Positions 1 through 64,000 of a stretch of DNA of 64,000 nucleotides are shown piece after piece. A program made the translations under genes and the position numbers. The stretch lies in NCBI GenBank assembly GCA_028280605.1, contig JANQLL010000164.1, positions 99 to 64,098 on the forward strand. Direction: 5' to 3'. Below the pieces are notes generated by a model. The model made no database searches. It was not told the DNA's origin and saw only the letters and a list, made by a program, of their open reading frames with translations. The stretch is from Candidatus Gastranaerophilales bacterium. GTDB taxonomy: Bacteria; Cyanobacteriota; Vampirovibrionia; Gastranaerophilales; JANQFW01. Positions within the stretch are counted from its first letter, which is position 1. Every line of letters starts with the position of its first letter.

Positions 1-151
1 ACGTAATTTACCGCAGCATTTAAAAAAATGACGGTATTTTTACTAGAAACATATTATAGAAATTTTTGAACTTAATAACCTTTTAAGTAATAAGACAGTG
101 GGATTTTGTCTTATCGCAATAAAATAAGGTGTTACGGATTGAAAAGTATTT

Positions 152-1102
152 CTAAGTAGATGTTAAACTTCCCGTGCAACTGCTCCCGTTACCTGCACAA
201 CAAGCATAACAATGCTCATAAAAAATAACGGGTAAATCTTTAATATCAGTAAGTTTAACTTTATCTATATAAGGGTTATCAGTTGGCACAGCAAGCCCCA
301 GCGCCTGGTTAAAATCACAGTCGTATAATTTACCTTGCCAGTCAACGCTTAATTGTGATAAGCACATTAAATTACCTAAATTATTAGGGTTAAAACTTGA
401 TTTTAAGAGATTTTCATACTCCTCTATACTGTTTTGTAGAGTTAATTCGTCTTTAAAACGTCCTATTGGCAAATTTGTAATTGTATATAAATTATTAAAA
501 ATTATATTATATTCAGATTTTAAGTATTTCTTATAGGCTTTTTCTAGATCCTGTTGGTCAGGTGGAAGTTTGGCTCCTCTGGGATTGTATACCATGTTTA
601 ATTGCAAGCTTGTATTTTCCTGGCCGTATCCTAGAGAGTTAAGCTTTTTTATTGCTTTGACAGAGTTTTTAAAAACTTCATTTCCTCTTTGTTTATCAAC
701 ATTTTCTTCTAAATAACAAGGCAAGGATGCAGTAAGCTCTATGCTATTTTTTGCAAAAAACTCTGGAAATTCACTATACTCAGGTGCGTTTAAAATAACT
801 AAATTAGTTCTTAAGTTTATATTTTTTATTGAATTTATTAATTTTAATTCTTTAATAAAATCCTTAATAAAAGGATTAAGCTCAGGTGCACCGCCTGTTA
901 TATCAATATTAGAAATATTATTTTCCTGTGTAAACTTTAAAATATCTTGCATTACTGCCCAGCTCATTTGCTCTGTTCTTAGAGGTCCGGCTTGAAAATG
1001 GCAATGCTCACAGGTTAAGTTGCATTTGTAGCCGATGTTTATCTGTAATGTATTTATTGATTTTCTTTTTAAATTTTTAGTTTTATCAAAGCAGGTAGGC
1101 AT
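152..1102 (-). CDS. arsS: Radical SAM / Cys-rich protein of the arsenosugar-biosynthesis ArsS family
   Basis: 316-aa ORF. CNLTCEHCH radical-SAM CxxxCxxC motif, DITGGAPELNP, ASLPCY..QRG, DCDFNQ, and a C-terminal HCYACCAGNGSSCTG Cys-rich tail. All match my recollection of ArsS (TIGR04167-type) proteins. Confidence 0.75.
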   Translation of the reverse strand: MPTCFDKTKNLKRKSINTLQINIGYKCNLTCEHCHFQAGPLRTEQMSWAVMQDILKFTQENNISNIDITGGAPELNPFIKDFIKELKLINSIKNINLRTNLVILNAPEYSEFPEFFAKNSIELTASLPCYLEENVDKQRGNEVFKNSVKAIKKLNSLGYGQENTSLQLNMVYNPRGAKLPPDQQDLEKAYKKYLKSEYNIIFNNLYTITNLPIGRFKDELTLQNSIEEYENLLKSSFNPNNLGNLMCLSQLSVDWQGKLYDCDFNQALGLAVPTDNPYIDKVKLTDIKDLPVIFYEHCYACCAGNGSSCTGSLTST

Positions 1103-1108
1103 AGGTAT

Positions 1109-1726
1109 TTATCTTTCTTTTAATTTTTGCAAATATTCCATCCAATCATTTTCCGTATCAATATCATTTTTTTTATCCAGAATAATTAGTGGCAAGTTGA
1201 TATTATCACAAATTTTTTTAATTTGTTCAAGAACAAATTCTGTTGACCATTTAATTTCAGGATTAAATATTGATTCAACTTTGTCAATGTGCTTGGTGTT
1301 AATTCCAAATAGATAAAATCCCCCGTCTTTTGTGGGACCAATAACCGCAGGTGATGTGTCAAGAACGTAAAAAGCTTTTTCAATCTCACTATTAGTTAAT
1401 TCAGGACAATCAGATCCTATAACTATTATTTTTTGAGGATTTAATAAGTTTGTCTCATTAAAAGAGTTAATTAACTTAGATCCCAAGTCATTGCCTTGTT
1501 GAATTTTAATTTCACAATTATATTGTGCAAAATATTCCTGACTGGAATCTGAAGTTATATATATTATATTTTTCCAGGGAGATTTATTATTTATTTCCAG
1601 AAAAGTTTTTTCCAATAGTTCTGAATAAATTGTTGCCGCATTATCCATACCCATAGTTTTACCTATCCTGGTTTTTACTTTCCCAGGCTTTGGTGACTTT
1701 GCAAAAACCAGTAGTATATTACTCAT
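1109..1726 (-). CDS. DUF2064 / TIGR04282-family glycosyltransferase (arsenosugar-associated family)
   Basis: 205-aa ORF starting ILLVFAKSPKPGKVKTRIG, the typical DUF2064 N-terminus. Lies 6 nt upstream of arsS on the same strand. Confidence 0.65.
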   Translation of the reverse strand: MSNILLVFAKSPKPGKVKTRIGKTMGMDNAATIYSELLEKTFLEINNKSPWKNIIYITSDSSQEYFAQYNCEIKIQQGNDLGSKLINSFNETNLLNPQKIIVIGSDCPELTNSEIEKAFYVLDTSPAVIGPTKDGGFYLFGINTKHIDKVESIFNPEIKWSTEFVLEQIKKICDNINLPLIILDKKNDIDTENDWMEYLQKLKER

Positions 1727-1732
1727 ATATTT

Positions 1733-2362
1733 TTATTGGCAGTGTTGTTGCTGCTCTTCAATAGGTTGCTGCTGTTGTTGTTGTAGCTGAGCTGTTTGTG
1801 CAAGTATATTTTTTTGCTCATTAATCTGCATAGCAGATTCTGCTTTCATTTGAGCCAGGTGTTGCTGTCCATTTCTTACAATATTGTGTAAATTTGTAAG
1901 ATCTTCGTTTAAATTGCATAAAACAGTTTCAGCATAACGGTCAGCACCTTCTCTAATTGAGATAGATTGTTTCATCGCTGCAGCTTTGATTAATTCTGCA
2001 TTTTCTTTTGCTTGATAATGCATAGCTTCACACTCTGCAACAACCTGATGCCTGATTTTATCAGCTTCAGATTGTACGGCTTTTAAAAGCTCTGATTCGC
2101 TTAGCATAGTTTCAGCTTGATGTTTTGCATCTATTAATAATTGATTAGCTCTTTCTTGAGCGCTCATATATAGATCATCACGCTTATTGATAATATTATG
2201 AGCTTCTTTTACTTCTGCCGGGATTAATACATATATTTTTTCGATAATACTGGAAAGCTTATCCTCATGAATCATTACAAATGGAGTTAAAGGCATTTTA
2301 AATGATTTTGCAATAAGTTCGTGTATTTTTTCCAGACATTTATAGATATTATTGGTGCTCAT
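1733..2362 (-). CDS. Coiled-coil protein of unknown function with a Gln-rich C-terminus
   Basis: 209-aa ORF tightly packed between coaD and the DUF2064 gene. Heptad-like Ala/Glu/Gln-rich sequence with a QQQQQQ tract. No catalytic motif recognised. Confidence 0.5.
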   Translation of the reverse strand: MSTNNIYKCLEKIHELIAKSFKMPLTPFVMIHEDKLSSIIEKIYVLIPAEVKEAHNIINKRDDLYMSAQERANQLLIDAKHQAETMLSESELLKAVQSEADKIRHQVVAECEAMHYQAKENAELIKAAAMKQSISIREGADRYAETVLCNLNEDLTNLHNIVRNGQQHLAQMKAESAMQINEQKNILAQTAQLQQQQQQPIEEQQQHCQ

Positions 2363-2366
2363 AAAG

Positions 2367-2849
2367 CTAAACCTCCGTATTCAAATTATAAAAGTAATTA
2401 TTTACTGGTTCCGGTACTAGTTTAGAAATATCTCCTCCCAGCATCGCTACTTCTTTTACTATGCTCGAAGAAAGAAATGTATTTTCTGTATTAGATACTA
2501 AAAATAATGTTTCCATTTCTGGACTCAAATTTTTATTCATTTGCGCCATTTGCATTTCATACTCAAAATCTGTCACTGCTCGCATACCCCTGATAAGTAC
2601 TTTTGCGTTCTTTTTTTTGGCATATTCAACGATTAATCCGTTAAAGCTGTCCACTTCAACATTAGGAATATTTTTTACTGAATCTTTTATTAAATCTAAT
2701 TTAGTTTCGTCGTCTAAAAATCCTTTTTTGGACGGGTTAGTTAATACCGCAATAATAACTTTATCAAAAAGTCTTGCTGCTCTGTTTAAAACATCTATAT
2801 GTCCGTTTGTTATAGGATCAAAGCTTCCAGGGTAAATTGCTGTGGTCAA
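2367..2849 (-). CDS. coaD: Phosphopantetheine adenylyltransferase
   Basis: 160 aa. N-terminal AIYPGSFDPITNGHIDV nucleotidyltransferase motif and typical CoaD length. Confidence 0.92.
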   Translation of the reverse strand: MTTAIYPGSFDPITNGHIDVLNRAARLFDKVIIAVLTNPSKKGFLDDETKLDLIKDSVKNIPNVEVDSFNGLIVEYAKKKNAKVLIRGMRAVTDFEYEMQMAQMNKNLSPEMETLFLVSNTENTFLSSSIVKEVAMLGGDISKLVPEPVNNYFYNLNTEV

Positions 2850-3071
2850 TTTTTTTCCAATCTTGATTGTCTAGTCACCATTTTATATTATATAGAATAT
2901 TATCCATCATAAATGAAATTTTTGTTATTATTTCCTTATATTTCTTTGTATAGTTTACAATTTTTAATTATTATATCTTATAATGTAGAAATAGTAAAAA
3001 TTTACTTAATAAATTTAGTGGTGAGCAAGCCCAAAAACAATCTCCCCCTTGCTAACAGGAATAACCTTAAT

Positions 3072-3587
3072 ATGCCATCAGGAAAAGTCCACGACAATAT
3101 AGCTTTTTTATCAGTAATGCCGATATTTATGGCAGGACATTTTTTTTGCGGCTTTAGCCTGATTGATAATTTGCTTTTAACTCTTTCCTGTGTAATTTGC
3201 CAGCTAATGTTCGGTCCTGATTTAGACACCAATAGTAAGCAATATAAAAGATGGGGACTATTTAGATTGATTTGGTTGCCTTACAGAAAATTATTAGGCC
3301 ACCGCTCCAGATATACCCATGGATTACTATGGGGACCGATAATCAGGTGTATTTATTTTACAATAACCAGCTTTATTCTATTCATTGGGATTATCTATGC
3401 TATTAATTATTTTTTAGAAATAAATTTATTTCCCTTGTTGCTACAAATTTTTTTATTTGTTATAAATAACTTTAGTTTACAAAATTTTTTAAATATTTTT
3501 CTGCCTATATTATGTGGTTTGTTTCTTGGTACTGCAATTCATACACTAACAGACAAAATAGCATCATTTTTTAAGAATTTGATTTAA
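3072..3587 (+). CDS. DUF2227-family putative metal-binding membrane protein
   Basis: The ORF track starts at 2913. The family-typical N-terminus MPSGKVHD begins at the internal ATG 3072. The conserved FGPDLD..SKQYKRWG..IWLPYRKLLGHRS block is present. Confidence 0.6.
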   Translation: MPSGKVHDNIAFLSVMPIFMAGHFFCGFSLIDNLLLTLSCVICQLMFGPDLDTNSKQYKRWGLFRLIWLPYRKLLGHRSRYTHGLLWGPIIRCIYFTITSFILFIGIIYAINYFLEINLFPLLLQIFLFVINNFSLQNFLNIFLPILCGLFLGTAIHTLTDKIASFFKNLI

Positions 3588-3602
3588 GGTAATGACTATC
3601 AC

Positions 3603-4544
3603 CTAATCTATTTTTATTTTAAAAACTTCAAGTTCATCATTGTTAATATTACAAATACCTTTAGAATCAAATAAATATGTGCCGCTTGGCGCAAACTTAA
3701 CACCTTCTTCCAGTTCCTCAGCCTCATATTTTTTCTTAAAAATATCACTTACAGTAACTTCGTTATCTCCGCTTAAAGCCAAAATTTTTGAGGTTACATC
3801 CAGATCTACTTCCTGATTATTTCTATTATAGTTGCAATGGCAACCTACAGAATAATTTACTCTCAAGCTCTGGTCAAGTACTTCTTTATTGATCTCAGCC
3901 ACTCTGCTTTTTATAAACTTTGCATATCCAATAGCTTTTCTTGTATCTGTAAATAAAAATCTGAATGTATTGTCTTCACCTTGAAAGTCAGGATATCTTT
4001 CTGCATTGTATTCTTTTGCCGCAGTTTCTGCCGTTCCATTTATTAGACCGTTAACTATACTCTGAGTAAAGAAATCTTCTTCTGAGTTATATAAATAAGA
4101 GTCAGGACTATCGCTTTTTTTCAATTTTAAAATAAAATATATTACCTTGTGGTCTTTCAAGTCCTGTATTTCGCGTTGTTGTTTTTCTTCCATTGCTTGC
4201 TGCTGTATTACTTGCTGTTTTTTTAATTTAATTGCATCATATTTTAATTCTAGTTTTTTTATTCCTTTTCTTATATAACACAGGGATACAGAAGCTCCCA
4301 TAAACACAAATCCTAATATAACAGGAGAAAAATCTATAACTAAGCCTTTATCTTCTATTTGTATGTCAATAATACTTCTGATTATCGCCAAAGGTTGATT
4401 TAAAACAGTTTCAAACAAAGTTAACACAGACCTTAATGCATCAAGGTTTATCAATGAAATAAACCAATAGAAAAATATCAATGGAACTACTAACATCAAT
4501 AGTGCTTCAATTATTTTGATGAAATTTTTAAGAAGTTTAAGCAT
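3603..4544 (-). CDS. Membrane-anchored hypothetical protein with a possible degenerate cyclase-homology-like C-terminal domain
   Basis: 313 aa. Two or three N-terminal hydrophobic helices and a Gln/Lys coiled coil. The C-terminal ~170 aa loosely follow a class III cyclase fold pattern but lack the metal-binding Asp residues. Confidence 0.45.
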   Translation of the reverse strand: MLKLLKNFIKIIEALLMLVVPLIFFYWFISLINLDALRSVLTLFETVLNQPLAIIRSIIDIQIEDKGLVIDFSPVILGFVFMGASVSLCYIRKGIKKLELKYDAIKLKKQQVIQQQAMEEKQQREIQDLKDHKVIYFILKLKKSDSPDSYLYNSEEDFFTQSIVNGLINGTAETAAKEYNAERYPDFQGEDNTFRFLFTDTRKAIGYAKFIKSRVAEINKEVLDQSLRVNYSVGCHCNYNRNNQEVDLDVTSKILALSGDNEVTVSDIFKKKYEAEELEEGVKFAPSGTYLFDSKGICNINNDELEVFKIKID

Positions 4545-4698
4545 GTATCTCTCCTGACAGGATTTTACTATAAAGAACTTTAGGAGTTAAGTAAGAATTT
4601 TGACCTTATTATATAATATAGTGTCAATAAAGTATATTATATTTATATTTCATGTAAATTTATTGCAAAGTAATTATAAAAAATAAAAACAAAATACT

Positions 4699-5565
4699 TT
4701 AAATTATTATATTATCGATTAGCCTAACATTGTCAACAGTTGCAGCTACAGCAATTAATGTATTTTTTTCCAATAAATCTATTTTTTTAAATGAATTCAA
4801 GTTTAAAAACTCTAAATACTCAAGCTTTATATCTTCATTTAATTCTTTTAATGCAATTTCTAAAATTTTTTCTTTGCTTTTTAATCCGGTATTATATAAT
4901 TCTTGAATTTTAAATAAAAGTTTATTAATTGTTATAGATTTTGCTCTTCCTGCTCTTGTTAGATATGCATTACGAGAACTTAACGCAAGTCCGTCATTGC
5001 TTCTGATAATAGGACAGGCTACTATTTTTACCGGTATATCTAAATCTTTGCACATTTTTTTTATGATAATCAATTGTTGAGCATCTTTTAGTCCAAAAAA
5101 TGCCTGATCAGGACAAATTATATTGAATAATTTTAGTACAACAGTAGCAACTCCATTAAAGTGGCCTTTTCGGCTTAACCCGCATAGCTTGTTTTGATAG
5201 TATTCAGGAGGGACCACATACGTTAAATGCTCATCACTAGGATAGATTTCATTGACGGACGGGGCAAATATTATGCTTGCACCGTTTGACTTGCATACTT
5301 CCATATCTTGATTTAGTTGCCTGGGATATTTGTCTAAATCTTCATTTGGCCCAAATTGTGTTGGGTTAACAAATATACTGACAATAACTTCGTCGCATTC
5401 TTGCGCAGCTTTTTTTATTAAGCTGGCATGCCCATCATGTAGAGCTCCCATTGTTGGGACTAAGCCAATTATTTTATTTTGTAATTTTAAATTTTTTACC
5501 TGTTTTCTAACTTGCTCGATAGTATTTAATACGATTATATTTTTACTTGTTTGTGATGAGTCCAT
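4699..5565 (-). CDS. panC: Pantoate-beta-alanine ligase
   Basis: 288 aa. VPTMGALHDGHASLI HIGH-type motif. Overlaps the end of panB. Confidence 0.92.
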   Translation of the reverse strand: MDSSQTSKNIIVLNTIEQVRKQVKNLKLQNKIIGLVPTMGALHDGHASLIKKAAQECDEVIVSIFVNPTQFGPNEDLDKYPRQLNQDMEVCKSNGASIIFAPSVNEIYPSDEHLTYVVPPEYYQNKLCGLSRKGHFNGVATVVLKLFNIICPDQAFFGLKDAQQLIIIKKMCKDLDIPVKIVACPIIRSNDGLALSSRNAYLTRAGRAKSITINKLLFKIQELYNTGLKSKEKILEIALKELNEDIKLEYLEFLNLNSFKKIDLLEKNTLIAVAATVDNVRLIDNIII

Positions 5566-6400
5566 TATCTTTTAACCTGTTTTTCTCACCTTCTGATAAT
5601 TTAAAAATTTCGCTTTCTGTCGGAAAACTCATAGACTCTACATCATTTTTATAGTTTTCAAAGGCTTCAACCATAATATCAGATAAATTAGTGTATTTTC
5701 TGGCAAATTTAGGCGTAAAATCAGAATATTTACCTAATATATCGTCTGTTACTAATATCTGACCTGAACAATAGCGACCGGCTCCAATACCTATTGTTGG
5801 TATATTTATTTTTTCTGTTATGTACTTGGAGACTTCTTCAGGTACCATCTCTAGTACAATCGCAAATGCACCCGCTTGCTCCAAAGCTTTAGCCTGCTCA
5901 AAAAGCTCCTGAGTGGCTTCCAGTGTTTTGCCCTGAATATTATACCCGCCAAGAGTATGCAAATATTGAGGAGTAAAACCTAAATGCCCTAATACAGGTA
6001 TTCCTATAGATGTACAATGACTTATAATATCTACTATAAATTTTGATCCGCCCTCTATTTTAATAGCAGAAACACCTGCTTCTTTTATAAATCTTCCTGC
6101 ATTTTCTATAGCGGTTTTTTTATCAATTTGATAACTCATAAAAGGCATATCTGCAACAACTAGAGCATTTTGCGTGCCTCGTACAACAGCTTTAGAATGA
6201 TGTAGCATCTCGTCTACAGTTACGGCATGTGTGGTTTCATAACCTAAAGCAACCATTGCCAGTGAATCACCTACCAGGATAATATCTACTCCAGCTTGAT
6301 CTGCATATTTTGCTGTTGAATAGTCATAAGCTGTTAAAGCTGTTATTTTTTTATTTTCATTTCTATATTTTATTATTGTATTTATAGTTATTTTTTTCAT
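5543..6400 (-). CDS. panB: 3-methyl-2-oxobutanoate hydroxymethyltransferase
   Basis: 285 aa. LTAYDY, VGDSLAMV and KIEGG motifs typical of PanB. Confidence 0.92.
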   Translation of the reverse strand: MKKITINTIIKYRNENKKITALTAYDYSTAKYADQAGVDIILVGDSLAMVALGYETTHAVTVDEMLHHSKAVVRGTQNALVVADMPFMSYQIDKKTAIENAGRFIKEAGVSAIKIEGGSKFIVDIISHCTSIGIPVLGHLGFTPQYLHTLGGYNIQGKTLEATQELFEQAKALEQAGAFAIVLEMVPEEVSKYITEKINIPTIGIGAGRYCSGQILVTDDILGKYSDFTPKFARKYTNLSDIMVEAFENYKNDVESMSFPTESEIFKLSEGEKNRLKDNGLITNK

Positions 6401-7737
6401 AATAACTGTTTTTCACCTTTTGACTTTTCTATAGTATTTTCTTTTTGGAGTGATTTATACCAATGACTTACAGCCTTGGCTAACATTTTAGGCGAATGTC
6501 TTACAAGGCCTTCTTTATTTTCTTCAATTAAACGTTTAAATACAACATCTATGCCATGCTTTCTTACTCTTTCATGGTCAAGTTTTACAGGTAAAGAATC
6601 AGCAGCTTTATATTTTAGTGCCAAGTTTTTAGGGAGATTATCATTAACAAATACAGTGTCAATAACATTACTGTCTGAATGCTCTAAAATAGCTTCAACG
6701 TGATCGGCTACTGTATAGTTATCTGTTTCTCCAGGTTGTGACATTATATTACATATATAAACTTTTTTTGCTTTTGCGCTGGATATGGCACTTGTGATTT
6801 CTTTAATAAGAAGATTAGGAATAATACTTGTGTATAAGCTTCCCGGTCCCATTATAATTAAGTCCGCATCGTTTATAGCTTGCACGGCATCGTCTAAAGG
6901 TACTAGGTTGGCAGGGTGGGCTTTTAGTTTTTTAATTTTCCCTTTAGCTTCAGGAATATTAGATTCACCCATTATAACTCTACCGTCTTCCATTTCTGCA
7001 ATGAGTCGCATATCATCAAGAGTTGCAGGTAACACCTTACCTCTTATTGCTAATACTTTTGAGGATTCTTTAACAGCTCTTACCATATCACCTGTTATTG
7101 CACATAAAGCAGATAAAAATAAATTGCCAAAGCTATGCCCTTCAAGACCGTTTCCTGATTTAAATCTGTATTGGAATAATTCGGTTACTAAATCTTCTTC
7201 ATCAGCTAAAGCTGCAATACAGTTTCTTATATCTCCCGGCGGGAGAACGCCCATTTCTTCTCTTAGTCTTCCTGAGCTTCCGCCGTCATCTCCAACTGTT
7301 ACAATCGCAGTTAAATTATTAGTGATATGTTTAAGCCCTTTTAATATAGTAGAAAGACCAGTTCCTCCACCAATAGCAACAATTTTAGGTCCCTTGTCCA
7401 GCTTTCGTCTTCTGTATAACGTCTCTAGAAGATGAGCTCTTTCTCCTGGGTCAATTGCCTCCATTAAAGAGCTATTTACCTTTTTTAATCCAACTATTAT
7501 AATAGTAAAGCCAAATATAAATATAATACTACCGGAAACAACTGATGGAGAGTGTTCAGCTAAAGCTCGTATTAGTTGAATTGATTGGTCAATAGGGTGT
7601 AAGTTAAATAATATCCCCAGACCTAAAATTACTAATAAAGCTCCAAATAATGCAAGAGAAAACCATCTTTTTACCTTCATTCCCGGTAACAACCAGGCTT
7701 TTAATTTCAAAAGTTTTTTGTGCCCCAATAAATTCAC
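6397..7737 (-). CDS. YvcK/CofD-like gluconeogenesis-factor family protein with an N-terminal membrane anchor
   Basis: 446 aa. Two N-terminal hydrophobic helices, then IVAIGGGTGLSTILKGLK and VTVGDDGGSSGRLR motifs of the YvcK/UPF0052 family. Confidence 0.8.
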   Translation of the reverse strand: MNLLGHKKLLKLKAWLLPGMKVKRWFSLALFGALLVILGLGILFNLHPIDQSIQLIRALAEHSPSVVSGSIIFIFGFTIIIVGLKKVNSSLMEAIDPGERAHLLETLYRRRKLDKGPKIVAIGGGTGLSTILKGLKHITNNLTAIVTVGDDGGSSGRLREEMGVLPPGDIRNCIAALADEEDLVTELFQYRFKSGNGLEGHSFGNLFLSALCAITGDMVRAVKESSKVLAIRGKVLPATLDDMRLIAEMEDGRVIMGESNIPEAKGKIKKLKAHPANLVPLDDAVQAINDADLIIMGPGSLYTSIIPNLLIKEITSAISSAKAKKVYICNIMSQPGETDNYTVADHVEAILEHSDSNVIDTVFVNDNLPKNLALKYKAADSLPVKLDHERVRKHGIDVVFKRLIEENKEGLVRHSPKMLAKAVSHWYKSLQKENTIEKSKGEKQLL

Positions 7738-7946
7738 TAGTTTAAACCCCTTAACTGTCTTTATTAATTAAAAATTTTTAAACTTAATTTTAATTATACG
7801 GACTAAAACCACACATATGTATAATTCATTAAGATAAAATTAACATATTTATACAATTTTTTGTGTAATATTTTTAAGTTTTTATTCTAAGTTAAATAAC
7901 AAAAGAATAAATAAATAATTGCTTAGTAGTGAAATTTTTTTTTATT

Positions 7947-8771
7947 TTAAGAAAGCCAACCACTTTCCATCACAAAAGTAGCTGGTATGGGGACAGTTTT
8001 ATCAATGGCAGCTTGAATCTTTTTGGCTAATTCTATAGATTTTTCTGATCTTAAATCCAGATGAATTGTGTTAAAATTAACAGTTATATTTTTTTTGTCT
8101 ACGGTTTTTATTGTAGAATCCTTTACTAAAGAATTTACTTGGTTCATACAAAAGTTAATATCTTCAATATCATCTCTTTCAAAATCAATATCACCAGTGG
8201 CAGTATAGTTTTTGATTGGTTGAAATTCTGTTGCTATACGTACACCTGTTATATCACTGGCTTCTTTTAAATTTTGACTTGGTGCGCCTACTAAAATTAA
8301 CCACTTGTCAAAATTAGCAATTCCATTAGCAACAGCCACTGCCGTATCTACATTGGTTAATATATCTTTATGTAGTGCACCATGAGGTCGAACGTACTCA
8401 ACAACAAGATTAAAGTATTTAGCCATTGAGTTTAAAGCGCCAATTTGAAATACAACCATTGCTTGTATTTCTTCAGGTGTAAGCTTTAATGAACGATAAC
8501 CAAATCCTTGAATATCAGGATATCCAATATGAGCACCTATTGATAAATTATGATTCTTAGCTAATTTTAGAGCTTTCATTATTGTGATAGGGTCGCCGGA
8601 GTGAGCTCCGCAGGCTATATTAACAGAACTGACATAAGGTATTAAACTTTCCTCCGACTCATTTTTGTATACGCCAAAACTTTGGCCTAAGTCGCAATTT
8701 ATGTCTATAACAAATTCTTTAGGAGGAGCTTGTTCTTTTTTAATATTTGATAAAGGTAGCATTCCAGACAA
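7947..8771 (-). CDS. pxpA: LamB/YcsF family 5-oxoprolinase subunit A
   Basis: 274 aa. DINCDLGQSFG, NIACGAHSGDP and GAHIGYPD motifs. No pxpB/pxpC adjacent. Confidence 0.8.
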   Translation of the reverse strand: MSGMLPLSNIKKEQAPPKEFVIDINCDLGQSFGVYKNESEESLIPYVSSVNIACGAHSGDPITIMKALKLAKNHNLSIGAHIGYPDIQGFGYRSLKLTPEEIQAMVVFQIGALNSMAKYFNLVVEYVRPHGALHKDILTNVDTAVAVANGIANFDKWLILVGAPSQNLKEASDITGVRIATEFQPIKNYTATGDIDFERDDIEDINFCMNQVNSLVKDSTIKTVDKKNITVNFNTIHLDLRSEKSIELAKKIQAAIDKTVPIPATFVMESGWLS

Positions 8772-8986
8772 TTTTTGTTCCTTTATTATAATTATCTAAC
8801 ACCTAAATTATATTATAAATCTGCTTGATTTTAGAAGGTAGAAATTTATTTTTTTAAGTTCTCATTTTGTTTTTGTAATTCTATCAATAGCAGTCTTTTG
8901 TATAAGATTTTCTTGCTGTGTTTCTTATTATAAGCTGTTTAGTCATCGATTTTACAATCAAATAATAATATTTGAGATTATATTCT

Positions 8987-8995
8987 TGTTATAAT
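8987..8995 (+). promoter_or_regulatory. Extended -10 promoter candidate for glyQ (TGtTATAAT)
   Basis: TGTTATAAT at 8987-8995, about 49 nt upstream of the GTG start. No good -35 at correct spacing. Confidence 0.35.
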
Positions 8996-9043
8996 ACAAT
9001 TATTTTGATATGGGTAGTACAAAAATAAGGAAATAAGATAAAA

Positions 9044-9937
9044 GTGAGCGTAACATTTCAGCAATTAATTCATAGATTAAACGAATATTGGTCAGATTAC
9101 GGCTGTATAATCCAGCAACCATATGACATAGAAAAAGGCGCAAGCACCATGAATCCAGCAACTTTTTTAAGAGTGCTTGGTCCTGAACCATGGAATACTG
9201 CAATGGTTGAACCCTGCCGTAGGCCTACAGATGGCAGATACGGCGAAAATCCTAATAGATTGCAGCATTATTTTCAATATCAGGTTATATTAAAACCATC
9301 ACCTGAAGATGCTCAAGATGTTTATTTAAAAAGTCTTGAAGCTATAGGTATTGATTTAAGTGCACATGATATTAGATTTGTAGAGGATAATTGGGAGTCT
9401 CCTACATTAGGAGCCTGGGGTGTAGGCTGGGAATTTTGGCTTGATGGTATGGAAGTTACGCAGTTTACTTATTTTCAACAAGCGGGCGGTATTGATGTAA
9501 AACCTGTTGCTCTTGAGTTGACCTATGGATTAGAGCGTATAGCCATGTATCTTCAAAATTTAGACAGTGTTTACGATGTCCAGTGGAATGAAAACTTAAA
9601 ATACGGCGATATTTATCTGCAAAACGAAATCCAGCAATCTAAATATAACTTTGAGGTTTCTACAGCTGAAAGCTTATCTAAAGCATTTGACTTGTACAGT
9701 AAAGAAGTTGATACTGCGATTGATGCAGAATTACCACTTCCGGCTTATGACTGTGTTCTAAAATGTTCACATACCTTCAACCTTCTTGATGCAAGAGGTG
9801 TTATAAGCAAAGATGAACGTACAAATTTTATCAACAGAATAAGACGAATGGCAGAAAAAGTAGCTAAAATGTATGTTCAGCAAAGAGAAGAAATGGGGTA
9901 CCCGCTTCTTAAGAAAAACAATAAAGTTGGAGTTTAA
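9044..9937 (+). CDS. glyQ: Glycine-tRNA ligase alpha subunit
   Basis: 297 aa with a GTG start. FQQLI..YW...GC...QPYD..(K)GA(S)T..P.TFLR and the rest of the protein match GlyQ closely. Confidence 0.93.
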
Positions 9938-10043
9938 GTTAATCCCCATGATTAGGATAGTTTTTTTAAGGGTTATAGGTTTAAATAAAAATAATAAATA
10001 ATAGGCTGAAAATTTTTTTTAGAGTTAAACAAGGATTAAAATT

Positions 10044-13000
10044 GTGCTTTTCAATAAAAAAATATTATTAAATCATTTAAATAAATTTGAATATCCTGAA
10101 CAATTTGAATTCAAAAGAATAAATAAGATTATTTTTAATTGGCAGACGGCTATAAAAGATGGTAAATATGAAAAAACAAAAGAAATTCGAGTTCAAGCAA
10201 CATTTTTAACACGTTTTTTTAATGATATTTTAGGCTATGCAGAGATGCATGATTGTCCTGATGAGTGGTATTTGATAAACGAAGCTAAAACTGAAGTTGA
10301 TTCAACAAAGGCCGATGGGGCTTTAGGATTTTTTTCTGAAGATGAAAAAGGTAATGTTATAAGAGCAGTTATAGAGCTAAAAGACGCTAAAACTCCTTTG
10401 GATAAAAAACAGTCTTCAAGAAAAGATTATGATTCGCCTGTAAGTCAGGCTTTTAGCTATTCATCAAAATTTGACCGTTGCGATTGGATAGTAGTTTCAA
10501 ACTTCAGGGAAATAAGACTTTATCATAAAGATAGAGGTCAAGGTTATTATGAAAAATTCTTGATAGAAGAATTTAATGTAAAAGAAGATATTAATGAATC
10601 TGATTTATTTAAAGATGAAAAGTTTAAAAGATTTTACTTTCTTTTATGTAAACAAAATTTGCTGGATAAAGACAGAAACTCTTTGCTGGATAAGCTTGTT
10701 AAAGATACTTCAAAGCAAGAAGACGAAATATCCAAGAGCTTTTATAAAGAGTTTAAAGCTGTTAGACAAAGCCTGTTTAATCATCTGGCTGAAAACAATC
10801 CTGAAGTAGAAAAAAAATGCTTGCTGGAAAAAACTCAAAAGCTGTTGGACAGAATGATATTTGTATTTTTCTGTGAGGATTCATATGGTTTATTACCTTC
10901 TAAAATAACAAATGAAGTTTACCGGCTCGGCATAAAATCAAGAGAAAGAAGTGACCAAAGAGTATGGAGGGAGTTTAAAAATCTTTTTCAGGATATAAAT
11001 GAGGGAAGATATGATATAGATCCGCCAATAAACGCTTATAATGGAGGTTTATTTGCTGAAGATAAAGTATTAAATAATTTGATTATTAAAGATGATATTT
11101 GGGAAGAAATAGTTAAGCTTGCCAATTATGATTTTGAGAGTGATTTGAATGTTAATATTTTAGGTCATATTTTTGAACAATCTTTAAGTGATTTAGAAAA
11201 ATTAAAAAATGAACTTGATGGAATAGAGAGTAATAATAAAAAATCCAAACGTAAAAAAGACGGGATTTATTATACTCCTGAGTATATCACTCGTTATATA
11301 GTAGAACAAACTTTAGGTAAATACCTTGAGGAAAATCCGAATAGGCTGGAGTCTGTAAAAATACTTGACCCTGCTTGTGGTAGCGGCGCATTTTTAAATC
11401 AGGCTCATAGTTTTTTGCAGGAACAGCATAGAGTAAGATGGGAAGAAAAACTTGCTGAAAATTATAAAGATTCAAGAAATTTAAATATTTTTGAACATCA
11501 AAACCTTGCAGAGGTTGATAAGTCAATATTATTAAATAATATTTTTGGTGTTGATTTAAATGAAGAATCAACAGAAATTACAAAACTTGCTTTATGGTTA
11601 AAGACTGCAAAAAAAACAGAGCCATTGCAAAACCTCGATAATAATATCAAATGCGGAAATTCTCTTATTGATGATCCTGATGTGGCCGGAGAAAAAGCTT
11701 TTAACTGGCAAAATGAATTTGAAGGTATATTTGAAAAGCAAAAACTAAAAGCTTTTCATTTAACATGGGCAACTCATAATTCAAGGTATTCTGAAAAATT
11801 AGGCAAATTAAATATAAAGACAGATGAAGCTATTTGGCTTGATGAAAAATCTGAAAGTATAATCACGAATACTATTGATAGAATTGTTAGAGAAGATAGC
11901 TTAAAAGTGTTGGCTTACAATATTTGTGGAGATCATATTCATCTTATAATTGTTTGTTGTGAAAATGAACTAGAGTCCATTGTAAGAAAATTCAAATCAA
12001 TATCATCAAGAGAGCACAATATAAAAATGGGTTGGACAGTACCTGATGAAGAAAATAAAAAAAGAAGAGCTGAAAATAAAAAGGGAATTACTCAAAACAA
12101 GCTTTGGGCCAAAAGTTATAATGCCTCTATTCTTGAATCTAGTGAGTATATTGTAAATGCAATAAATTATGTAGAAAAAAACAGAAAAAAGCATGGTCTT
12201 ACGGATTTGGAGTATTGTAAAAATCCTTGTGAATATAATAAAGAAAATCCTTATAAGCAGAGGGTCATGACCCTCTGCTCTATTGAAAAAGCATTTGAGG
12301 ATAAGTATGAAGGCGGTTTTGATGTTATTATAGGTAACCCGCCTTATGTAAGACAGGAGTTTTTCTCTGAAATAAAGCCTTTTCTTGAAAAAAATTATGA
12401 AGTTTATACCGGTGTATCTGACTTATATGTTTATTTCTTTGAAAAAGGGTTAAACTTATTAAAAGAAGGCGGTTACTTTGCTTTTATAGTTTCAAATAAA
12501 TTCTTAAAAGCCGGTTATGGCAAAAAATTAACCCAATATTTACAAAAAAATTATAAAATAGTTGAAATGATTGACTTTGGAGATTTACAAATTTTTGAAG
12601 GGGCTATAACATATCCTTGTATAATAACCATTAAAAAAGAAAAGCCTGAAGAAAAACAAAGTTGTACTTGTTTAAAGCTAAAAAATCTTGATAATGTGAC
12701 TGATTTGAAAATTGAAGTTAACAGTAAAGGCTTTGAGTTAATTATTGCTAATGATGATGAAACTTGGGCTTCTAGTAGCAAACAAAATTTTGATATTTTA
12801 GAAAAATTAAAGAAAAATAATATTCCTTTGGGAAAATATATAAACGATTCTATTTATTATGGAATTAAAACAGGATTTAATGAAGCATTTATTATTAATA
12901 CGGAAACTAAAGAAAAACTTTGCAAGAAAGGTTTTGAAGGGGTAGAGATTATTAAACCTCTTATAAAAGGTTGTAATATTTTGCCTTATAATTTTGATTA

Positions 13001-13802
13001 TCAAAATCTATGGATTATATTTACCCGTAGAGGAATAAATATTGATAAATATCCTGCAATTAAAGAATACTTAAGTTTATTTAAAGAAAAATTAGAGCCT
13101 AAACCTAAAGACTTTAAAGGTGAATGGAAAGGTCGAAAAACAGGTTCTTATGAATGGTATGAAATTCAAGATAATATTGCATACTATGAAAATTTTGCCA
13201 AACCGAAAATCATTTGGGGGAATTTAGCTAAAAAAGCATCTTTTGCATATGATGATAAAAATTTATATATTAATGCTCCAGCTTGCATAATTCCTACAAA
13301 TGAAAAATGGCTTTTATCATTATTAAATTCTAAAATTTCAACATACTTTCTTAAAAATACGGCTATAGAACGACAAGGAGGCTTTATTGAACAAAAACCT
13401 GTTTATGTAAAACAGATACCTATTCCTAATGCAAATAAAGAACAACAAAAAAGCCTTGCCCAAAAAGCCAACCAAATGATGGAGCTAAATAAAAATCTAA
13501 ATGAATCATCAAAACATGCTCTTAACTTTATTGAAACCAAGTATCAGCCTAAAAAAATACCTCAAAAACTCCAAAAATTTTGGCAAATAGGGGCAAATCC
13601 ATTTATTGATGAGTTAAAAAAGCAAAAAGTAAATCTGACTCTTAAGGAGGAAGAAGAGCTTATCCAATGGTATAAAGAAAAACAAATGCTTTTAAATGAC
13701 CTGGAAAATCAAATAAATCAATTAGATAAAAATATAGACCTAGAAGTTTACAAACTCTATGACCTAAGCGATGAAGAAGTAAAAATTATTGAGGAAGCGT
13801 AA
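10044..13802 (+). CDS. Type IIG (MmeI/Eco57I-like) restriction endonuclease-methyltransferase fusion carrying an internal HUH/Y1 domain
   Basis: 1252 aa. N-terminal PD-ExK-like ADGALGF..VIELKDAK. AdoMet motif I DPACGSGAFL (nt 11367). CGNSLI, motif IV GGFDVIIGNPPY (NPPY at nt 12336-12347). C-terminal target-recognition-like region. Confidence 0.8.
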   Translation: MLFNKKILLNHLNKFEYPEQFEFKRINKIIFNWQTAIKDGKYEKTKEIRVQATFLTRFFNDILGYAEMHDCPDEWYLINEAKTEVDSTKADGALGFFSEDEKGNVIRAVIELKDAKTPLDKKQSSRKDYDSPVSQAFSYSSKFDRCDWIVVSNFREIRLYHKDRGQGYYEKFLIEEFNVKEDINESDLFKDEKFKRFYFLLCKQNLLDKDRNSLLDKLVKDTSKQEDEISKSFYKEFKAVRQSLFNHLAENNPEVEKKCLLEKTQKLLDRMIFVFFCEDSYGLLPSKITNEVYRLGIKSRERSDQRVWREFKNLFQDINEGRYDIDPPINAYNGGLFAEDKVLNNLIIKDDIWEEIVKLANYDFESDLNVNILGHIFEQSLSDLEKLKNELDGIESNNKKSKRKKDGIYYTPEYITRYIVEQTLGKYLEENPNRLESVKILDPACGSGAFLNQAHSFLQEQHRVRWEEKLAENYKDSRNLNIFEHQNLAEVDKSILLNNIFGVDLNEESTEITKLALWLKTAKKTEPLQNLDNNIKCGNSLIDDPDVAGEKAFNWQNEFEGIFEKQKLKAFHLTWATHNSRYSEKLGKLNIKTDEAIWLDEKSESIITNTIDRIVREDSLKVLAYNICGDHIHLIIVCCENELESIVRKFKSISSREHNIKMGWTVPDEENKKRRAENKKGITQNKLWAKSYNASILESSEYIVNAINYVEKNRKKHGLTDLEYCKNPCEYNKENPYKQRVMTLCSIEKAFEDKYEGGFDVIIGNPPYVRQEFFSEIKPFLEKNYEVYTGVSDLYVYFFEKGLNLLKEGGYFAFIVSNKFLKAGYGKKLTQYLQKNYKIVEMIDFGDLQIFEGAITYPCIITIKKEKPEEKQSCTCLKLKNLDNVTDLKIEVNSKGFELIIANDDETWASSSKQNFDILEKLKKNNIPLGKYINDSIYYGIKTGFNEAFIINTETKEKLCKKGFEGVEIIKPLIKGCNILPYNFDYQNLWIIFTRRGINIDKYPAIKEYLSLFKEKLEPKPKDFKGEWKGRKTGSYEWYEIQDNIAYYENFAKPKIIWGNLAKKASFAYDDKNLYINAPACIIPTNEKWLLSLLNSKISTYFLKNTAIERQGGFIEQKPVYVKQIPIPNANKEQQKSLAQKANQMMELNKNLNESSKHALNFIETKYQPKKIPQKLQKFWQIGANPFIDELKKQKVNLTLKEEEELIQWYKEKQMLLNDLENQINQLDKNIDLEVYKLYDLSDEEVKIIEEA
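11739..12302 (+). other. In-frame ~188-codon insert encoding a Y1 HUH (IS200/IS605 TnpA / RAYT-like) domain within the methyltransferase domain
   Basis: AFHLTWATHNSR (beta1), NICGDHIHLIIV (HUH = HIH), IVRKFKSISSRE, KLWAKSYNASILES, NAINYVEKNRKKHGL (catalytic Tyr, Y-x3-N). No separate start codon or RBS. Confidence 0.7.
12257..12278. repeat. 22-bp perfect palindrome GCAGAGGGTCATGACCCTCTGC (REP/IS200-end-like hairpin) inside the coding sequence
   Basis: Checked by hand to be its own reverse complement. GC-rich relative to its surroundings. Lies just 3' of the Y1 domain near the right edge of the insert. Confidence 0.85.
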
Positions 13803-13826
13803 CAATGAACTATAAAATAGAGCAAA

Positions 13827-14447
13827 ATGAATAAAAATCTTGTTAATAAAGCTATTCTGCTTGCCTGGATAACAATTATTTATAATATAGTGGAAGGCTC
13901 AGCTTCTCTATTTTGGGGTATCTCGGAAGGCTCGATTGCGCTTGCCGGTTTTGGGGCTGACAGCATAATTGAAGTTACGTCAAGTTCACTTGTCTTATGG
14001 CGCTTTGAAGAAGAAGCAATTAATAATAAACACCTTAATTTAAAGCGAGAAAGACAAGCAACATACGGAATAGCAATTCTTTTTATTTTACTTTCCTTTA
14101 TAATGTTTATAACTTCAGCATATCAACTTATTCAGCAAAATCATCCACAAAGTACTATTCCGGGTTTAATCATTTCATTTATTAGCTTATTTACTATGTT
14201 TTTCTTACTGTATGAAAAGAAAGAAGTAGGTTTAAAGCTTAAAAGTTCAACAGTAATAAAAGATGCAAGCTGTACATTTGCTTGCATAAAGTTATCAGTA
14301 GTTTTATTTATAGGTAGCTTGCTTTTTTGGGTTCATCCGTCTTTGTGGTGGGTTGACGGCATAGCTTCGATTTTTTTGGCGTATTTGATTTATAAAGAGG
14401 GTCTTTTTACTTTAAATCAATTAAATAAATTGCATAAAGTTGTTTAA
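13827..14447 (+). CDS. Small cation-transporter-like membrane protein (CDF-type transmembrane domain only)
   Basis: 206 aa with about 5-6 helices. The YNIVEGSASLFWGISEGSIALAGFGADSIIEVTSS..LWRF pattern resembles short proteins annotated as cation transporters. Confidence 0.5.
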   Translation: MNKNLVNKAILLAWITIIYNIVEGSASLFWGISEGSIALAGFGADSIIEVTSSSLVLWRFEEEAINNKHLNLKRERQATYGIAILFILLSFIMFITSAYQLIQQNHPQSTIPGLIISFISLFTMFFLLYEKKEVGLKLKSSTVIKDASCTFACIKLSVVLFIGSLLFWVHPSLWWVDGIASIFLAYLIYKEGLFTLNQLNKLHKVV

Positions 14448-15844
14448 CAGACCGGATGGGTTTTATTTTTGTTTAAAGTAAAAGATTCTCGACTTTGAAG
14501 ATTGTTAACAGCAGTCTTTAAATCATTTATAAAATGCTCGGCTAAATCAATATTAAAGTTCTCTTTAACTACAACTCTTAAAACAGTTATATTATTTGCA
14601 TTAGGCGGAAGCTCATAAGCCGGAACAACCCAGCCGAATTCTCTAAGCTTTTGAGATAGCTCGTATACATTGAAATTTAAGCTTTTATTAGCACTCCATA
14701 CTACAACAGGAAGAGCGTCAAGCTTGCTTTGTATTTCAAATATTTTAATTTGTTCTTTTGTGTTTTTATCTGGTATATACAAATTATCAATCTCACCGTA
14801 AATAAATCCAGTAACGCTCTTTAAATTATCAAATATCCTTTTATAGCCTTCGTTCCCTAATCTTAAAAAGTTATAATACTGAGACACTACGCCATAAGAA
14901 GCGCGCGAAAAATTTAATGTAAAGGTTTCAATTTGCCCGCCAAGATAATCAAGAGGAAAAATTAATTCTTCGGGTAAATAATCTTTGTTACGCCATAAAA
15001 CCCAGCCAATACCAGGGTAAGCTAATCCGTATTTATGCCCGGAAACATTTATTGAAACAACCCGTTGTAGCCTAAAATCCCACTTGATATCAGGATAAAG
15101 AAACGGTGCAATAAATCCTCCACTGGCTGCATCAACGTGGATAGGAACATCAAGGCCGTTGTTTTTGTATAAATCATCAAGAGCATTGCTTATTTCCTCA
15201 ACTGGCTCAAATTCTCCGGTAAACGTTGTGCCAAGTGTTAAGCACACCCCTATTGTATTAGAGTCAACATTTTCTATTACTTTATCTTTAGAAACTACAA
15301 AGCTATTGCTATCAATATCTATAATTTTGGGTTCTACATCAAAATAACGTATAAATTTCTTCCATACTACATGGGTGTTAGATCCTATTATAATATTGGG
15401 ATTAGAAGAGTCTTTTGTTCTGTTTTTCCACTTCCATTTTAAAGCCAGTCCTGCCAGCATAACTGCCTCTGAGGAACCAATGGTATTAGTTCCGGCAATA
15501 CAAACATTTTTAGGCGCATTAAATAAGTTAGCCAGGATATTTAAACATCTTTTTTGTATTTCAATTATGTGTGGATACTCAACTTCATCCGCTAAGTTAT
15601 ATTTTATTGAATCAGAAACAAGCTTTTGAGCTTTTTCTTCCACCCAGGTGGTTACAAAACTCGCTAAATTCTGCGAAGGATTAGCATCAAGGTCTAGTTC
15701 CTCTTTTATCAAATTATAGACAATATCTTCCGGGATTGATTTTTCATTTAATTTATTTTTTGCAATAGGTTCAATTATTGCCCTTGAGGCAAAAATAGGA
15801 GTAATATAGTCATCTTTATCAAAGTTTTTTATGTCTTTAACCAT
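14444..15844 (-). CDS. gad: Glutamate decarboxylase (PLP-dependent)
   Basis: 466 aa. NLASFVTTW...EYP, and the PLP-lysine motif SINVSGHKYGLAYPGIGWVLWR. Confidence 0.88.
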   Translation of the reverse strand: MVKDIKNFDKDDYITPIFASRAIIEPIAKNKLNEKSIPEDIVYNLIKEELDLDANPSQNLASFVTTWVEEKAQKLVSDSIKYNLADEVEYPHIIEIQKRCLNILANLFNAPKNVCIAGTNTIGSSEAVMLAGLALKWKWKNRTKDSSNPNIIIGSNTHVVWKKFIRYFDVEPKIIDIDSNSFVVSKDKVIENVDSNTIGVCLTLGTTFTGEFEPVEEISNALDDLYKNNGLDVPIHVDAASGGFIAPFLYPDIKWDFRLQRVVSINVSGHKYGLAYPGIGWVLWRNKDYLPEELIFPLDYLGGQIETFTLNFSRASYGVVSQYYNFLRLGNEGYKRIFDNLKSVTGFIYGEIDNLYIPDKNTKEQIKIFEIQSKLDALPVVVWSANKSLNFNVYELSQKLREFGWVVPAYELPPNANNITVLRVVVKENFNIDLAEHFINDLKTAVNNLQSRESFTLNKNKTHPVC

Positions 15845-15852
15845 AGATTCTC

Positions 15853-18800
15853 CTAAATTGGCAAAGTAAAATAAAATGTAGTTCCTTCTCCTTCTTTTGT
15901 TTCAAACCATATCTTGCCATTATGGGCTTCTATTATTTGTTTTGAAAGATAAAGACCCAGCCCTGTGCCAATTTTTCTTTTTTTAGTCGGATATCGTTGA
16001 AAAATCATAGGTACTTGATCGCTAGGAATACCTTCGCCGTTATCTTTTATTGAAACCTGAATAGTATTATCCAATCTAATTGAATTAATTGCTATTTGAG
16101 TTCCGGCTTTTGTGTGCCTTATTGCATTACCGATCAGGTTAACTAAAACCCTTTGTATTTCTCCTTTATCAAGATATACTAAAGGCAAATTCTCTTCTAT
16201 ACTTACAGAAAATTCTGAATTTTTTTCCTGGGCAAGGTATTTAAGAGACCTTAATGATTCATCTATTAATTCTGAAATATTAGCCTCAATTTTAAAGAGT
16301 TGCCATTCTCCAGACTCATAATGATAAGTAGAAAGTAAATTATTTACGATTTTAAGCAAATCCTCATTGGTTTTATAAATATCCTCAAGGTATTCTTTAT
16401 AAACATCAGGTATTGCAACGGGCTTTCCTGCAATCATTACCTCTAAAGCTTTTTGCTCTGCTATAATTGGGCTTTTCAAGTCATGAGTAAGAGTTGCTAT
16501 AAAAGACATTCTTGTTTCTTCCAACTCTTGCCTTTGCATAACTTCTAGAGATACAAGCACTAAATTATCAATAATAAGCTTAATAATATTTTTTTCATAA
16601 TCTGTCCAATATTTAGGCTCTTCCATTGCAAGTATAGTAATTTCTATAATTTCTTTAGACTCTTTGCTTAGCTTTCTGGATGTAGGGTAAACTGTGCAAG
16701 CTCTTATGCCTTCACCCTTTAAACACATTTTCAATTCTTCATTTTTTATTTCTTTCTCAACATCATTTATGCAAATAAGTTGCCTTTCTTCAGGTATAAT
16801 TTCTTTAGCAATTCCACGTGTTAATAAACAATCTCCAACAACCTTATTATTATATTTTTTATTTTTTATTTTTTCATTCATTACAATAAGATTTTCTTCT
16901 TTAAAGTGAAAATGCAGGGTTTTATCTACTTCTAAAAGATCTAATAATTGCTCTAAAAGATAATTATCCACTTCTTCGTGAGTTGTCAGGTTAGAAGCTT
17001 CTGTTATTATTTTTCTTAGTGTTTTTTCATTAGCCAATGATTGTTTAAGTTCATCATTCAACTTGAATAAATTAATACCTATTGAAATTTGTTGGCTTAT
17101 AAGGGTTAAATAATCCAAGTTTTCTTTTTTCCATACTTTTGGTTTGTCTACCATTGCAATTACAATCATAGCCAAGGGTTCATCTTTATAAAAGACCGGA
17201 GCAATTATAAATGCTTTTACGCAGCATGTAAATTGTTTTATTTTTTGTATTTCTTTTGCAGGGACTTCGTTTATATTATTTATTACTATTAATTCTTTAT
17301 TTTTAAAGATTCTGTTAGATATATATTCAGAAGCCTCTTTAGAGTATGAGTTTGCGCTTAAGCATGCTAAAACATCTTCAGAGCGTTTATATTTTGCAAA
17401 AGTTTTATAAAATTCACTTTTTTCTTGATTATAATAATGTAAATATACTCTATCAGCATCAAATAGCTCTCCAATATCTTTACATATTGAATATAGAGCA
17501 TCTTTTCTATTTTCAGCTTCCAAAATATTATTAGTTACTCGTCTTAAAAGGCTTTCTCTAAATATTTTTTCTTGAATTTGGTCAGTCAGTTTTGCCTGAT
17601 TTATTATTACTGTTGCCTGGTTAACTATAGATTCAAATAAAGCTTTGTCTTCATCTGTATAAACCTTGAATTCTCTGGTTGAATCAATTATTAACAAGCC
17701 TATTGGTTTTGAAGCATAATATAAAGGTGCCATCATAAATGATTTAACATTATACTCTTCCATTAACTTTTGTGTTGAATCAGGGATATCAAGTTTAGTT
17801 ACATCGTTAACTACAAGCAATTGCTTTTGACTAAATACAACTTGGGCAAAAACTTCTATTTCTTCATTTGAAATTTCTCTTCTTGCAAGAGACTTAACTT
17901 CAAGGGATGATAAATATACATTGCTTTTTTCTATAGGTAAATAAATGTTATTTTTATAATCATATTCTAGAAAAAAGCACCTATCTGCATTAAAAAGCTG
18001 TCCTGTTTCAATTACTATTGTTTCTATTGTATCTTTAGCGCCGGGAGAATTTATAGCTGATATAATAAATTCTCTTAATACTTTTTCGCGCTGTATAAAG
18101 TTTTTTAGGTTTTTGATCATTTTATTCAAATAAATTGATAGACTACCCAATTCATCATCAGATTCAAGTTTTATTTTTACGTCAAAGTTGCCATCCGCAA
18201 CTTGCTCGGATGCCTCTTGTAAAAGACTTACCGAATTTAAAACAGATAATGAAAAACAATAAAAAATATACACAAGTATTAAAAGAGTAATTATTGCTGG
18301 AAAAATAATTATAAATCTTCTGAATTCTAATTCTTTTATTCTTTCCAAAAGGAGTTCTTCTAAAACATGTATTGAAACTTCGTATAGTGCAAAATTTGAT
18401 CTGCTCACAATTCTTCCAATACCTAAATAGGTTTTAGGCTTCGTTGTAAAGATTTTATCTATGATAAACCTTTTATTATTCATATCTATAAAACTATTTG
18501 TTGTGTAATTAACTTCTACAACAAAACTTTTTAACCTTTCAGCAGAAGGTTCATTATTTTCAAATACTTTTTTATAATCTATATTTATATCTTCTAGAAT
18601 ATATTTTATCTTTGCATTTACAGATAACAATTCAATGATTTCTTCTCTGGTGATCTTTTTATTTACAGATATATTTGTACCAAGTATAGAAGCTTGACCT
18701 AGTAATTCCATTAAAGTTGGAAGATTTTTGGTTACAGGATACATCAAATAAAAAGTATCCACCTCTGTATCTAATATTAAGTTTGACTTATCACCAATAT

Positions 18801-19281
18801 ACGAAATTAAATATATTAATTCTTTGATTATTTTTGTATAGTTTGCATAAGCTTCTGTTGGGGAGTAATTTATTGTTTCTTTTTTAATATCAATCCAATT
18901 TTTATTTGCATTTTTCCATAGTTCATTTATTTTAAAAATATCATTATATTTTTTATTAACTTCATCTACTGACTTAAATTCTAAATCTATTTGTTTAATC
19001 TTTGCTTGCAATTCATCTTTTACTTCTTGACTTCCTCTTAAATAGAGATTCAGAAGAGACCTTTGTTCTTCTAGCTCCTTTATTAAATTTTTAACGGGAT
19101 CAATATATTCTAAACCTATTTTTTCTTTTGCACTAAACTCTATTCTGATATTTATTTCTGTAATCAACAAAATAATCAATATACCAACAAATAAAATTAG
19201 TAAAATGCTTACAAAAGCAAATTTTTTAGGATATTTAAAGCGATTAATTAATTTTATACCCGGTACAAATATGCTTTTCAA
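15853..19281 (-). CDS. Sensor histidine kinase: TM-extracytoplasmic domain-TM-HAMP, about 3 GAF domains, HisKA, HATPase
   Basis: 1142 aa. HAMP-like VADGNFDVKIKLESDDELGSL. GAF signatures (..FNADRCFFLEYD, ..FDADRVYLHYYN). H-box ATLTHDLKSP. G2 box GTGLGLYLSKQI. Confidence 0.85.
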   Translation of the reverse strand: MKSIFVPGIKLINRFKYPKKFAFVSILLILFVGILIILLITEINIRIEFSAKEKIGLEYIDPVKNLIKELEEQRSLLNLYLRGSQEVKDELQAKIKQIDLEFKSVDEVNKKYNDIFKINELWKNANKNWIDIKKETINYSPTEAYANYTKIIKELIYLISYIGDKSNLILDTEVDTFYLMYPVTKNLPTLMELLGQASILGTNISVNKKITREEIIELLSVNAKIKYILEDINIDYKKVFENNEPSAERLKSFVVEVNYTTNSFIDMNNKRFIIDKIFTTKPKTYLGIGRIVSRSNFALYEVSIHVLEELLLERIKELEFRRFIIIFPAIITLLILVYIFYCFSLSVLNSVSLLQEASEQVADGNFDVKIKLESDDELGSLSIYLNKMIKNLKNFIQREKVLREFIISAINSPGAKDTIETIVIETGQLFNADRCFFLEYDYKNNIYLPIEKSNVYLSSLEVKSLARREISNEEIEVFAQVVFSQKQLLVVNDVTKLDIPDSTQKLMEEYNVKSFMMAPLYYASKPIGLLIIDSTREFKVYTDEDKALFESIVNQATVIINQAKLTDQIQEKIFRESLLRRVTNNILEAENRKDALYSICKDIGELFDADRVYLHYYNQEKSEFYKTFAKYKRSEDVLACLSANSYSKEASEYISNRIFKNKELIVINNINEVPAKEIQKIKQFTCCVKAFIIAPVFYKDEPLAMIVIAMVDKPKVWKKENLDYLTLISQQISIGINLFKLNDELKQSLANEKTLRKIITEASNLTTHEEVDNYLLEQLLDLLEVDKTLHFHFKEENLIVMNEKIKNKKYNNKVVGDCLLTRGIAKEIIPEERQLICINDVEKEIKNEELKMCLKGEGIRACTVYPTSRKLSKESKEIIEITILAMEEPKYWTDYEKNIIKLIIDNLVLVSLEVMQRQELEETRMSFIATLTHDLKSPIIAEQKALEVMIAGKPVAIPDVYKEYLEDIYKTNEDLLKIVNNLLSTYHYESGEWQLFKIEANISELIDESLRSLKYLAQEKNSEFSVSIEENLPLVYLDKGEIQRVLVNLIGNAIRHTKAGTQIAINSIRLDNTIQVSIKDNGEGIPSDQVPMIFQRYPTKKRKIGTGLGLYLSKQIIEAHNGKIWFETKEGEGTTFYFTLPI

Positions 19282-19659
19282 TGTATTTCTCCAGGAGCCA
19301 AATTAGCTCTTTGTTCTGTTCAAGTTTAAGAGAATCATATTAATTAAATTACTTTATTCAAAAAAATTAAAACCTCAATAAGGTAATATAAAAGTTTAAT
19401 TAAAGAGTAAATTTTTTTAAATATTAATAGTTGCAACTGATAACTCTGAATCTAGTTGAATCTTTGCTTCTCTGTAGTCTTTCTGCAGATTTAAAAATTT
19501 TTCCATTTGTTAATTACGGCTATATAAAATATTAGTAATTAGTTTATAAAAAAAATAAAAAATTCTTGAACAAAAAAATAACTAAATTATTCGTCTATAA
19601 CAGACAATAGGGGCATAGAAATTTTATTAGTTTTTTCTAAAATCGATTTAATATACTCC

Positions 19660-19740
19660 CTCTAAAATACTTTTCAGATTATTAAATCGAGTTAAAGTTA
19701 ATAAAATAAACTATTCTCTGAAAAGAGTAATCTGAAATTC
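19660..19740 (+). repeat. Copy A of a ~60-80 bp hairpin-forming intergenic repeat, 33 nt upstream of the hydrogenase operon
   Basis: CTCTAAAATACTTTTCAGATTATT...CTATTCTCTGAAAAGAGTAATCTGAAATTC. CTTTTCAGA is complementary to TCTGAAAAG. 69/79 identical (hand count, ungapped) to copy B on the opposite strand. Confidence 0.8.
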
Positions 19741-19773
19741 AATTGATGAGCAGTATAAACAAAAGGAAAAACT

Positions 19774-20238
19774 ATGCAAAAAGCTGAAGCCAATATAAAT
19801 AAGATAATTGAAAAATATCACCACTCACATACAGATCTTTTGCCTATCTTGGAAGAAATTGTCGAATTAAACGGCTATCTTACTGAGGAAATGATGAGAG
19901 ATACTGCTAAAAAATTATCAATGAGCCCTAATGAAGTTTATGCAGTGGCTACGTTTTATTCATTTATTAATATCAAACCTACAGGCAGGTATGTTATTAG
20001 AGTTTGCAAAACTATAAGCTGTCAACTTTCTGACAAAAATGAAATAATTAAAGCTATTAAGGATGAATTAAACATAAAAGTAGGTTTAACCACAAAAGAT
20101 AAGTTATTTACCCTAAACACAACTGATTGCATTGGCATGTGTGATAAAGGACCTTCTATGCTTATTAATGATGAGGTTTATCATAGTTTAAATCCTGAAA
20201 AAGTCGTTTCTATAATTAGGGAATATAAAAACTTATGA
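19774..20238 (+). CDS. NuoE/HydC-like [2Fe-2S] thioredoxin-fold subunit of an NAD(P)H-linked hydrogenase
   Basis: 154 aa. Cys pattern VCKTISC...TDCIGMCDKGP typical of the NuoE 24-kDa family. First gene of the hyd operon. Confidence 0.8.
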   Translation: MQKAEANINKIIEKYHHSHTDLLPILEEIVELNGYLTEEMMRDTAKKLSMSPNEVYAVATFYSFINIKPTGRYVIRVCKTISCQLSDKNEIIKAIKDELNIKVGLTTKDKLFTLNTTDCIGMCDKGPSMLINDEVYHSLNPEKVVSIIREYKNL

Positions 20239-20252
20239 TGGGATAAACTAAA

Positions 20253-21413
20253 ATGCAAAGAAAATTTATACTGTCAAATGATTATATATTTGGGGAAGCT
20301 TTAAACAAGGTTTTATCGGAGCAACCACAGGATTTGATAAACTTAATAAAAAAATCAGGTCTTAGAGGTAGAGGTGGCGCCGGATTTCCAACGGGACTAA
20401 AGCTGGAGTTGGTTTCTAAAAATGATGTAGGAGCCAAATATGTTGTTTGCAATGCTGACGAGGGTGAGCCGGGGTCTTTTAAAGACAGAGAACTCTTATT
20501 TAATCATACAGAGAAATTTATAGAAGGAATGATCGCATCAGGCTACGCAGTAGGCTCGTCTAAGGGTTTTATATACTTAAGAGCAGAATATAAATGGATG
20601 TTAAAAAAACTGTTAAAAAAAATTGAGCAACTAAGGGAAAAAAACTATTTAGGTAAAAATATTCTGAATAAAAATTTTGATTTTGATATAGAAATCAGGT
20701 GTAATGCAGGGGCATATATCTGCGGAGAAGAAAGCTCTTTAATTGAATCTATGGAAGGAAAAAGAGGTGAGCCTAGAAATAGGCCTCCTTTTCCTGTTGA
20801 GCATGGCTATATTAATTCTCCTACACTCGTTGATAATGTAGAAACGTTTGCGAATCTTCCATATATTGTTAAATACGGTGATGAGGAATTTAAAAAATAC
20901 GGTACGGAAAAATCACCGGGGACTAAATTGTTTAGTATTTCCGGTGATTGTCCAAAGCCGGGCATTTATGAATTTGAACTAGGCTGTACCTTGTCTGATT
21001 TATTGGAGACATGTGATGCTACGGATGTTAAAGCAGTTCAAGTGGGGGGTGCTGCAGGTATTACTGTTGCGCCAAAAGATTTTAATACCTCTATTTGTTA
21101 CTCAGAATTACCGCCGGAGGGATCGATTATTATATTTAACAAGTCTCGCAATATGTTTGAGGTCCTTAAAAATTTTACTGATTTCTTTAAAGAAGAAAGC
21201 TGCGGGCTTTGCACTCCTTGTAGAGAAGGGGTTCCAAAAATTGCTGATGCCGTAGATAAGATTCTTAACAAAGAAAGTATCCCTGATAGTCAAATAGATC
21301 TATTAATGGAGTTGGCAGATGTTATGAAAGTTGCTTCAAAGTGCGGTTTAGGTCAGACTGCATCTAATCCTTTTGTTTATATCTATAAAAACCGGGGGAT
21401 TTTAGATGAATGA
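20253..21413 (+). CDS. NuoF/HydB-like flavoprotein subunit (core only, 386 aa)
   Basis: GLRGRGGAGFPTGLK (FMN/NADH site), CNADEGEPG, and CGLCTPCREG...SKCGLGQ [4Fe-4S] motif. Ends soon after the N3-type cluster with no ferredoxin-like extensions. Confidence 0.85.
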   Translation: MQRKFILSNDYIFGEALNKVLSEQPQDLINLIKKSGLRGRGGAGFPTGLKLELVSKNDVGAKYVVCNADEGEPGSFKDRELLFNHTEKFIEGMIASGYAVGSSKGFIYLRAEYKWMLKKLLKKIEQLREKNYLGKNILNKNFDFDIEIRCNAGAYICGEESSLIESMEGKRGEPRNRPPFPVEHGYINSPTLVDNVETFANLPYIVKYGDEEFKKYGTEKSPGTKLFSISGDCPKPGIYEFELGCTLSDLLETCDATDVKAVQVGGAAGITVAPKDFNTSICYSELPPEGSIIIFNKSRNMFEVLKNFTDFFKEESCGLCTPCREGVPKIADAVDKILNKESIPDSQIDLLMELADVMKVASKCGLGQTASNPFVYIYKNRGILDE

Positions 21414-23196
21414 CAAACACAAAGCTATATTAAAAGTAAGCATTAATGGCAAAGAATATGAGGCAAAAAAAAATGAAACTATATTAGAATTGGCTAAAAG
21501 GAATGATATATATATTCCAACCTTATGCTATCATCCTGATCTTTGCTTATCTGGAGTTTGCAGGCTCTGTGTGGTAGAGGTTGGAGGTTGTAGATCATTG
21601 CAAGCTTCCTGTAGTACGCCTGTTCTCAACGGCATGAATATTCAAACAGAATCTGAAATAGTTAATAAGTCAAGAAAAATGGTACTTGAGCTTATATTGG
21701 CAAATCATTATACAGGAAATAGCAAATGTGAAAAGGGTTTAAGCTGTGAGTTGCAAGAATTGTTTATCAAATATGGCGTAGGCAAAAGTAGGTTTGGCAG
21801 GCCAAAAGAAAAAAGATACAAAACATTGGATAATACAGTAGTAATTAGAGATAATGACAAATGTATAAAATGTCGCAGGTGTGTAGATGCTTGTGAATAT
21901 ATGCAATGTGTAGAGGCTATTAAGCCTATGTATAGAAGTAATGAACTTTCTATAGGTTCTGTGTTTGATGTTGACCTTGATAAGACCGGTTGTGTTTTAT
22001 GCGGTCAATGTATAAATTATTGTCCTACTACCGCATTAGTTGAAAAAGAATATATTAAAGAAGTTTATGAGGCGTTAAATGACTCAACTAAACATGTGGT
22101 TGTGCAAACAGCACCGTCTATGCGTGCTACACTAGCTGAAGAATTTAACATTCCTGCGGGTAGAAGTTCTACTAAAAAAATGACCACAGCTCTTAGGAAA
22201 ATGGGGTTTGATGCTGTTTTTGACACTAATTTTTCTGCGGATTTAACGATAATTGAAGAATCTGCCGAGCTTTTAGACAGAATGAAAAAGAAGTTTTTAA
22301 ACAAGGAAGAAACTTCTTTGCCTTTGTTTACATCCTGTTCACCGGGCTGGATTAATTATATTGAGTATTTTTATCCTGAATTGCTTTCTAATGTTTCTAC
22401 CTGTAAATCACCTCAGCAAATGTTCGGGGCTATAGCTAAAACGTATTATGCCAGTAAAATTAATATTCATCCTGAGGATATAGTTTGTGTTGCTGTTATG
22501 CCTTGTACTGCAAAGAAATTTGAGGCTGACAGGCCTGAAATGAGAGATAGTGGATATAAAGATGTTGATTATGTCTTGACTGTCAGAGAATTTGCCAAGA
22601 TGATACGGCAATCTGATATAAACTTATTTGAGTTGCCTGATAGTGATTATGATGCGCCTATGGGGATTTCAACCGGAGCGGGCTTAATATTCGGGGTTAC
22701 GGGCGGAGTTATGGAAGCTGCGATGCGAACAGCTTATGAAGTTATTACCCAAAGAGAAGTGCCTTATAAAAATTTAAATATATGTCCTGTGCGAGGTATG
22801 GAAGGAGTAAGAGAGGCTTTTTTACAGATAGAAGACCCTATAGATGAATGGAAGTTTCTTGATGGCTTTGAATTAAAAGTTGCTGTGGCTCATGAATTAA
22901 GAAATGCCAAGAAGTTACTTGATAGTATTAAAGCAAATGAGTCTGATTATCATTTTGTGGAGGTTATGGCATGTCCCGGCGGATGCCTTGGCGGTGGTGG
23001 GCAGCCTAAGCCTACTAATATGGAAATCCGTAAGAAGCGCGCACGGGTTATTTATGATGAGGACAGGGCTTTACCTTATAGAAAATCTCATGAAAATCCG
23101 GCTATTATAGAACTTTATAGGGATTTTATCGGTGAGCCGTTAGGGGAGAAGGCGCATAAGCTTTTGCATACTTATTATACAGCCAGGGTGGATTAG
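21406..23196 (+). CDS. hydA: [FeFe]-hydrogenase catalytic subunit (NuoG-like N-terminus plus H-cluster domain)
   Basis: 596 aa. N-terminal plant-type 2Fe-2S Cys pattern and two CxxCxxCxxxCP ferredoxin motifs. H-domain motifs FTSCSPGW (L1 variant), MPCTAKKFE (L2), EVMACPGGCLGGGGQP (L3). Confidence 0.88.
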   Translation: MNDKHKAILKVSINGKEYEAKKNETILELAKRNDIYIPTLCYHPDLCLSGVCRLCVVEVGGCRSLQASCSTPVLNGMNIQTESEIVNKSRKMVLELILANHYTGNSKCEKGLSCELQELFIKYGVGKSRFGRPKEKRYKTLDNTVVIRDNDKCIKCRRCVDACEYMQCVEAIKPMYRSNELSIGSVFDVDLDKTGCVLCGQCINYCPTTALVEKEYIKEVYEALNDSTKHVVVQTAPSMRATLAEEFNIPAGRSSTKKMTTALRKMGFDAVFDTNFSADLTIIEESAELLDRMKKKFLNKEETSLPLFTSCSPGWINYIEYFYPELLSNVSTCKSPQQMFGAIAKTYYASKINIHPEDIVCVAVMPCTAKKFEADRPEMRDSGYKDVDYVLTVREFAKMIRQSDINLFELPDSDYDAPMGISTGAGLIFGVTGGVMEAAMRTAYEVITQREVPYKNLNICPVRGMEGVREAFLQIEDPIDEWKFLDGFELKVAVAHELRNAKKLLDSIKANESDYHFVEVMACPGGCLGGGGQPKPTNMEIRKKRARVIYDEDRALPYRKSHENPAIIELYRDFIGEPLGEKAHKLLHTYYTARVD

Positions 23197-23232
23197 TTAA
23201 TTAAAAAAAATAGCAACGATAAACTCCCCTTT

Positions 23233-23248
23233 GGTGGCAGTCGCCACC
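23233..23248. terminator. GC hairpin GGTGGC-agtc-GCCACC between convergent hydA and the 543-aa gene (possible terminator)
   Basis: Perfect 6-bp GC-rich stem with a 4-nt loop, 37 nt after the hydA stop. The downstream T-tract is poor (TCTTAT), so assignment as an intrinsic terminator is tentative. Confidence 0.35.
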
Positions 23249-23449
23249 TCTTATAACTCACCTTGAGCCAATGACCGGCTTAAGCTGTACACTTTAATTA
23301 TAGCTTTCTTTCAGGGTTACTGATGGACTTTGATTAACGCTTTTTTTGCGAAAAATTGACATGTAAAAAAGACAATGACAACCCCCCTTTTGTTATACAA
23401 AAAGCTTGCCATTGTAAGTAAAAATCTTTAATTTTTTCATCAAATTCCG

Positions 23450-25081
23450 CTAATAATGAGGCTTTTTCTTGTTTAATTCTTCTTTTTTGCTGTTATTTAT
23501 ATCTATTATATTATTATTTATCTGATTATTTTCATCATTATAAGTTTCTTCTATTTTATTTTCTTTTTTATTATCTTTTAAAATATCAATATTGCCTGCT
23601 GAAGCAGCATCGGCCACCTTCGCAACTTCGGATACTTCTTTAAAAATGCTTAAATTCTCCAGCTTAGAACTGACTTTTACTAATTTGAATTCTCCCCGTT
23701 TAATTTTTTTGTGCTTGCAAGAAGCAATATTTTCCAGTTTCCACTGTTTAGCTTCCTTCCTTGCCTCTTCGCAGCATTGTGCGACAAACTTGTTACGCTC
23801 TACGGCATGTAATTTAGCAGTTTTACGGCGTTTAGCTTTAATAACCCTTTGCTCATAATCGCGATTTTTGCAATCCCTGTAATACTCAAAGTGTTCATTA
23901 TACCTTTGTTCCTCCTGCTCAGGAGTTACCTGTTCATCTTCCCAGGTTTCATAACTGAAATATTTAATTTCATCTTCTTGATAGGGATCATAATATTTGT
24001 CCCTAGCTAAAGCAAGATAATCATCTTTATAACAAATATTATGCTTGACTTTATCGAGTCTAAACTGGGACCGGCGCACGCAGCGAATTTTATATAGCAG
24101 TTCTTTGTGTGCGTCTATTATTCTAATCAGAGGGTGATCAGAGAAACCCTCTTTGTAACCAGGGTAGGATACATCACCGGGTTCTGAATTTGAGCAATCT
24201 TTAGGAATTGGCAAGTGTAGGATTTCTTTTACATTGCTGTAGCTTATCTGATCCGGGACTATATCCATAAATAAATCTTGATTGCAATGAATTTGCTTGA
24301 GTTCGCTCAATATTTTTCTGCTGATATTTGTCAGTTTTTTAAATAAATGAATATCTTCCGGGTTTCCTTCAGATAATTCGTAGTCATTGATTGACCATGG
24401 CCTTAGTACTACAAATTCTGTTGGAAGTTCTATATTATGGCGGGCCATTTTCTCCATCATCAGTGGTAATAATCTTGAAAATTTATGGCAATCATCGAAT
24501 TTATCTCTTATTATATCGATTTCTTCGAGTATTTTTTTATTTAATTCATTTAGTGCTTTTACTGCAAGAATCTGATGTGTGGAGAATTTAGCCCTTATTT
24601 CATCCGGTATTTTTGTGCTTACCAATGAATATGTTTTTTGGGCAATGTTTATTAAGCCTTCTGCTGTTGTTTTAAAGCTTGGGCTATCGGACTTGGGCTT
24701 TCTGGCATGCCATTTCTTGGCTGCTCTTCTTTCTTCAACGCTTTCTATTATGTTCATTGCAAAGGATTGAAGACCCATATTAATAAATTCCATCTTTTGA
24801 ATAAGGAATTTACTCCAGTTGCCTGTGCGCATTATATGCATGTATTCTTTGCCTACTGTATCAAACTGCATTTCTGTAGTTTTTATTGCTTCAAGAAAAC
24901 GCTCTTTATAGCCCATTAGGTTACAGTTCTTGGCAAAGCGCCGCAGAAGGACAATTTTGTTACGCAGTCTGTAATACAGGATGGATGCATATTTATCGTT
25001 GTCCTTTTGGCATGTGTCTTCAGTTTTTGCAGCTTGTTTAGTCAAGAGAATATAACCTTTAATCTTAATTCCGTGTAACAT
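23450..25081 (-). CDS. Hypothetical 543-aa protein (orphan; no recognisable domain)
   Basis: Long uninterrupted ORF in an AT-rich genome. Locally higher GC by eye. Charged Lys/Glu/Asn-rich C-terminal tail. An extended -10 (TGaTATAAT, complement of 25104-25112) lies upstream, but there is no obvious SD. Confidence 0.6.
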   Translation of the reverse strand: MLHGIKIKGYILLTKQAAKTEDTCQKDNDKYASILYYRLRNKIVLLRRFAKNCNLMGYKERFLEAIKTTEMQFDTVGKEYMHIMRTGNWSKFLIQKMEFINMGLQSFAMNIIESVEERRAAKKWHARKPKSDSPSFKTTAEGLINIAQKTYSLVSTKIPDEIRAKFSTHQILAVKALNELNKKILEEIDIIRDKFDDCHKFSRLLPLMMEKMARHNIELPTEFVVLRPWSINDYELSEGNPEDIHLFKKLTNISRKILSELKQIHCNQDLFMDIVPDQISYSNVKEILHLPIPKDCSNSEPGDVSYPGYKEGFSDHPLIRIIDAHKELLYKIRCVRRSQFRLDKVKHNICYKDDYLALARDKYYDPYQEDEIKYFSYETWEDEQVTPEQEEQRYNEHFEYYRDCKNRDYEQRVIKAKRRKTAKLHAVERNKFVAQCCEEARKEAKQWKLENIASCKHKKIKRGEFKLVKVSSKLENLSIFKEVSEVAKVADAASAGNIDILKDNKKENKIEETYNDENNQINNNIIDINNSKKEELNKKKPHY

Positions 25082-25214
25082 GCTTTTTGTTTGTTTAATT
25101 AATATTATATCAATTTTTGAATTTTAATGCATGCCGGATTTTGTGTTTTCCGAAAAAAGGACTATTTTGTTAAATTATTGTTACATATTTTGTTCAAACC
25201 ATTTATATGTGGGG

Positions 25215-25244
25215 TTATAAGTTTTAACAGTATTGCTCACTTGT
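25215..25244. repeat. Left copy of the 30-bp direct repeat flanking the higBA cassette
   Basis: TTATAAGTTTTAACAGTATTGCTCACTTGT compared with 25999-26028 TTATAAGTATTGACAGTATTGCTCATTTGT. 27/30 identical by hand count. Similarity stops abruptly on both sides. Confidence 0.8.
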
Positions 25245-25275
25245 AAATTATTTAATTAAAAAATATTTATTAATC

Positions 25276-25304
25276 TTGACACCTGATACGTAGCGGGTTA
25301 TAAT
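25276..25304 (+). promoter_or_regulatory. Consensus sigma70-type promoter of higBA (TTGACA-17 nt-TATAAT)
   Basis: TTGACA at 25276-25281, a 17-nt spacer, and TATAAT at 25299-25304. The family-typical higB start ATG ([10 protein letters not shown]) is at 25315. Confidence 0.7.
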
Positions 25305-25314
25305 GAACTGTATT

Positions 25315-25590
25315 ATGATAAAATCATTTAAACATAAAGGGCTGAAAAAATTCTTTTATAAAGGTGATACAAGCGGTTTAAATCCAAAACATATTAAAAA
25401 ATTAAGGTTTATTCTCAGGCGATTAAACAATGCTTGTATTATTCAAGATATGGATGCGGCAGGTTATCGACTTCATCCGTACAAAAATATACCTGATCTT
25501 TGGTCTGTTGATGTAAGCGGAAATTACAGAATATTATTCGAGTTTAGAAATGGTGATGCCTATGTTGTCGACTATTTAGATCCGCATTAG
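25315..25590 (+). CDS. higB: HigB-type (RelE/ParE superfamily, 'killer protein') toxin
   Basis: [14 protein letters not shown]...LHPYKN...[27 protein letters not shown] matches the HigB/plasmid-maintenance killer family. The ORF-track start at 25303 overlaps the -10 box, so the second ATG is preferred. Confidence 0.85.
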
Positions 25591-25606
25591 TAAAGGAGAA
25601 TTATCT

Positions 25607-25912
25607 ATGGTAGATTGTGAAAAATATGGAATAATGTTTGACCCTCCTCACGTAGGGGAAATAATCAAAGAAGAATATCTGGAGCCGTTAGGGCTTTCTG
25701 TAACAGAGGCAGCTTTAAACCTTGGCGTCTCAAGAAAAGCTTTCTCTGAGCTTTTAAATGGTAAAGCCGGAATGAGTATTAAGATGGCAATAAAATTAAG
25801 CAAAGGCTTTAACACCTCTGTGCAGTTTTGGCTAAACTTGCAGCAGGAGTATGACTTATATCATACACTCTTAAATTATACGGGTGATGATGTTAAAGCC
25901 ATGCGTGCATAA
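25607..25912 (+). CDS. higA: HigA-type antitoxin (XRE-family HTH)
   Basis: 101 aa. [45 protein letters not shown] is the HigA/VapI HTH pattern. AAGGAG RBS 8 nt upstream. Starts 16 nt after the higB stop. Confidence 0.85.
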
Positions 25913-25976
25913 ATTTAAATCTGTATTTCAGTAATAATAGCAAAGTAATAGGTATTTTTTTACTATTACCACATTT

Positions 25977-26864
25977 TTATGTTAAACGCCCTTTAGGCTT
26001 ATAAGTATTGACAGTATTGCTCATTTGTTTACAGCGACCGCTTATAGGTTTAGTCTTGCTAGCATGATTATTATAAACATCGTCTTTGGAAACACCAAGC
26101 TCTCGTAAATATAAAGCAGAAACTACACCAGTTCGGTCTTTTCCTGATTTACAGTGCACGTAAGCTCTTTTTTCATTATTTCTTACATCTTTCATTACAT
26201 TAAAGAATTTATCAATCTGCTCTTCTTCAGCTGTGCCTACAGGGCTAATAGGTATATGAACAAATTTAATCTTTAATTCATCAGCTATTTCTTTCTCTAT
26301 ATTGATATCTTCCTGAAATTCTGTGAGTGGGACCAGAAAATCTTTAAATTTTTCTCCTTCAATTCTACCGCCTGGGCATTGTAAACTTATTACTGTATCT
26401 ATTCCTAAGTTTTCCTTTAAGTACGTCATTCTATTGCGTGTTTCATTTTTCATATCACCTATAACTTCTTCAATTGAATTTTTCCCGTCAGGAATCTTAC
26501 CCTTATGGAATACCTGATAACTTCTGTTTCCGTCCTCATTATTTCTATCTGGAAGTTGCTTGGACGGGTCAAGGAAGAATGGACCTCTTACAAGATAGAC
26601 ATTTTTTTCATTTTTTGGAGCTACTGTATCTAAATTTATAAAATTTTTACCTAAATCTTCTCTTGCTTTTGTAAGAATTTCATCTGTGATTTGCTTTTCT
26701 ATACCTTTAAAAGCCAAAGGCTTGTAAAAAGGAGGATTAAAGCGTATATTATTTTGACTATTTGATTTTTGCCCTATAGATTCTTTATTTTTTGATGATA
26801 AAGCAGCATTGGTATTGTTAATCTTTTTTGGTGTAAGACCTTGAAAGGTAATTGAACTTAGCAT
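25977..26864 (-). CDS. Cys-based (CX5R) protein-tyrosine / phosphoinositide phosphatase-like protein
   Basis: 295 aa. P-loop VHCKSGKDRTG (HCxxGxxRT/G). Asn/Ser-rich N-terminal ~60 aa with no signal peptide. Confidence 0.7.
   Translation of the reverse strand: MLSSITFQGLTPKKINNTNAALSSKNKESIGQKSNSQNNIRFNPPFYKPLAFKGIEKQITDEILTKAREDLGKNFINLDTVAPKNEKNVYLVRGPFFLDPSKQLPDRNNEDGNRSYQVFHKGKIPDGKNSIEEVIGDMKNETRNRMTYLKENLGIDTVISLQCPGGRIEGEKFKDFLVPLTEFQEDINIEKEIADELKIKFVHIPISPVGTAEEEQIDKFFNVMKDVRNNEKRAYVHCKSGKDRTGVVSALYLRELGVSKDDVYNNHASKTKPISGRCKQMSNTVNTYKPKGRLT
25999..26028. repeat. Right copy of the 30-bp direct repeat, inside the last codons of the phosphatase gene
   Basis: See 25215-25244. On the minus strand this copy encodes ..QMSNTVNTYKP.., while the left copy would encode ..QVSNTVKTYNP.. 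Confidence 0.8.
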
Positions 26865-26944
26865 TGAATTTTGACTCCCTATTTTTTTGTTTTATATATT
26901 ACTCTCTACTTTTATTTATACTTATTATACAGGTTCTCAATTAA

Positions 26945-27023
26945 ATTTTAGATTACTCTTTTCAGAGTATAGGCTATTTCATTAGATTTAACACGATTGA
27001 ATAATCTGAAAAGTATTTTTGAG
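26945..27023 (-). repeat. Copy B of the hairpin-forming intergenic repeat (minus orientation), 80 nt upstream of the phosphatase start
   Basis: The reverse complement reads CTCAAAAATACTTTTCAGATTATTCAATCG...CTATACTCTGAAAAGAGTAATCTAAAAT. 69/79 identical to copy A. Confidence 0.8.
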
Positions 27024-27240
27024 TTAGTATAAAAAAATAATATAAAGATAAGTACAATAAAATTAAGTTTGAATAAAATAAAAATAAATATCAAATTTGT
27101 AAAAGTTAACAAAAAGTAAATATTTAAAAAGTTTTTTAGAGATAATATGCCATAAGTTTTTGACGTTATGGGGAATAAAATATGCATAAAAAAAACGCTA
27201 TAAATATAATAGCCAAAACCTGTAAGGATAAAATTAATAA

Positions 27241-28245
27241 ATGAAAAGTAGAATTTTATTTATAATAACAGCTTTTGTATTAATAATTGGGCTTTTAATT
27301 ATTCGAAGTACTATAACAGAGGAAAAAGAATATAAAGTCCTATTTATAGCGTCATATCATTCTACAATGGGATGGGTTGTAAATGCGCAAAAAGGGCTCA
27401 AAAAAGCCTTTAAAGAAAAAGGAGTAAAAATAAACTACAGAGCCTTTTATATGGATTCTAAAAGAAAATCCGGATCAGAACAAATATTGCAAAGCGCCAA
27501 ACAGGCAACAGCGCTTATTAAAGAATGGGAGCCTGATATCATTATTGTTTCTGATGAAAATGCCCTGATATACGTAGCTTTACCTTTAAGAGACACAAAA
27601 TATAAATTTGTCTTTTGCGGCATAAATGGTGATCCTAAAGATTATAAATTGCCTTCTGAAAATATAACAGGAGTGCTTGAAAGACATCATTTTGTTGATT
27701 CAATAAAAGTTTTGCAATTGATGGACCCAATGGTAAAAAAAGTAGCCGTTATAAGTGAGGCTTCAAAGTCATCTACATTAATTGTTAATCAGTTAATAAA
27801 AGAAATACCTTTATTACCGGTAAAAGTTACTGGAGTTCATAAAACATCATCTTTTAAAGAATGGAAAAAACTTGTAAAAGAATACCAGGATAAAGTTGAT
27901 GCGCTTATGGTTATTCTTTTTTTTACATTAAAAGATGAAGATGGAAAACCTGTACAGAGTAAAGAGTTGTTAGACTGGACAATAGCAAATTCCAGGTTGC
28001 CGGACGTAGGTATATTCAAATTTTTTGTTGATGAAGGAGGCTTAACTGCTGTTGCAGTAAATGGATATTCTCAGGGGTATCATGCAGGCAAAGTTGCTAT
28101 AAAAGTTCTAAAAGGTGCAAGTCCGCAAAAAATCACTCCTAAAAGAACAAAAGACGGCGTTATTTACATTAACGCCAAGAGAGCACGTGCTTTTAAATTA
28201 AATATTCCATCTGAACTCCTTGATAGTGTAAACATTATTTGGTAA
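27241..28245 (+). CDS. Membrane-anchored ABC-type substrate-binding-like (PF04392-like) periplasmic sensor protein
   Basis: 334 aa. One N-terminal TM helix followed by a periplasmic-binding-protein-like alpha/beta pattern. Immediately upstream of, and co-oriented with, the giant kinase. Confidence 0.55.
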   Translation: MKSRILFIITAFVLIIGLLIIRSTITEEKEYKVLFIASYHSTMGWVVNAQKGLKKAFKEKGVKINYRAFYMDSKRKSGSEQILQSAKQATALIKEWEPDIIIVSDENALIYVALPLRDTKYKFVFCGINGDPKDYKLPSENITGVLERHHFVDSIKVLQLMDPMVKKVAVISEASKSSTLIVNQLIKEIPLLPVKVTGVHKTSSFKEWKKLVKEYQDKVDALMVILFFTLKDEDGKPVQSKELLDWTIANSRLPDVGIFKFFVDEGGLTAVAVNGYSQGYHAGKVAIKVLKGASPQKITPKRTKDGVIYINAKRARAFKLNIPSELLDSVNIIW

Positions 28246-28265
28246 AGATTCTCAAGGTTTAATTT

Positions 28266-31200
28266 ATGAAACAACAAGAGGCTAAAACATTAGTTCTTTT
28301 ATATATATTTTTTTTTCTGGTAATTGTTATTTCTTTCTTTACCTATACAAAATCACCGGAATATACTTTATTTTATTTTCCTTATGGGATTTTTTATAAA
28401 AGAATATTATATATTTTATTAATTTTGGTCTCTCTTTTAATATTGTTTAAGGCGAGGAAGTTATATTCAAAAACCAATAATATTGCAATGGAAATAATTA
28501 GCGCCGGATTTTTGGCAGGAATTATATTATATGCGGAAAAGGTTTTAACATTTGCCGGCCTTTTTTATAATGCCGGAACATCTCATATTTTTCATATTTT
28601 TGATTTGCTACTTGGCGATTTGATATGGACAATAGCTCTTTTTGCTGCAATATTTTATATTCCAAGGCAATCTGAAAAAAATGAATATATGGGAAAATTT
28701 ATTTACTATTCAACAATCTTATATGCGTTATTGATAATTAGCCTGGATATTTTTGTCAGCCCTTATTTGCTGGATTATGTTTATAAAATTCTACCTAATA
28801 TATTTCTTGTAAAAACTATTGAACAATCTTTTTATTTGCTATCAGCATTTATTTATATAGATATGAGAATAGTAAATAATCAAAAAATATTTTCATTTTT
28901 TACCCTTGGACTTATTATTCTTGGGTCAGGTCCTTTATTCTTTGTGCCTGAATATGCGACGACCGTATATGCGTTTATTTCTCCAATGATTAAGATAATA
29001 GGCTTTATTTTTATTTATATAGGATTGCAAGATTTACAAACAAAACCAAAATTTTTGAACTTTAGACAGAAGTTATCTTCTTATATGTCGCTGTTATTAA
29101 TTTTGTCTTATATAACTATTATTCCTATAGGCTCATTATTATTTGATATGAAATTGCCAAGTTATTTATCTTATTTGTTTCTTGGGTATTTTATAGCGTT
29201 AACTATTGCACAGTATATTTTATCAGCTAATTTTTCGATTCCTGTAATGGATGTAATTAGAGGAATCGAGCAGATAAAACCCGGTCAAAAGCCTGAGCTT
29301 ATTCCGGTAACAAGCCATGATGAAATTGGGCTGTTAGCAGAGGAATTTAATAAAAATGCTGAATTAATTTGGGAATATTTTGAAAAGGAAAAATTGTTAA
29401 AAAGTAGTATTGCTGCAATTAGAAAGACTCTTGATATTGATGAAGTTAAACATCAAATAGTGAGCAGCATTGGTTATACATTTAAAGCTGACAGGTGTTT
29501 TGTAATTGAATATGACCAACTTAACAACAAGTATTTACCTATAAAATACGAACATCTGGCATCTTCTGAAGTAAAAAGCTTAAAAAATATGGATATAGAA
29601 AAAGATTTGCCAGAGTTTACCAAAGAACTTAAAGAACGTAGAGAGATAATAATTTTAGATGCTGATGAATATATTGAAAAAAATAACTTAAAAGAAAGTG
29701 ATCTTGAAAAATACGCAAAAAAATATGATATTAAATCAGGCTTTAGCCTGCCCATTGTATACTACAATGAATATCTGGGAAATTTGGCTGTACATTTTAC
29801 CCGGAAAAAAGCAGCTTTTAGAGAGCCGGAAGTGCAGTTTTCCAGAGACCTTATTGAACAAAGCAGTATAGCTTTTTATCAGGCTAAACAGTATGAACAA
29901 ATAAAAAACCTGGCAGCAAGAGAAAGCGTATTAAGAAGCACTATTGAAACAATCCAAACTGTCCTTGATATCAATATAATTAAAAAAATATTAGTGACAG
30001 AAATTGGAAAAGTTTTAGATGGTGATATGAGTGTATTTTATATCTTTGATGCTGAAAAAAAACGATTTTTACCTGTTGATGAAAATTCATTATATTTATC
30101 TTCTTCAGATATAAAAAGCATTGTAGGGATTAATATTGAAGATTACGGATGGGGAGGCTTTTTTAGAAAACATGTCGTAGAAGTTATTTATTCAGATTTA
30201 GAGAAGTTTATTGATGATTATAATTTAAAAGGCACTTTGGGAGAACAATTTATAAGAGATTTTGGGCTAAAATCAACTATTGGAATACCAATGCAATATG
30301 CAGGCGAACTGTTGGGAATATTTGCTGTAGGCTATGTGAGGGAAAAACGAGAAATAAGCAGGGAAGACATAGAATTGGCAAGAACTGCCGCCAATCAGGG
30401 GGCAATCGCATTTCATCAAGCAAAATTGTACGACTCCCTAAAAACTCAAGTTAGAAAAGAATATTTACAAAGAAAGTTTACTGAGGCCATAAGAAGCACA
30501 CTAGATATTGATGAGTTCATAAAAATTGCTGTCAATGAAGTTGGTAAAACTTTTGAAGCAGATCGTTGCTTATTTGTAGTATTTGATAAAAAAAATCAAT
30601 TATTTATGCCGTTGGGTGCAAATTATTTATCGTCTATTGAAGTTAAAGAGATAATTGATTTCAATTCATATCAAGATCTTATTGCAGAGTTTGTAAGAAT
30701 TCTTAATGAAAAAGGTGAAAATTTTATATCAAGTACATCTTTTGTACTTGATAAAACACCAAAAATAAAAGATACTACTATAAGATTTTATAGGGAATAT
30801 GATATCAGGTCAGGTTATTCGGTTCCGGTTTGGGGTATTGAGGGAGAAAATGCTTATTTTGTTATTCATTTTACAAAAAAGTATGTTGAACTGGCCAAAG
30901 ATGATCTAGACCTCTTAAAGTCCTTAGCTAACCAAGCATCTATTGCATTTTATCAGGCAAGATTGTATGAAAAACAAAAGAACACAGCGCAAAGGGAAAC
31001 TTTACTAAGAGAAATAATCACTGCATTTAGAAGTACTCTGGATATGAATGAACTTAAAAAAATTGTCGTTACTACTGTAGGAAAAGCCTTGGAGGCTGAT
31101 AGGGCTTTTATTACTGAGTATAATCAAGATGCAGGATATTTTTTAGACATTGACAAAAACTCTGAATACTTGAAATCGCCTGATATAAAAAGCATAACTG

Positions 31201-34200
31201 AAATTGATGAATCTGCACCGGGATATAAAGTATTTGAGGATATTGATATGGCAAAATCCGTAATGTACTTTTCTGATTTTGATGAGTATTTTAAAGATAA
31301 GGAAATAGATAAAAAAAATGATTATCTAAAACAACACCTTAAATCTTTTAATGTAAAATCAAATTTAGGTGTTCCTATTATTTATAGAGATGTAATCCTG
31401 GGAAGATTGGTCCTTCACTATACTAAAAAAAATAAGGACATTTCGCCTGAGTTAATTAATCTTGTTCAAACAGTGGCCGATCAAGCGGGAATTGCTATTT
31501 ATCAAACTAAACAATATATTTATGAAAAATTATCAAGAGATATTATAAGCACAGTCAGAAGCTCTCTTAATATTGATGAAATAGAGGAAAATGTTGTAAA
31601 TAGTATTGGCAAAGCTCTTAATGCGTCAAGATGCTTAATATCTCTGTATGATAATAAGAAAGAAGAGTTTTTACCCATAAAATATGAATATTTGGACGGT
31701 CCTGACTCGTTTAGCAATATAGGGGTTAGCGTAGAAAAAAATGTTCCTGAACTTTTTAAACATTTAGCAAATGCTAAAAATTTAATTGTAAGCAACCGGG
31801 AAGAATTTATCAAAGAAAGTCATTTAGAAGGGACTTTGACTGCAGAATATTTAAGAAATGCTAATATTTTATCAGGCTATTCTGTTCCTATAAAATATGC
31901 AGATGAACTGGTAGGGATACTGGTAATTCATTACACAAAAAGAAAAGGAGGATTTAGTGAAGAACAAGTTGAATTTGCCAGGTCTCTTGCTAATCAAATA
32001 GGTATAGGTATTCAACAGGCAAGTTTATACGAAAAAGAAAGACAGACAGCTGAAAGAGAGACTGTATTAAAAAATATTATTATGACAGTAAGAAGCACAT
32101 ATGAACTAAACAAGGTAAAAAAAGACCTGGTAAATGCAATTGGTAAAGCCCTGGATGCGGATAGATGTTACATTTTTGAAGTTGATCTGAAAACTAAAAC
32201 TTTTTTACCTCTTGATGAAGACTCCGAATATTTAAGCCACCCGGAAGAAATTAGCCTCAGGACCCTGGATCCATACAGTGAAGGTGCAAAATATTTCTTT
32301 AAAATTTTTGAAATAAAAAAAGAAACTAATTATCAGGATACTACACAGTTTCTTGAAGAATATGGTCTTGAAGATACTCCGGTTAAACAGCTTTTAGAAA
32401 ATTTAAACGTAAAATCGAGTATTAATATACCAATTTTTTATGGGGATGATGTTTTAGGGTTGCTTGGGGTTACATACACCAGAAAAAAATTTGAGTACAC
32501 AGAAGAAGACCTTAAATTTATTAGAGTACTAGCCAGTCAAACAGGTATAGCCCTTCATCAATCTAAATTATTTAATGAGACCAGGCTAATAGCAGAAAGA
32601 GAAAAACTATTAAGAAGTATTATAGCAACAATAAGAAGTACCTTGGATATAAATGAAATTCTTAGGGATGTATGTGAAAAAGTAGCAAAAGTTTTTCATG
32701 TAGAAAGAGCCAGTATAGTAGAATATCCTGATCCGGATAATTATCAAAAATATATAGTACATGAAGAATATAAAATTAGAAAAGAAATAAATGGTATAAA
32801 AAATATTAAAGGATCTTATAAAGTAGCTGAATTTTGGGGTGAAAACTTATTTAAGAATGCTGGAATATGGGCTATTGATGATATTCATACATCTGATACA
32901 CCGGATTATTTTAAAGAATTTTATAAAAAATTGGAAGTTAAATCTATAATTGCTGCTGCAGTAAAGAGTGGCGAAGAAAATTGGGGAATTTTTGCCTTAT
33001 CAGAAATTAAAGAATTTAGAACCTGGACAGAAGAAGAGAAAACATTATTGAAATCTATAACAGATCAATTATTTATTGCAATTAAACAAGGTAAATTGTA
33101 TAAAGCAACCAGAATGCATGCAGATAGGGAACAATTAACAAGAAAAGTATTGGAAGTAACACGCAGTACATTGGATATGAAGGAGTTTATAACTCTTACA
33201 ATTAAGGAAGTAGGCAAAACCTTTAATGCAGATAGATGCTTTTTTAGGATTTTAGATAAAAAAATAAATGAATATTTGACTCCGGAAGAAGAATATTTAT
33301 CATCAGATCAAATTAAAAGTTTAAAAGAAATAAATTTAGAGCAAGGCTCTTTGGATTATTTAGGTGACATTGTTTTTAAACAAGGAAAATTAAGAATAGA
33401 AAATACTGATGAATTTATTAAAAAAAATAATCTGCAAGGAAGTAAAGTAGAAGATTATTTTATACAATCACAGATTAAGTCGGACTATGCAGTAACTATA
33501 TGGGATACAGAAAATAAAAAAATCCATCTTGTTCTTCATTATTGTAAAAAGCCTGTAATTTTTTCTGATGATAATTTTAATATGATGCAAATCATTGCCC
33601 AACAATCTCAAATTGGTTTTCAACAAGCAATGTTTTATAACGAAATCAAGCAAAAAGAAGAAAAAGAAAGAATATTAAGGGAAATACTCACCGGTATAAA
33701 ATTTACAAGGGATATTGATGAAATTTATAATTATCTGATGAGCCGAATAGTTCAAATATTCAACCTGGATATTGCTTGTGTCTTTGAACCTCCTGAATTT
33801 ATTTATACAAAGATTAAGCATAAATGTTTGATTGACAATAAATTTACAGAATTGTCCGAAGAAGCATTACCTGAAGAGTTTATTAAACAACTTATAGACA
33901 TTAAAGATTCTCAAGAATTTTTAGTTGTTAATAATGTTGATGAATACTATGAAAATACAGAAATTAAACCATTTTTCAGCAATCATAATATCAAGTCTTT
34001 TATTGCTGCACCACTCGTAAAATATGATACTAAAACAGTTGTTTTGGATATTTTATTTATGTTCTCTTCCAGAATAAGAAATTGGAGTACGCGAGAAAGA
34101 GATTTATTAAAATCAATTTTTGATATAGCAATAACTATTATATGGGAAGCCAGCAAGCTAAAAGAAATAGACGATTTAAGAAATACTTTTATTTTGACTT

Positions 34201-34850
34201 TAACGCACGATTTTCAAGTTCCGCTGGTGGGGGAAAGAAAAGCCCTTGAGTTTTTGATTGAAAGGCCTGACCAGCAGCCAATCGGCAAATTTAAAGATTT
34301 TATTAGTGAAACAATTAAAAGTAATAAAGAATTATCAAGATTGTTGATAATTCTACTGGAAAGTTATAATTACGATTCCGGTAAACAAACTTTAGAACTT
34401 AAAAAAACTCACCTAAAGCCTATTTTGTTAAAAGTAATAGATTCGTTAAGAGAACTAGCTGAATCTAAGTCAATGACTATTGACGTAAGAGTACCTGATG
34501 ATCTGCCTGAACTGTTGATAGATTCACAAGAAATATTTAAGCCTTTTTATACAATTCTCGAAAATGCGATTGTGTATACAGAACCAAACGGTTATATAGT
34601 TATAAATTCACTTGTTCAAGAAAATACCATAGCAACATATATTAGTGATAATGGTTCGGGTATACCTCAAGATATAAAAAATATCCTTTTTAAACGGTAC
34701 GAAACAGCCTTGGCAATAGAGCGTAAAATAGGATCGGGGTTGGCATTATATTTGTCGAAGCAAATAGTTGAAGCTCATAAGGGCATTATATCCTATACAA
34801 GCCAAGTGGGCGAAGGCTCAACATTTTGTGTAATTTTACCTATTGAATAA
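28266..34850 (+). CDS. Giant sensor histidine kinase: polytopic N-terminal membrane domain, HAMP-like linker, 9 tandem GAF domains, HisKA, HATPase
   Basis: 2194 aa. About 330 aa of hydrophobic helices. Nine units each beginning ..(I/L)R(S/K)TLD(I/M)(D/N)E..VGK.(F/L).ADRC.. and ending ..QA(K/R)LYE... H-box LTLTHDFQVPL. G2 box GSGLALYLSKQI. Confidence 0.85.
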   Translation: MKQQEAKTLVLLYIFFFLVIVISFFTYTKSPEYTLFYFPYGIFYKRILYILLILVSLLILFKARKLYSKTNNIAMEIISAGFLAGIILYAEKVLTFAGLFYNAGTSHIFHIFDLLLGDLIWTIALFAAIFYIPRQSEKNEYMGKFIYYSTILYALLIISLDIFVSPYLLDYVYKILPNIFLVKTIEQSFYLLSAFIYIDMRIVNNQKIFSFFTLGLIILGSGPLFFVPEYATTVYAFISPMIKIIGFIFIYIGLQDLQTKPKFLNFRQKLSSYMSLLLILSYITIIPIGSLLFDMKLPSYLSYLFLGYFIALTIAQYILSANFSIPVMDVIRGIEQIKPGQKPELIPVTSHDEIGLLAEEFNKNAELIWEYFEKEKLLKSSIAAIRKTLDIDEVKHQIVSSIGYTFKADRCFVIEYDQLNNKYLPIKYEHLASSEVKSLKNMDIEKDLPEFTKELKERREIIILDADEYIEKNNLKESDLEKYAKKYDIKSGFSLPIVYYNEYLGNLAVHFTRKKAAFREPEVQFSRDLIEQSSIAFYQAKQYEQIKNLAARESVLRSTIETIQTVLDINIIKKILVTEIGKVLDGDMSVFYIFDAEKKRFLPVDENSLYLSSSDIKSIVGINIEDYGWGGFFRKHVVEVIYSDLEKFIDDYNLKGTLGEQFIRDFGLKSTIGIPMQYAGELLGIFAVGYVREKREISREDIELARTAANQGAIAFHQAKLYDSLKTQVRKEYLQRKFTEAIRSTLDIDEFIKIAVNEVGKTFEADRCLFVVFDKKNQLFMPLGANYLSSIEVKEIIDFNSYQDLIAEFVRILNEKGENFISSTSFVLDKTPKIKDTTIRFYREYDIRSGYSVPVWGIEGENAYFVIHFTKKYVELAKDDLDLLKSLANQASIAFYQARLYEKQKNTAQRETLLREIITAFRSTLDMNELKKIVVTTVGKALEADRAFITEYNQDAGYFLDIDKNSEYLKSPDIKSITEIDESAPGYKVFEDIDMAKSVMYFSDFDEYFKDKEIDKKNDYLKQHLKSFNVKSNLGVPIIYRDVILGRLVLHYTKKNKDISPELINLVQTVADQAGIAIYQTKQYIYEKLSRDIISTVRSSLNIDEIEENVVNSIGKALNASRCLISLYDNKKEEFLPIKYEYLDGPDSFSNIGVSVEKNVPELFKHLANAKNLIVSNREEFIKESHLEGTLTAEYLRNANILSGYSVPIKYADELVGILVIHYTKRKGGFSEEQVEFARSLANQIGIGIQQASLYEKERQTAERETVLKNIIMTVRSTYELNKVKKDLVNAIGKALDADRCYIFEVDLKTKTFLPLDEDSEYLSHPEEISLRTLDPYSEGAKYFFKIFEIKKETNYQDTTQFLEEYGLEDTPVKQLLENLNVKSSINIPIFYGDDVLGLLGVTYTRKKFEYTEEDLKFIRVLASQTGIALHQSKLFNETRLIAEREKLLRSIIATIRSTLDINEILRDVCEKVAKVFHVERASIVEYPDPDNYQKYIVHEEYKIRKEINGIKNIKGSYKVAEFWGENLFKNAGIWAIDDIHTSDTPDYFKEFYKKLEVKSIIAAAVKSGEENWGIFALSEIKEFRTWTEEEKTLLKSITDQLFIAIKQGKLYKATRMHADREQLTRKVLEVTRSTLDMKEFITLTIKEVGKTFNADRCFFRILDKKINEYLTPEEEYLSSDQIKSLKEINLEQGSLDYLGDIVFKQGKLRIENTDEFIKKNNLQGSKVEDYFIQSQIKSDYAVTIWDTENKKIHLVLHYCKKPVIFSDDNFNMMQIIAQQSQIGFQQAMFYNEIKQKEEKERILREILTGIKFTRDIDEIYNYLMSRIVQIFNLDIACVFEPPEFIYTKIKHKCLIDNKFTELSEEALPEEFIKQLIDIKDSQEFLVVNNVDEYYENTEIKPFFSNHNIKSFIAAPLVKYDTKTVVLDILFMFSSRIRNWSTRERDLLKSIFDIAITIIWEASKLKEIDDLRNTFILTLTHDFQVPLVGERKALEFLIERPDQQPIGKFKDFISETIKSNKELSRLLIILLESYNYDSGKQTLELKKTHLKPILLKVIDSLRELAESKSMTIDVRVPDDLPELLIDSQEIFKPFYTILENAIVYTEPNGYIVINSLVQENTIATYISDNGSGIPQDIKNILFKRYETALAIERKIGSGLALYLSKQIVEAHKGIISYTSQVGEGSTFCVILPIE
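29403..34150 (+). repeat. Array of nine GAF-domain-coding units (about 175 codons each; similarity at protein level)
   Basis: I counted nine recurrences of the RSTLDIDE...ADRC start signature and the QAKLYE-type linker in the translation. Boundaries are approximate. Confidence 0.7.
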
Positions 34851-34866
34851 TGTCTCCATTATTGCA

Positions 34867-35559
34867 TCATTTAAGAAGCATTAATCCTATTATAATTATT
34901 ATTAACAGATTAAGCAACAAGAAGTATATCAAGGATTTTCCGATACCAGATTTTGAATCTATAAGTATACTTACTATTTGAGTAGCATCGAATCTATAGT
35001 TTTTGCCATCTGCTGACTTAGCGGCAAGAAGTTGATCAAGTATATTTTTGTGTTCAGGCTTAAAGTTTGCAAATATATCGCTTATTTGATCACTGCTAAA
35101 CCTATAATTTCGCCCGTCAAAGGATTTAGTCCAAAGTAGCTTATCCAGCATTTCTTTATTTTCAGGTCTGAAATTTGTAAGTATATCACTTATTTGGTCG
35201 CTATTAAACCTGTAAGCTCGACTGTTTAATGTTTTAGCAAGAAGAAGCTTATTTAATACATCTTTATTTTCCGGTCTAAGGTTGACCAGGATATTGTTTA
35301 TTTGATCATTATTAAATCTAAAATTTTTGTAGTCAATGGTTTTAAGAGCAATAAGCTTATAAAAAATATCTTTTTTAAATTGTGCCGTGGTAAAGTGTTT
35401 ATGAGCTTCATCACTTACAAAGTCATAATTTTTGCCCCTTGAATTAAGAGGTTGCTTAAGTGCATTTTTTTTATTTTGACTTAATTTTAATGCTATTTCG
35501 TATCTGTAAAGTCTCGGTGTTGTGTTTATTACAACTTTTTCGCTGATATTATTATTCAT
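34867..35559 (-). CDS. Tail-anchored protein with about five 36-aa tandem repeats (NYRF-x2-DQI-x2-I-x3-(R/K)PE(N/H)K-x2-L-x2-LL-x-K)
   Basis: 230 aa. Repeats are visible in the translation. The C-terminal hydrophobic segment is SLIYFLLLNLLIIIIIGLMLL. No family recognised. Confidence 0.6.
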   Translation of the reverse strand: MNNNISEKVVINTTPRLYRYEIALKLSQNKKNALKQPLNSRGKNYDFVSDEAHKHFTTAQFKKDIFYKLIALKTIDYKNFRFNNDQINNILVNLRPENKDVLNKLLLAKTLNSRAYRFNSDQISDILTNFRPENKEMLDKLLWTKSFDGRNYRFSSDQISDIFANFKPEHKNILDQLLAAKSADGKNYRFDATQIVSILIDSKSGIGKSLIYFLLLNLLIIIIIGLMLLK

Positions 35560-35981
35560 TTTCCTTCAGTCCATAGTTTAGACTATAGTATAAAAGTGCA
35601 AAAATAATAATAATTGCCTTTAATTTTGCATAATATCCAGCTTCAAACTATTAAGTTTTATTAAGCAAAAAAGATAAATTATTTAGCTTTTTTATTTAAT
35701 AAAGCTTTAACCATATATAGTAGTTAGTATTTGGTTAAGCATACAGATTAAATAACAGCTTTTTACGCATTATTTTTTTTTAATAATAATATTTTAAAGA
35801 GTTTTGTAGTTTTTATTTTTTTAAAATCAATAAGCAAAAGAAAAAAAGAATTTTAAGATTGAATTTATCTATCAATTTATGAAATCTTATAAGCACTATA
35901 TATGGTGGTGTTGATTTTGTTGAACTTCGCGAGATTAATGTTTATATTTACTTATTTTGATTTAATTTAGCTAAAGGGCTA

Positions 35982-36009
35982 TTGCGAAAACTTAGAAAAT
36001 CATTATAAT
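35982..36009 (+). promoter_or_regulatory. Sigma70-type promoter candidate for hup (TTGCGA-16 nt-TATAAT)
   Basis: TTGCGA at 35982-35987 and TATAAT at 36004-36009. AAAGGAGG RBS at 36024-36031. Confidence 0.55.
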
Positions 36010-36037
36010 CTAAATAGATTAGCAAAGGAGGTTTTTG

Positions 36038-36316
36038 ATGAATAAAGAGGAATTAGTAAAAGAGATTTCAAAAAAAGCTAGAGTGTCTCAAAAGCAAGCT
36101 TCTGAGATTTTAACAATTACGTTAGAAACCATCGAAAAGACAGTTTCTAAAGGTAAAAAAGTTACATTGGTAGGTTTTGGCACATTTGAATCTCGTAAGC
36201 GTGCAGCAAGAACAGGGAGAAATCCTCAAACTGGCGTAGAAATTAAAATTCCTGAAAAAACCGTACCTGTATTTTCAGCAGGTAAAAAGTTCAAAGAGAT
36301 TGTTAACAAAAAATAG
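36038..36316 (+). CDS. hup: HU-family nucleoid DNA-binding protein
   Basis: MNKEELVKEISKK...GFGTFESRKRAARTGRNPQTGVEIKIPEKTVPVFSAGKKFKE is canonical HU. ATG 36038 is preferred over the track's TTG 36035 because of RBS spacing. Confidence 0.93.
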   Translation: MNKEELVKEISKKARVSQKQASEILTITLETIEKTVSKGKKVTLVGFGTFESRKRAARTGRNPQTGVEIKIPEKTVPVFSAGKKFKEIVNKK

Positions 36317-36355
36317 TTAGAGTCTTTATCAAATCAAAAAATGAAGATTGAAATG

Positions 36356-36395
36356 AAAAGAAATGGATTGCTTAATGTAATCTTTTTCTTTTTTT
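36356..36395 (+). terminator. AT-rich intrinsic terminator candidate after hup
   Basis: AAAAGAAAtgGATT...AATCttTTTCTTTT imperfect stem (4+8 bp with a 2x2 internal loop) running into a T-tract. Confidence 0.4.
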
Positions 36396-36540
36396 AATAT
36401 AACTTAACTATTTTTCGCTTTGTAAAGAAATAAATAATCATATAGATAAACGCAGACTTTTATTTTTTCTTAAGTATAATAATATATATAATAATAAATT
36501 TATCTCAAAATAGGTTTACTAAAGGGGAGCAGTCTTTAAT

Positions 36541-36969
36541 ATGAAAAGATCTCTTATATTTATAATGATTATCATGGCGCAGTTCTTTCTTATATCAAAT
36601 GCTAATAATGTTAATGTGCTAGATGCAAGAAATCCAATCGGTATAATGTCAAAAGTAAGTAAATATGCTGTAATCAAAGGCAAAGTTGCAGACGTTGACG
36701 TTTCAGAACGATCAAAAGTAATATTTTTAAACTTTGGCAACAACTACAACACCTCATTTAGTGCGGTTATTTACGAAAATAAACTTCCCGCATTCGTAAT
36801 GGCAGGTGTAGATAGCCCCGCAGACTATTACAAAAACAAAACTGTTAAACTCGAAGGCTTTGTTAGAATGATTAACGGAAAACCGGAAATGGTTATTGAA
36901 TCCCCAAGCCAAATAAAAATAATTGACAAGAAAATTAAGTTAAGTCGTTTAAATGAGTATTCTAAATAA
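36541..36969 (+). CDS. Secreted hypothetical protein (signal peptide; possible OB-fold)
   Basis: 142 aa. N-terminal MKRSLIFIMIIMAQFFLISNA signal-like sequence. Overlaps the trpC start by 17 nt. Confidence 0.5.
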   Translation: MKRSLIFIMIIMAQFFLISNANNVNVLDARNPIGIMSKVSKYAVIKGKVADVDVSERSKVIFLNFGNNYNTSFSAVIYENKLPAFVMAGVDSPADYYKNKTVKLEGFVRMINGKPEMVIESPSQIKIIDKKIKLSRLNEYSK

Positions 36970-37744
36970 AATTATTGATTATAAAAAACAAGAAGTTGAA
37001 AAACAAAAAGCAGGGTTAGACTTAGATAAACTAAAAGAAAACTGTTTATTGTGTGAACCGATTATCAGCTTTGAAAAAAAATTCGAAAGATTTAAAAATA
37101 ATAACTCTGTAGCCCTAATTGCAGAGGTGAAAAAAGCATCACCTTCTAAAGGATTGATACGCAAAGATTTTAATCCTGTTCAAATAGCTAAAGAATATGA
37201 AAATAACGGTGCATGTGCTATTTCTGTATTAACTGACGAAAAATTTTTTCAAGGCAGTATCGAATACTTAAAACAAGTCCGCGAAGTGGTAAAAATACCA
37301 GTGCTTCGTAAAGATTTTATTATTGATCCTTTCCAGATATATCAAACAAGACTAATGAAGGCTGATATTATCTTATTAATAGTTTCTGCGCTTGGAGAAG
37401 CAACAACAACCGAATTTTATAATATCTCAAAACAAATTGGTCTTGATGTACTGGTAGAAGTCCATGATCAGCAAGAGTTTGATTTTGCTATGGAGCTTGG
37501 AGCTCCTATTATAGGCATTAATAATAGAAATCTAAACACTTTCGAGGTTTCTTTAGATAACACAATTAACCTGATAAAAAATAGAGACATCAGCAACCGA
37601 TATATTATCAGTGAATCAGGCATTTTTACTAATAGCGATGTTAATTATTTGCAAAGCAATAAAGTATCAGGCGTTCTTGTCGCTGAAAGCCTTATGTGCC
37701 AAGAAAATATCGGCAAAGCTGTGAAAAATTTAATGGTCTACTAA
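36953..37744 (+). CDS. trpC: Indole-3-glycerol phosphate synthase
   Basis: 263 aa. IAEVKKASPSKG, SVLTDEKFFQGS, PVLRKDFIIDPFQI and GINNRNL motifs. Confidence 0.92.
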   Translation: MSILNKIIDYKKQEVEKQKAGLDLDKLKENCLLCEPIISFEKKFERFKNNNSVALIAEVKKASPSKGLIRKDFNPVQIAKEYENNGACAISVLTDEKFFQGSIEYLKQVREVVKIPVLRKDFIIDPFQIYQTRLMKADIILLIVSALGEATTTEFYNISKQIGLDVLVEVHDQQEFDFAMELGAPIIGINNRNLNTFEVSLDNTINLIKNRDISNRYIISESGIFTNSDVNYLQSNKVSGVLVAESLMCQENIGKAVKNLMVY

Positions 37745-37788
37745 GTGTTTATCTATACTTAACTTACGGGCCAGCGAGTTTCTTTTTC

Positions 37789-38700
37789 TTATTTACACGG
37801 TATTATATGCTTTAGCCAATATTTAACAGGATCTATCGGTGTACCGTTTATATATAGCCCAAAATGCAAATGCGGTCCAGTTGAAAAGCCGGTAGTGCCT
37901 ACTTCACCAATTTTTTGATTAGCAGTGACTACATCACCTTGCTTTACATGTGTGTTTTTCATATGTATATAAAGAGAAATCAAGCCTTGTCCGTGGTCAA
38001 TTACAACGGTATTACCATGCAAGCGAAATCTTTCTGCCAGTAGAACCGTACCTTTAGCCACAGTATTAATTACTTGCCCTGAAGGAGCTTTTATATCTAT
38101 TCCTTTATGATAATTACCCGTAGGTTTGCCGTTATGATATCTTAGTAATCCGTATTTTGATATTAGGCAACCTTTTGTCGGAGAATCAAAAGGTACATCA
38201 TTCCAATATGCCTTACTGCTTAATGTTTTTTTAGCATTTGCAATAAGTCCCAGCTCTCTATTATCCGCAGACAGTGAACTTTTTTTACCTGATATTCTTA
38301 TGTTTTGTATTGGGAACTTCGACTTTGCCACTGTCAGGTTAAATTGTTTCTCCAATTTGCTCTCTTTGTCTCTTATTAATAGGTAATGTATACCTGTTTT
38401 TTCAATTGCGCTTATACCTAATAGCGCTTTATAGCTATTTTCACCTTTTTTGTAAATTTTATATTTTTTACCTTTAAAAAAATATACGGGATTTTTTAAA
38501 GGTTTCTCTGTTTCTATATCTATAACTACAGTTTCACCTTGTTTAACTTTTAATGAAGGTGATATTTCTATATTTATATTTTTATTTATATTTGCGCTAT
38601 AGCCGCTTATACATAGTAATGCTATTGAAAAGCCTGAAATAGCCGCTAAAATTTTAAATATTCTCAAAAATTTTCCTCCCATGGGATATATATCTTTCAT
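37789..38700 (-). CDS. M23 (LytM-type) metallopeptidase
   Basis: 303 aa with signal/anchor. YHKGIDIKAP (HxxxD) and TGPHLHFGLY (HxH) motifs. Confidence 0.85.
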   Translation of the reverse strand: MKDIYPMGGKFLRIFKILAAISGFSIALLCISGYSANINKNINIEISPSLKVKQGETVVIDIETEKPLKNPVYFFKGKKYKIYKKGENSYKALLGISAIEKTGIHYLLIRDKESKLEKQFNLTVAKSKFPIQNIRISGKKSSLSADNRELGLIANAKKTLSSKAYWNDVPFDSPTKGCLISKYGLLRYHNGKPTGNYHKGIDIKAPSGQVINTVAKGTVLLAERFRLHGNTVVIDHGQGLISLYIHMKNTHVKQGDVVTANQKIGEVGTTGFSTGPHLHFGLYINGTPIDPVKYWLKHIIPCK

Positions 38701-38946
38701 TTATTATCATAGCATATGCTTTTATTTCTCTTAGGACTGTTTATAAGGAGTTTTCAGTTATTTTACGGTATTTTTTTGTTTTTCTTTTTTTATTTTTAAC
38801 TTAAAATTAAAAATAAAATATATTAAATGGGGAATCAAGGTTAAGTAGGAAGCATTATAAGTTGAATAAGCGGGCAGGTAAGAGATAGGATGAATATCAC
38901 TAAAAATTTTAACGATAACCTTCTTTTGTGATAATATACGAGTATT

Positions 38947-40239
38947 ATGTTTATTGATAGAGTAAAAATTAAAGTAACCTCAGGAGCAGGTGGCAATGGA
39001 ATGGTTGCCTGGAGAAGAGAAAAATTTGTTGCAAAAGGCGGTCCTGCCGGCGGTGATGGTGGCAAAGGCGGAGATGTGTACCTTATTGCAGATAAAAGCC
39101 TGGCTACATTATTAGATTTTAAATATAAATCTATATTTTCTGCCGATAATGGTGAAAACGGCCGGATAAAAAATCAACACGGCAAAAGCGGCGATGATGT
39201 ATTTGTTAAAGTTCCTTGTGGAACTATAGTAAAAGATTTTCATTCAGGAAAAATAATTGGTGACCTTGTTAACGATGGTCAAAAACTCTTGGTTGCATCA
39301 GGAGGAAGAGGTGGTAGAGGAAATGCAAGATTTGTTTCTTCTATAAAAAAAGCTCCTCAATTTTGTGAACCTGGTGAACCTGGTATAGAAAGAGAATTGG
39401 AGTTTGAACTTAAGTTAATAGCAGATATTGGCTTGTTAGGATTTCCAAATGTGGGTAAGTCCACTTTAATAAGTGTTATAAGCGCTGCCAAGCCCAAAAT
39501 TGCTGATTACCCTTTTACGACATTAACTCCTAACTTAGGAGTAATTAAAAAGCCGGACGGTGGCGGTATAGTTATTGCTGATATTCCCGGATTAATTGAA
39601 GGCGCTAGCGAAGGTGTTGGCTTGGGGCATGAATTTTTAAGGCATGTTGAAAGAAATCGCCTTTTATTGCATTTATTAGACCTTACAGAAGATGATCCTG
39701 AAAACAATTTTGAAATAATTAACGATGAGCTTAAAAAATATGGCGGAAGGCTTGTTGATATCCCGCAAATCGTTGTATTAAATAAGATTGATTCTGTACT
39801 ACCGGAAAGAGTTAATGATATAAAAGCAATATTTGAACAAAAAGGATTTGAAGTATTTGCAATTTCAGCGGTTACAGGGCAGGGGACAAAAGAACTTGCC
39901 GGATATATGCTGGAAAAAATAGATAAAATACCTGTGCCTGAGCTGGATATTAAAATAGAAGAAGATTATGATGCATATGATCACGATGATAGCGGATTTG
40001 TAGCTTATAAAGATAAAAAAATCTTTGTGGTCGAAGGTGGCAAAGTTGAACGTCTTGTAGGGGTTACAGACTTAAGAAATACTGATGCAGTATTTAGGTT
40101 ACAAAATATACTAAAAGCAATGGGTGTCTTTAACGCATTAAAAGAGACAGGACTAAAAGATGGAGATATCATAAGAATAGGAAAATTAGAATTTACTTAT
40201 TATGACGACGAAGTAGGAGAGACAGACGATGAAGGATAA
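38947..40239 (+). CDS. obg: GTPase Obg/CgtA
   Basis: 430 aa. MFIDRVKI..GGNG Gly-rich Obg fold. G1 GFPNVGKST and NKID motifs. C-terminal OCT-like domain. Confidence 0.93.
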   Translation: MFIDRVKIKVTSGAGGNGMVAWRREKFVAKGGPAGGDGGKGGDVYLIADKSLATLLDFKYKSIFSADNGENGRIKNQHGKSGDDVFVKVPCGTIVKDFHSGKIIGDLVNDGQKLLVASGGRGGRGNARFVSSIKKAPQFCEPGEPGIERELEFELKLIADIGLLGFPNVGKSTLISVISAAKPKIADYPFTTLTPNLGVIKKPDGGGIVIADIPGLIEGASEGVGLGHEFLRHVERNRLLLHLLDLTEDDPENNFEIINDELKKYGGRLVDIPQIVVLNKIDSVLPERVNDIKAIFEQKGFEVFAISAVTGQGTKELAGYMLEKIDKIPVPELDIKIEEDYDAYDHDDSGFVAYKDKKIFVVEGGKVERLVGVTDLRNTDAVFRLQNILKAMGVFNALKETGLKDGDIIRIGKLEFTYYDDEVGETDDEG

Positions 40240-41401
40240 GCAATTTTTAATGATTCCAGGACCAACGCCAGTACCGGAAACCGCACTACAAGCAATGGCT
40301 AAGCATCCTTTAGGGCATAGAAGTAAAGAATTTTCTGCTATTTTAAAACAAGTTTTTCAAGATTTAAAATGGCTCTTTCAAACCCAAGAGGATGTTTTTA
40401 TTTATACATCAAGCGGTACCGGCGCTATGGAAGCTGCTATTTATAATTTAGTTAACACTGGCGATAAGGTGCTTTCGCTTGTTATTGGCAATTTTGGTGA
40501 AAGATGGGCAAAAATTGCTGAATCCAGAGGCGCAAACGTAGAAAAATTAACAGTAGACTGGGGATGTGCAATTAATCCTCAGGATTTAAAAGAAAAATTA
40601 GCTGTTGATAAAAATAAAGAGATAAAATTTGTTACCCTGACGCATAATGAAACTTCAACAGGCGTAACAAATGATCTAAAAGCTTTAAATGATATAATTC
40701 AAGAACATGGCGCACTATCTATTGTTGATGGTATAACCAGTATAGGTGCTTTACCATTTAAAATGGATGAATGGGGCATAGATGTTATTGTATCTGGTAG
40801 CCAAAAAGGTTTTATGATACCTCCGGGCTTGGCATTCTTGGCATGTAGCCAAAAAGCATGGAAGATGTACGAACAGTGCAAGTATCCGAGTTTTTACTTT
40901 GATTTTGCTGCTTATAAAAAGAATGCACAAAAAGATACAACTCCTTATACTCCTGCTGTTTCACTAATTACAGCACTTGGCGAAACCTTGAAAATGATGA
41001 AGGAAGAGGGCTTAGATAATATCCACGCAAGACATGCCAAAATAGCAAATGGGCTTAGAGCTGCGGTTGAGGCAATGGGCCTTGATTTATTTGTAAAGGA
41101 TGAAAGTGTAAGAAGTGATGTAATTGTTGCGATACAACCTCCTGAAGGAATAAGCGTAGCAGATATAAGAAAAGGCCTTAAAGACGATTTTGATATTGTT
41201 GTTGCGGACGGTCAAGGTCAATTAAAAGGTAAAATTTTTAGAATAGGCAATTTAGGCTTTGTCTGCGAGAGAGATATGATAGCAACAATTGGCGCACTGG
41301 AAATTGTTCTTGCAAGGTTAGGGCATAAGCTTGATAAAGGTAAAGCTACAGCTGCTTTTATAGAGGCTGTTATGAATGAATATACTACCTCAAAAGTTTA
41401 A
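40229..41401 (+). CDS. Class V aminotransferase (AGXT / serine-pyruvate family; plausibly phosphoserine aminotransferase given linkage to serA)
   Basis: 390 aa. LMIPGPTPVP N-terminus and the PLP-lysine motif SGSQKGFM. Directly upstream of serA. Confidence 0.75.
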   Translation: MKDKQFLMIPGPTPVPETALQAMAKHPLGHRSKEFSAILKQVFQDLKWLFQTQEDVFIYTSSGTGAMEAAIYNLVNTGDKVLSLVIGNFGERWAKIAESRGANVEKLTVDWGCAINPQDLKEKLAVDKNKEIKFVTLTHNETSTGVTNDLKALNDIIQEHGALSIVDGITSIGALPFKMDEWGIDVIVSGSQKGFMIPPGLAFLACSQKAWKMYEQCKYPSFYFDFAAYKKNAQKDTTPYTPAVSLITALGETLKMMKEEGLDNIHARHAKIANGLRAAVEAMGLDLFVKDESVRSDVIVAIQPPEGISVADIRKGLKDDFDIVVADGQGQLKGKIFRIGNLGFVCERDMIATIGALEIVLARLGHKLDKGKATAAFIEAVMNEYTTSKV

Positions 41402-41470
41402 TCGATTAGTAAGTAGATAATAAAAAATTATTATAATTAGTTTCCTTAGAAGGATTTTAAGGAGAAAGGC

Positions 41471-43096
41471 ATGCAATTTAAAGTATTAATAACAGATAAA
41501 ATTGATCAAGTTGCCGGCGATATTTTAAAAAATATTGCTCAAGTTGATTATCTGGAAACACTACCAGAGGATAAACTTGCTGAAACTATTGGAGAGTACG
41601 ACGCTTTAATGGTAAGAAGCCAGACAAAAGTTACTCCTAAAATATTAGAAGCCGGTAATAAACTAAAAATTGTAGGCAGAGCCGGTGTAGGAGTTGATAA
41701 TATTAATATAGATGAAGCCACTAAAAAAGGGGTTATTGTTGTTAATTCTCCTGATGGTAACACTACAGCTGCTGCAGAACACACAGTAGCTATGCTTCTT
41801 TCTATGACAAGACATATACCGGAAGCTGATAAATCAACTAAGCAAGGTAAGTGGGAAAGATCTAAATTTACTGGAACCGAAGTTTTTAATAAAAAGCTTG
41901 GTGTTATTGGTCTTGGTAAAATAGGCTCAAGGGTTACCAAGGCAGCTATTGCACTTGGTATGAAAGTTATGGTTTGTGATCCTTATGCTTCTCAAGAAAA
42001 AATTGAGGAACTTGGCGCAACTTGCATAAAAAGTTTAGATGACTTATGGCCTGTATGTGATTTTCTTACTATACATGCCCCAAAAACAAGAGAAACAGCT
42101 CATTTAATTAATAAAAACACCTTAAACAGAATGAAGCGTGGTGTTAGAATTGTAAACTGTGCCAGAGGCGGTATTATTGATGAGCAAGCTCTTAAAGATG
42201 CTGTTGAGTCAGGGCATGTTGCAGCTGCAGCGATAGATGTTTTTGATGGTGAGCCTATATCTCATGAAAACCCTTTGTTAGGATGTAAAGGTAATTTAAT
42301 CTTAACTCCTCACTTAGGAGCAAGCACTAAAGAAGCCCAAATTAATGTTGCTGTTGATGTTGCTGAGCAAATCAGAGATGTATTATCAGGCAAATCAGCA
42401 AGAAGCGCTGTAAATATACCTGCACTTAAAGCTGATTTATTAGAGCCGGTTAAACCTTATATGAACTTAGCTGAAAATATTGGCGCATTAGTAAGCCAAA
42501 TTACAGATGGGGCAGTCAAGTCCATAAAAATCACAGCTAAAGGCAAATTAGCCGAGCAAGATACTTCTCCTTTAAAGATAGCTGTTTTAAAAGGAATTTT
42601 ATCTACTGCTATTGAAGGTGTTAACTATGTTAATGCGCCAATTATCGCAAAATCCAGAGGTATTGAAGTAATCGATTCTCGTTGTGAGCAATGCGAAAAC
42701 TATGTTGGATTAATAACTGTTGAAGTTGTTACTGATAAAGGCACAAGACAGGTTAGCGGTGCTTTAATCGCCCACGGCTTACCACGAATAGTTAAAATTA
42801 ACGAATACAATACCAGCATTGCACCTGTTGATCATATTTTAATAGTTCCTCACGTTGATAAGCCGGGTATGGTTGCTAAAGTTGCTACTATATTAGGGAC
42901 TAACAATGTAAACATAAGTATGATGCAGGTGTCAAGAAAGCCCAATTCTCAAAACAAAGAATCAATCATGGTTATAAATACAGATGAAGCTGTTGCTGAT
43001 AACTTATTAGAAGAAATCAAAACAATAGATGGCGTTACAAACGCCCGCTATGTAAGTTTAAATCCTGAGAAAAATTCTGGTAATAATATAGACTAA
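41471..43096 (+). CDS. serA: D-3-phosphoglycerate dehydrogenase (long form with ASB and ACT domains)
   Basis: 541 aa. GVIGLGKIGSRV NAD motif, catalytic R/E/H pattern (NCARGG.., TPHLGAST), and a C-terminal ACT-like HVDKPGMVAKV. Confidence 0.92.
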   Translation: MQFKVLITDKIDQVAGDILKNIAQVDYLETLPEDKLAETIGEYDALMVRSQTKVTPKILEAGNKLKIVGRAGVGVDNINIDEATKKGVIVVNSPDGNTTAAAEHTVAMLLSMTRHIPEADKSTKQGKWERSKFTGTEVFNKKLGVIGLGKIGSRVTKAAIALGMKVMVCDPYASQEKIEELGATCIKSLDDLWPVCDFLTIHAPKTRETAHLINKNTLNRMKRGVRIVNCARGGIIDEQALKDAVESGHVAAAAIDVFDGEPISHENPLLGCKGNLILTPHLGASTKEAQINVAVDVAEQIRDVLSGKSARSAVNIPALKADLLEPVKPYMNLAENIGALVSQITDGAVKSIKITAKGKLAEQDTSPLKIAVLKGILSTAIEGVNYVNAPIIAKSRGIEVIDSRCEQCENYVGLITVEVVTDKGTRQVSGALIAHGLPRIVKINEYNTSIAPVDHILIVPHVDKPGMVAKVATILGTNNVNISMMQVSRKPNSQNKESIMVINTDEAVADNLLEEIKTIDGVTNARYVSLNPEKNSGNNID

Positions 43097-43100
43097 ATAT

Positions 43101-43123
43101 TAAGGCCGAATGAATCAGCCTTA
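43101..43123. terminator. Hairpin TAAGGC-11 nt-GCCTTA between convergent serA and the coiled-coil gene
   Basis: 6-bp stem at 43101-43106 / 43118-43123, followed by TAAGTATTTT on the plus strand. Confidence 0.4.
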
Positions 43124-43131
43124 TAAGTATT

Positions 43132-44211
43132 TTAATATTTAGCTTTTAAAGAGGAGAGATAGTTATTTATTATCTCTCTTTCTTTTTTATCTTTAGTTAT
43201 TTTTAGATAATTATTCAGAATTTTTAATGTATTTTGCTTGTTATTAGTTTCTGCATAAGCAATACCTAAGTATAAATGAGCAGGTTGAAACCCAGGATTG
43301 ACTTGCAAGGTTTTATTATAGTTAAAAATAGCTTTTTTGTAGTTTTTATTATCATGATAAGCTCTTGCTAGACTATAATAAGAGATATCAGGTTTAACAT
43401 TATTTTGGGTTAAGTGAGCTATTATTTTTTCGTCTGGATTAGAGCACTTTTTATTTTTTAATGAATAAATCTTAGTATTTGCTTTATAAATAGTATTATT
43501 TAATTTTTTTATTTTGCTTGAGTTTGCGATATTGATTGTTTGAATTTGGCTTGAAAGCATCGAATTGTCATCTTTAAGTGTTTTTATTTTTTTATTAGCA
43601 GAAGTTAAGGCATTTTTCAGTTCTAGTTCTTTCATTAATAATTTTTGTTGCATTGAGTTTGATTGTTTTATTAATTTATTAATTTCCATTTCTTTTTTTG
43701 TTATTAAACTCAATAATTCTGTTGAAGATTTGTTATTTGACGATGCAAGTTCGCTAGACAGCTTTTCAATCTTTTTTTCTTTCACCAATAATTTTTGTTG
43801 CATTAAGTTTGATTGTTTTGTTAATTTATTAATTTCTATTTCTTTTTGGGTTATTAAACTCAATAATTCTGTTGAAGATTTGTTATTTGACGATGCAAGT
43901 TCGTTAGATAATTTTTTAATCTCTTTTTCTTTAGAAATTATAGTTTCTTGCAAAGAATTTTCTTGCTCTTTTAATTTTTTACATTTTTTTTCTAATTCTT
44001 TAATTTTTTTAATATAAGTAAAATTTTTGTCATATAATTCAGAAATTTCTTTTTGTGCGCTAATTAACTGATATTGAATGCTTGAAGCCTTATTATTGCT
44101 AAAAGTTGCTTTTGGCTCTACAGACTGAGCATTCAAGCCAGTTGTTGATAATATTAAAAAAGATAAAAACATCATAATAGCATAAGGTTTTATGGTATAT
44201 TTTTTTCTCAT
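43132..44211 (-). CDS. Secreted/lipoprotein-like coiled-coil protein with C-terminal TPR repeats
   Basis: 359 aa with a signal-like N-terminus. Long Lys/Glu/Leu coiled coil containing a duplicated 50-aa unit. C-terminal YSLARAYHDNKNYKKAIFNYNKTLQVNP.. TPR pattern. Confidence 0.65.
   Translation of the reverse strand: MRKKYTIKPYAIMMFLSFLILSTTGLNAQSVEPKATFSNNKASSIQYQLISAQKEISELYDKNFTYIKKIKELEKKCKKLKEQENSLQETIISKEKEIKKLSNELASSNNKSSTELLSLITQKEIEINKLTKQSNLMQQKLLVKEKKIEKLSSELASSNNKSSTELLSLITKKEMEINKLIKQSNSMQQKLLMKELELKNALTSANKKIKTLKDDNSMLSSQIQTINIANSSKIKKLNNTIYKANTKIYSLKNKKCSNPDEKIIAHLTQNNVKPDISYYSLARAYHDNKNYKKAIFNYNKTLQVNPGFQPAHLYLGIAYAETNNKQNTLKILNNYLKITKDKKEREIINNYLSSLKAKY
43621..43920 (-). repeat. 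Near-identical 150-bp tandem duplication (2 x 50 codons) within the coiled-coil gene
   Basis: aa 98-147 (IKKLSNELASSNNKSSTELLSLITQKEIEINKLTKQSNLMQQKLLVKEKK) against aa 148-197 (IEKLSSELASSNNKSSTELLSLITKKEMEINKLIKQSNSMQQKLLMKELE). The DNA-level repeat is also visible. Confidence 0.85.
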
Positions 44212-44431
44212 ATCATTTTATCCTTTAAATTTTTTTAATATTTCTTGAAAAGTAGCTTTTTAAATATTGTTTATTTACAAATAAAATATTATAATAGTTT
44301 TAATAGTTTAAAATTATCTTAAATTTAAGTGAACTTTGAATAATTTTAAATAACCCTTTTGATTAATATATAGATTTAAGAATTATCTTATTTTTATAAT
44401 TCCAATTTGCCCTAGTGAGCTAGTACATTAA

Positions 44432-44490
44432 ATCTAAAGTACTTTTTCAGATTATTATATCTAATAATAAAAACTATACTCTGAAAAGAC
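44432..44490 (+). repeat. Copy C (shorter) of the hairpin-forming intergenic repeat, 173 nt upstream of the first HD-GYP gene
   Basis: ATCTAAAGTACTTTTTCAGATTATTATATCTAATAATAAAAACTATACTCTGAAAAGAC. Shares both conserved arms with copies A and B, with a shorter loop. Confidence 0.7.
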
Positions 44491-44663
44491 AAATACCAAA
44501 ATAAATTAAATGAGTAGTCTAAAAACAGTTAATCATATAAATTCTGTATTTCTACTTAATTTTTACAGTTATCCTTTGAATATGTTCAACAGTTGTAGTA
44601 AAATTATTTATAAAATATATTAATAGCGCACCTCAGGAATAGAAAATATCAGGAGATTTTTTG

Positions 44664-45599
44664 ATGAGACGAGTGATGCCCCTTGAGTTAGTAGGTTTAA
44701 AAAAATTAGATTATGATTTATATGATGAAAGCGGCGAATTGATCTATACAAAAGGTGAAAGTATTACTCCTGAGTTCTTAATGGCACTAAATTTTAAAAA
44801 GATTTATAAACTTGACGAAGGTTTTTCTTTAGATTTTACTGAAATAAAATCTCTTGATAAATATTATCACCAAAATCAAATAACTATAATTTCTGAAAAA
44901 ATAGCCGTGGATTCTTTAAACCTTACCAGATCAGCATTGAAACAGGCTTATGACGGAAAAGTTGTTAGCAGAATAAACTGTGTAAAGGCCAGTCAGCTAA
45001 TATACAATGAAGTAGTAAAAAAAATTAATAAAATCAGTTGTATTTCAGAGTTAAGAATACACGATGATTACTTATTTTCTCATTCAGTTAATGTTGCATC
45101 ATTGAGTATTGCACTTGGCATAGCATTAGATCTTAATGAGAGTGAACTGAAAGAATTAGCAATTGCGGCATTTTTGCACGACATAGGTAAGATGAAAATT
45201 CCACTGGAAATTTTAAATAAACCTGGCATTCTTGCTCCTGATGAATTTAACATCATAAAAGATCATTCATTGTATGGATATGAAATGGTTTTAGAAATGG
45301 GCGAATCTGAAAAAGTTGCAAAAGTAGCCTTAGAGCACCAAGAAAGAAATAATGGCGAAGGTTATCCATTTAAACTAAAAGGTGATGATATTTCTTTATA
45401 TGGTCAAATTGTTGCTGTAACTGATGTATATGATGCTCTTGTTTCTGATAGAGTTTATAAAAAAGCGGTTGATTCTTCTGATGCTCTTCGAATAATGATG
45501 TTGGAAGGAGATAAATCGTTTAATCCTAAAATATTAAATTCTTTTGTGTACTTTGTAGTGGTACAAAATTCAAAACAAAACGTTGGTAATATAGATTAG
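44664..45599 (+). CDS. HD-GYP domain protein (putative c-di-GMP phosphodiesterase), paralog 1
   Basis: HSVNVASL, FLHDIGKMKIP, LEHQERNNGEGYP, VTDVYDALVSDRVYK. ATG 44664 preferred (AGGAG RBS 8 nt upstream; matches the paralog N-terminus MRRV..LELVG). Confidence 0.82.
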   Translation: MRRVMPLELVGLKKLDYDLYDESGELIYTKGESITPEFLMALNFKKIYKLDEGFSLDFTEIKSLDKYYHQNQITIISEKIAVDSLNLTRSALKQAYDGKVVSRINCVKASQLIYNEVVKKINKISCISELRIHDDYLFSHSVNVASLSIALGIALDLNESELKELAIAAFLHDIGKMKIPLEILNKPGILAPDEFNIIKDHSLYGYEMVLEMGESEKVAKVALEHQERNNGEGYPFKLKGDDISLYGQIVAVTDVYDALVSDRVYKKAVDSSDALRIMMLEGDKSFNPKILNSFVYFVVVQNSKQNVGNID

Positions 45600-45664
45600 C
45601 ATTTTAATTTATTAAAATTAATGTTATAATAGAAATAACATTTTATCTGGAGTAGGAGATTATC

Positions 45665-46642
45665 ATGAGAAGAGTTATAGCTCTTGAATTAGTAGGTCAA
45701 AGTCAATTAGAATATGACTTGTACGATGAAAATGGTGAAATTATATATAATAAAGGTGATATCTTATCTCCAGACTTCATAATGATGTTAAATTTTAAAA
45801 AGGTCTACAAGTCAGATGTACCGGCATGTACTAAAACTCAAGAAGTTCTAAAAGCTCAAGAAGAAACTACTGATAAAAAAGCAGAATTGCCTAAAGTAAA
45901 TATTATAAAATCTAAAGAAAAGCCTTCTCTTATATCGCCTACTGCAAAAAAATATACAATGGGTACCTCAAGAAGTATGGTATCGGCTATTTATGATGGC
46001 AAACTACCAAATGAAAAAGAGTGTGATAAAGCTGCTGATGTAATTATAGAAGAAGTCGTCACTAAATTAGATAATTTTGAATGTATTTCCCAATTAAGAG
46101 TTTATGATGAATATATTTACTCGCATTCTGTTAACGTTGCATCATTAAGTGCTGCATTAGGAAAAACATTAAACCTGGAACCGGAAAAAATAAAAGAACT
46201 AACACTAGGTGCTTTTTTACATGATATTGGTAAAATGAAAATTCCACGTGAAATTTTAAATAAACCTGGGGCTTTGACTAAAGACGAGTATCAGTATATT
46301 AAAAATCATGCAGTTTATGGTTATGAAATTGTAAAGGATATGGGGCAGCCTGAAGTCATAGCAAAAGTAGCATTAGAACATCAAGAACGATTTAATGGCG
46401 AAGGTTATCCAAATAACTTAAAAGGTAATGAGATATCATTGTACGGTCAAATATCTGCAATTTCTGATGTGTATGATGCACTTGTGTCTGAGCGTGTTTA
46501 TAAAAATTCTGTAATTTCTCCTGATGCATTAAGAGTTATGCTATCAGAAGGAAAAGATTCTTTTAATCCCGATATTTTAAATAAATTTGTATATCTTGCT
46601 GTTGTCCAGGCAACAAAGTCAAGTGGAGGATATACTTGTTAG
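45665..46642 (+). CDS. HD-GYP domain protein, paralog 2
   Basis: Same motifs (FLHDIGKMKIP, LEHQERFNGEGYP, ISDVYDALVSERVYK). The N-terminal 50 aa are highly similar to paralog 1. Confidence 0.82.
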   Translation: MRRVIALELVGQSQLEYDLYDENGEIIYNKGDILSPDFIMMLNFKKVYKSDVPACTKTQEVLKAQEETTDKKAELPKVNIIKSKEKPSLISPTAKKYTMGTSRSMVSAIYDGKLPNEKECDKAADVIIEEVVTKLDNFECISQLRVYDEYIYSHSVNVASLSAALGKTLNLEPEKIKELTLGAFLHDIGKMKIPREILNKPGALTKDEYQYIKNHAVYGYEIVKDMGQPEVIAKVALEHQERFNGEGYPNNLKGNEISLYGQISAISDVYDALVSERVYKNSVISPDALRVMLSEGKDSFNPDILNKFVYLAVVQATKSSGGYTC

Positions 46643-46797
46643 GGTAATTACCATTAAACTATTAACTTTCAAACTTTAAATTTCAATCTATTCAAATCTA
46701 TAGAGCATTCCAAGATAAACAAAATGCCCTTAGCTACTTTACGCATTATTTTTTTTTCAAAATATTATAAGCTTAAAGTGTATAAGCTGAGGGCATT

Positions 46798-47850
46798 ATG
46801 AAAAATATCAATATAGAAATAAGTCCCAAAAGTATTGTTTTAGTAGGAGTGTTTTTATTACTATGCTGGATTTCTTGGAAATCTATTAACGTACTATTAT
46901 TATTATTTGCATCTTTTACTATTTCCAGCTCGTTGTACCCAATTGTTGATTGGATGAGCAAAAAAATGCCAAGAGGCTTGGCTATACTTATTGTTTATAT
47001 AGTTGGATTTTTAGCTTTAAGTACTATTTTTATTCCGTTTATATCTGTTGTAGTAGAGCAAACTAATGAGTTTTTAAAGCAAATACCCGTATATTTTAAA
47101 GAAATTGATGAGTTAATATTAAGCGTACAGCAGTCATCTAACCAAAAACTTATCTTTCTATCTAAAATATATGATTTTTCTGACATAGCAACTGATCTGA
47201 CCAAACTGGGACAGGATCTTTTAAGCCGTTCTATAAATATAACCCTTAATGTATTTGCAGGCTTTATAACGGCATTCACGTTAGCCACAATGGTCTTATT
47301 TATGCTTTTGGATAAGGAAGATTTAAAAAATGATTTTTTAAGCTTCTTCCCTCAAAGTAAAAGAAAACAAGCTGAGGAAATATCTAAAACAATAGCTAAT
47401 AAAGTGGGTGGTTATTTTAGAGGTCAATTAATGGTTATGTTTGCAGTAGGCTTGATTACAGCTTTATGCCTAAAGCTTATAGGTTTGGAATTTGCGCTTT
47501 TGTTAGGAATAGTGGCTGGAGTACTTGAAATAATACCAATTGTAGGACCTATTTTGGCAGCTGTACCGGCAATAATAATTGCATTGGTTACTGACCCTTG
47601 GCTTGCTTTAGCCACTCTTGTTGTTTATTTGGTAGTTCAAAGGCTTGAGAATACGTTTTTAAGCCCCATGATTCTGGGTAAATTTCTTGACATGAATCCG
47701 TTGTTAATTATCTTAGCAATTTTAATAGCCGCTAATACAATGGGCGTAGCCGGGGTGATTTTATCCCCTGCCATATTGGCTTCTCTTTATGTATTAGTAC
47801 AAGAGTTGTATCTTAAAAAAATTGATAAACCCCGGAAAGTTAGCCAATAG
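46798..47850 (+). CDS. AI-2E / PerM (UPF0118) family membrane transporter
   Basis: 350 aa, polytopic. The ..LE(I)IP.VGP..A.VPA..(I)AL.. motif is typical of the family. Confidence 0.8.
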   Translation: MKNINIEISPKSIVLVGVFLLLCWISWKSINVLLLLFASFTISSSLYPIVDWMSKKMPRGLAILIVYIVGFLALSTIFIPFISVVVEQTNEFLKQIPVYFKEIDELILSVQQSSNQKLIFLSKIYDFSDIATDLTKLGQDLLSRSINITLNVFAGFITAFTLATMVLFMLLDKEDLKNDFLSFFPQSKRKQAEEISKTIANKVGGYFRGQLMVMFAVGLITALCLKLIGLEFALLLGIVAGVLEIIPIVGPILAAVPAIIIALVTDPWLALATLVVYLVVQRLENTFLSPMILGKFLDMNPLLIILAILIAANTMGVAGVILSPAILASLYVLVQELYLKKIDKPRKVSQ

Positions 47851-48192
47851 TCTTTATTTATAAAAATTAATATTAAAATTGTAAATAATCTGAATTCTAA
47901 AACGTACTCCTATGAGAGGGTAAATTATAAAAAAATACATTTTTAGTTTATTGTTTTCATGACTTAAAGTGTTATTATTCATGTCAAAAGGAAGGGAGTG
48001 ATGGCAAGAGGCATTCATCGGTAATGCTGTATATAAAAATAAAAGAATGGTTAGAGTTACTAAATAACAAATAAGATAATAAAAACAAATGAATTTTGCA
48101 TTATTATCTCTATAAATCCTAAAACCAGGAATGTTTAGACTATTAACATATGTAAAATTGAATAAAAGAAAGACTAATTTTTATTCGACTGG

Positions 48193-50715
48193 CTATTTAA
48201 ATAATATGGTTTTTAGCTCATAAGGTTTAAATGACAGTCCACAGTTCATGGCAAATTCTGTTGAGAAGAATTCTTCATAAGAATTAACTTTCAAGTACTT
48301 GGTTAAATGATCACAGGCTTCAAAACAAACTGTTTGTGTCTGGTTTGATAAATTAAAAAGTCTAATTATTATTCCATTAACATCATCAACCTGAGACGGT
48401 TTCATGCAATATGTGTAAATATTAGGATTATCATAGTTTACTAAATTTACACTAGTTGCTTTATCATTGGATTTATTTAAAATTCCATATCCGGCAGTAG
48501 GCATTGCATAAAAAGCATCTGCCTGAGCAAATAATTCTCTTGGATTATCTGTAGGATATAAGGAATATTCATTTGTTTGTTCATTTAAACATTGTGCTTG
48601 GCTTACAGATAATGGCGGACCAGCACATAAATTTCTGCTGCGTAATTTTTCTTTAGAAAGCATACCCACTGATCTTAATAAGGTTATATAAAGATTATTA
48701 TTTTCAACGTTATACTCTTGAAGTCCTTTTGTTATAATCCCCAATCCATTACACCACACAAATCTTTGCATTGGTACTGTGTTAGTTCTAACTTCCTCTA
48801 ATTGTTTTGCAGGCAAACTATCTTCTAATTTATAGTCAGGATAAAAGTTTCTTTCTATTAAGCCTAAGGTATTTTCTGATATAGTTTTATTTATAGGATT
48901 TTCAAAATTAAATCTTAACTGAAGCAAGTGATCCTTAGACTTGTTTTCCCACACTGTTTTAAAATCAATTCTTTTTGAGTTAGCATAAACGGTTATAAAT
49001 ATATCAACTTCGTGTTCTATGAGTTTTGAACTTCGTTTATTATCTTCTGTTAACCCTTCCGGGATTTTTATCAAGTATTGTAGGTTCAGTACTGCTCTTA
49101 TATCATTACTTTCTATTATTTCAGTTGCTACAAGTTCAGCGTTAATTTCAGTATCACCCTCTATAGGATCAAAATTATAACTGTCGCCATTATCTGCATA
49201 ATCGCAAAAAACAAGTAAATTATCGAAAATAGCATTAGTTTCCTTATCAAACAGAGTTAAAGATTCTGTTATGTCATCGATTTGTATTTTAATTTTTGAA
49301 TTTTCAATATGATTTAATGATATTTTTGGCTTATCTTGTGGTAAATATAAACTATTAAGGTCTATATAGCTTAAAGACATTGGGCTTAAGTTTTTACCCC
49401 ACAGCAGATATTCGTAAAAAGTGTGTATATCTTCCTTTAATGGTGCTCTTTGCGTATCAAAAATTATATCTTGAGGGAATTCATTAGCTGTACTTAATAA
49501 TATAGCTTTGTCTTTTGATAGACGGTACGGAACTTTTACTTTAACAGGACCGGTATATTGTTTATTCAAATGATTAAAAACAATTAATTTACTGCTATCA
49601 GTTAATTGTGCGGCTGTGAGCATTGATTTATCCATTAAATAATTAAAAATCTGATCAATACGCTCAAATCTTGTTTCCATTTCTTTGTGCACTGGGTCAA
49701 TGCTGCATCCGCAAATGCTATCGTGCGGCTGATTTTTCAGCAGGAGTTTCCATAGATATTCCAGTTCATTATTATAGTTGGGTGTTAGTCCATGTGTATT
49801 TAGCAAAGAAATTAATGGCTCTAAGAGTTTTGTTATATTAAAAGTATTTATTATATTTAGTTTTTTAAGATATGTTCTTGTAGAATAAGTACCCGGCAAA
49901 ATTGGAGCATTAGTATTATCTCTTAATTCACCCGTATGTTCAGTTAATTTTGGATTTTCTATTTTTATTTTATTTATATAACTGAATAAAGAGCCTGTTG
50001 TTATATTATAATCATTTATTTTATTATTTATTTTTATTATTAGATCTTCAAAATTATCGGGTAAATTAATATGATCGCCCCCGCTTGGCAGTAAAATATT
50101 ATCAGTTAAAGAGTTTTGTTTAATGTTGTCGAGTATTTGTTTTAGTTTTTGTATTTTTTCTTCTAGAGATATGTCTTGATTTAAAATATCTTGAAAATAT
50201 CCCTGCATAAGATGAACAGTAAACAGTTGCGAGTCATCACTTGACTTCCATATAAATTCAGAAGGTTTCTCGCCTGCACCGCGCCATAAAGCACAGTCTT
50301 TTATCCCAAAAGAATTTAAAATCTGTGGTATTTGAGAATTATGACCAAATGAGTCGGGCAAATATCCAATGAATTCGTCAGCACTTAGCGAGCGGGCATA
50401 TTTTAGACCATAGAATAAATTTCTTATCAAGCACTCACCACTTACAAGAAACTCATCAGCTAACACGTACCATGGACCTATAAAGAGTTTATTCTCCATG
50501 ATGAGTTTCTTGATTTTTTCTTTATTTTGCGGATATAGCACAAAATAGTCTTCCAGAAGAATAGTTTGCCCGTCGAGCAAAAAGCTGCTAGCTTTATTGT
50601 TTTCCAACTGAAAAATAATATTATCAATAACTTCTATTAACCTTAGCCTGAATTCTTCAAAACTTCTGTACCACTCTCTATCCCAATGTGTATGAGAATA
50701 AACTGTTACCTGCAT
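48193..50715 (-). CDS. Glycoside hydrolase family 38 alpha-mannosidase / mannosylglycerate hydrolase-like
   Basis: 840 aa. N-terminal VYSHTHWDREW..F and LPDSFGH, QPHDSICGCS motifs of GH38. Confidence 0.82.
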   Translation of the reverse strand: MQVTVYSHTHWDREWYRSFEEFRLRLIEVIDNIIFQLENNKASSFLLDGQTILLEDYFVLYPQNKEKIKKLIMENKLFIGPWYVLADEFLVSGECLIRNLFYGLKYARSLSADEFIGYLPDSFGHNSQIPQILNSFGIKDCALWRGAGEKPSEFIWKSSDDSQLFTVHLMQGYFQDILNQDISLEEKIQKLKQILDNIKQNSLTDNILLPSGGDHINLPDNFEDLIIKINNKINDYNITTGSLFSYINKIKIENPKLTEHTGELRDNTNAPILPGTYSTRTYLKKLNIINTFNITKLLEPLISLLNTHGLTPNYNNELEYLWKLLLKNQPHDSICGCSIDPVHKEMETRFERIDQIFNYLMDKSMLTAAQLTDSSKLIVFNHLNKQYTGPVKVKVPYRLSKDKAILLSTANEFPQDIIFDTQRAPLKEDIHTFYEYLLWGKNLSPMSLSYIDLNSLYLPQDKPKISLNHIENSKIKIQIDDITESLTLFDKETNAIFDNLLVFCDYADNGDSYNFDPIEGDTEINAELVATEIIESNDIRAVLNLQYLIKIPEGLTEDNKRSSKLIEHEVDIFITVYANSKRIDFKTVWENKSKDHLLQLRFNFENPINKTISENTLGLIERNFYPDYKLEDSLPAKQLEEVRTNTVPMQRFVWCNGLGIITKGLQEYNVENNNLYITLLRSVGMLSKEKLRSRNLCAGPPLSVSQAQCLNEQTNEYSLYPTDNPRELFAQADAFYAMPTAGYGILNKSNDKATSVNLVNYDNPNIYTYCMKPSQVDDVNGIIIRLFNLSNQTQTVCFEACDHLTKYLKVNSYEEFFSTEFAMNCGLSFKPYELKTILFK

Positions 50716-50845
50716 AATTGTTTCCTTATTTAAATTTATATATCCTCCAGCTAAGGAAGATTTTTTAACTCTCTATTCGTCGCTTTTGCTGACTCTTTCA
50801 ATCATTCAATCATTAGATATTATTTTATTAAAAAATTATTCATTT

Positions 50846-51133
50846 TTATTCATTTTTTTTTCTAAGCCAGAAGAATGGTAAAAATAACCCGCCAATGAAT
50901 ATTGGTAATCCTGCTACTCCAAAAAACATCGACACTAGCAGTGTTATGACTACAGAAATTAGTATCCATTTAAGTAGTAATTGCGTATCAAAAACATCCT
51001 GAACATTAGAGTCTATTTGTGTATCAAAGCTGACTTTACCACCGCATTTATCGCAAAAATCGCTGTCTTGCCTTAGTTGTCTGGAGCAGTAAGGGCATGT
51101 GTACATATAATATTTTTTCCTAATGCAATACAC
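50846..51133 (-). CDS. Zinc-ribbon membrane protein (hypothetical)
   Basis: CPYCSRQL..FCDKCG zinc-ribbon followed by two hydrophobic helices. The true start may be the internal MYTCPYC. Confidence 0.5.
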   Translation of the reverse strand: MYCIRKKYYMYTCPYCSRQLRQDSDFCDKCGGKVSFDTQIDSNVQDVFDTQLLLKWILISVVITLLVSMFFGVAGLPIFIGGLFLPFFWLRKKNE

Positions 51134-51232
51134 TATATGATCTATTATACCAGAAATTTAAGAATAGCTTATTAAAGAAATTTAAAAGCAAATAGTGCAT
51201 AATATTAGTGATAAAAAATTGGTATAGTACTT

Positions 51233-51630
51233 ATGTACATTACAGAAGCAGGAAATAAATATCTAAAACCTTTAGTTTCATTAATAGAAGGTGAACATAA
51301 TAAACAAACTTTTGAAAAATATTTATATGGTTTAATGTTAGAAAATAGGATTTTTCTGTGAAAAACGAGTATTTTTAAAAAAGACGGAAACCTAAACTTT
51401 ATAACTATGATAAGTAGATTCTGGTCAGGGAATGCCAAAAAGCCCTCAGAGATAAAGTTGAACCTTTTATTGTGTGAGATGCCTCGATTTTAGAGATTGG
51501 AAGCGTACTTATAGCTGATGGTCACGGGCTGAACTTTCAAGTGATAAATCCGTTTAGCGTTAAGCCCGCAAGAGCAAGCCTTGTTGGCTTTTTAGACTGG
51601 AAGTCAACTAGAAAAATTTTACGTCTATAA
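51233..51630 (+). pseudogene. Decayed remnant of a Mu-like (MuA/rve-type DDE) transposase gene
   Basis: Three colinear fragments broken by a frameshift and an in-frame TGA (51475-51477): ..IEGEHNKQTFEKYLYGLMLE.., ..LVRECQKALRDKVEP.., ..LIADGHGLNFQVINPFSVKPARASLVGFLDWKSTRKIL... The last resembles the MuA first-Asp region [13 protein letters not shown]...[19 protein letters not shown] as I recall it. Confidence 0.5.
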
Positions 51631-51916
51631 ACGTTACTGCAGAGCAAAGTTTTAAGTAGTAATAAATAGAGGTAAAATTAAGACAATGATTGATCCAATT
51701 GAGTACAATATTTACTTGCAAGGGCAGAATGGGATCCGGATAAAGTGCGAGATGATTTGCAGTCATATGTGGTTGAATCTATAACTGGTTGGGATTGGAT
51801 TATAGACTCAATGGATAAAGCTCAAAAGGTTATAGATTTATTGCATTTTGGTATTACCTATTTTTAAACTTAATCACTTAAAATTATAAGCTTTATACCC
51901 TAGAAAAAAGTAATTA

Positions 51917-52927
51917 TCATACATTAAATTGATAAAACTCTTCTTTTTTTAAATTTCTGTTCATTAATTTATTTATAACTTTTTTAGCTGAAATATCAGT
52001 ATAAACAGCCTCATAAATAGCACTTGCCAACGGAGCCTGAATATTTAATTTATTTGCCAGCTCGCATACAGCTTTAGATGTCTTTACACCCTCAGCGACA
52101 GAGACTAATTCTTCCAAAATAGCATCTAACTTTTTACCCTGACCAAGTTTAAAACCAACCTGATAATTACGGCTTAAAGGACTACTGCAAGTAGCTATCA
52201 AATCACCCACACCGGATAATCCATATAAAGTACTAGGATTTGCGCCTAATTCAATGCTCAATCTCACTATCTCTGCCATACCTCTGGTCAAAATAGCACC
52301 ACGAGCATTATCTCCAAGCTCCATAGCATCAACAAACCCTGAAGCTATAGCAATAACGTTTTTTAAACTGCCACCCAGCTCTACACCAACCAGATCAGGA
52401 TTAGTATAAAGCCTAAATTTGCCCGGCACATTTAAACTTTTTTGTACATACTCAGCAGCTTCAGTATTTTTTGAGGCAACAGAAGCAGCCGTAGGCAATC
52501 CTTTTAATACTTCTTTTGCCAAAGTTGGCCCGGATAAAACCACTATGTCATTTTCTGGTAATTCTTCTTCGACAACTTCGCTCATTCTTTGCAAGCCCGG
52601 TAGTTCAAGACCTTTTGATGTGTTAACTACTATTTGATTATCTTTGATACCTGCTTCTTTTAATTTTTTTGATACATCTCTAATACCGGAAGTGGATACA
52701 ACCAAAAGTATTATGTCTGCACCTTCTATAGCTTCTTTTAAGTCTGAAGTTATTTGAACTTTTGAGTTCAGTTCAACTTTTACGGGAAATTCGATTGATT
52801 TTATTTTTAGAAACTCATCAGTTAGATCTTCTCTTCTTGACCAAACAGTTACATCATCAAAATTATTTGTTAAAAGCCATGTAAGAGTTAATCCCCAGCT
52901 TCCGGCACCCAGTACTGTTAATTTCAT
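51917..52927 (-). CDS. gpsA: NAD(P)H-dependent glycerol-3-phosphate dehydrogenase
   Basis: 336 aa. MKLTVLGAGSWGLTL Rossmann motif and GSLKNVIAIA, GLSGVGDL motifs. Confidence 0.92.
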   Translation of the reverse strand: MKLTVLGAGSWGLTLTWLLTNNFDDVTVWSRREDLTDEFLKIKSIEFPVKVELNSKVQITSDLKEAIEGADIILLVVSTSGIRDVSKKLKEAGIKDNQIVVNTSKGLELPGLQRMSEVVEEELPENDIVVLSGPTLAKEVLKGLPTAASVASKNTEAAEYVQKSLNVPGKFRLYTNPDLVGVELGGSLKNVIAIASGFVDAMELGDNARGAILTRGMAEIVRLSIELGANPSTLYGLSGVGDLIATCSSPLSRNYQVGFKLGQGKKLDAILEELVSVAEGVKTSKAVCELANKLNIQAPLASAIYEAVYTDISAKKVINKLMNRNLKKEEFYQFNV

Positions 52928-52944
52928 TATTTAAAACTCCCCGT

Positions 52945-53571
52945 TTATTCTCTTATTTTATTTTCTTTCCCCTGTATCAGACGTTGTATGTTACTTCTAT
53001 GAAGATATACAATATAAAGGGCACCTATTGTACTGTATATAACATAACTTATAGGCTGTTTTAAAAGGAACATTAAAAGAGGTGTAACCAATATAGTTAT
53101 AATAGAAGAGATTGAAACTATCTTAGTAAACCAGGTTAAATTACACCAAAGAATAATTGCAACTAAACCTACCGGCCAAGATAATCCAACTACAGAACCA
53201 ACACCAGTAGCCACTGACTTTCCACCTTTAAAGCCTATATAAACAGGTTTGCTATGACCAATGATCAAAGCAGTTGCTACTAAAACCGGCAAAATTGAAT
53301 ATTCAGGGAATATTCCCAGTTTAACTTCAAGATATTTTGCAAAAGCTACAGGAAAAATACCTTTAAGGGCATCAAAAACCATGACTGCAATATACTCTTT
53401 TTTTCCGAGTACTCTTTTTACATTAGTTGCACCGGTACTTCCACTTCCTACTGTTCTTATATCTATACCCTTTTTGAGTTTTACTAATAAATATCCTGTA
53501 GGAAAAGCCCCTATCAAGTACGCTAAAATTACTATTAGACCTGTATTTAAATATAAGTTATCAAACAACAT
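52945..53571 (-). CDS. plsY: Glycerol-3-phosphate acyltransferase PlsY
   Basis: 208 aa membrane protein. GSGSTGATNV and HSKPVYIGFKGGK(S)VAT motifs. Confidence 0.9.
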   Translation of the reverse strand: MLFDNLYLNTGLIVILAYLIGAFPTGYLLVKLKKGIDIRTVGSGSTGATNVKRVLGKKEYIAVMVFDALKGIFPVAFAKYLEVKLGIFPEYSILPVLVATALIIGHSKPVYIGFKGGKSVATGVGSVVGLSWPVGLVAIILWCNLTWFTKIVSISSIITILVTPLLMFLLKQPISYVIYSTIGALYIVYLHRSNIQRLIQGKENKIRE

Positions 53572-53603
53572 ATTTTAACCCTCACACACTCTTATTTATT
53601 GTT

Positions 53604-54929
53604 TTATTTTTCTTTTTTATTTTTAAACACTATTTTTATGGGAGTACCCTCAAAACCAAAGGCTTCTCTTAATTTATTTTCCAAGTATCTTTGATAGCTA
53701 TCTATTACAAGGCTTTTATCGTTTACAAAAAACGCAAAAGTAGGCGGCTGTACACCAACCTGTGTTGCATAATATGCTTTTAATCTTTTATTCTTCACCG
53801 ATGGTGGAGGATTTAAGGAAAAAGCTTCTAAAACAACTCTATTTAAAAGACTTGTCGCTACTTTCTTTGTAGATTCTTTATGGACCTCTTGGACCAAGGC
53901 GAATATCTTATGTATTCTCTTTTTTGTCATAGCACTTATATATAAGATAGGAGCAAAACTCAAATGAGGAGCTTCTCTTCTTATTACTTTGGTGTAACCG
54001 TTGACTGTATATGTATTTTTATTTTCTACCAAATCCCATTTGTTTACTACAACAACTATTGCCCTACCTGCTTCGTTGCTTATCTGTGCAATTTTTTTAT
54101 CTTGATCAGTGATGTTTTCTATAGCATCAACAAGCAAAACAGTCACATCTGACTCTCTTATTGCTTTTAATGACCTTATGACAGAAAATTTTTCTATACC
54201 GTATTCAACTTTTGATTTTCTTCTAATACCTGCAGTATCAACTAATATATATTCTTCACCTTCATAATCAACGCTTGTATTGATAGAATCTCGTGTTGTG
54301 CCAGCAACATCACTTACAATAACTCTTTCTTGCCCTAAAAGCGAATTAACCAAAGAGGATTTACCTACATTAGGCCTGCCGACTATTGCAAGGCGAAGGG
54401 ATTTTGATTCTTCTTCGCTGATATCTTGAGGAAATAAAGCGGTTAATTCATCTAATATATCACCTATCCCACCTAAACCATGCATTGCTGACACAGGAGA
54501 CGGGGTTCCTACAGCCAGAGAATAAAAATCATTTATTAAATCCTTTTTTTCAGTACCATCAATTTTATTGACCGCTAATAAAATCGGCTTTTTGGTCTTT
54601 CTTAATAAATTAGCAATATCTTCATCCACAGGGGTAACGCCTTCTGCGCCATCAGTTAAAAATATAATCACATCCGCTTCTCTGGTAGCAACTTCTACCT
54701 GAGAATATATTGATGTCATTATTTCATCTTTTAAATCCGGTATAATACCGCCGGTATCTATTATTGTAAATGGTTTGCCAGTCCACTCCACGTCAAAATA
54801 CAATCTGTCCCTTGTTACGCCTGGCATATCATCTACAATGGATTCTCTTGCCCCAACAAGTCTGTTAACAAAGGTTGATTTACCCACATTGGGTCTTCCT
54901 ACTATTGCTACTATTGGTTTTTTACTCAT
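53604..54929 (-). CDS. der: Ribosome-associated GTPase Der/EngA
   Basis: 441 aa. Two tandem G domains (GRPNVGKST twice, DTGG/DTAG, NKID/NKWD) and a KH-like C-terminus. Confidence 0.93.
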   Translation of the reverse strand: MSKKPIVAIVGRPNVGKSTFVNRLVGARESIVDDMPGVTRDRLYFDVEWTGKPFTIIDTGGIIPDLKDEIMTSIYSQVEVATREADVIIFLTDGAEGVTPVDEDIANLLRKTKKPILLAVNKIDGTEKKDLINDFYSLAVGTPSPVSAMHGLGGIGDILDELTALFPQDISEEESKSLRLAIVGRPNVGKSSLVNSLLGQERVIVSDVAGTTRDSINTSVDYEGEEYILVDTAGIRRKSKVEYGIEKFSVIRSLKAIRESDVTVLLVDAIENITDQDKKIAQISNEAGRAIVVVVNKWDLVENKNTYTVNGYTKVIRREAPHLSFAPILYISAMTKKRIHKIFALVQEVHKESTKKVATSLLNRVVLEAFSLNPPPSVKNKRLKAYYATQVGVQPPTFAFFVNDKSLVIDSYQRYLENKLREAFGFEGTPIKIVFKNKKEK

Positions 54930-55108
54930 TTTATTTTATGTTCTATTCCACTTATTTTATTTATTATTATTTTTTTAATATATATTAAAAATTAAAAATC
55001 TAAAAAAGAAATTAAAATATTTTAGATTCAGTATAAAGTATAACCCAAAAACAAAATAAAGTTGGTTATAGTCATTACCTTTCTTAATATCAAGATAACT
55101 TAGAGTTA

Positions 55109-56302
55109 TTATTTAATAATTCTATCCAGCACTGCAAAGGCTTTGTAATGTTTTTCTACGTCGTGAACCCTGATAATATTGGCCCCATTCGCAGCAGCAT
55201 AAGAGTTAAGCGCAATGTTTGCATCTTCTCTGTCTGTAATGGGTAAATCTATTATATTTGATATTATTGATTTTCTTGAAATACCTGCCAGCAATGGAAA
55301 ACCTAATGATGCAAACTCTTGAATTCTTTTAATAATTTCAATATTATGCTCCAAAGTTTTACCAAAACCCACACCTGGATCAACTATGATATTTTCTTTT
55401 TTTATACCGGCATTAATCAATTTTTGAGTTTTATCGTGTAAATAAGTACAAATGCAGTCTACAACATTTTGAGAGTATTCTGGATTTATCTGCATTGTTT
55501 CAGGGCTGGATAAACTATGCATAATAACTACAGGCACTTGCAACTCGAGCGCTACATAGAGCATTTTATCATCCCAATCAAAGCCGGACACGTCATTTAT
55601 TATATCAGCACCGTTTAATACAGCTTCTTTCGCCACAATAGAGTGTCTTGTATCAATACTAATAGGAATATTTTCATTAAGTTTTCTTATTTCTTTAATA
55701 ACCGGAATAACTCTGTGCAACTCTTCATCAGGTGATACTTCTTTTGAATAGGGTCTTGTTGACTCGCCACCTATGTCGATAATATCAACATTAAATTCCA
55801 GCATTTTATTTACTTGATCTAAAGCTGTATCAATATTATCAAACTGTCTCCCATCAGAAAAAGAATCTGGGGTTACATTTAAGATACCCATTATATATGT
55901 TTTTTTTGCCCAGTCAAGTTCAGTATTTCTTATTTTTAAGGGTTTAAGGCCCAAAAGTAAATACTCATGCAATTCTTGCGAAAGCTTTTTCAAGCCAAAA
56001 GGTTGTAAATTTAGCTTATCTACAAGCTTGATTAACTGTGCATAAGTTGCACCTATAATTAAATCTGTTGTTTCCACTTCTGAAGAGATAACGCCCATAT
56101 GAACAGCAGCATCAGCGCCTAAAGATAAAGCCAATTGTTTTATAGTATTAGCCTGAGCACAGTTTAAACCGTGGATTTTTACTAATAAAAAATTATATTT
56201 ATTTTTTGCTTTTTTTATATAACCTTTAAAAAAGCCTATATCTTCTAATGCCTTATCAACAGAATCAGGAAATATTTTGCGAATAAAAAACTGCTTTTGC
56301 AT
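55109..56302 (-). CDS. folP: Dihydropteroate synthase with an extra ~130-aa N-terminal domain
   Basis: GILNVTPDSFSDG, DIGGESTRP and DPGVGFGK motifs in the C-terminal ~265 aa. The N-terminal extension is of unknown function. Confidence 0.85.
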   Translation of the reverse strand: MQKQFFIRKIFPDSVDKALEDIGFFKGYIKKAKNKYNFLLVKIHGLNCAQANTIKQLALSLGADAAVHMGVISSEVETTDLIIGATYAQLIKLVDKLNLQPFGLKKLSQELHEYLLLGLKPLKIRNTELDWAKKTYIMGILNVTPDSFSDGRQFDNIDTALDQVNKMLEFNVDIIDIGGESTRPYSKEVSPDEELHRVIPVIKEIRKLNENIPISIDTRHSIVAKEAVLNGADIINDVSGFDWDDKMLYVALELQVPVVIMHSLSSPETMQINPEYSQNVVDCICTYLHDKTQKLINAGIKKENIIVDPGVGFGKTLEHNIEIIKRIQEFASLGFPLLAGISRKSIISNIIDLPITDREDANIALNSYAAANGANIIRVHDVEKHYKAFAVLDRIIK

Positions 56303-56323
56303 TATTAACTCTTAGACTTATAT

Positions 56324-57013
56324 TTAAATTAAGCCTCTGCGCCTCATGTCAATTTGTTTTTTATGTACAATTTTATGAATTTTATTTATTTCAGAGTTTT
56401 CCAGACCAATAAACTTAAAGCCTGTTAAGAATGTTTTGTGTTCAGCATCATATTGAACATGTATATGCTTTACTTCTGATTCAACCTTAAGTCCTGCTGC
56501 ACTGAAAAGAACTCTTAATTTTTTACTTGCAACAATTTTATTTTTAGTTGTTACAGCAATGCCACCACCACCTAAATTTGCACATTTAACAGTTGATTCA
56601 GAAGCTACTTCCAGCCCGTTTAATTGCATTACTCTGAGTTTAACCTCAAAGCTAAAATCCATTCTTAAAAATTCTCTGCGTTGTAACCTGTCCAAATATT
56701 CAGGAAGTGTTACCCATAAACCTGATATAGAACCTTTTGCTATACTCTGAACAGAACATTCTCCAGTCCAAAGACCTTCTTTTGTTACACTGCCTATATG
56801 TAAAACAGAGCGTGGGGGCAGGCTCATTTGAATACCATTTGACACTAGTGAATCAATTAAAAGCACACCGCTATTAATATCTTTAACATAAGAGGGATAA
56901 TATTCTGAGCTATTACCTCTTCTTACAGAAAGTTTCCTTCCCATTGGGAAATAGGAATCGATATCTGTCCTAATTATTTCTTTATTATTGTTATTATTGT
57001 CATTAAAAAACAT
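56324..57013 (-). CDS. PilZ-domain c-di-GMP-binding protein (YcgR-like two-domain layout)
   Basis: 229 aa. RREFLR (RxxxR) followed by NLGGGGIAV (D/NxSxxG-like). Confidence 0.7.
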   Translation of the reverse strand: MFFNDNNNNNKEIIRTDIDSYFPMGRKLSVRRGNSSEYYPSYVKDINSGVLLIDSLVSNGIQMSLPPRSVLHIGSVTKEGLWTGECSVQSIAKGSISGLWVTLPEYLDRLQRREFLRMDFSFEVKLRVMQLNGLEVASESTVKCANLGGGGIAVTTKNKIVASKKLRVLFSAAGLKVESEVKHIHVQYDAEHKTFLTGFKFIGLENSEINKIHKIVHKKQIDMRRRGLI

Positions 57014-57106
57014 CTTTGACTCTATCCCAAATAATATTTTCTTCTTTATCAGTATATATTATATATTAAAAATTAAAATATTTTTATACGTAAAAACGTT
57101 GAATTT

Positions 57107-58051
57107 TTATGACTTTGGTCTTATAGAATTTATGTTTTTAAACAAAATAAAGACAAAATAAAAATCATAGATGTCCCATTTTGCCACGACAAGTCGTTTT
57201 AAATAAGATCCAATTACATAAAATAACAACTTAAAGTCATTAGAATAATATTCTAACACTACAAAAATATATTTTAAAAATAAATCCCTATAAGCTTTAT
57301 TTTTTACATTGCTAAATATATTTAAATTATCTTTTTCAAAAAAATCATCATACACTTGCAAATATTGTTTTAAATGTCTTACAACAAAAGACTTTTTTTT
57401 ATAATTTTTCAAATCAATACTTCCATTATTTAAATATAACGGTTCTTTTAGTTGTATGATTTTATTTTCATATTTTTTTAATAAATTAATAAAAAAGTCT
57501 AAAGCATAACTTACATCAAGCTCTTCATTAAATTTAATATAATTAAAAACTTCTTTTTTTACCATAATGGAAGCCAAATCAGGTCTAATATCCATTAAAA
57601 GAAACGATTTAAGATTATTTTCAGGTAATTTTTCATACATTTTATTATAAAATATATTATTATGCTCTGTTTGTTTAGCCTTAAAGTCTTTATCAACATC
57701 TAATCCAAAACCATAACACGCCATATGTTCAGGATTTTTACTTAAAGCTTCTAAATGCCCAGTCAGAGAATTAAATAATAACAAACTATTAATATCTAAA
57801 AAACAAATATAATTATCGGAAGAGAGAGCTACTGCATCATTTAGTATTTGTGGCATTGCGTTTTTATTAGTTTGCATGTATTTAATGCAGGGTTCTTGAT
57901 ACTTATACTGTAGTTCATTTAAATCATTCCCTAGAATTATTATTTCAATATCTTTTGTTTTTTGATTTAGCGCAGAATAAAGCATTCTTTCTATTTCAAA
58001 ATGCTTATTTATATCTTCTTTAAGTAAAGGAATAATAACTGAAATCTTCAT
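57107..58051 (-). CDS. Family 2 glycosyltransferase-like protein
   Basis: 314 aa. MKISVIIPLLKE start typical of GT2, and FLDINS (DxD-like). Confidence 0.6.
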   Translation of the reverse strand: MKISVIIPLLKEDINKHFEIERMLYSALNQKTKDIEIIILGNDLNELQYKYQEPCIKYMQTNKNAMPQILNDAVALSSDNYICFLDINSLLLFNSLTGHLEALSKNPEHMACYGFGLDVDKDFKAKQTEHNNIFYNKMYEKLPENNLKSFLLMDIRPDLASIMVKKEVFNYIKFNEELDVSYALDFFINLLKKYENKIIQLKEPLYLNNGSIDLKNYKKKSFVVRHLKQYLQVYDDFFEKDNLNIFSNVKNKAYRDLFLKYIFVVLEYYSNDFKLLFYVIGSYLKRLVVAKWDIYDFYFVFILFKNINSIRPKS

Positions 58052-58053
58052 TT

Positions 58054-58914
58054 TTACTCCTCTTCAAATAAACGCTTTGCATTATAAGAGCTTCTCGCCA
58101 ATGGAGAAGAAATAATTTGTTTAATACCTAACTCTTTTGCAAACCGCTCATATTGTTTAAATTTTTGAATACTAATATACTCTTTTACTTTTATTTGTTT
58201 ACTACTTGGCTGTAAATATTGACCAATGACTACCATATCAATATCTACAAGTTTTATATCTTTTAAAGTTTTAAATATATCATCATCTGATTCCCCCAAG
58301 CCGACTAAAATAGATGTTTTTGTTTTTATTTTATAATCTATTTTTTTTATTAATCTTAAAAAATCAAGAGATTTATCATAAGTTGCTCTTTTATCCCTTA
58401 CATAAAGAGATAAACTGCGTACTGTTTCCAAGTTATGAGCTATCACATCAGGCTTTGATTCTAATAAAAATTTTATATATTCTTCTTTTAAAGAAAAATC
58501 TGGTACTAACACCTCTACTTTTATATTATTATTAATATTTTTTATCTCGTTTACGGTTTTATAAAAATGCATTGCCCCAAAATCTAACAAATCATCTCTG
58601 TCAACACAAGTTAATACAACATATTCAAGCCCAAGCTCCTCTACTGCTCGTGCAATATTCAACGGCTCATCATTATCAAGCTTAAAGGGTACACCTTTTT
58701 TTACAGCACAAAACCTGCAATTTCTTGTACAAATATCACCCATAAGCAAGAACGTAGCAGATTTTTCTTGCCAACACTTATTTATATTCGGACATAATGC
58801 AGACTGGCAAACTGTTTTTAGGTTATATTTATCCAATATATTTTTCACATCTTGATACACGCATTCTTTTAAGGCGCTTACTTTTAGCCAGTCAGGTTTT
58901 TTGATATTATCCAT
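58054..58914 (-). CDS. lipA: Lipoyl synthase
   Basis: 286 aa. N-terminal Cys cluster (C..C....C) and radical-SAM CTRNCRFCAV. Confidence 0.92.
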   Translation of the reverse strand: MDNIKKPDWLKVSALKECVYQDVKNILDKYNLKTVCQSALCPNINKCWQEKSATFLLMGDICTRNCRFCAVKKGVPFKLDNDEPLNIARAVEELGLEYVVLTCVDRDDLLDFGAMHFYKTVNEIKNINNNIKVEVLVPDFSLKEEYIKFLLESKPDVIAHNLETVRSLSLYVRDKRATYDKSLDFLRLIKKIDYKIKTKTSILVGLGESDDDIFKTLKDIKLVDIDMVVIGQYLQPSSKQIKVKEYISIQKFKQYERFAKELGIKQIISSPLARSSYNAKRLFEEE

Positions 58915-59028
58915 AATTTATATAATAGATTTAATTTATATATAAATAATTACTCTATTCGGTAGTTTTAATAATCTGATTTTGCCAGGTACAATGTAAC
59001 TAGATCTAAAAATATAAGGACATTACCG

Positions 59029-59661
59029 ATGAAATTCATCAAATTTATTTTTTCTGTTTTTTTGATAGCAATACTTTGCCCAAAAATATTTGCAAAAAAT
59101 TTTCTACCTAATTACTCATACAATATTAAATATCCAGGAGTAGGCGTCTGCTTGATAAAACATAATAAAGATGTATATATAGAGCCTGACATATATAGCC
59201 ATAAAGTCTATAAAATAAATGCTAATATGGATCCTGAATCAATTTTGGCCATAACTCCTGATGCTAATATTATTTTTGCAGCTGAAGATACTGATCGAAA
59301 ATGGGTACAAATAATAACAGAACAAAATAAAGGCACTAAAGGTTGGATACCCCTTGCCAATAATGAAAGATTCTTGCCCTGGCATAAGTTTATTCAAAAG
59401 TATGGCAACAAATACGGACTTTATACTTTTAATGACATACCTGATCAATATAAAAAAATATATTTATCTCCCGATGAATCTGCACAATTTCATAAGCTTG
59501 ACTATTATAATCCCAAAATGATTAAGCCTAAAATTGTTAGAGGTAACTGGGTGATGGTTAGCGTTATGAATATTGACAGAAAAATCTATATTGGATGGAT
59601 AAGATGGCGTAGTAGTGAAGGTAAGCTTTATGCCTTTCCAAACTTCTTATCGGGAAATTAA
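59029..59661 (+). CDS. Secreted hypothetical protein with SH3b-like segments
   Basis: 210 aa with a signal-like N-terminus. KWVQI..GTKGWIP and NWVMVSV...GWIRW motifs resemble bacterial SH3 domains. Confidence 0.5.
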   Translation: MKFIKFIFSVFLIAILCPKIFAKNFLPNYSYNIKYPGVGVCLIKHNKDVYIEPDIYSHKVYKINANMDPESILAITPDANIIFAAEDTDRKWVQIITEQNKGTKGWIPLANNERFLPWHKFIQKYGNKYGLYTFNDIPDQYKKIYLSPDESAQFHKLDYYNPKMIKPKIVRGNWVMVSVMNIDRKIYIGWIRWRSSEGKLYAFPNFLSGN

Positions 59662-60059
59662 TATCTTAATACTGCATAAACTTTTATATCTTCTAGCTTA
59701 AACTCAAGCAATATCTTATCTTGAGATATTATTTCAGCTTGAGATTTTGGAATCTTAACTTTTTTATCTAATTTTATAATTTTACTAACCTTAATCCGCC
59801 CAACAATATGAGACCCCTCAACCAGGTTAAGTTCTTTTTTTTCTTTTATGTATCTTACCTGATAAAAACCGGGACGAATAGGCTTATTATAGTTATCAAA
59901 AGCATTAATGGTTAAAATAACATTAGGAAATATGCTAGGCGACCATGGGTCAAGCTTGTGAGCATCCCTAACACCAGAATGATAAACGGGATGCCCGCTA
60001 AATTCTTCGGGGTCAACAAAAGAAATACACAATCCAGCTATTATCAACAAATCTAACAT
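59658..60059 (-). CDS. Hypothetical protein
   Basis: 133-aa ORF with a hydrophobic N-terminus. Convergent 4-nt overlap with the preceding gene. No recognisable motif. Confidence 0.4.
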   Translation of the reverse strand: MLDLLIIAGLCISFVDPEEFSGHPVYHSGVRDAHKLDPWSPSIFPNVILTINAFDNYNKPIRPGFYQVRYIKEKKELNLVEGSHIVGRIKVSKIIKLDKKVKIPKSQAEIISQDKILLEFKLEDIKVYAVLRY

Positions 60060-60074
60060 TAATAAACCTATATA

Positions 60075-60566
60075 TTAATTATCGTCATCTTTATCTTTTA
60101 TTTTATCTTTTTTGTCATCATTGTCATAGTCTTTATTTTTCTTTATCTCTTTTGGTTTATTATAATCATCATATTTATCACGTTTGCCTTTTTCCTCTGG
60201 GTCATCTTCGACCATACATCTATCACCTTTACATTTTGCTTCAACAGGCAGTACTTGAGAATTCAGTGGAGCCACAGTTTGTTCTCTTTTTTTATGATGT
60301 TTATGGTCGTTTCTTTTATACATTTTATAATGCATTCTATGTTTTTTAATACAATGCGGACAGTAAATATCATCACCTTTTATAAATAAAGCGCCGGCTA
60401 TTAGACCAAACAAAACAGATAATACTAAAATGACATAGCCACAAACCAAGCCTATACTTTTTACAAAGCCTTCTTGCTTATTAGAATTGATTAAAATTAA
60501 AGATCCTATTCCAATTGCAATAGCAAAACATAAAAATCCAAAAAGTAGAATAGCAGCTTGATGCAT
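60075..60566 (-). CDS. Small membrane protein with a His/Lys-rich then Asp/Lys-rich cytoplasmic tail
   Basis: 163 aa. Two TM helices, a CPHC motif, a KHHKK stretch, and an acidic KDKDDDN tail. Confidence 0.45.
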   Translation of the reverse strand: MHQAAILLFGFLCFAIAIGIGSLILINSNKQEGFVKSIGLVCGYVILVLSVLFGLIAGALFIKGDDIYCPHCIKKHRMHYKMYKRNDHKHHKKREQTVAPLNSQVLPVEAKCKGDRCMVEDDPEEKGKRDKYDDYNKPKEIKKNKDYDNDDKKDKIKDKDDDN

Positions 60567-60636
60567 AGTTTTCTCCTTTTATTTACACTGCCATCCTAAT
60601 TTATCAGATCTAAAATAAAAGTTATGCTCTTTTTGT

Positions 60637-62142
60637 CTAATTTTTCAATTTTGCTATGGTTTGTATTAAAGCAGCTGCTTTACTTTGACATTCTTTGTAT
60701 TCAAAATCAGCATTAGAATCTGCTACAATACCTGCCCCAGCCTGAACAAAAAGCTTATTATCTTTTATCAGGACTGTTCTTATGGTTATAGCCATATTAA
60801 CTTCATTATTAAAGCCAATAATACCTATACAACCTCCATAAGGACCTCTTGCTTCTTTTTCAAGCTCATATATTATCTCCATAGCCCTTACCTTTGGCGC
60901 ACCAGATAAAGTACCAGCCGGAAAAGTTGCAGTTATAAGATCAACAGCATCAAGATTTTCTTTTAATTCACCTGTTACATTGCTTACAATATGTTGAACA
61001 TGCGAAAATTTTTCTATGATCATCAAGTCATCCACATGCACAGTGCCATATTTACACACCCGCCCCAGATCATTTCTGCCTAAATCCACAAGCATAATAT
61101 GCTCAGCTCTTTCTTTAGGGTCTTGCAGCAGTTCATCTGCTAATAGTTTGTCATCCTGAGGAGTTTTTCCTCTTTTTCTTGTTCCTGCAATTGGTCTAAC
61201 CTGAGCTGTTCCATCTTGAGAGCCTTTTATCATGATTTCTGGAGAAGAACCAACAATTTTGAAATCTTCAAAATTTAAATAATACAAATAAGGAGAAGGA
61301 TTAATACTTCTTAAAGCTCTATAAATTGTAAAGCCATCGAGTTCTTCCTGCTCTACAGCAAAACGTTGCGATAACACAACTTGAAAAATATCACCGTTTC
61401 TAATATATTCCTTAGCCTTTTCAACCATAGATGCCCATTCTTCCTTTGTTTTATTGGAAAAAATTGATATATCCACAGCATCATCAGCTATTTCTATTGG
61501 CTTTAAAGAATGTGGTGATCCTATCTTTGAATATATTTTAGATATTTTTTCTTGTGCTTCAACATAGGATTTTTCTACATCACAATCCTCATCAGCTAAA
61601 ACATTGCAGATAATATATATTTTATGCTTAAAATGATCAAAAACCAGTACTAATTCTGGAACAATAAGCCTTGATTCAGGAAAAGTAGTACATTTATCAA
61701 CACTCTTATAAAAGTCATCTAAAACCGGCTCAATAAATCTTACACTATCATAGCCAAGGTAGCCCACAAGTCCGGGAGTGTACGGTATATCTAAATCTTT
61801 GACATCAAAATTCTTTAAAAAATCCTTTAATAAAGAATAAGGATTACTGTTTTCCATAATAACTTTATTATTTATGCACTCATAAGCCTTTGCTCCATTA
61901 TTATCCGCATCAATAGTATACAATGCATCAATGCCAATAAAAGAATACCTGCCAAAATATTCTCCTTTTTCTGCGGCTTCTAACAAAAAACTGCAATCAG
62001 CTTGACTTGCTAACTTGTTATACAAAGAGACCGGGGTTTCAAGATCCCCTATCAACTCACACCATACTGGAATAAAAACTTTTTTAGATGACCCTAAAGC
62101 TATTTTTTCAAAATCCTTTTTGTTCGAGCAAGTTTTAAACAT
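60637..62142 (-). CDS. trpE: Anthranilate synthase component I
   Basis: 501 aa. GDIFQVVLSQRF, SPYLYYL, GTLSGAPKVRAMEII and GGCIG motifs. Confidence 0.92.
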   Translation of the reverse strand: MFKTCSNKKDFEKIALGSSKKVFIPVWCELIGDLETPVSLYNKLASQADCSFLLEAAEKGEYFGRYSFIGIDALYTIDADNNGAKAYECINNKVIMENSNPYSLLKDFLKNFDVKDLDIPYTPGLVGYLGYDSVRFIEPVLDDFYKSVDKCTTFPESRLIVPELVLVFDHFKHKIYIICNVLADEDCDVEKSYVEAQEKISKIYSKIGSPHSLKPIEIADDAVDISIFSNKTKEEWASMVEKAKEYIRNGDIFQVVLSQRFAVEQEELDGFTIYRALRSINPSPYLYYLNFEDFKIVGSSPEIMIKGSQDGTAQVRPIAGTRKRGKTPQDDKLLADELLQDPKERAEHIMLVDLGRNDLGRVCKYGTVHVDDLMIIEKFSHVQHIVSNVTGELKENLDAVDLITATFPAGTLSGAPKVRAMEIIYELEKEARGPYGGCIGIIGFNNEVNMAITIRTVLIKDNKLFVQAGAGIVADSNADFEYKECQSKAAALIQTIAKLKN

Positions 62143-62396
62143 ATCTACTACTCCTTAAAAGTAAAGTTATGATATCATTCTAGGATAAAATCTAAATAAT
62201 ACTTATTTTTTTCTTTTAAATTTGGAAGATAAAACCTTATCCAGTTTATTTTATTATAAAAATAAGTGGTTTACAAACAACTATAACAATTCTGAAAATA
62301 AATTAAACTTAATTTTTAACTTTTTTTTAGTTATACTTAATAATAAAGGTTATGGCTATCATCAAAATTTAATGAAATAGGTAAAAATACACTATT

Positions 62397-63998
62397 ATGA
62401 ACATACTAAAGCAAGAGGTCACAATAATAGGCAGTGGTATAGCCGGATTGTATGCAGCTATAAAACTGGCAGAACAAAATAAAAAAGTACTTATAATAAC
62501 AAAATCAGCACTAAGCGAAAGTAATACACGATATGCCCAGGGGGGAATCGCAGGAGTATTGCCAGAAAACAAGCTGGATTCAATAGAGCTGCATGTAAAA
62601 GATACATTAAAAGCAGGTGCCGGGCTTTCTAATAAAGAAATGGCAGAATTTATTTCAGAAAAGAGTGCAAGCGTAATAAATGACTTAATCAACTATGGAC
62701 TGTCTTTTGACCGTGATAATAATAATAACCTATGTTTTGGGCTTGAAGGTGCACATAGCGTAAAAAGAATTTTACATTCAGGTGGGGATGTTACCGGAAG
62801 AAATATGGAAACAACCCTGCATAATCTTGTTCAAAACAATACAAATATTTCAATTAAAAGATACACTAACGCTGTTGAACTTCTTGTTAGCTCTGATAAT
62901 ACTTGTAACGGGCTTATTATATACGATGAAAAATCTGACAATTACGAAGCAATTATTTCCAACGCAGTTATAATTGCCACTGGCGGAGCAGGGCAAGTAT
63001 ATAGCAACACAACTAACCCATCAATTGCAACCGGTGATGGACTAGCCATAGCATACAAAGCAGGTGCCATCATACAAGATATGGAATTCATTCAATTTCA
63101 TCCTACAGCTTTATGCCAAAATCAGGATGGCAGCAGATTTTTAATTTCAGAAGCTGTTAGGGGTGAAGGTGCTGTGCTTAAAAATAAAAATAATGAAACT
63201 TTTACCAATAAATATGATAAAAGGGGAGATTTAGCCCCCAGAGATGTTGTTACAAGAGCTATTTTTTGGGAGTTACAAAAGACTGATTCAGAGCGAATAT
63301 ATTTAGACACTTCTCCTATTCCAGAAGATAAAATAAAACAAAGATTTCCAGGTATAATAAAAACGTGTAAAGAGAATGATATTGACTTTATTCATAGTTT
63401 AGTTCCTGTATCTCCTGCTGCCCATTACTTAATGGGTGGAATTAAAGTTAATAAAGAAGGGCTTACAAATATTAATAATTTGTTTGCAATAGGAGAAACA
63501 AGCTGTTCATCTTTACACGGAGCAAACAGACTGGCCAGCAATTCTTTGCTGGAATGCATAGTAATAGCTAATGAAGCGGCATCTTTTATAAATAATACTA
63601 ATTTTAAGCCTATCGAAATTAATAATATAATTGATAATTATCCAGAGATAAATAATATAATTCAAGAATATTCCACCAATAAAACAAAGAAGACCTTAAA
63701 TTTATCAGAATTAACACTAAAATTAAAAGATACAATGTGGCATAATGCTGGTATCGTAAGAAATCAAGAAAAACTTACAACTGCATTAAATGATATAAAA
63801 GAATTAAAAACAAAATTTAATAAAACTTTTAAATGCGCTAACGAAGAAGAATATGAATTCAGAAACTTGCTGATTGTAGCAGAATTGATTGTGAAAAGTG
63901 CTCTATTGAGAAAAGAAAGTCGTGGCGCTCATTTTAGAGATGATTATCCTGAACCGGATTCAATTGCAAAACATAGTTATATACAAAAAGGAGAGTAG
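62397..63998 (+). CDS. nadB: L-aspartate oxidase
   Basis: 533 aa. IIGSGIAGL FAD motif, YAQGGIA, FIQFHPT, HGANRLASNSLLE and SRGAHFR motifs. Confidence 0.92.
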   Translation: MNILKQEVTIIGSGIAGLYAAIKLAEQNKKVLIITKSALSESNTRYAQGGIAGVLPENKLDSIELHVKDTLKAGAGLSNKEMAEFISEKSASVINDLINYGLSFDRDNNNNLCFGLEGAHSVKRILHSGGDVTGRNMETTLHNLVQNNTNISIKRYTNAVELLVSSDNTCNGLIIYDEKSDNYEAIISNAVIIATGGAGQVYSNTTNPSIATGDGLAIAYKAGAIIQDMEFIQFHPTALCQNQDGSRFLISEAVRGEGAVLKNKNNETFTNKYDKRGDLAPRDVVTRAIFWELQKTDSERIYLDTSPIPEDKIKQRFPGIIKTCKENDIDFIHSLVPVSPAAHYLMGGIKVNKEGLTNINNLFAIGETSCSSLHGANRLASNSLLECIVIANEAASFINNTNFKPIEINNIIDNYPEINNIIQEYSTNKTKKTLNLSELTLKLKDTMWHNAGIVRNQEKLTTALNDIKELKTKFNKTFKCANEEEYEFRNLLIVAELIVKSALLRKESRGAHFRDDYPEPDSIAKHSYIQKGE

Positions 63999-64000
63999 AC

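What the first reader, a model, noticed from the sequence alone, without database searches (positions are those of the whole stretch)
11739..12302. HUH/Y1 (IS200-RAYT-like) nuclease domain nested in-frame inside the methyltransferase domain of a type IIG restriction-modification enzyme
The 1252-aa ORF has the usual MmeI/Eco57I-type order:
- an N-terminal D...ELK nuclease motif
- AdoMet motif I, DPACGSGAFL, at nt 11367
- CGNSLI
- motif IV, NPPY, at nt 12336
- a C-terminal specificity region

Motif I and NPPY are about 323 aa apart. About 188 codons sit between ..FNWQNEFEGIFEK and ..KYEGGFDVIIGNPPY, two segments that in my knowledge of this family are almost contiguous.

The intercalated piece carries the full Y1-transposase signature:
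- AFHLTWATHNSR
- LAYNICGDHIHLIIV (HUH = H-I-H)
- IVRKFKSISSRE
- KLWAKSYNASILES
- NAINYVEKNRKKHGL (Tyr, Y-x3-N, as in REP-associated tyrosine transposases)

The piece has no start codon or RBS of its own, and it keeps the host frame on both sides (564 nt). It can therefore only be made as part of the RM polypeptide.

I see two readings. It may be a domesticated ssDNA-cleaving, covalently attaching module recruited into a defence enzyme, which is an architecture I do not know to be described. Or it may be an in-frame mobile insertion that has split the MTase without creating a stop.
Basis: partly seen in the sequence, partly recalled or inferred. Interest (0 to 1): 0.8.

Follow-up and report, generated by a model that had tools for sequence, protein, structure and literature searches.

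The report
RAYT nuclease nested in restriction enzyme
A complete hairpin-cutting "domesticated transposase" (RAYT-type HUH nuclease), along with one of its characteristic DNA hairpins, sits in-frame in a surface loop of a combined restriction-methylation enzyme; this arrangement recurs across many bacterial phyla, stays under strong selection, and does not appear in the papers I searched.

Summary
Window 10044-13802 (+) encodes a 1252-aa MmeI-family type IIG enzyme. Codons 566-753 (nt 11739-12302) are a Y1 HUH domain, scoring above Pfam's cut-off, looped out between methyltransferase motifs III and IV.

The domain is not IS200-like. It matches the RAYT/TnpA_REP class in its Y-x3-N-x3-H metal ligands. 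It spans the full length of stand-alone relatives, and it carries a perfect 24-nt GC-rich palindrome in-frame (12256-12279).

The architecture recurs in at least 63 protein clusters (no more than 50% identical to each other) from several phyla, always at the same loop. All catalytic residues are kept, and dN/dS is 0.06-0.07. Close orthologues lack the insert. A few relatives carry a PIN domain in the same loop. Structure models show the methyltransferase closing around a flexibly tethered Y1 fold.

Related palindromes are REP-like elements dispersed through metagenomes, often in-frame in unrelated genes. In-frame REPs inside stand-alone RAYT genes are already published (Quentin 2018, subclass 2.4). 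The nesting inside a restriction enzyme was not found in the searched literature.

Best reading: a working RAYT/REP module riding as a passenger domain. Co-option for defence is not excluded. Verdict: new variant of a known kind; interest 0.6.

The parts
10044..13802 (+). Complete ORF of a single-chain type IIG (MmeI-family) restriction-modification enzyme, 1252 aa
   Evidence: ORF. (Pfam MmeI_N, MmeI_hel, N6_Mtase/MmeI_Mtase, Eco57I, TaqI_C). (Foldseek matches to CamA, BrxX/PglX, MmeI 5HR4, BpuSI, DrdV).
10155..10673 (+). N-terminal PD-(D/E)xK-type endonuclease domain (MmeI_N, aa 38-210), with D91...E111-L-K113
   Evidence: 27.6 bits, cut-off 27. D91, E111 and K113 are invariant in alignment A1.
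11367..11396 (+). AdoMet-binding motif I, DPACGSGAFL
   Evidence: Invariant or nearly invariant in A1 and A3.
11652..11669 (+). MTase motif III (CGNSLI), the last conserved strand before the insert
   Evidence: In 63 embedded representatives the HUH domain starts a median of 27 aa after this motif.
11739..12302 (+). Nested RAYT/TnpA_REP-class Y1 HUH nuclease (aa 566-753), corresponding to a whole stand-alone protein minus its first 2-3 residues
   Evidence: Y1_Tnp 37.5 bits; REP_Tyr_transpos is the best NCBIfam match at 49.6 bits. (stand-alone P0270 aligns end to end). (all top 29 PDB fold matches are Y1 transposases, including 4ER8).
11934..11942 (+). HUH motif H631-I-H633
   Evidence: Both histidines are kept in 63 of 63 embedded representatives.
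12168..12194 (+). Catalytic helix YVEKNRKKH: Tyr709 with metal ligands N713 and H717 (Y-x3-N-x3-H)
   Evidence: Y, N and H are each kept in 58 of 58 embedded copies. The pattern is the same as Y115/N119/H123 of E. coli TnpA_REP (PMC3479197).
12256..12279 (.). Perfect 24-nt GC-rich palindrome AGCAGAGGGTCA|TGACCCTCTGCT, read in-frame as KQRVMTLCS: a REP-type hairpin in the tail of the insert
   Evidence: unique in the window; 0 expected by chance. (DNA hairpin -11 kcal/mol, z = -4.2). (12 of 12 embedded inserts with DNA carry such a palindrome).
12210..12254 (+). Disordered linker between the HUH domain and the hairpin/tail (about aa 723-737)
   Evidence: pLDDT below 50 for 723-737. The length of this region varies from 29 to 131 aa among homologues.
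12336..12347 (+). MTase catalytic motif IV, NPPY
   Evidence: Invariant in A1.
12954..13424 (+). TaqI_C-type target-recognition domain (aa 971-1127)
   Evidence: 68.4 bits, cut-off 26.5.

Best explanation
**What it is (shown).** A complete REP-associated tyrosine transposase (RAYT/TnpA_REP-class Y1 HUH nuclease), together with a REP-type DNA hairpin, is nested in-frame in the surface loop between methyltransferase motifs III and IV of an MmeI-family type IIG restriction-modification enzyme.

- The RM scaffold is intact: nuclease D...ELK, motifs I and IV, and the TRD are all present. It is predicted to fold around the insert.
- The HUH module forms an independent Y1 fold held on disordered linkers.
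- Its full catalytic set (H631, H633, Y709, N713, H717) is kept, and it is under strong purifying selection.

**How it works (inferred).** The module does what RAYTs do. It binds a G-C-footed DNA hairpin in single-stranded DNA, cleaves next to it through a 5'-phosphotyrosine intermediate, and can rejoin the strand.

- It is made only as a passenger domain of the RM polypeptide. The RM gene supplies its expression and its horizontal spread.
- The RM enzyme can do without it, since most close orthologues lack it.
- The insert moves between host alleles mainly by the homologous recombination that is rampant in this gene family, not by its own transposition.

**Confidence.** About 0.9 for the identity of the parts. 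The 0.55 given is for the passenger-RAYT mechanism.
For: **Identity**
- Pfam Y1_Tnp scores above its cut-off, and the best NCBIfam match is REP_Tyr_transpos.
- All top 29 PDB fold matches are Y1 transposases, including TnpA_REP 4ER8.
- The Y-x3-N-x3-H ligands match those of TnpA_REP, which is a monomer.
- The insert aligns end to end with the genuine stand-alone gene P0270.

**Function retained**
- HUH is kept in 63 of 63 embedded representatives, and Tyr, N and H in 58 of 58.
- dN/dS is 0.06-0.07 for the insert against 0.12-0.16 for the host N-half.
- P0256 and P0269 keep an intact HUH inside degenerate MTase motifs.

**REP link**
- 12 of 12 embedded inserts with DNA carry a perfect palindrome with a stem of 10 or more.
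- The commonest palindrome is dispersed in at least 120 metagenome stretches. 82 of 88 copies are in loci without the HUH domain, and 45 of the 88 are inside unrelated stop-free frames of at least 100 aa.
- REP-type peptides occur in the host parts of 12 of 32 HUH-bearing enzymes and 0 of 109 insert-less ones.
- Stand-alone relatives carry palindromes of the same design within them, and in L135 and L076 also just upstream.
- Quentin 2018 describes exactly this in-frame REP habit for subclass 2.4.

**Passenger status**
- Linkers are disordered and variable.
- The MTase superposes on CamA across both halves.
- Close orthologues lack the insert: P0002 vs P0010 are 96% identical in the N-half and syntenic.
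- Insert and host trees disagree.
- Module swapping is common in insert-less relatives too.
Against: - No biochemical activity was tested.
- In the window itself, the hairpin core has no second copy in 64 kb. This genome shows no REP population for the domain to act on.
- The NCBIfam RAYT model's curated cut-off is not reached (49.6 vs 80 bits).
- Among the top 150 representatives, every domain found inside a larger protein sits in the same loop of one enzyme class, across two N-terminal nuclease types. A PIN nuclease occupies the same loop in other relatives. Both facts sit uneasily with a purely accidental passenger and hint at a functional link with the RM enzyme.
- The association is confounded by genome background, and I designed the patterns after seeing some of the positives.
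Confidence: 0.55

Rival explanations
1. Co-opted defence module. The HUH domain (and the PIN domain in other relatives) is an accessory nuclease plugged into a standard socket of the type IIG enzyme. It adds a second activity directed at single-stranded or hairpin DNA. Examples would be nicking or covalently capturing ssDNA of conjugating plasmids or ssDNA phages, or holding the enzyme at replication forks, where a one-strand-modifying MmeI-type enzyme must act quickly.
For: - The same loop is always used, in two different type IIG architectures, MmeI_N and HSDR_N.
- A PIN domain (PF01850, 26.3 bits) sits in the same loop in P0106, and a PIN-like insert in P0111.
- Catalytic residues are strictly kept and dN/dS is very low.
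- Embedded forms are about as numerous as stand-alone ones among the top 150 representatives (63 vs about 67).
Against: - Most close orthologues work without the insert (107 of 118 have the short loop).
- Linkers are disordered and tolerate REP insertions and tandem-repeat expansions, so the coupling is loose.
- HUH stays intact where the MTase motifs have decayed (P0256, P0269).
- The window's gene sits among housekeeping genes, not in a defence island.
- Selection on the domain is equally explained by an autonomous RAYT function.
Confidence: 0.25
2. Self-mobilising in-frame element. The HUH coding segment plus its hairpin is itself a mobile cassette that inserts, through its own HUH chemistry, into the DNA encoding this conserved loop. 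This would be a splicing-free analogue of a homing element.
For: - Presence is patchy among near-identical hosts (P0010 vs P0002, N-half 96%).
- P0010's insert is 83% identical to P0004's, although their host N-halves are only 69% identical. The insert's synonymous divergence is also lower than the host's.
- Embedded and stand-alone forms are interleaved on the domain tree, with 24 state changes.
- A hairpin lies near the 3' end, as in the right end of IS200/IS605 elements.
Against: - No hairpin is conserved at the 5' junction, and no nucleotide motif is conserved at either junction beyond what the coding sequence requires.
- The filled and empty sites (L001 vs L002) do not differ by a clean insertion, and the region after NPPY is also replaced.
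- There is only one copy per locus.
- No insertion was found in any other protein class.
- Recombination at these conserved motifs is frequent without any insert and is enough to explain the pattern.
- The tree is a weakly resolved NJ tree on 154 columns.
Confidence: 0.1
3. Inert relic. An old insertion that merely persists as a tolerated linker, with no activity.
For: - The RM enzyme does not need it.
- The window has no other copy of the hairpin.
Against: - All catalytic residues are kept in 58-63 diverged representatives.
- dN/dS is 0.06-0.07, lower than for the host.
- The fold prediction is confident.
Confidence: 0.03

Closest known systems
RAYT / TnpA_REP, especially TnpA_Y1 subclass 2.4 of Quentin et al. 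2018 (PMC6006769); structure 4ER8 (PMC3479197)
   Same: - Y1 HUH fold, a single catalytic Tyr, and the Y-x3-N-x3-H metal ligands.
- Association with GC-rich palindromes whose stem foot is three G-C pairs.
- REPs inserted in-frame inside the gene itself, between HuH and Y or in the tail.
- A long, variable HuH-Y spacing (76 aa here).
- Occurrence in Bacteroidota and the cyanobacterial lineage.
- The family prototype is a monomer.
   Different: - Here the whole protein has no start or stop codon of its own and is nested inside another enzyme's catalytic domain.
- No GTAG-type tag is seen next to the hairpin.
- The NCBIfam RAYT cut-off is not reached (49.6 vs 80 bits).
- No dispersed REP family is visible in the 64-kb window.
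- Assignment to subclass 2.4 rests on shared features, not on the authors' profiles.
MmeI-family type IIG/IIL restriction-modification enzymes (MmeI 5HR4; relatives BpuSI, DrdV, and the BREX PglX/BrxX methyltransferase)
   Same: - Domain order: N-terminal PD-(D/E)xK nuclease, helical spacer, gamma-class N6-adenine MTase, TaqI_C-type TRD, all in a single polypeptide.
- Frequent exchange of the specificity half between alleles.
   Different: The loop between motifs III and IV is 221 aa here and holds a second, unrelated nuclease fold. It is about 30 aa in ordinary members.
IS200/IS605 TnpA (IS608, ISDra2)
   Same: Closest solved folds by Foldseek E-value. Same HUH/Tyr chemistry on hairpin-bearing ssDNA.
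   Different: - Y-x3-N rather than Y-x3-Q.
- No left-end and right-end hairpin pair, and no tnpB.
- Not multicopy.
- The IS200 NCBIfam cut-off is not met (32.5 vs 55 bits).
- IS200/IS605 transposases are obligate dimers with trans active sites.
In-frame palindromic elements in coding genes (Rickettsia RPEs; intragenic REPs of Di Nocera et al. 2013, PMC3733652)
   Same: Short palindromes are inserted in-frame into surface loops of functional proteins. That holds here both in the insert and in other loops of homologous RM enzymes.
   Different: Those are short non-coding-type repeats. Here the nested unit also includes the 185-aa nuclease thought to act on such repeats.
Inteins and other nested homing elements
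   Same: A nuclease-encoding segment nested in-frame in a conserved site of a host enzyme, with patchy distribution among orthologues.
   Different: No Hint or splicing domain was detected. The insert stays in the mature protein, and the nuclease is of the HUH type, not LAGLIDADG or HNH.

Membership tests
Y1 HUH transposase superfamily (Pfam PF01797) | Profile match above the curated cut-off | tested here: met
   37.5 bits alone and 32.8 bits in context, against a cut-off of 23.
Y1 HUH transposase superfamily (Pfam PF01797) | HUH motif on a beta-strand and a single catalytic Tyr on the following helix | tested here: met
   H631-I-H633 lies in strand 631-638 and Y709 in helix 700-716 of the model. 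Both are invariant in homologues.
Y1 HUH transposase superfamily (Pfam PF01797) | Y1 transposase fold | tested here: met
   The top 29 Foldseek PDB matches are all Y1 transposases, with TM-scores of 0.5-0.64 normalised to the target.
RAYT / TnpA_REP | Metal ligands Y-x3-N-x3-H on helix alphaD (E. coli Y115/N119/H123) | tested here: met
   Y709, N713 and H717; kept in 58 of 58 embedded copies.
RAYT / TnpA_REP | NCBIfam REP_Tyr_transpos equivalog cut-off (80 bits) | tested here: not met
   49.6 bits. It is the best NCBIfam match but falls below the cut-off.
RAYT / TnpA_REP | Gene flanked by or containing cognate REP hairpins (REPtron arrangement) | tested here: inconclusive
   One perfect REP-type palindrome lies inside the insert (12256-12279), and none lies in the flanks of the window. 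12 of 12 embedded homologues with DNA carry at least one inside the insert. Stand-alone relatives have them within the gene, and in L135 and L076 also just upstream.
RAYT / TnpA_REP | A dispersed family of the same REP in the host genome | tested here: inconclusive
   There is no second copy in the 64-kb window, and the rest of the genome was not available. The related palindrome CAAGGGGTTGCAACCCCTTG is widely dispersed in metagenomes.
RAYT / TnpA_REP | Cleavage and rejoining of REP ssDNA; monomeric enzyme | not testable with these tools
   Requires biochemistry.
IS200/IS605 TnpA | Y-x3-Q motif; NCBIfam transpos_IS200 cut-off (55 bits) | tested here: not met
   The motif is Y-x3-N, and the score is 32.5 bits. 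Quentin 2018 gives Y---Q as the signature of subclass 1.1.
IS200/IS605 TnpA | Element bounded by left- and right-end subterminal hairpins; multicopy; often with tnpB | tested here: not met
   No GC-rich hairpin lies at the 5' junction, there is a single copy in the window, and there is no tnpB neighbour.
MmeI-family type IIG RM enzyme | Single chain with N-terminal PD-(D/E)xK nuclease, gamma-class N6A MTase motifs I and IV, and a C-terminal TRD | tested here: met
   MmeI_N 27.6 bits (cut-off 27), Eco57I 142.9, N6_Mtase 55.4, MmeI_Mtase 45.6, TaqI_C 68.4. D91, E111 and K113, DPACGSG and NPPY are conserved. Fold matches to MmeI, BpuSI and DrdV.
MmeI-family type IIG RM enzyme | Site-specific cleavage at a distance and one-strand methylation | not testable with these tools
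   Requires enzyme assays or methylome data.
Intein / homing element | Hint splicing domain with conserved N- and C-terminal splice residues | tested here: not met
   No Hint or intein family appears in the Pfam scan of the protein or of the insert.

The most novel reading that the evidence does not exclude
The loop between methyltransferase motifs III and IV is a plug-in socket where type IIG enzymes acquire a second, interchangeable nuclease (HUH or PIN). The HUH version would give the restriction enzyme a covalent activity on ssDNA hairpins that is used in defence or in self-recognition. Examples would be capturing or nicking incoming single-stranded plasmid or phage DNA, or docking the one-strand-modifying enzyme at replication forks through REP hairpins.
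Probability: 0.2. Interest if true: 0.85.

Novelty: new variant of a known kind. Interest (0 to 1): 0.6.

Why it matters
What RAYTs do, and how REP/REPIN elements are copied, have been open questions since RAYTs were first described. The E. coli enzyme is auto-inhibited and barely active in vitro.

A natural, widespread and strongly conserved form, in which a whole RAYT is expressed as a tethered domain of a restriction-methylation enzyme, offers three things:
- A new experimental handle: a well-expressed fusion with a cognate hairpin encoded a few codons away.
- A possible functional link between DNA methylation or restriction and REP processing.
- An example of an entire enzyme nested inside another enzyme's catalytic domain without destroying it.

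It also flags a permissive loop in MmeI-type enzymes, which are used in biotechnology, where large domains can be inserted.

If the domain proves to be only a passenger, the finding is still a clear case of a domesticated transposase using a horizontally mobile defence gene as its vehicle.

Tried and rejected
1. **HUH-driven exchange of the specificity cassette.** In L005 vs L008 the swapped MTase-C/TRD block lies between two REP hairpins. This is rejected as an HUH-specific effect. Insert-less relatives with 95-100% identical N-halves also very often carry unrelated C-halves.
2. **The palindrome as a private feature of this gene.** Rejected. The commonest variant is dispersed in at least 120 metagenome stretches, mostly far from any HUH domain.
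3. **Compositional evidence for recent arrival.** None. The insert's GC content (0.28-0.32) matches the host gene's.
4. **A left-end hairpin or a conserved junction motif.** There are only weak AT-rich inverted repeats explainable by the EK..KAF codons, and nothing is conserved across loci.
5. **Single versus multiple capture.** An NJ tree on 154 columns gives 24 state changes against 41 at random. It is too weakly resolved to decide.
7. **The word-indexed search with the insert alone.** It found only 4 proteins.
8. **Viral contigs.** No relative found.
9. **Literature searches for the fused architecture**. No description found. Quentin 2018 explicitly discarded long 'gene fusions'.
10. **Inter-domain geometry.** I could not examine contacts between the HUH domain and the MTase, because model coordinates and PAE are not exposed.
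Full report
**1.

Window 10044-13802 (+) is one intact ORF of 1252 aa. Pfam finds the MmeI-type order:

| Domain | Residues | Score |
|---|---|---|
| MmeI_N nuclease | 38-210 | 27.6 bits |
| MmeI helical spacer | 263-337 | 20.9 bits (below the 27-bit cut-off) |
| N6_Mtase / MmeI_Mtase | 398-543 | 55.4 / 45.6 bits |
| Eco57I MTase | to 851 | 142.9 bits |
| TaqI_C recognition domain | 971-1127 | 68.4 bits |

Between the two MTase halves, Y1_Tnp (PF01797) matches residues 599-712. It scores 32.8 bits in context and 37.5 bits when the 188-codon segment 11739-12302 is scanned alone, against a curated cut-off of 23.

Sequence matches to CamA stop at residue 535 and resume at 751, which brackets the insert.

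In 107 of 118 relatives the stretch from motif III to GNPPY is 29-37 aa. Here it is 221 aa.

**2. It is recurrent, not an artefact**

A whole-protein search returned eight proteins, the window's own included, with the same composite domain set. It also returned many close orthologues without the insert, for example P0002 (1058 aa; 78% identical to the window's protein in the N-half).

An exhaustive search with the insert alone found 316 cluster representatives (214 at E ≤ 1e-10). Among the best 150 plus the eight, 63 carry type IIG MTase motifs around the domain.

In all 63, the domain lies in the same loop. It starts a median of 27 aa after motif III and ends a median of 32 aa (range 29-131) before GNPPY.

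In a genome collection, every complete hit is a 1171-1291-aa type IIG reading frame with the domain at this position. The records are labelled Candidatus Gastranaerophilales (99% identical to the window's insert, so probably the window's source), Chitinophagaceae, Bacteroidota, Aquaticitalea, *Mariniflexile soesokkakense* KCTC 32427 (an isolate), 'Acetobacter sp.' rumen MAGs, Gracilibacteria and a gammaproteobacterial MAG.

P0125 and P0134 carry the insert in the same loop of enzymes with a different N-terminal nuclease, HSDR_N.

**3. What kind of HUH domain it is**

- **Profiles.** NCBIfam ranks REP_Tyr_transpos first (49.6 bits, below its 80-bit cut-off) and IS200 second (32.5 bits).
- **Active site.** The invariant pattern is H-u-H ... 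Y-x3-N-R-x-K-H. In E. coli TnpA_REP the metal is held by H59, H61, N119 and H123 together with Y115 (PMC3479197). This is the same Y-x3-N-x3-H spacing as Y709, N713 and H717 here. IS200-type enzymes have Y-x3-Q (PMC6006769).
- **Oligomeric state.** TnpA_REP is a monomer, which fits nesting as a single domain.
- **Fold.** A model of the insert alone (pLDDT 76) has Y1 transposases as its 29 best PDB matches, including 4ER8.
- **Extent.** Genuine stand-alone relatives exist. P0270 is a 183-aa gene between a GlyRS gene and an S1-domain gene. It aligns with the insert from its third residue to its last ('...SMICSYDEAFGE' against '...VMTLCSIEKAFEDKY'). What is nested is therefore a whole protein, not a fragment.

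**4. The domain is maintained by selection**

Among embedded representatives no more than 50% identical to each other, both HUH histidines are kept in 63 of 63. The Tyr, the Asn at +4 and the His at +8 are kept in 58 of 58 copies that cover those columns.

Nei-Gojobori dN/dS for the insert is 0.06-0.07 in the four informative pairs. The host N-half gives 0.12-0.16 where it can be computed.

Two fragments (P0256, P0269) have degenerate MTase motifs around an intact HUH domain.

**5. The host enzyme closes around it**

An AlphaFold2 model of residues 1-1200 has mean pLDDT 84 and pTM 0.70. It shows a β-α-β-β-α-β-α unit at 569-716, mostly at pLDDT 86-93 apart from a disordered loop around 673-681. 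A disordered stretch follows (723-737, pLDDT below 50), and then MTase strand β4 carrying NPPY.

The model superposes on CamA at a TM-score of about 0.7 (normalised to CamA), with about 200 more alignment columns than CamA's length. It also matches BrxX/PglX, MmeI, BpuSI and DrdV.

The nuclease residues D91, E111 and K113, motif I and NPPY are all conserved. I could not inspect inter-domain contacts.

**6. An unexpected DNA feature: an in-frame REP-type hairpin**

Nucleotides 12256-12279 are a perfect 24-nt palindrome, AGCAGAGGGTCA|TGACCCTCTGCT, in a gene of about 30% GC. It is read as KQRVMTLCS.

- It is unique in the window, with 0 matches expected by chance.
- As DNA it folds at -11 kcal/mol, z = -4.2.

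All 12 embedded inserts for which I have DNA carry at least one perfect palindrome with a stem of 10 or more. It lies in the tail after the Tyr helix in nine and in the HUH-Tyr loop in four. Further copies lie in other loops of the same genes in L001, L007, L008, L011 and L014.

The palindromes share a G-C foot (CAAGGG[G]...[C]CCCTTG, or AGGGTCATGACCCT in the window's lineage). Between the window and L005/L008 the outer stem differs on both sides while staying perfectly paired.

The commonest variant, CAAGGGGTTGCAACCCCTTG, is a dispersed element:
- Of 88 copies in 80 loci, 82 are in loci with no HUH domain, and 45 lie inside stop-free reading frames of at least 100 aa with no similarity to the HUH or type IIG profiles.
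- The unit is a 26-28-nt palindrome with random flanks.

Stand-alone relatives carry palindromes of the same design within them, and in L135 and L076 also just upstream.

This matches what Quentin et al. describe for TnpA_Y1 subclass 2.4: abundant in Cyanobacteria and Bacteroidetes, REP stems with three G-C pairs at the foot, and, uniquely, REPs inserted in-frame within the tnpA_REP genes (PMC6006769). Intragenic in-frame REPs are also documented by Di Nocera et al. (PMC3733652).

REP-type peptides occur in the host parts of 12 of 32 HUH-bearing enzymes and 0 of 109 insert-less ones (Fisher p = 3e-9). Two caveats apply. I designed the patterns after seeing some of the positives, and the two sets come from different genome backgrounds.

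**7. How the insert is distributed**

L001 (P0010, with insert) and L002 (P0002, without) are syntenic and 94% identical at the DNA level up to the loop.

| Comparison | N-half identity | Insert identity |
|---|---|---|
| P0010 vs P0002 | 96% | P0002 has no insert |
| P0010 vs P0004 | 69% | 83% |
| Window vs P0010 | 78% | 43% |

In L001 vs L004 the insert's synonymous divergence is far below the host's (pS 0.39 vs 0.82). Inserts have therefore been exchanged among host alleles.

The filled and empty sites do not differ by a clean insertion, and no nucleotide motif is conserved at the junctions.

In L005 vs L008 the gene is 98.3% identical from its start through the insert and into motif IV (GNPPY). 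About 1.3 kb is then unrelated, the last 285 nt are 96% identical, and the flanking genome is only 77-79% identical.

Such module swapping is just as common among insert-less relatives (for example P0044 vs P0051: N-half 100%, C-half 46%). It is a property of the family, not of the insert.

An NJ tree interleaves embedded and stand-alone domains (24 changes against 41 at random), but it is weakly resolved.

**8. Other occupants of the loop**

- P0106 has a PIN domain there (PF01850, 26.3 bits against a cut-off of 23.6).
- P0111 has a weaker PIN-like insert.
- P0068 has a low-complexity insert.

The loop is a permissive hotspot.

**9. Context in the window**

The gene lies between glyQ and a cation-efflux gene, among housekeeping genes, with no mobile-element or defence neighbours. 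The insert's GC content matches the host gene's. No relatives were found on viral contigs.

**10. Interpretation**

*Shown:*
- A complete RAYT-class Y1 nuclease and a REP-type hairpin are nested in-frame in a permissive loop of an intact type IIG enzyme.
- The arrangement is widespread and under strong purifying selection.

*Inferred:*
- The domain retains RAYT-type chemistry on ssDNA hairpins and rides as a passenger. The RM gene supplies its expression and horizontal mobility (confidence about 0.55).
- Co-option as a second nuclease for defence is the main rival (0.25). Its support is the strict use of a single site, the two host types, and the PIN alternative.
- Self-mobilisation of the cassette (0.1) and an inert relic (0.03) are less likely.

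**11. Novelty**

Both parts, and the in-frame REP habit, are known. The nested architecture was not found in five literature searches. Quentin et al. discarded long 'gene fusions'. JGI's automated names do list both domains for P0005 and P0105. I rate it a new variant of a known kind, with interest 0.6.

Noticed in passing
P0106 and P0111 (homologues; alignment A1 columns about 691-1000): A PIN domain (PF01850, 26.3 bits; P0111 only weakly PIN_12) occupies exactly the same motif III-IV loop in other members of this type IIG family. P0068 has an 84-aa low-complexity loop there.
   Followed up: partly
Homologues, e.g. P0044/P0051, P0074/P0078/P0083; loci L005 vs L008: Alleles with 95-100% identical N-terminal halves carry unrelated halves after NPPY (39-47% identity). 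In L005 vs L008 the gene's N-half is 98% identical while the flanking genome is only 77-79%, which suggests recent transfer or gene conversion of the RM gene's modules.
   Followed up: partly
L015-L094 (metagenome loci), e.g. L034 58-77, 290-309, 2920-2939: The 26-28-nt palindrome (G)AACAAGGGGTTGCAACCCCTTGTT(C) is dispersed across many metagenome contigs and often lies inside long stop-free reading frames (three copies in one 1193-aa frame in L034). It looks like a REP family that lands in-frame in many unrelated genes.
   Followed up: partly
L002 4079-4136 and L001 8206-8263: The same 58-nt doublet of two palindromes lies upstream of the insert-less gene in L002, and in-frame inside the C-terminal coiled-coil region of the insert-bearing gene in L001 (93% identical). 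This is evidence that a REPIN-like doublet has moved.
   Followed up: partly
P0005 (1320 aa), linker after the HUH domain: There is a long tandem peptide repeat (SREPHSSRDSHI...) between the HUH domain and GGFD. L011 has a run of degenerate 'EPTVNKGLQ' units at the same place, so the linker tolerates large expansions.
   Followed up: no
P0256, P0269 (fragments, 599 and 511 aa): Type IIG-like scaffolds with degenerate motif I (DLCCDSG, DSVCGGG) and no NPPY still carry an intact HUH/Tyr domain in the loop.
   Followed up: no
Window 9044-9937 (glyQ) next to the RM gene; L135 154-1578 (GlyRS) next to the stand-alone HUH gene: In both the window and the stand-alone locus L135, the HUH-encoding gene lies immediately downstream of a glycyl-tRNA synthetase gene. 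In the window, glyQ is followed by the RM gene rather than by glyS. This may be coincidence.
   Followed up: no
Window 12310-12345: The DNA encoding GGFDVIIGNPPY contains an imperfect inverted repeat (AAGGCGGTTT / AACCCGCCTT; 10 nt, 90% complementary). It arises because Gly-Gly and Pro-Pro codons are complementary. It was not tested as a possible target structure.
   Followed up: no
L006 (Candidatus Gracilibacteria MAG) 1743-2345: The homologous reading frame appears broken when translated with table 11. This may reflect the alternative genetic code (UGA = Gly) that I recall for this lineage rather than a pseudogene.
   Followed up: no

Follow-up and report, generated by a model that had tools for sequence, protein, structure and literature searches.

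Bacterial MITEs are short (<200 bp), A+T-rich and non-coding, with terminal inverted repeats, 5'-TA-3' termini and a duplicated TA target, and their transcripts fold as long hairpins (PMC2229807, PMC10969869). The Correia elements of Neisseria (CREE or NEMIS) number over 100 per genome, and most lie a short way before genes (PMC2229807, PMC10969869). The RUP element of pneumococcus is 107 bp long, is present in ∼108 intergenic copies, inserts at TA and is mobilised by IS630-Spn1 (PMC2229807). The enterobacterial ERIC element (IRU, RU-1) is cotranscribed with adjacent genes, its RNA forming a long hairpin, and it affects mRNA stability in an orientation-dependent way (PMC2229807). No mention of MITEs in genomes of Gastranaerophilales or Melainabacteria was found in the literature searched. 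The Gastranaerophilales are non-photosynthetic relatives of cyanobacteria.

Three AT-rich, hairpin-forming copies (A, B and C) in the window, which is the whole 64,000-nt stretch of Candidatus Gastranaerophilales DNA analysed here, are very probably members of a non-autonomous, TA-targeting MITE of the Correia/RUP/ERIC kind. Membership in this class is supported by the size of the element, its terminal repeats, its copy number, a filled/empty polymorphism and its TA ends. The family itself is undescribed, while the class of element is well known and the MITE is an ordinary selfish repeat. A first-pass annotation of the window had favoured a cis-regulatory RNA or operator joining redox and c-di-GMP genes and had offered a miniature mobile element as the alternative; the terminal inverted repeats, TA ends, copy number, breaks in assemblies and filled/empty pair described below all support the alternative. 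The features concerned are:

19652 to 19757, plus strand: copy A, full-length MITE (nhmmer E = 1e-26), with empty orthologous sites in L054 and L056
19652 to 19685, plus strand: left terminal inverted repeat of copy A (TATACT..CTC..TTTCAGATTA), with TTTCAGATTA from position 21 at both ends
19724 to 19757, plus strand: right terminal inverted repeat of copy A (TAATCTGAAA..GAG..AGTATA), from the alignment of copies
19726 to 19737, plus strand: stretch first read as a second right-hand half-site, inside the right repeat of copy A
19717 to 19725, plus strand: internal third TCTGAAAAG motif of copy A, which pairs with CTTTTCAGA at 19670-19678 to give the 9-bp stem first noticed
26926 to 27031, minus strand: copy B, full-length MITE (nhmmer E = 6e-27)
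44424 to 44521, plus strand: copy C, degenerate MITE that lacks 10 bp internally and whose right end has diverged (nhmmer E = 9e-9)
19600 to 19647, plus strand: native upstream block of the hydrogenase operon, outside the MITE and conserved in three species

The E-values for A, B and C come from a profile built on copies of other genomes and lie far beyond chance. Direct reading and alignment place the three copies where the first-pass annotation had put them, and its count for A against the reverse complement of B, 69 identities in 79 positions, is correct; along the full element the two agree at 88 of 105 positions. The sequence shared by all three in the alignment is TAC(T)TTTTCAGATTATT ... 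CTAT(A/T)CTCTGAAAAGA; exact matches to the 13-mer TTTTCAGATTATT and to the 11-mer CTCTGAAAAGA number three apiece in the 64-kb window and are confined to these copies. The element is longer than the 60–80 bp first proposed, at ∼106 bp, and the distances of 33, 80 and 173 nt given for the copies become 16, 61 and ∼140 nt to the start codons. Copy A ends 16 nt before the ATG of a NuoE-like gene, the first in the hydrogenase operon; copy B lies 61 nt upstream of the ATG of a PTP-like phosphatase gene (25977-26864, minus strand); and copy C is located in the spacer between a TPR gene and the first HD-GYP gene, ∼140 nt before the start codon. Pfam agrees with the gene identities that had been proposed, namely a NuoE-like / NuoF-like / [FeFe]-hydrogenase operon, a PTP-like phosphatase and two HD-GYP genes. 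The statement that the element always lies upstream of and co-oriented with a gene is true for A, B and C, but all three sit in divergent intergenic regions, where it would hold for either orientation, and co-orientation within the window is uninformative for that reason.

The borders of the MITE, read from 38 aligned full copies plus flanks, are sharp, and the consensus layout is TATACTAACTC(A/T)AAAATAC-TTTTCAGATTATTCAATCGTGTTAAAnCTAATAAAATAAnCTAnnCTCTGAAAAG-AGTAATCTGAAATTTAATTGA..(C/G)(A/T)GTATA. The ∼106 bp include the flanking TA on each side; G+C content is 23%, as compared with 31% for the window, and the element is non-coding, with nearly all reading frames broken by stop codons. The termini are TATACT...AGTATA, and nearly every full copy both starts and ends with TATA. 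The terminal inverted repeats are imperfect and ∼34 bp long: comparison of the first 34 nt of the consensus with its last 34 nt, reverse-complemented, gives 25 identical positions out of 34, and both ends have the TATACT tip, the CTC and TTTCAGATTA starting at position 21. Pairwise identity among full copies ranges from 62 to 97% (maximum 0.97), with a median of 79% (0.79). This anatomy of terminal repeats plus an internal copy of the motif explains the hairpin and the alternative pairing that first drew attention to the element. The arms CTTTTCAGA and TCTGAAAAG do pair, the 9-bp stem being formed by the left repeat and the internal third motif copy. The second right half-site, AGTAATCTGAAA, is the right terminal repeat and competes for pairing, so that the mutually exclusive foldings proposed earlier are borne out; the predicted best fold uses UUUCAGAUUAUU/AGUAAUCUGAAA in A and CUUUUCAGA/UCUGAAAAG in B and C.

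Several variants accompany the standard form. Among the matches listed, five copies in one genome (bin.96, see below) belong to a long variant of ∼165 bp, in which a 58-bp palindromic module is inserted in CTCTGAA|AAG, and the module has no free-standing occurrence. A head-to-tail pair of MITEs is found at locus L048, a 16-bp internal duplication marks the copy at L008, and the copy at L044 is split by the nested insertion of a second MITE family, a different 93-bp repeat. Truncated halves are also present. The variants behave as decaying, rearranging mobile DNA, as is typical of MITEs.

Far from being a family of three, as first described, the MITE has multiplied within a small clade of Candidatus Gastranaerophilales (Vampirovibrionia/Melainabacteria) genomes. 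A scan of 185,579 GTDB species-representative genomes, one per species, with the pattern TTTTCAGATTAN{17,47}CTCTGAAAAG returned at least 51 loci. Among the matches listed, ∼40 are from two Candidatus Gastranaerophilales MAGs, PL23b_bin.96 (JANQHM01; bin.96) and PL23b_bin.2 (JANQFW01; bin.2), with a spacing that is nearly always 55 bp, and those in other taxa bear no resemblance to the MITE outside the pattern. The nhmmer profile yields 66 matches in the ∼0.37 Mb made up of the pattern-scan loci listed and the window. Searches with blastn returned no match to the MITE in plasmid and phage collections, and of three pattern matches in viral contigs, one has an nhmmer E of 0.014, which is chance level, and two have no profile match. 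In metagenomes, scanned with the pattern AAAATACN{50,75}RAAATTTAATT, which is too unspecific to judge distribution, none of the at least 120 loci listed is the MITE by nhmmer.

Comparison with related genomes shows that copy A is an insertion. Orthologous loci of two sister species, whose coding DNA is ∼81% identical to that of the window, were fetched via protein homologs, and copy A is missing at both orthologous sites (L054 and L056) with the flanks conserved. The upstream block common to the window, bin.96 and bin.2 (ACAGACAATAGGGGCATAGAAA..., also written ACAGACAATAGGGGCATAGAAATTTTATT...TTTTCTAAAATCG; window 19600-19647) is followed in both sister species immediately by the RBS and ATG; the TA[element]TA of the window is a lone TA there. 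The filled site of the window reads ...AAAATCGATTTAA-TA[TACT..AGTA]TA-AACAAAAGGAAAAACTATG, with the junction letters ...GATTTAA-TA[TACTCCC...106 bp...GCAGTA]TA-AACAAAAGGAAAAACTATG. The empty site of bin.96 is ...AAAATCGGATTGGTTAA-TA-CGGAAAAAAACAATATG, ending ...GGTTAA before the TA, and that of bin.2 is ...AAAATTTATTTGATCAA-TA-TTAGGAAAAGAAATATG, ending ...GATCAA before the TA. The result is a clean filled/empty pair, and as one cross-species comparison with diverged flanks it fits insertion at TA with duplication of the TA; because TATA is palindromic, the copies by themselves do not separate a 2-bp duplication from none.

The other two window copies also vary between species. Copy B is absent from the phosphatase ortholog of bin.2 (L060), which has a 79-bp spacer and in which homology resumes right past the end of the element; it is present in a closer relative, on a Logan contig (L059) that is broken inside the MITE. 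Copy C lies in the sole variable segment of a TPR/HD-GYP spacer that is otherwise nearly invariant in three species: the segment is an unrelated ∼50 bp in bin.96 and a 43-bp stretch, possibly a remnant, in bin.2, and copy C is not shared as such by the orthologous loci L063 and L065. Since it is the most decayed, copy C is probably the oldest of the window copies. The pairs L032/L045 and L005/L008 were rejected as filled/empty comparisons, as each lacks synteny on the relevant side.

The simplest reading of the terminal TTTCAGATTA and TAATCTGAAA and the third internal TCTGAAAAG is that they would be recognition sites for a transposase supplied in trans, rather than parts of an RNA switch that senses a ligand or protein. 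Insertion would occur at TA dinucleotides of AT-rich intergenic DNA with duplication of the TA. By analogy with RUP and IS630-Spn1 (PMC2229807), the MITE may be mobilised by a TA-duplicating DDE transposase of the IS630/Tc1-mariner type; the one feature that fits such an origin is the TA target. An autonomous IS with matching ends, or a matching transposase, was not found in ∼0.4 Mb of Gastranaerophilales DNA, nor an autonomous partner in the plasmid and phage collections, and no paired solitary MITE ends flank an ORF in the loci examined, where the solitary ends are only right ends of the long variant and small fragments.

The termini are of TATA type both in the Gastranaerophilales MITE (TATAC...GTATA) and in Correia (TATAG...CTATA). 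Correia resembles it further in being ∼100–155 bp long, non-coding and AT-rich, with terminal inverted repeats and no identified transposase, and it duplicates a TA target, as the Gastranaerophilales MITE may do (PMC2229807, PMC10969869). Both come in two size classes, of ∼107 and ∼155 bp with a ∼50-bp internal module in Correia (PMC2229807) and of ∼106 and ∼165 bp here. There is no sequence similarity between them and the host phyla differ; moreover, promoters, an IHF site and RNase III processing have been shown experimentally for Correia, whereas the Gastranaerophilales MITE is known from its sequence. RUP, which inserts at TA as the Gastranaerophilales MITE probably does, has in common with it the terminal inverted repeats, high identity between copies and insertions into other mobile repeats (PMC2229807), but again no sequence similarity, and the ends of RUP match a resident IS630-family IS, while no matching IS was found for the Gastranaerophilales MITE. 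ERIC is likewise a MITE-like intergenic repeat, of ∼127 bp and with TA termini (PMC2229807), although its terminal repeats are short (7 bp contiguous) and it is less AT-rich. The orientation effect of ERIC is experimental, whereas any such effect of the Gastranaerophilales MITE would be read from a bias in counts. Cyanobacterial MITEs such as Nezha have hosts related at the phylum level, and MITEs are abundant in cyanobacteria (PMC10969869).

The one interesting property of the family is its strong sense-orientation bias just upstream of start codons. The counts that follow are among the matches listed, with gene calls that are crude longest-ORF calls. None of 61 matches at E of 1e-8 or better interrupts a gene, and two apparent gene overlaps are due to ORF starts called too far upstream. 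Copies in tandem spacers share the orientation of the genes in 22 cases and oppose it in 5 (1:1 expected, p = 0.0015), and the gene on the 3' side of the MITE is co-oriented with it for 40 of 49 copies (p = 9e-6). The MITE tends to lie towards the downstream start, being closer to it in 25 of 34 cases (p = 0.009), and in divergent spacers it is closer to the gene at which it points in 10 of 12; its 3' end often lies 3–60 nt from the start codon. A plain MITE, according to the first-pass annotation, would combine target-site duplications with random orientation relative to genes; the probable TA duplication fits this description, but the orientation is not random. The bias suggests orientation-dependent tolerance or use, and bias in both orientation and position is not predicted for a neutral MITE, which leaves room for a co-opted function. 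It may reflect purifying selection, with sense copies tolerated or useful and antisense copies more often purged. In the sense orientation the MITE may supply an outward promoter or a stabilising 5' hairpin; an antisense RNA would carry the CUUUUCAGA/UCUGAAAAG hairpin followed directly by UAUUUUU, which is terminator-like. Around A, B and C, sigma-70-like promoter matches are not above shuffles and a scan finds no canonical terminators, and the right end shows no excess of TATAAT/TATAAA junction hexamers over the left, the two ends being near-symmetrical (among the matches listed). Because these scans are null and the junction hexamers are equal at both ends, the proposed causes of the bias lack support. 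Since copy A stands between the conserved upstream block and the RBS, we infer that copies such as A are transcribed within the 5' leader of the downstream operon.

That the copies constitute a dedicated riboswitch-like RNA or an operator co-regulating the hydrogenase operon, the phosphatase and the HD-GYP genes is barely credible. Competing pairings do exist, and each window copy precedes a co-oriented gene, but in divergent spacers the latter is automatic, and the orthologous hydrogenase and phosphatase leaders of the sister species do without the MITE. The element precedes many unrelated housekeeping genes: at the MAG loci, the downstream genes include those for a PfkB kinase, DnaJ, GatB, chorismate synthase (AroC), RecA and phosphoglycerate kinase (Pgk), as well as CarA, Maf, Hsp20 and a DEAD-box helicase, and inspection by eye adds argC, a flagellin region, ribosomal protein S5 and valS. 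Nothing links the MITE to redox or c-di-GMP functions. The whole 106 bp, loops included, are 80–97% conserved, which indicates recent copying rather than a conserved site, and an operator regulon of a transcription factor was rejected on the grounds of this end-to-end conservation with sharp borders and of the unrelated genes. With respect to RNA structure, RNAalifold applied to the 38 full copies keeps a single stem, the one first noticed, as the 8-bp CUUUUCAG/CUGAAAAG. The compensatory changes in the stem by which the first-pass annotation proposed to check its reading are absent, with a covariation term of -0.01 and 0 compensated pairs in the 38 copies, most of which were retrieved by a pattern that fixes both arms; in the ∼20 copies found by the profile alone, the arms decay without compensation. 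No Rfam family matches the window at gathering thresholds, and in E-value mode the interval 19600-19800 gives two chance-level matches only (E 3.5 and 9.3). A riboswitch or structured cis-regulatory RNA was therefore rejected on the absence of compensation, the diversity of genes, the empty orthologous leaders and the lack of an Rfam family. A small number of substitutions compatible with wobble pairing (L017, L024), together with a single replacement of G-C by A-T in the module of the long variant, would fit pairing in a sense-strand RNA. We give scarcely more credence to a repeat mobilised as single-stranded DNA, of the REP/RAYT or palindrome-associated IS200/IS605 type, in which the hairpin would be the mobilisation signal and the orientation bias would follow the direction of replication. 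The MITE does form hairpins. Among the matches listed, adjacent copies point in the same direction in 19 cases and in different directions in 7, and GC skew in the orientation of the MITE is positive for 37 copies against 18; four minus-strand copies at L048 keep their orientation across a change in gene direction. Long terminal inverted repeats and TA ends, however, typify MITEs of DDE transposons and not REP or IS200/IS605, the element is AT-rich rather than a short G+C-rich palindrome, and no conserved 4–5-nt target precedes the left end, where the flank is just A/T-rich (among the matches listed). As a proxy for the replication strand, GC skew was rejected, since skew and coding strand are confounded and gene direction is the stronger correlate (40:9 as against 37:18). 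Integron attC sites were rejected as well, as the copies are scattered among housekeeping genes and not in cassette arrays and have no RYYYAAC/GTTRRRY cores.

A Correia/RUP/ERIC-like MITE could also have been co-opted, with many or a sizeable share of the copies acting as an orientation-dependent portable promoter or leader, a reading that we consider unlikely. In one form, an outward promoter at the right end, CTGAAA-N16-TATAAT/TATAAA, would be made with the TA junction; in another, a hairpin in the 5' leader would set mRNA stability or translation, as with Correia and ERIC. In either, selection would retain sense copies beside start codons. The biases of 22 to 5 in tandem spacers and 40 of 49 overall (among the matches listed) point in this direction, as does the typical distance of 3–60 nt between the 3' end and the start codon. 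In a central fermentation operon, copy A has come between the native block and the RBS, and transcription must therefore cross A or start inside it. Folding, too, is specific to one strand: the sense strand folds better than dinucleotide shuffles in all three window copies (z of -3.3, -2.1 and -2.4 for A, B and C, respectively), and the antisense strand of each folds no better than shuffles. Correia provides precedents in its promoters and in its location mostly just upstream of genes (PMC10969869), and ERIC in the orientation dependence of its effects (PMC2229807). Against this stand the promoter-like matches, which do not exceed shuffled expectation, the near-symmetrical ends with like junction hexamers, the absence of compensatory changes and the position of copy C, which lies upstream of conserved promoter-like blocks and outside the leader. 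A stronger version, in which domestication has turned the MITE into a portable leader or promoter whose action depends on orientation, placed directly before at least a hundred housekeeping genes and operons, is distinctly improbable. If it were true, domesticated sense copies would give a common RNA hairpin or outward promoter to those genes, the [FeFe]-hydrogenase operon included, and one RNase, RNA-binding or DNA-binding protein could tune a 'mobile regulon', large and fluid in evolution, in gut Melainabacteria; selection for the domesticated MITE would then have left the 22:5 orientation bias as its footprint.

For annotation, the reading of A, B and C as copies of a TA-targeting MITE means that the hairpins before the hydrogenase, phosphatase and HD-GYP genes call for masking as a repeat family rather than treatment as a riboswitch or regulon, and that they offer no basis for linking redox to c-di-GMP signalling. 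It also adds, from an uncultured and poorly studied lineage, a MITE family with Correia-like anatomy (TATA-type ends, two size classes and a site shortly before genes); given its clear orientation bias, the family lends itself reasonably well to studying the filtering or co-option of MITEs in 5' leaders.

Short-read assemblies of Gastranaerophilales are broken by the MITE and by one or more other MITE families of the same genomes, and such breaks help explain the fragmentation of Gastranaerophilales MAGs and the possible mis-binning of some contigs. Among the matches listed, nine copies are at true contig ends, and the Logan contigs L001/L002, L057 and L059 each begin within a copy. In public assemblies, the sole contigs with the NuoE-like gene begin 44 bp before its ATG, within copy A.

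Upstream of the hydrogenase operon (nuoE-like, nuoF-like and hydA), a non-coding block at window positions 19600-19647, ACAGACAATAGGGGCATAGAAATTTTATT...TTTTCTAAAATCG, is kept in three species and probably serves as the operon's native promoter or operator. Copy A of the ~106-bp element lies between this block and the ribosome-binding site in the window. Between the TPR gene and the first HD-GYP gene, at window positions of about 44262-44375 and 44545-44660, lies a spacer that is near-invariant in three species, despite an HD-GYP protein identity of only 83-91%. It contains a promoter-like TTGAAT-17-TAAAAT (window 44576-44604) and may harbor a conserved regulatory site or a small RNA. The ORF tool assigned the first HD-GYP gene (window 44661-45599) a TTG start and 312 aa. 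Because its orthologs are 311 and 304 aa long and an ATG follows one codon after the TTG, translation probably begins at that ATG (44664).

The ~106-bp element also occurs as a long variant of about 165 bp, in which a 58-bp palindromic module lies within CTCTGAA|AAG. The stem of this module contains sense-strand G-U pairs and undergoes G-C to A-T exchanges from copy to copy, and the module had no occurrence outside the ~106-bp element. The long variants, at loci outside the window, are:

L004 3176-3341
L015 3361-3530, minus strand
L016 435-601
L017 6029-6190
L056 1733-1898

A 93-bp repeat family with inverted-repeat ends, GGTGATGGTCATCACC...TGACCACTACC, was found in both sister MAGs (bin.96 and bin.2). 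It is a second MITE-like family, unrelated to the ~106-bp element, and has zero copies within the 64-kb window. In the sister species it is found within the hydrogenase operon, in the gaps separating the nuoE-like, nuoF-like and hydA genes, and in one case the repeat is inserted within a copy of the ~106-bp element.

93-bp repeat copies
L056 3462-3556 and 4730-4808
L054 4623-4703
L017 6875-6967 and 7531-7621
L044 7863-7940

A third short repeat, AATAAAGGCTCATTTAYGGACTGC.ATGTTAAAGC..., is recurrent in bin.96; one copy forms an additional insertion in the TPR/HD-GYP spacer that is absent from the window spacer.

Third short repeat copies
L063 2083-2163
L044 5771-5835
L052 6371-6403
L027 3876-3916

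The 1.6-kb contig JANQHR010000128.1 (L023), labelled as part of the Bacteroidales bin PL24a_bin.19, begins inside a ~106-bp element copy (positions 2-99) near-identical to copy A, with recA 32 nt downstream, and is probably a mis-binned Gastranaerophilales fragment.

Follow-up and report, generated by a model that had tools for sequence, protein, structure and literature searches.

Direct repeats around a minimal higBA toxin–antitoxin module at the 3' end of a Gastranaerophilales phosphatase gene: a possible case of insertion with target duplication and lateral exchange

Tyrosine-integrase elements classically integrate at the 3' end of a gene, for which the incoming DNA supplies a replacement end, and higBA cassettes are known as well from chromosomal integrons. 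How toxin–antitoxin (TA) pairs travel between genomes when they are bare chromosomal pairs, having neither a transposase nor an integrase nor an attC, is unsettled in the searchable literature. For restriction-modification (RM) units, insertion with long target duplication has been described (Nobusato et al. 2000, Gene 259:99; Furuta, Abe & Kobayashi 2010, NAR, PMC2853133). RM units so inserted lack mobility genes and are bracketed by repeats which are long, variable, and target-derived, some of them overlapping the 3' end of a gene, e.g., in an H. influenzae case in which 46-bp repeats share 15 and 2 bp with gene ends (PMC2853133). Furuta et al. hypothesized a cycle of insertion, amplification via the repeats, and then release, and DNA double-strand breakage has been suggested as a common cause of RM insertions (PMC2853133). 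Minimal chromosomal TA modules of E. coli, as studied by Ramisetty & Santhosh (2016) and as cited in PMC5120126, are described there as moving horizontally, into intergenic regions. No report of TA modules that insert with a long duplication of the target came to light in the searchable open-access literature.

The locus considered here is found in a 64-kb stretch of DNA from a Candidatus Gastranaerophilales bacterium, a gut-type Melainabacterium (64,000 nt, 'the window'). It resembles RM insertions in consisting of a small, addiction-type unit without mobility genes, whose long repeats vary in length, stem from the local target, and are unique in the region. It differs from them in its cargo, a type II TA system with an mRNA endonuclease toxin rather than a DNA-cleaving RM system, so that DNA breakage cannot come from the cargo here. 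It differs also in that its 33-nt repeat is among the shortest that the RM range would admit (for which >30 bp is the criterion), in that an empty-site genome, which is a key RM criterion, was not found among four phosphatase orthologs, and in that the duplication here would rebuild a coding end and change a protein's C-terminus. With tyrosine-integrase islands and their integrase-less derivatives, CIMEs, which target the 3' ends of genes or tRNA genes, the locus shares junction repeats, one of which completes the target, a displaced original end lying beyond, and a block equal to one period. It is unlike those elements in its size (0.8 kb only), in the unrelated repeats seen at other loci, and in showing neither an integrase in the ORFs screened nor core-site symmetry. 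Integron TA cassettes, e.g., higBA in Vibrio superintegrons, are similarly compact and promoter-bearing, at ~0.7 kb, but here there is target duplication and no attC, IntI, attI, or array was found. As with the minimal E. coli TA modules, to the extent that these are characterized in PMC5120126, the conserved unit is a promoter/operator plus two ORFs, without a terminator and beside core genes; those modules, however, are cited there as entering intergenic regions.

The repeats are 33 nt in length, in direct orientation, at 25212-25244 and 25996-26028, with 29 of 33 positions identical in ungapped alignment and a spacing of 784. An earlier note on this DNA had placed a 30-bp pair at 25215-25244 and 25999-26028, coordinates which are correct, with the ungapped similarity running 3 nt further. 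That note's sharp end to the similarity holds for the ungapped alignment, but a gapped continuation past the stop codon (GTTTAACATAAAAATGT) is marginal, its score being reached by shuffles in 115 of 1000 cases for the window, 19 of 1000 for the relative L003, and 13 of 1000 for window versus L003. A duplication longer than 33 nt is accordingly not adopted, the gapped alignment being suggestive but by itself not significant. A pattern search with the 30-mer, allowing up to 3 mismatches, returns exactly 2 copies in 64 kb, versus a match in 0 of 100 dinucleotide shuffles. The repeat in these terms is a non-dispersed target duplication of >30 bp in the sense of Furuta et al. 2010, borderline in length and with its uniqueness judged within the 64-kb window only. 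Window positions 25158-26150 recur at 100% identity in an independent Logan contig (L001/L007, SRR20820735), so that the arrangement is not a binning artifact.

The proximal copy (25996-26028, minus strand; ..QMSNTVNTYKP..) is, as had been claimed, coding sequence, found inside the 3' end of a 295-aa ORF (25977-26864, minus strand) which possesses Pfam PTP/DSP phosphatase domains and which ends with CKQMSNTVNTYKPKGRLT and a stop codon. This is the target gene. The distal copy (25212-25244, minus strand) likewise specifies the parallel C-terminus previously proposed, the same-strand translation reading QVSNTVKTYNPTYKWFEQNM and then stop. That relic reading frame (25181-25243, minus strand) is probably, judging from its sequence, the phosphatase gene end from before insertion, now displaced. 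The distal copy is identical in the relative L002, and its promoter-side ~22 nt (25223-25244) are retained in L003, within what is described below as an exchanged block. The relic, ..SNTVKTYNPT, is closer to the L002 phosphatase tail, ..SNTVKTYQPT, than to the window's own ..SNTVNTYKPK. The mosaic identity profile described below supports viewing the repeats as duplicates of this 3' end that came about with an insertion, the copy adjoining higA providing the present gene end. Such an insertion alters the C-terminus of its target phosphatase.

Between the repeat copies are 751 nt (25245-25995) that hold a promoter, higB, higA, and a stem-loop, with no mobility genes and a length within the <20 kb of an insert according to Furuta et al. 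2010. The previously reported content of consensus promoter, higB, and higA is borne out by a 12 of 12 promoter match and by Pfam as well as solved-structure matches for both HigB and HigA. An AT-rich spacer of 31 nt (25245-25275, plus strand) extends from the relic copy to the -35 box, is part of the block common to three Gastranaerophilales lineages, and is absent from higBA relatives at other loci. The promoter, TTGACA-17-TATAAT (25276-25304, plus strand), then follows, and it is exactly at its -35 box that the homology of all family members begins. The promoter spacer contains a degenerate copy of an operator palindrome, CCTGTTA-AG-TAACAGG, which is conserved in relatives. The palindrome is a candidate operator for autoregulation, degenerate in the window, of what is a perfect sigma-70 promoter.

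The toxin gene, higB (25315-25590, plus strand), is intact and encodes 91 aa (PF05015, E=9e-18), with a full-length match, terminal His included, to Proteus vulgaris HigB 4mct (E=5e-20), as is expected of a RelE-fold HigB. Its product is 85-92% identical to the full-length relatives of L015, L018, L011, and L019, and 73% identical to that of L020. The family alignment places the true start at the ATG at 25315, in replacement of a mechanical ORF start at 25303 which falls inside the -10 box; as this ATG is ~11 nt past the -10 box, the mRNA would be leaderless or nearly so. The antitoxin or HTH-XRE repressor gene, higA (25607-25912, plus strand, 101 aa; HTH_3, with matches to solved HigA/XRE antitoxin structures), is downstream of the toxin gene, i.e., in reversed order, starting 17 nt past the higB stop. 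HigA amino-acid identity is 100% in L002 and 98% in L009. In both L003 and L002, higB has suffered internal deletions, different ones, with higA intact, and this loss of toxin with retention of antitoxin in two relatives bears only indirectly on a putative neutralization of toxicity by HigA.

The remaining segment, from the higA stop to the proximal repeat (25913-25995), contains the stop and last codons of the phosphatase gene (25977-25995) along with the stem-loop; it is 95% identical to L009, with unrelated sequence found in L002. The small hairpin of the earlier note is present, that is, as a 7-bp stem (25945-25951 paired with 25963-25969, spanning 25945-25969) between the convergent genes, but is no more stable than shuffles. 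It was rejected as a terminator (z = -0.5 versus shuffles and no terminator call in a scan). No compositional anomaly of the cassette was seen, its GC content resembling that of its flanks.

Comparison of the window with L009, from a Gastranaerophilales relative, yields a mosaic. Outside of the repeats, identities are 76.6% for the phosphatase CDS, 77.7% for the distal flank, and 79.2% for a 543-aa ORF (together 247 mismatches in 1078 nt), versus, between the repeats, 95.2% for the 3'UTR, 94.4% for higA, 96.8% for the higB remnant, and 96.6% for promoter plus spacer (27 mismatches in 571 nt), a contrast for which Fisher p = 2e-24. The repeat copies themselves have an intermediate identity of 76-79%, as the switch in identity falls within each copy, at ~26010-26020 in the case of the proximal one. 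The last ~10 codons of the phosphatase gene (NTYKPKGRLT and stop) are in the exchanged block. Just outside that block is a lineage-specific segment of 21 nt (25191-25211), 67% identical to L009, which is located between the cassette and a moderately conserved region upstream of the 543-aa ORF. As the breakpoints of this mosaic profile are inside both repeat copies, there is support for viewing the unit between the repeats as a discrete, laterally exchanged cassette.

The block shared with the L003/L009 lineage extends from mid-copy to mid-copy, which is to say over one full period. In L003 the distal copy (..MSNTVK) is like the gene end of the window type and not like the end of L003's own gene (..MIETIN; 18/33 by hand comparison), and thus arrived with the cassette. 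The target homology that L003 offers to re-integration is limited and inexact, ~14/18 around the joint (also by hand comparison), which is poor for RecA-type recombination and would better suit a site-specific enzyme.

Relatives of HigA that are 84-92% identical occupy unrelated contexts, with homology limited to what in the window are positions 25270-25919. One such module, L015, is bracketed by a 43-nt repeat (37/43), of which one copy makes up the end of a convergent alanine dehydrogenase gene, its stop and the 14 codons before it (SLNLAYKPLEELL and stop), and the other copy a parallel end (SLNLAYKPFEELI and stop) that abuts the stop of the upstream gene, with only 4 and 3 nt separating these repeats from the functional module. 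Another, L018, is bracketed by a 78-nt direct repeat, and both repeats are wholly different from the window's in sequence and in length. When higBA loci were surveyed, seven contexts showed bracketing direct repeats, with lengths of 181, at least 93, 78, 62, 43, 33, and 19 nt, which are unrelated in sequence and often involve gene 3' ends. At E<=1e-5, 6 of 43 independent contexts display such a repeat as compared with 4 of 361 positional controls (odds ratio 14, p = 1.6e-4), with the repeat missing from the other 37 of the 43 surveyed. Repeats that are unrelated and of variable length at independent higBA loci are, on that basis, target-derived, and this 19-181 nt range over seven contexts is the variable-length, locus-specific pattern by which Furuta et al. 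2010 characterized RM insertions.

The homology between L048 and L052 spans L048 positions 95-1091, with unrelated flanks, and the repeat-bounded segment of L048 is 94-1103, i.e., ~12 nt off at the right end; as homology stops at the repeat-bounded segment, the unit moves without its repeats. In L077 the duplication begins at the last codons of the upstream gene, with the second copy fused in frame to higA. In the distant group of L077, L068, and L090, as also with L048 and L060, repeat sequence is found beside the TA module on different sides in different contigs, and in the L077/L068/L090 group the repeat could be traveling together with the unit.

Alternatively, cassette and duplication may be ancestral to all three lineages, with the high identity of the cassette being due to gene conversion or homologous replacement inside it at a later time, or to unusually strong constraint, such that the repeats would not have served as joints. 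The cassette indeed is found at the same site and with the same junction architecture in the three lineages, and higA is under strong purifying selection (98-100% amino-acid identity). Only four orthologs of the phosphatase were found in a collection of 5.8 billion proteins, three with the cassette, and none of the four supplied an empty site, the contig of the fourth stopping 13 nt past the stop codon. Of two look-ups via the flanking 543-aa ORF, one was without match and the other matched a paralog elsewhere in the same MAG, and a genome scan for further loci gave no new locus. The earlier note had offered, as speaking against insertion, orthologous loci that all have the same arrangement, with neither empty-site variants nor conservation of the repeat; the first two are what is seen in all three lineages, yet the repeat is conserved in them. 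Against vertical descent, constraint cannot account for a pattern in which conservation is as high as that of higA (95-97%) in the 3'UTR, in the spacer, which is non-coding, and in what is left of higB, which is dead. By rough estimate, the chance that a conversion tract would end in the 33-nt repeat at both ends by coincidence is <1%, and the distal copy of L003 matches the window-type gene end rather than L003's own gene. Ancestry followed by homogenization is therefore considered to be quite improbable.

A non-autonomous, site-specific element, resembling a CIME or miniature island, would bring with it the phosphatase 3' end as an attP-like copy, and its excision and integration would depend on an integrase acting in trans, from another place in the genome or from a helper element, which is approximately the earlier note's model minus its integron label. 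The position at a gene's 3' end, with its replacement end, is what tyrosine-integrase elements classically produce, and a block extending from mid-repeat to mid-repeat, in the same phase in two lineages and with targets only ~14/18 alike at the joint, is easier to obtain with a site-specific enzyme. As that note had stated, however, there is no integrase inside of the unit, and neither integrase nor transposase was found among the 20 recombinase-sized ORFs screened (the window has 50 ORFs of 120 aa or more). Neighbors among the screened ORFs are housekeeping genes, a 313-aa ORF at 3603-4544 is without a Pfam hit, and no tRNA genes were found in the window. The best dyad in the repeat, at 6-7/9, is reached by 16-59% of shuffles, i.e., there is no dyad-symmetric recombinase core, and in the viral contigs searched both the repeat motif and close cassette relatives are absent, with only distant HigAs found there; a phage or plasmid-like vector was rejected given this absence of the motif. 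Nor is there an att core in common among the family's independent insertions: the repeats of L015 (43 nt), of L018 (78 nt), and of loci further removed are unrelated, with lengths of 19-181 nt, such that every insertion would call for an integrase of its own. Locus-specific, unrelated repeats are what target-derived duplication predicts rather than an element-borne att site, and the view of the repeats as att-like sites of site-specific recombination is not upheld. Furthermore, the mere 4 and 3 nt between repeats and module in L015 leave no trace of a decayed larger island. An integrase acting in trans is deemed unlikely, albeit less so than is vertical descent. The proposal that this is an integron TA gene cassette, with attC, captured outside of an array or at a secondary site, is effectively refuted and its probability minute. 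Besides the precedent of higBA in chromosomal integrons, it has in its favor one GTTRRRY motif (GTTAAAC, 25981) near the proximal end. But there is no RYYYAAC core with which this could be partnered in 25150-26080, and both strands of both ends fold as DNA no better than shuffles (z = -0.36 to +1.73), which agrees with the earlier failure to identify a convincing attC. In addition, no IntI or attI was found (20 window ORFs screened), the unit is single rather than arrayed, and a 33-nt target duplication is not a product of integron recombination.

Insertion of a minimal higBA module within the last codons of the phosphatase gene, with target duplication and with the repeats later serving as joints for lateral exchange, is the reading that we lean toward, holding it to be modestly probable. 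Counting against it are the failure to find an empty site in the three lineages with this phosphatase, the borderline length of the repeat, the limited homology at the L003 joint, and the lack of a bracketing repeat at most higBA loci surveyed. In what sequence the events took place, that a circle was an intermediate, and which enzymes were at work are inferred, as follows. A minimal addiction module, that is, promoter/operator, toxin, and antitoxin as a conserved core of ~0.65 kb, would have entered the last codons of the phosphatase gene, with the insertion process duplicating a stretch of the target, i.e., insertion with long target duplication. That duplication would have rebuilt a functional gene end beside higA, leaving the old end (KTYNPTYKWFEQNM and stop) stranded beyond the higB promoter. 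Both repeat copies would later have acted as joints in transfers of the block from one Gastranaerophilales lineage to another. A block of one period is the expected product if the repeats recombine to release a circle and this re-integrates in another genome, at the corresponding gene end, with joining perhaps by host recombination or by illegitimate joining and not by a dedicated recombinase.

What the locus provides is a concrete footprint, consisting of a direct repeat, derived from the target, by which a gene end is rebuilt, along with a mosaic whose breakpoints are in the repeats. If insertion with target duplication is confirmed, then a mode of mobility of restriction-modification systems would extend to toxin–antitoxin systems, and this would argue for a mechanism that resides in the host or in the DNA coming in, and not in the cargo. 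More speculatively, and in our estimation doubtfully, minimal TA modules might be mobile elements themselves: long target duplication would often rebuild the disrupted gene end, the repeats would loop out circles, and the carried copy of a gene end would home to the same gene elsewhere, all in a recombinase-free or host-recombinase-driven manner that is distinct from integrons. Were that so, then insertion with long target duplication would be independent of cargo-inflicted DNA breaks, as HigB cuts mRNA. The footprint is a simple bioinformatic signature with which to date and trace TA insertions.

The two 30-mers which the earlier note had placed around a higBA toxin-antitoxin unit at a phosphatase gene's end are present where it put them, and the bracketed unit is as it described. 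Aligned without gaps, they form a 33-nt direct repeat (25212-25244 versus 25996-26028; 29/33 identical; spacing 784). No further copy with up to three mismatches occurs in the 64-kb window, and shuffled sequences gave zero matches. The right, or 'proximal', copy lies within the final codons of a 295-aa, minus-strand phosphatase ORF (25977-26864; PTP/DSP phosphatase domains), which ends in CKQMSNTVNTYKPKGRLT plus stop. The left, or 'distal', copy, translated on that same strand, gives QVSNTVKTYNPTYKWFEQNM plus stop. A second contig, independent and built from public reads, matches 25158-26150 exactly. The phosphatase itself is very rare, that is, a clustered collection of 5.8 billion proteins holds four relatives, from metagenomes of one project plus one Candidatus Gastranaerophilales MAG.

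Between the copies lie a promoter matching consensus at 12/12 positions (25276-25304), an intact higB toxin gene (PF05015; full-length match to Proteus vulgaris HigB, E = 5e-20) and an HTH-type higA antitoxin gene. A weak stem-loop separates the convergent genes, and GC content shows no break at the cassette. Alignment with relatives reveals a palindrome resembling an operator within the promoter spacer and makes the ATG at 25315 the start of higB, about 11 nt past the -10 box. As that distance is so short, and is 8-11 nt in relatives, the higB mRNA probably is leaderless or nearly so. The mechanically called higB ORF start, 25303, falls within the -10 box.

An empty site, i.e., the gene end lacking its cassette, was what the earlier note proposed to look for, and none was found among the loci of phosphatase orthologs. 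Instead, the window's layout recurs in related metagenome contigs L002 (phosphatase 86% identical) and L003/L004/L009 (62%), in the order phosphatase, repeat, higA, higB remains, promoter, second repeat, 543-aa-ORF ortholog. The contig of a 51%-identical ortholog ends 13 nt past the gene. Among these orthologous loci higB is intact in the window alone, and HigA is 98-100% identical across all of them. An in-frame internal deletion in L003 leaves a 44-aa remnant ORF, or 35 aa from the family start codon, and L002 carries a larger, different deletion (L003 9269-9403; L002 1464-1576; the corresponding window interval is 25315-25590). The toxin seems to have decayed first, and independently, in each, with an orphan antitoxin/repressor left over.

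The L002 phosphatase (328 aa) has a tail, KTYQPTDPFKIREKEN, matching the distal, relic copy at 35/39 over 39 nt, and its 3'UTR has been replaced by about 165 nt of unrelated sequence (976-1141) between proximal repeat and higA stop. The proximal junction therefore has been remodelled at least once. That segment, which has no match in the window, supplies a different C-terminus, 33 aa longer (PTDPFKIREKENKDNNVKMPYYAKHYFNKSISKEVI plus stop).

Compared with L009, the window is a mosaic. Identity is 76.6% for the phosphatase CDS, 77.7% for the distal flank and 79.2% for the 543-aa ORF, versus 95.2% for the 3'UTR, 94.4% for higA, 96.8% for the higB remnant and 96.6% for promoter plus spacer (mismatches, flanks 247/1078 nt, cassette 27/571 nt; p = 2e-24). 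Selection does not account for this, because conservation is as high in non-coding DNA and in a dead gene as in higA. The cassette, to go by these identities, is younger than its flanks, with the joints falling within the repeats. Identity to L009 climbs inside the proximal copy, at about 26010-26020, and drops inside the distal copy, at about 25226-25245. The L003 distal copy is window-type (MSNTVK), with that contig's own gene end reading MIETIN. The exchanged block, therefore, is one period, mid-repeat to mid-repeat, and brings its own phosphatase tail, NTY[K/E]PKGRLT plus stop. Such a block supports the earlier idea of an incoming unit that provides a replacement gene end, with the repeats as joints.

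Upstream of the 543-aa ORF (23450-25081), within 25082-25190, a stretch, GGTTTRAACAAAAWATGTAACAATAATTTAACAAWATA, differs less among lineages than the 21 nt beside it, and may be that ORF's promoter or instead a former phosphatase 3'UTR. The ORF has no Pfam domain, but related MAGs hold many homologs of it, and its own MAG has a paralog at another place. More broadly, a 112-nt inverted repeat (19647-19758 and 26925-27036; 83% complementary) flanks a 7.2-kb segment containing hydrogenase-like genes, the 543-aa ORF, the cassette and the phosphatase. L009 has a copy of the 112-nt sequence upstream of a GAF histidine-kinase gene. As the phosphatase has opposite orientations relative to this kinase in window and L009, an inversion between the repeat's arms is suggested.

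HigA proteins 84-92% identical to the window's are found in other contexts, beside HSDR_N, alanine dehydrogenase, ManC and McrBC genes. There, nucleotide sequence homologous to the window's is confined to 25270-25919, from -35 box to higA stop, thus excluding both repeat copies. This agrees with the minimal moving TA unit, promoter/operator plus ORFs, of Ramisetty & Santhosh 2016 as cited in PMC5120126. A metagenome scan supplied 64 higBA loci, representing 43 independent contexts. Bracketing direct repeats occur at L077 (181 nt, 97% identical), L048 (at least 93 nt, 97%), L018 (78 nt, 83%), L083 (62 nt), L015 (43 nt, 37/43), the window lineage (33 nt) and L098 (19 nt), and are mutually unrelated in sequence. 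At E <= 1e-5 such repeats bracket 6/43 TA contexts versus 4/361 positional controls, i.e., random module-sized segments from the surveyed loci and the window (odds ratio 14, p = 1.6e-4). Three of the four strong control matches trace to one paralog pair; adjacent paralogous HD-domain (HD_5) genes at window 44661-46642, 80% identical over a 146-nt stretch, are the source of most.

At L015 the higA-side copy comprises the final 14 codons and the stop of a convergent alanine dehydrogenase gene (SLNLAYKPLEELL). The promoter-side copy encodes SLNLAYKPFEELI plus stop and abuts the upstream gene's stop codon, placed as an original gene end would be. The L077 repeats (1386-1566 and 2891-3071) flank an extra 178-aa ORF along with higBA. 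Here the duplicated sequence sets in with the final codons of an upstream DSP-phosphatase-like gene (GTGLNN). Its second copy continues higA in frame, so that HigA, too, ends in these six residues; the duplication thus made a gene-end fusion. The sequence between the L048 repeats, except for about 12 nt on the right, recurs in L052, and the flanks of the two are otherwise unrelated. The repeats thus appear to derive from the target at each new site. Gene ends are frequent landing places of higBA units.

L018 has tandem higBA-type modules (608-1183 and 1737-2335), the second, directly after the first, being a close relative of the window's. Its 78-nt duplication copies sequence following an antitoxin stop codon, and the modules adjoin a McrBC system in what looks like a defence-island context. 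In L016 (5001-5312) and L017 (1676-1987) ManC is followed after 18 nt by a HigA with 84% identity to the window's and no HigB upstream, an orphan antitoxin adjoining a CopG-like gene. ManC is the phosphatase's upstream neighbour in L003/L009 as well.

The earlier note thus stands as to a unit inserted, laterally exchanged, and both duplicating and replacing a gene end, but not as to an integron cassette or recognisable att site, which is rejected. The RYYYAAC core is absent throughout the cassette region, DNA folding at both ends and on both strands is no better than in shuffles, any dyad symmetry in the repeat is at chance level, and the 20 ORFs of recombinase size screened in the window encode housekeeping functions. 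The window also has no tRNA genes, and on viral contigs the repeat motif is absent, as are close relatives of the cassette.

From the few lineages compared, we lean, if modestly, towards a higBA unit that would insert with long target duplication at the phosphatase gene end, the repeats then mediating cassette exchange between orthologous sites. Rather improbable is the main rival, a site-specific element mobilised in trans, for which the homology at the L003 joint, short and imperfect, does speak, but with which the locus-specific repeats at other higBA loci sit poorly.

Insertion with long target duplication is the same pattern as described for restriction-modification (RM) units. Those units lack mobility genes and are flanked by long direct repeats of variable length, derived from the target, some of which reach into the 3' end of a gene; the cycle proposed is one of insertion, then amplification through the repeats, then release (PMC2853133). 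According to a review by the same group, the mode is one of RM systems alone (PMC3874152), and the open-access literature searched yielded no account of toxin-antitoxin modules inserting in this way. Unlike RM units, however, the predicted HigB cargo cuts mRNA, not DNA. The mode, if indeed the same, therefore must do without DNA breakage by its cargo.
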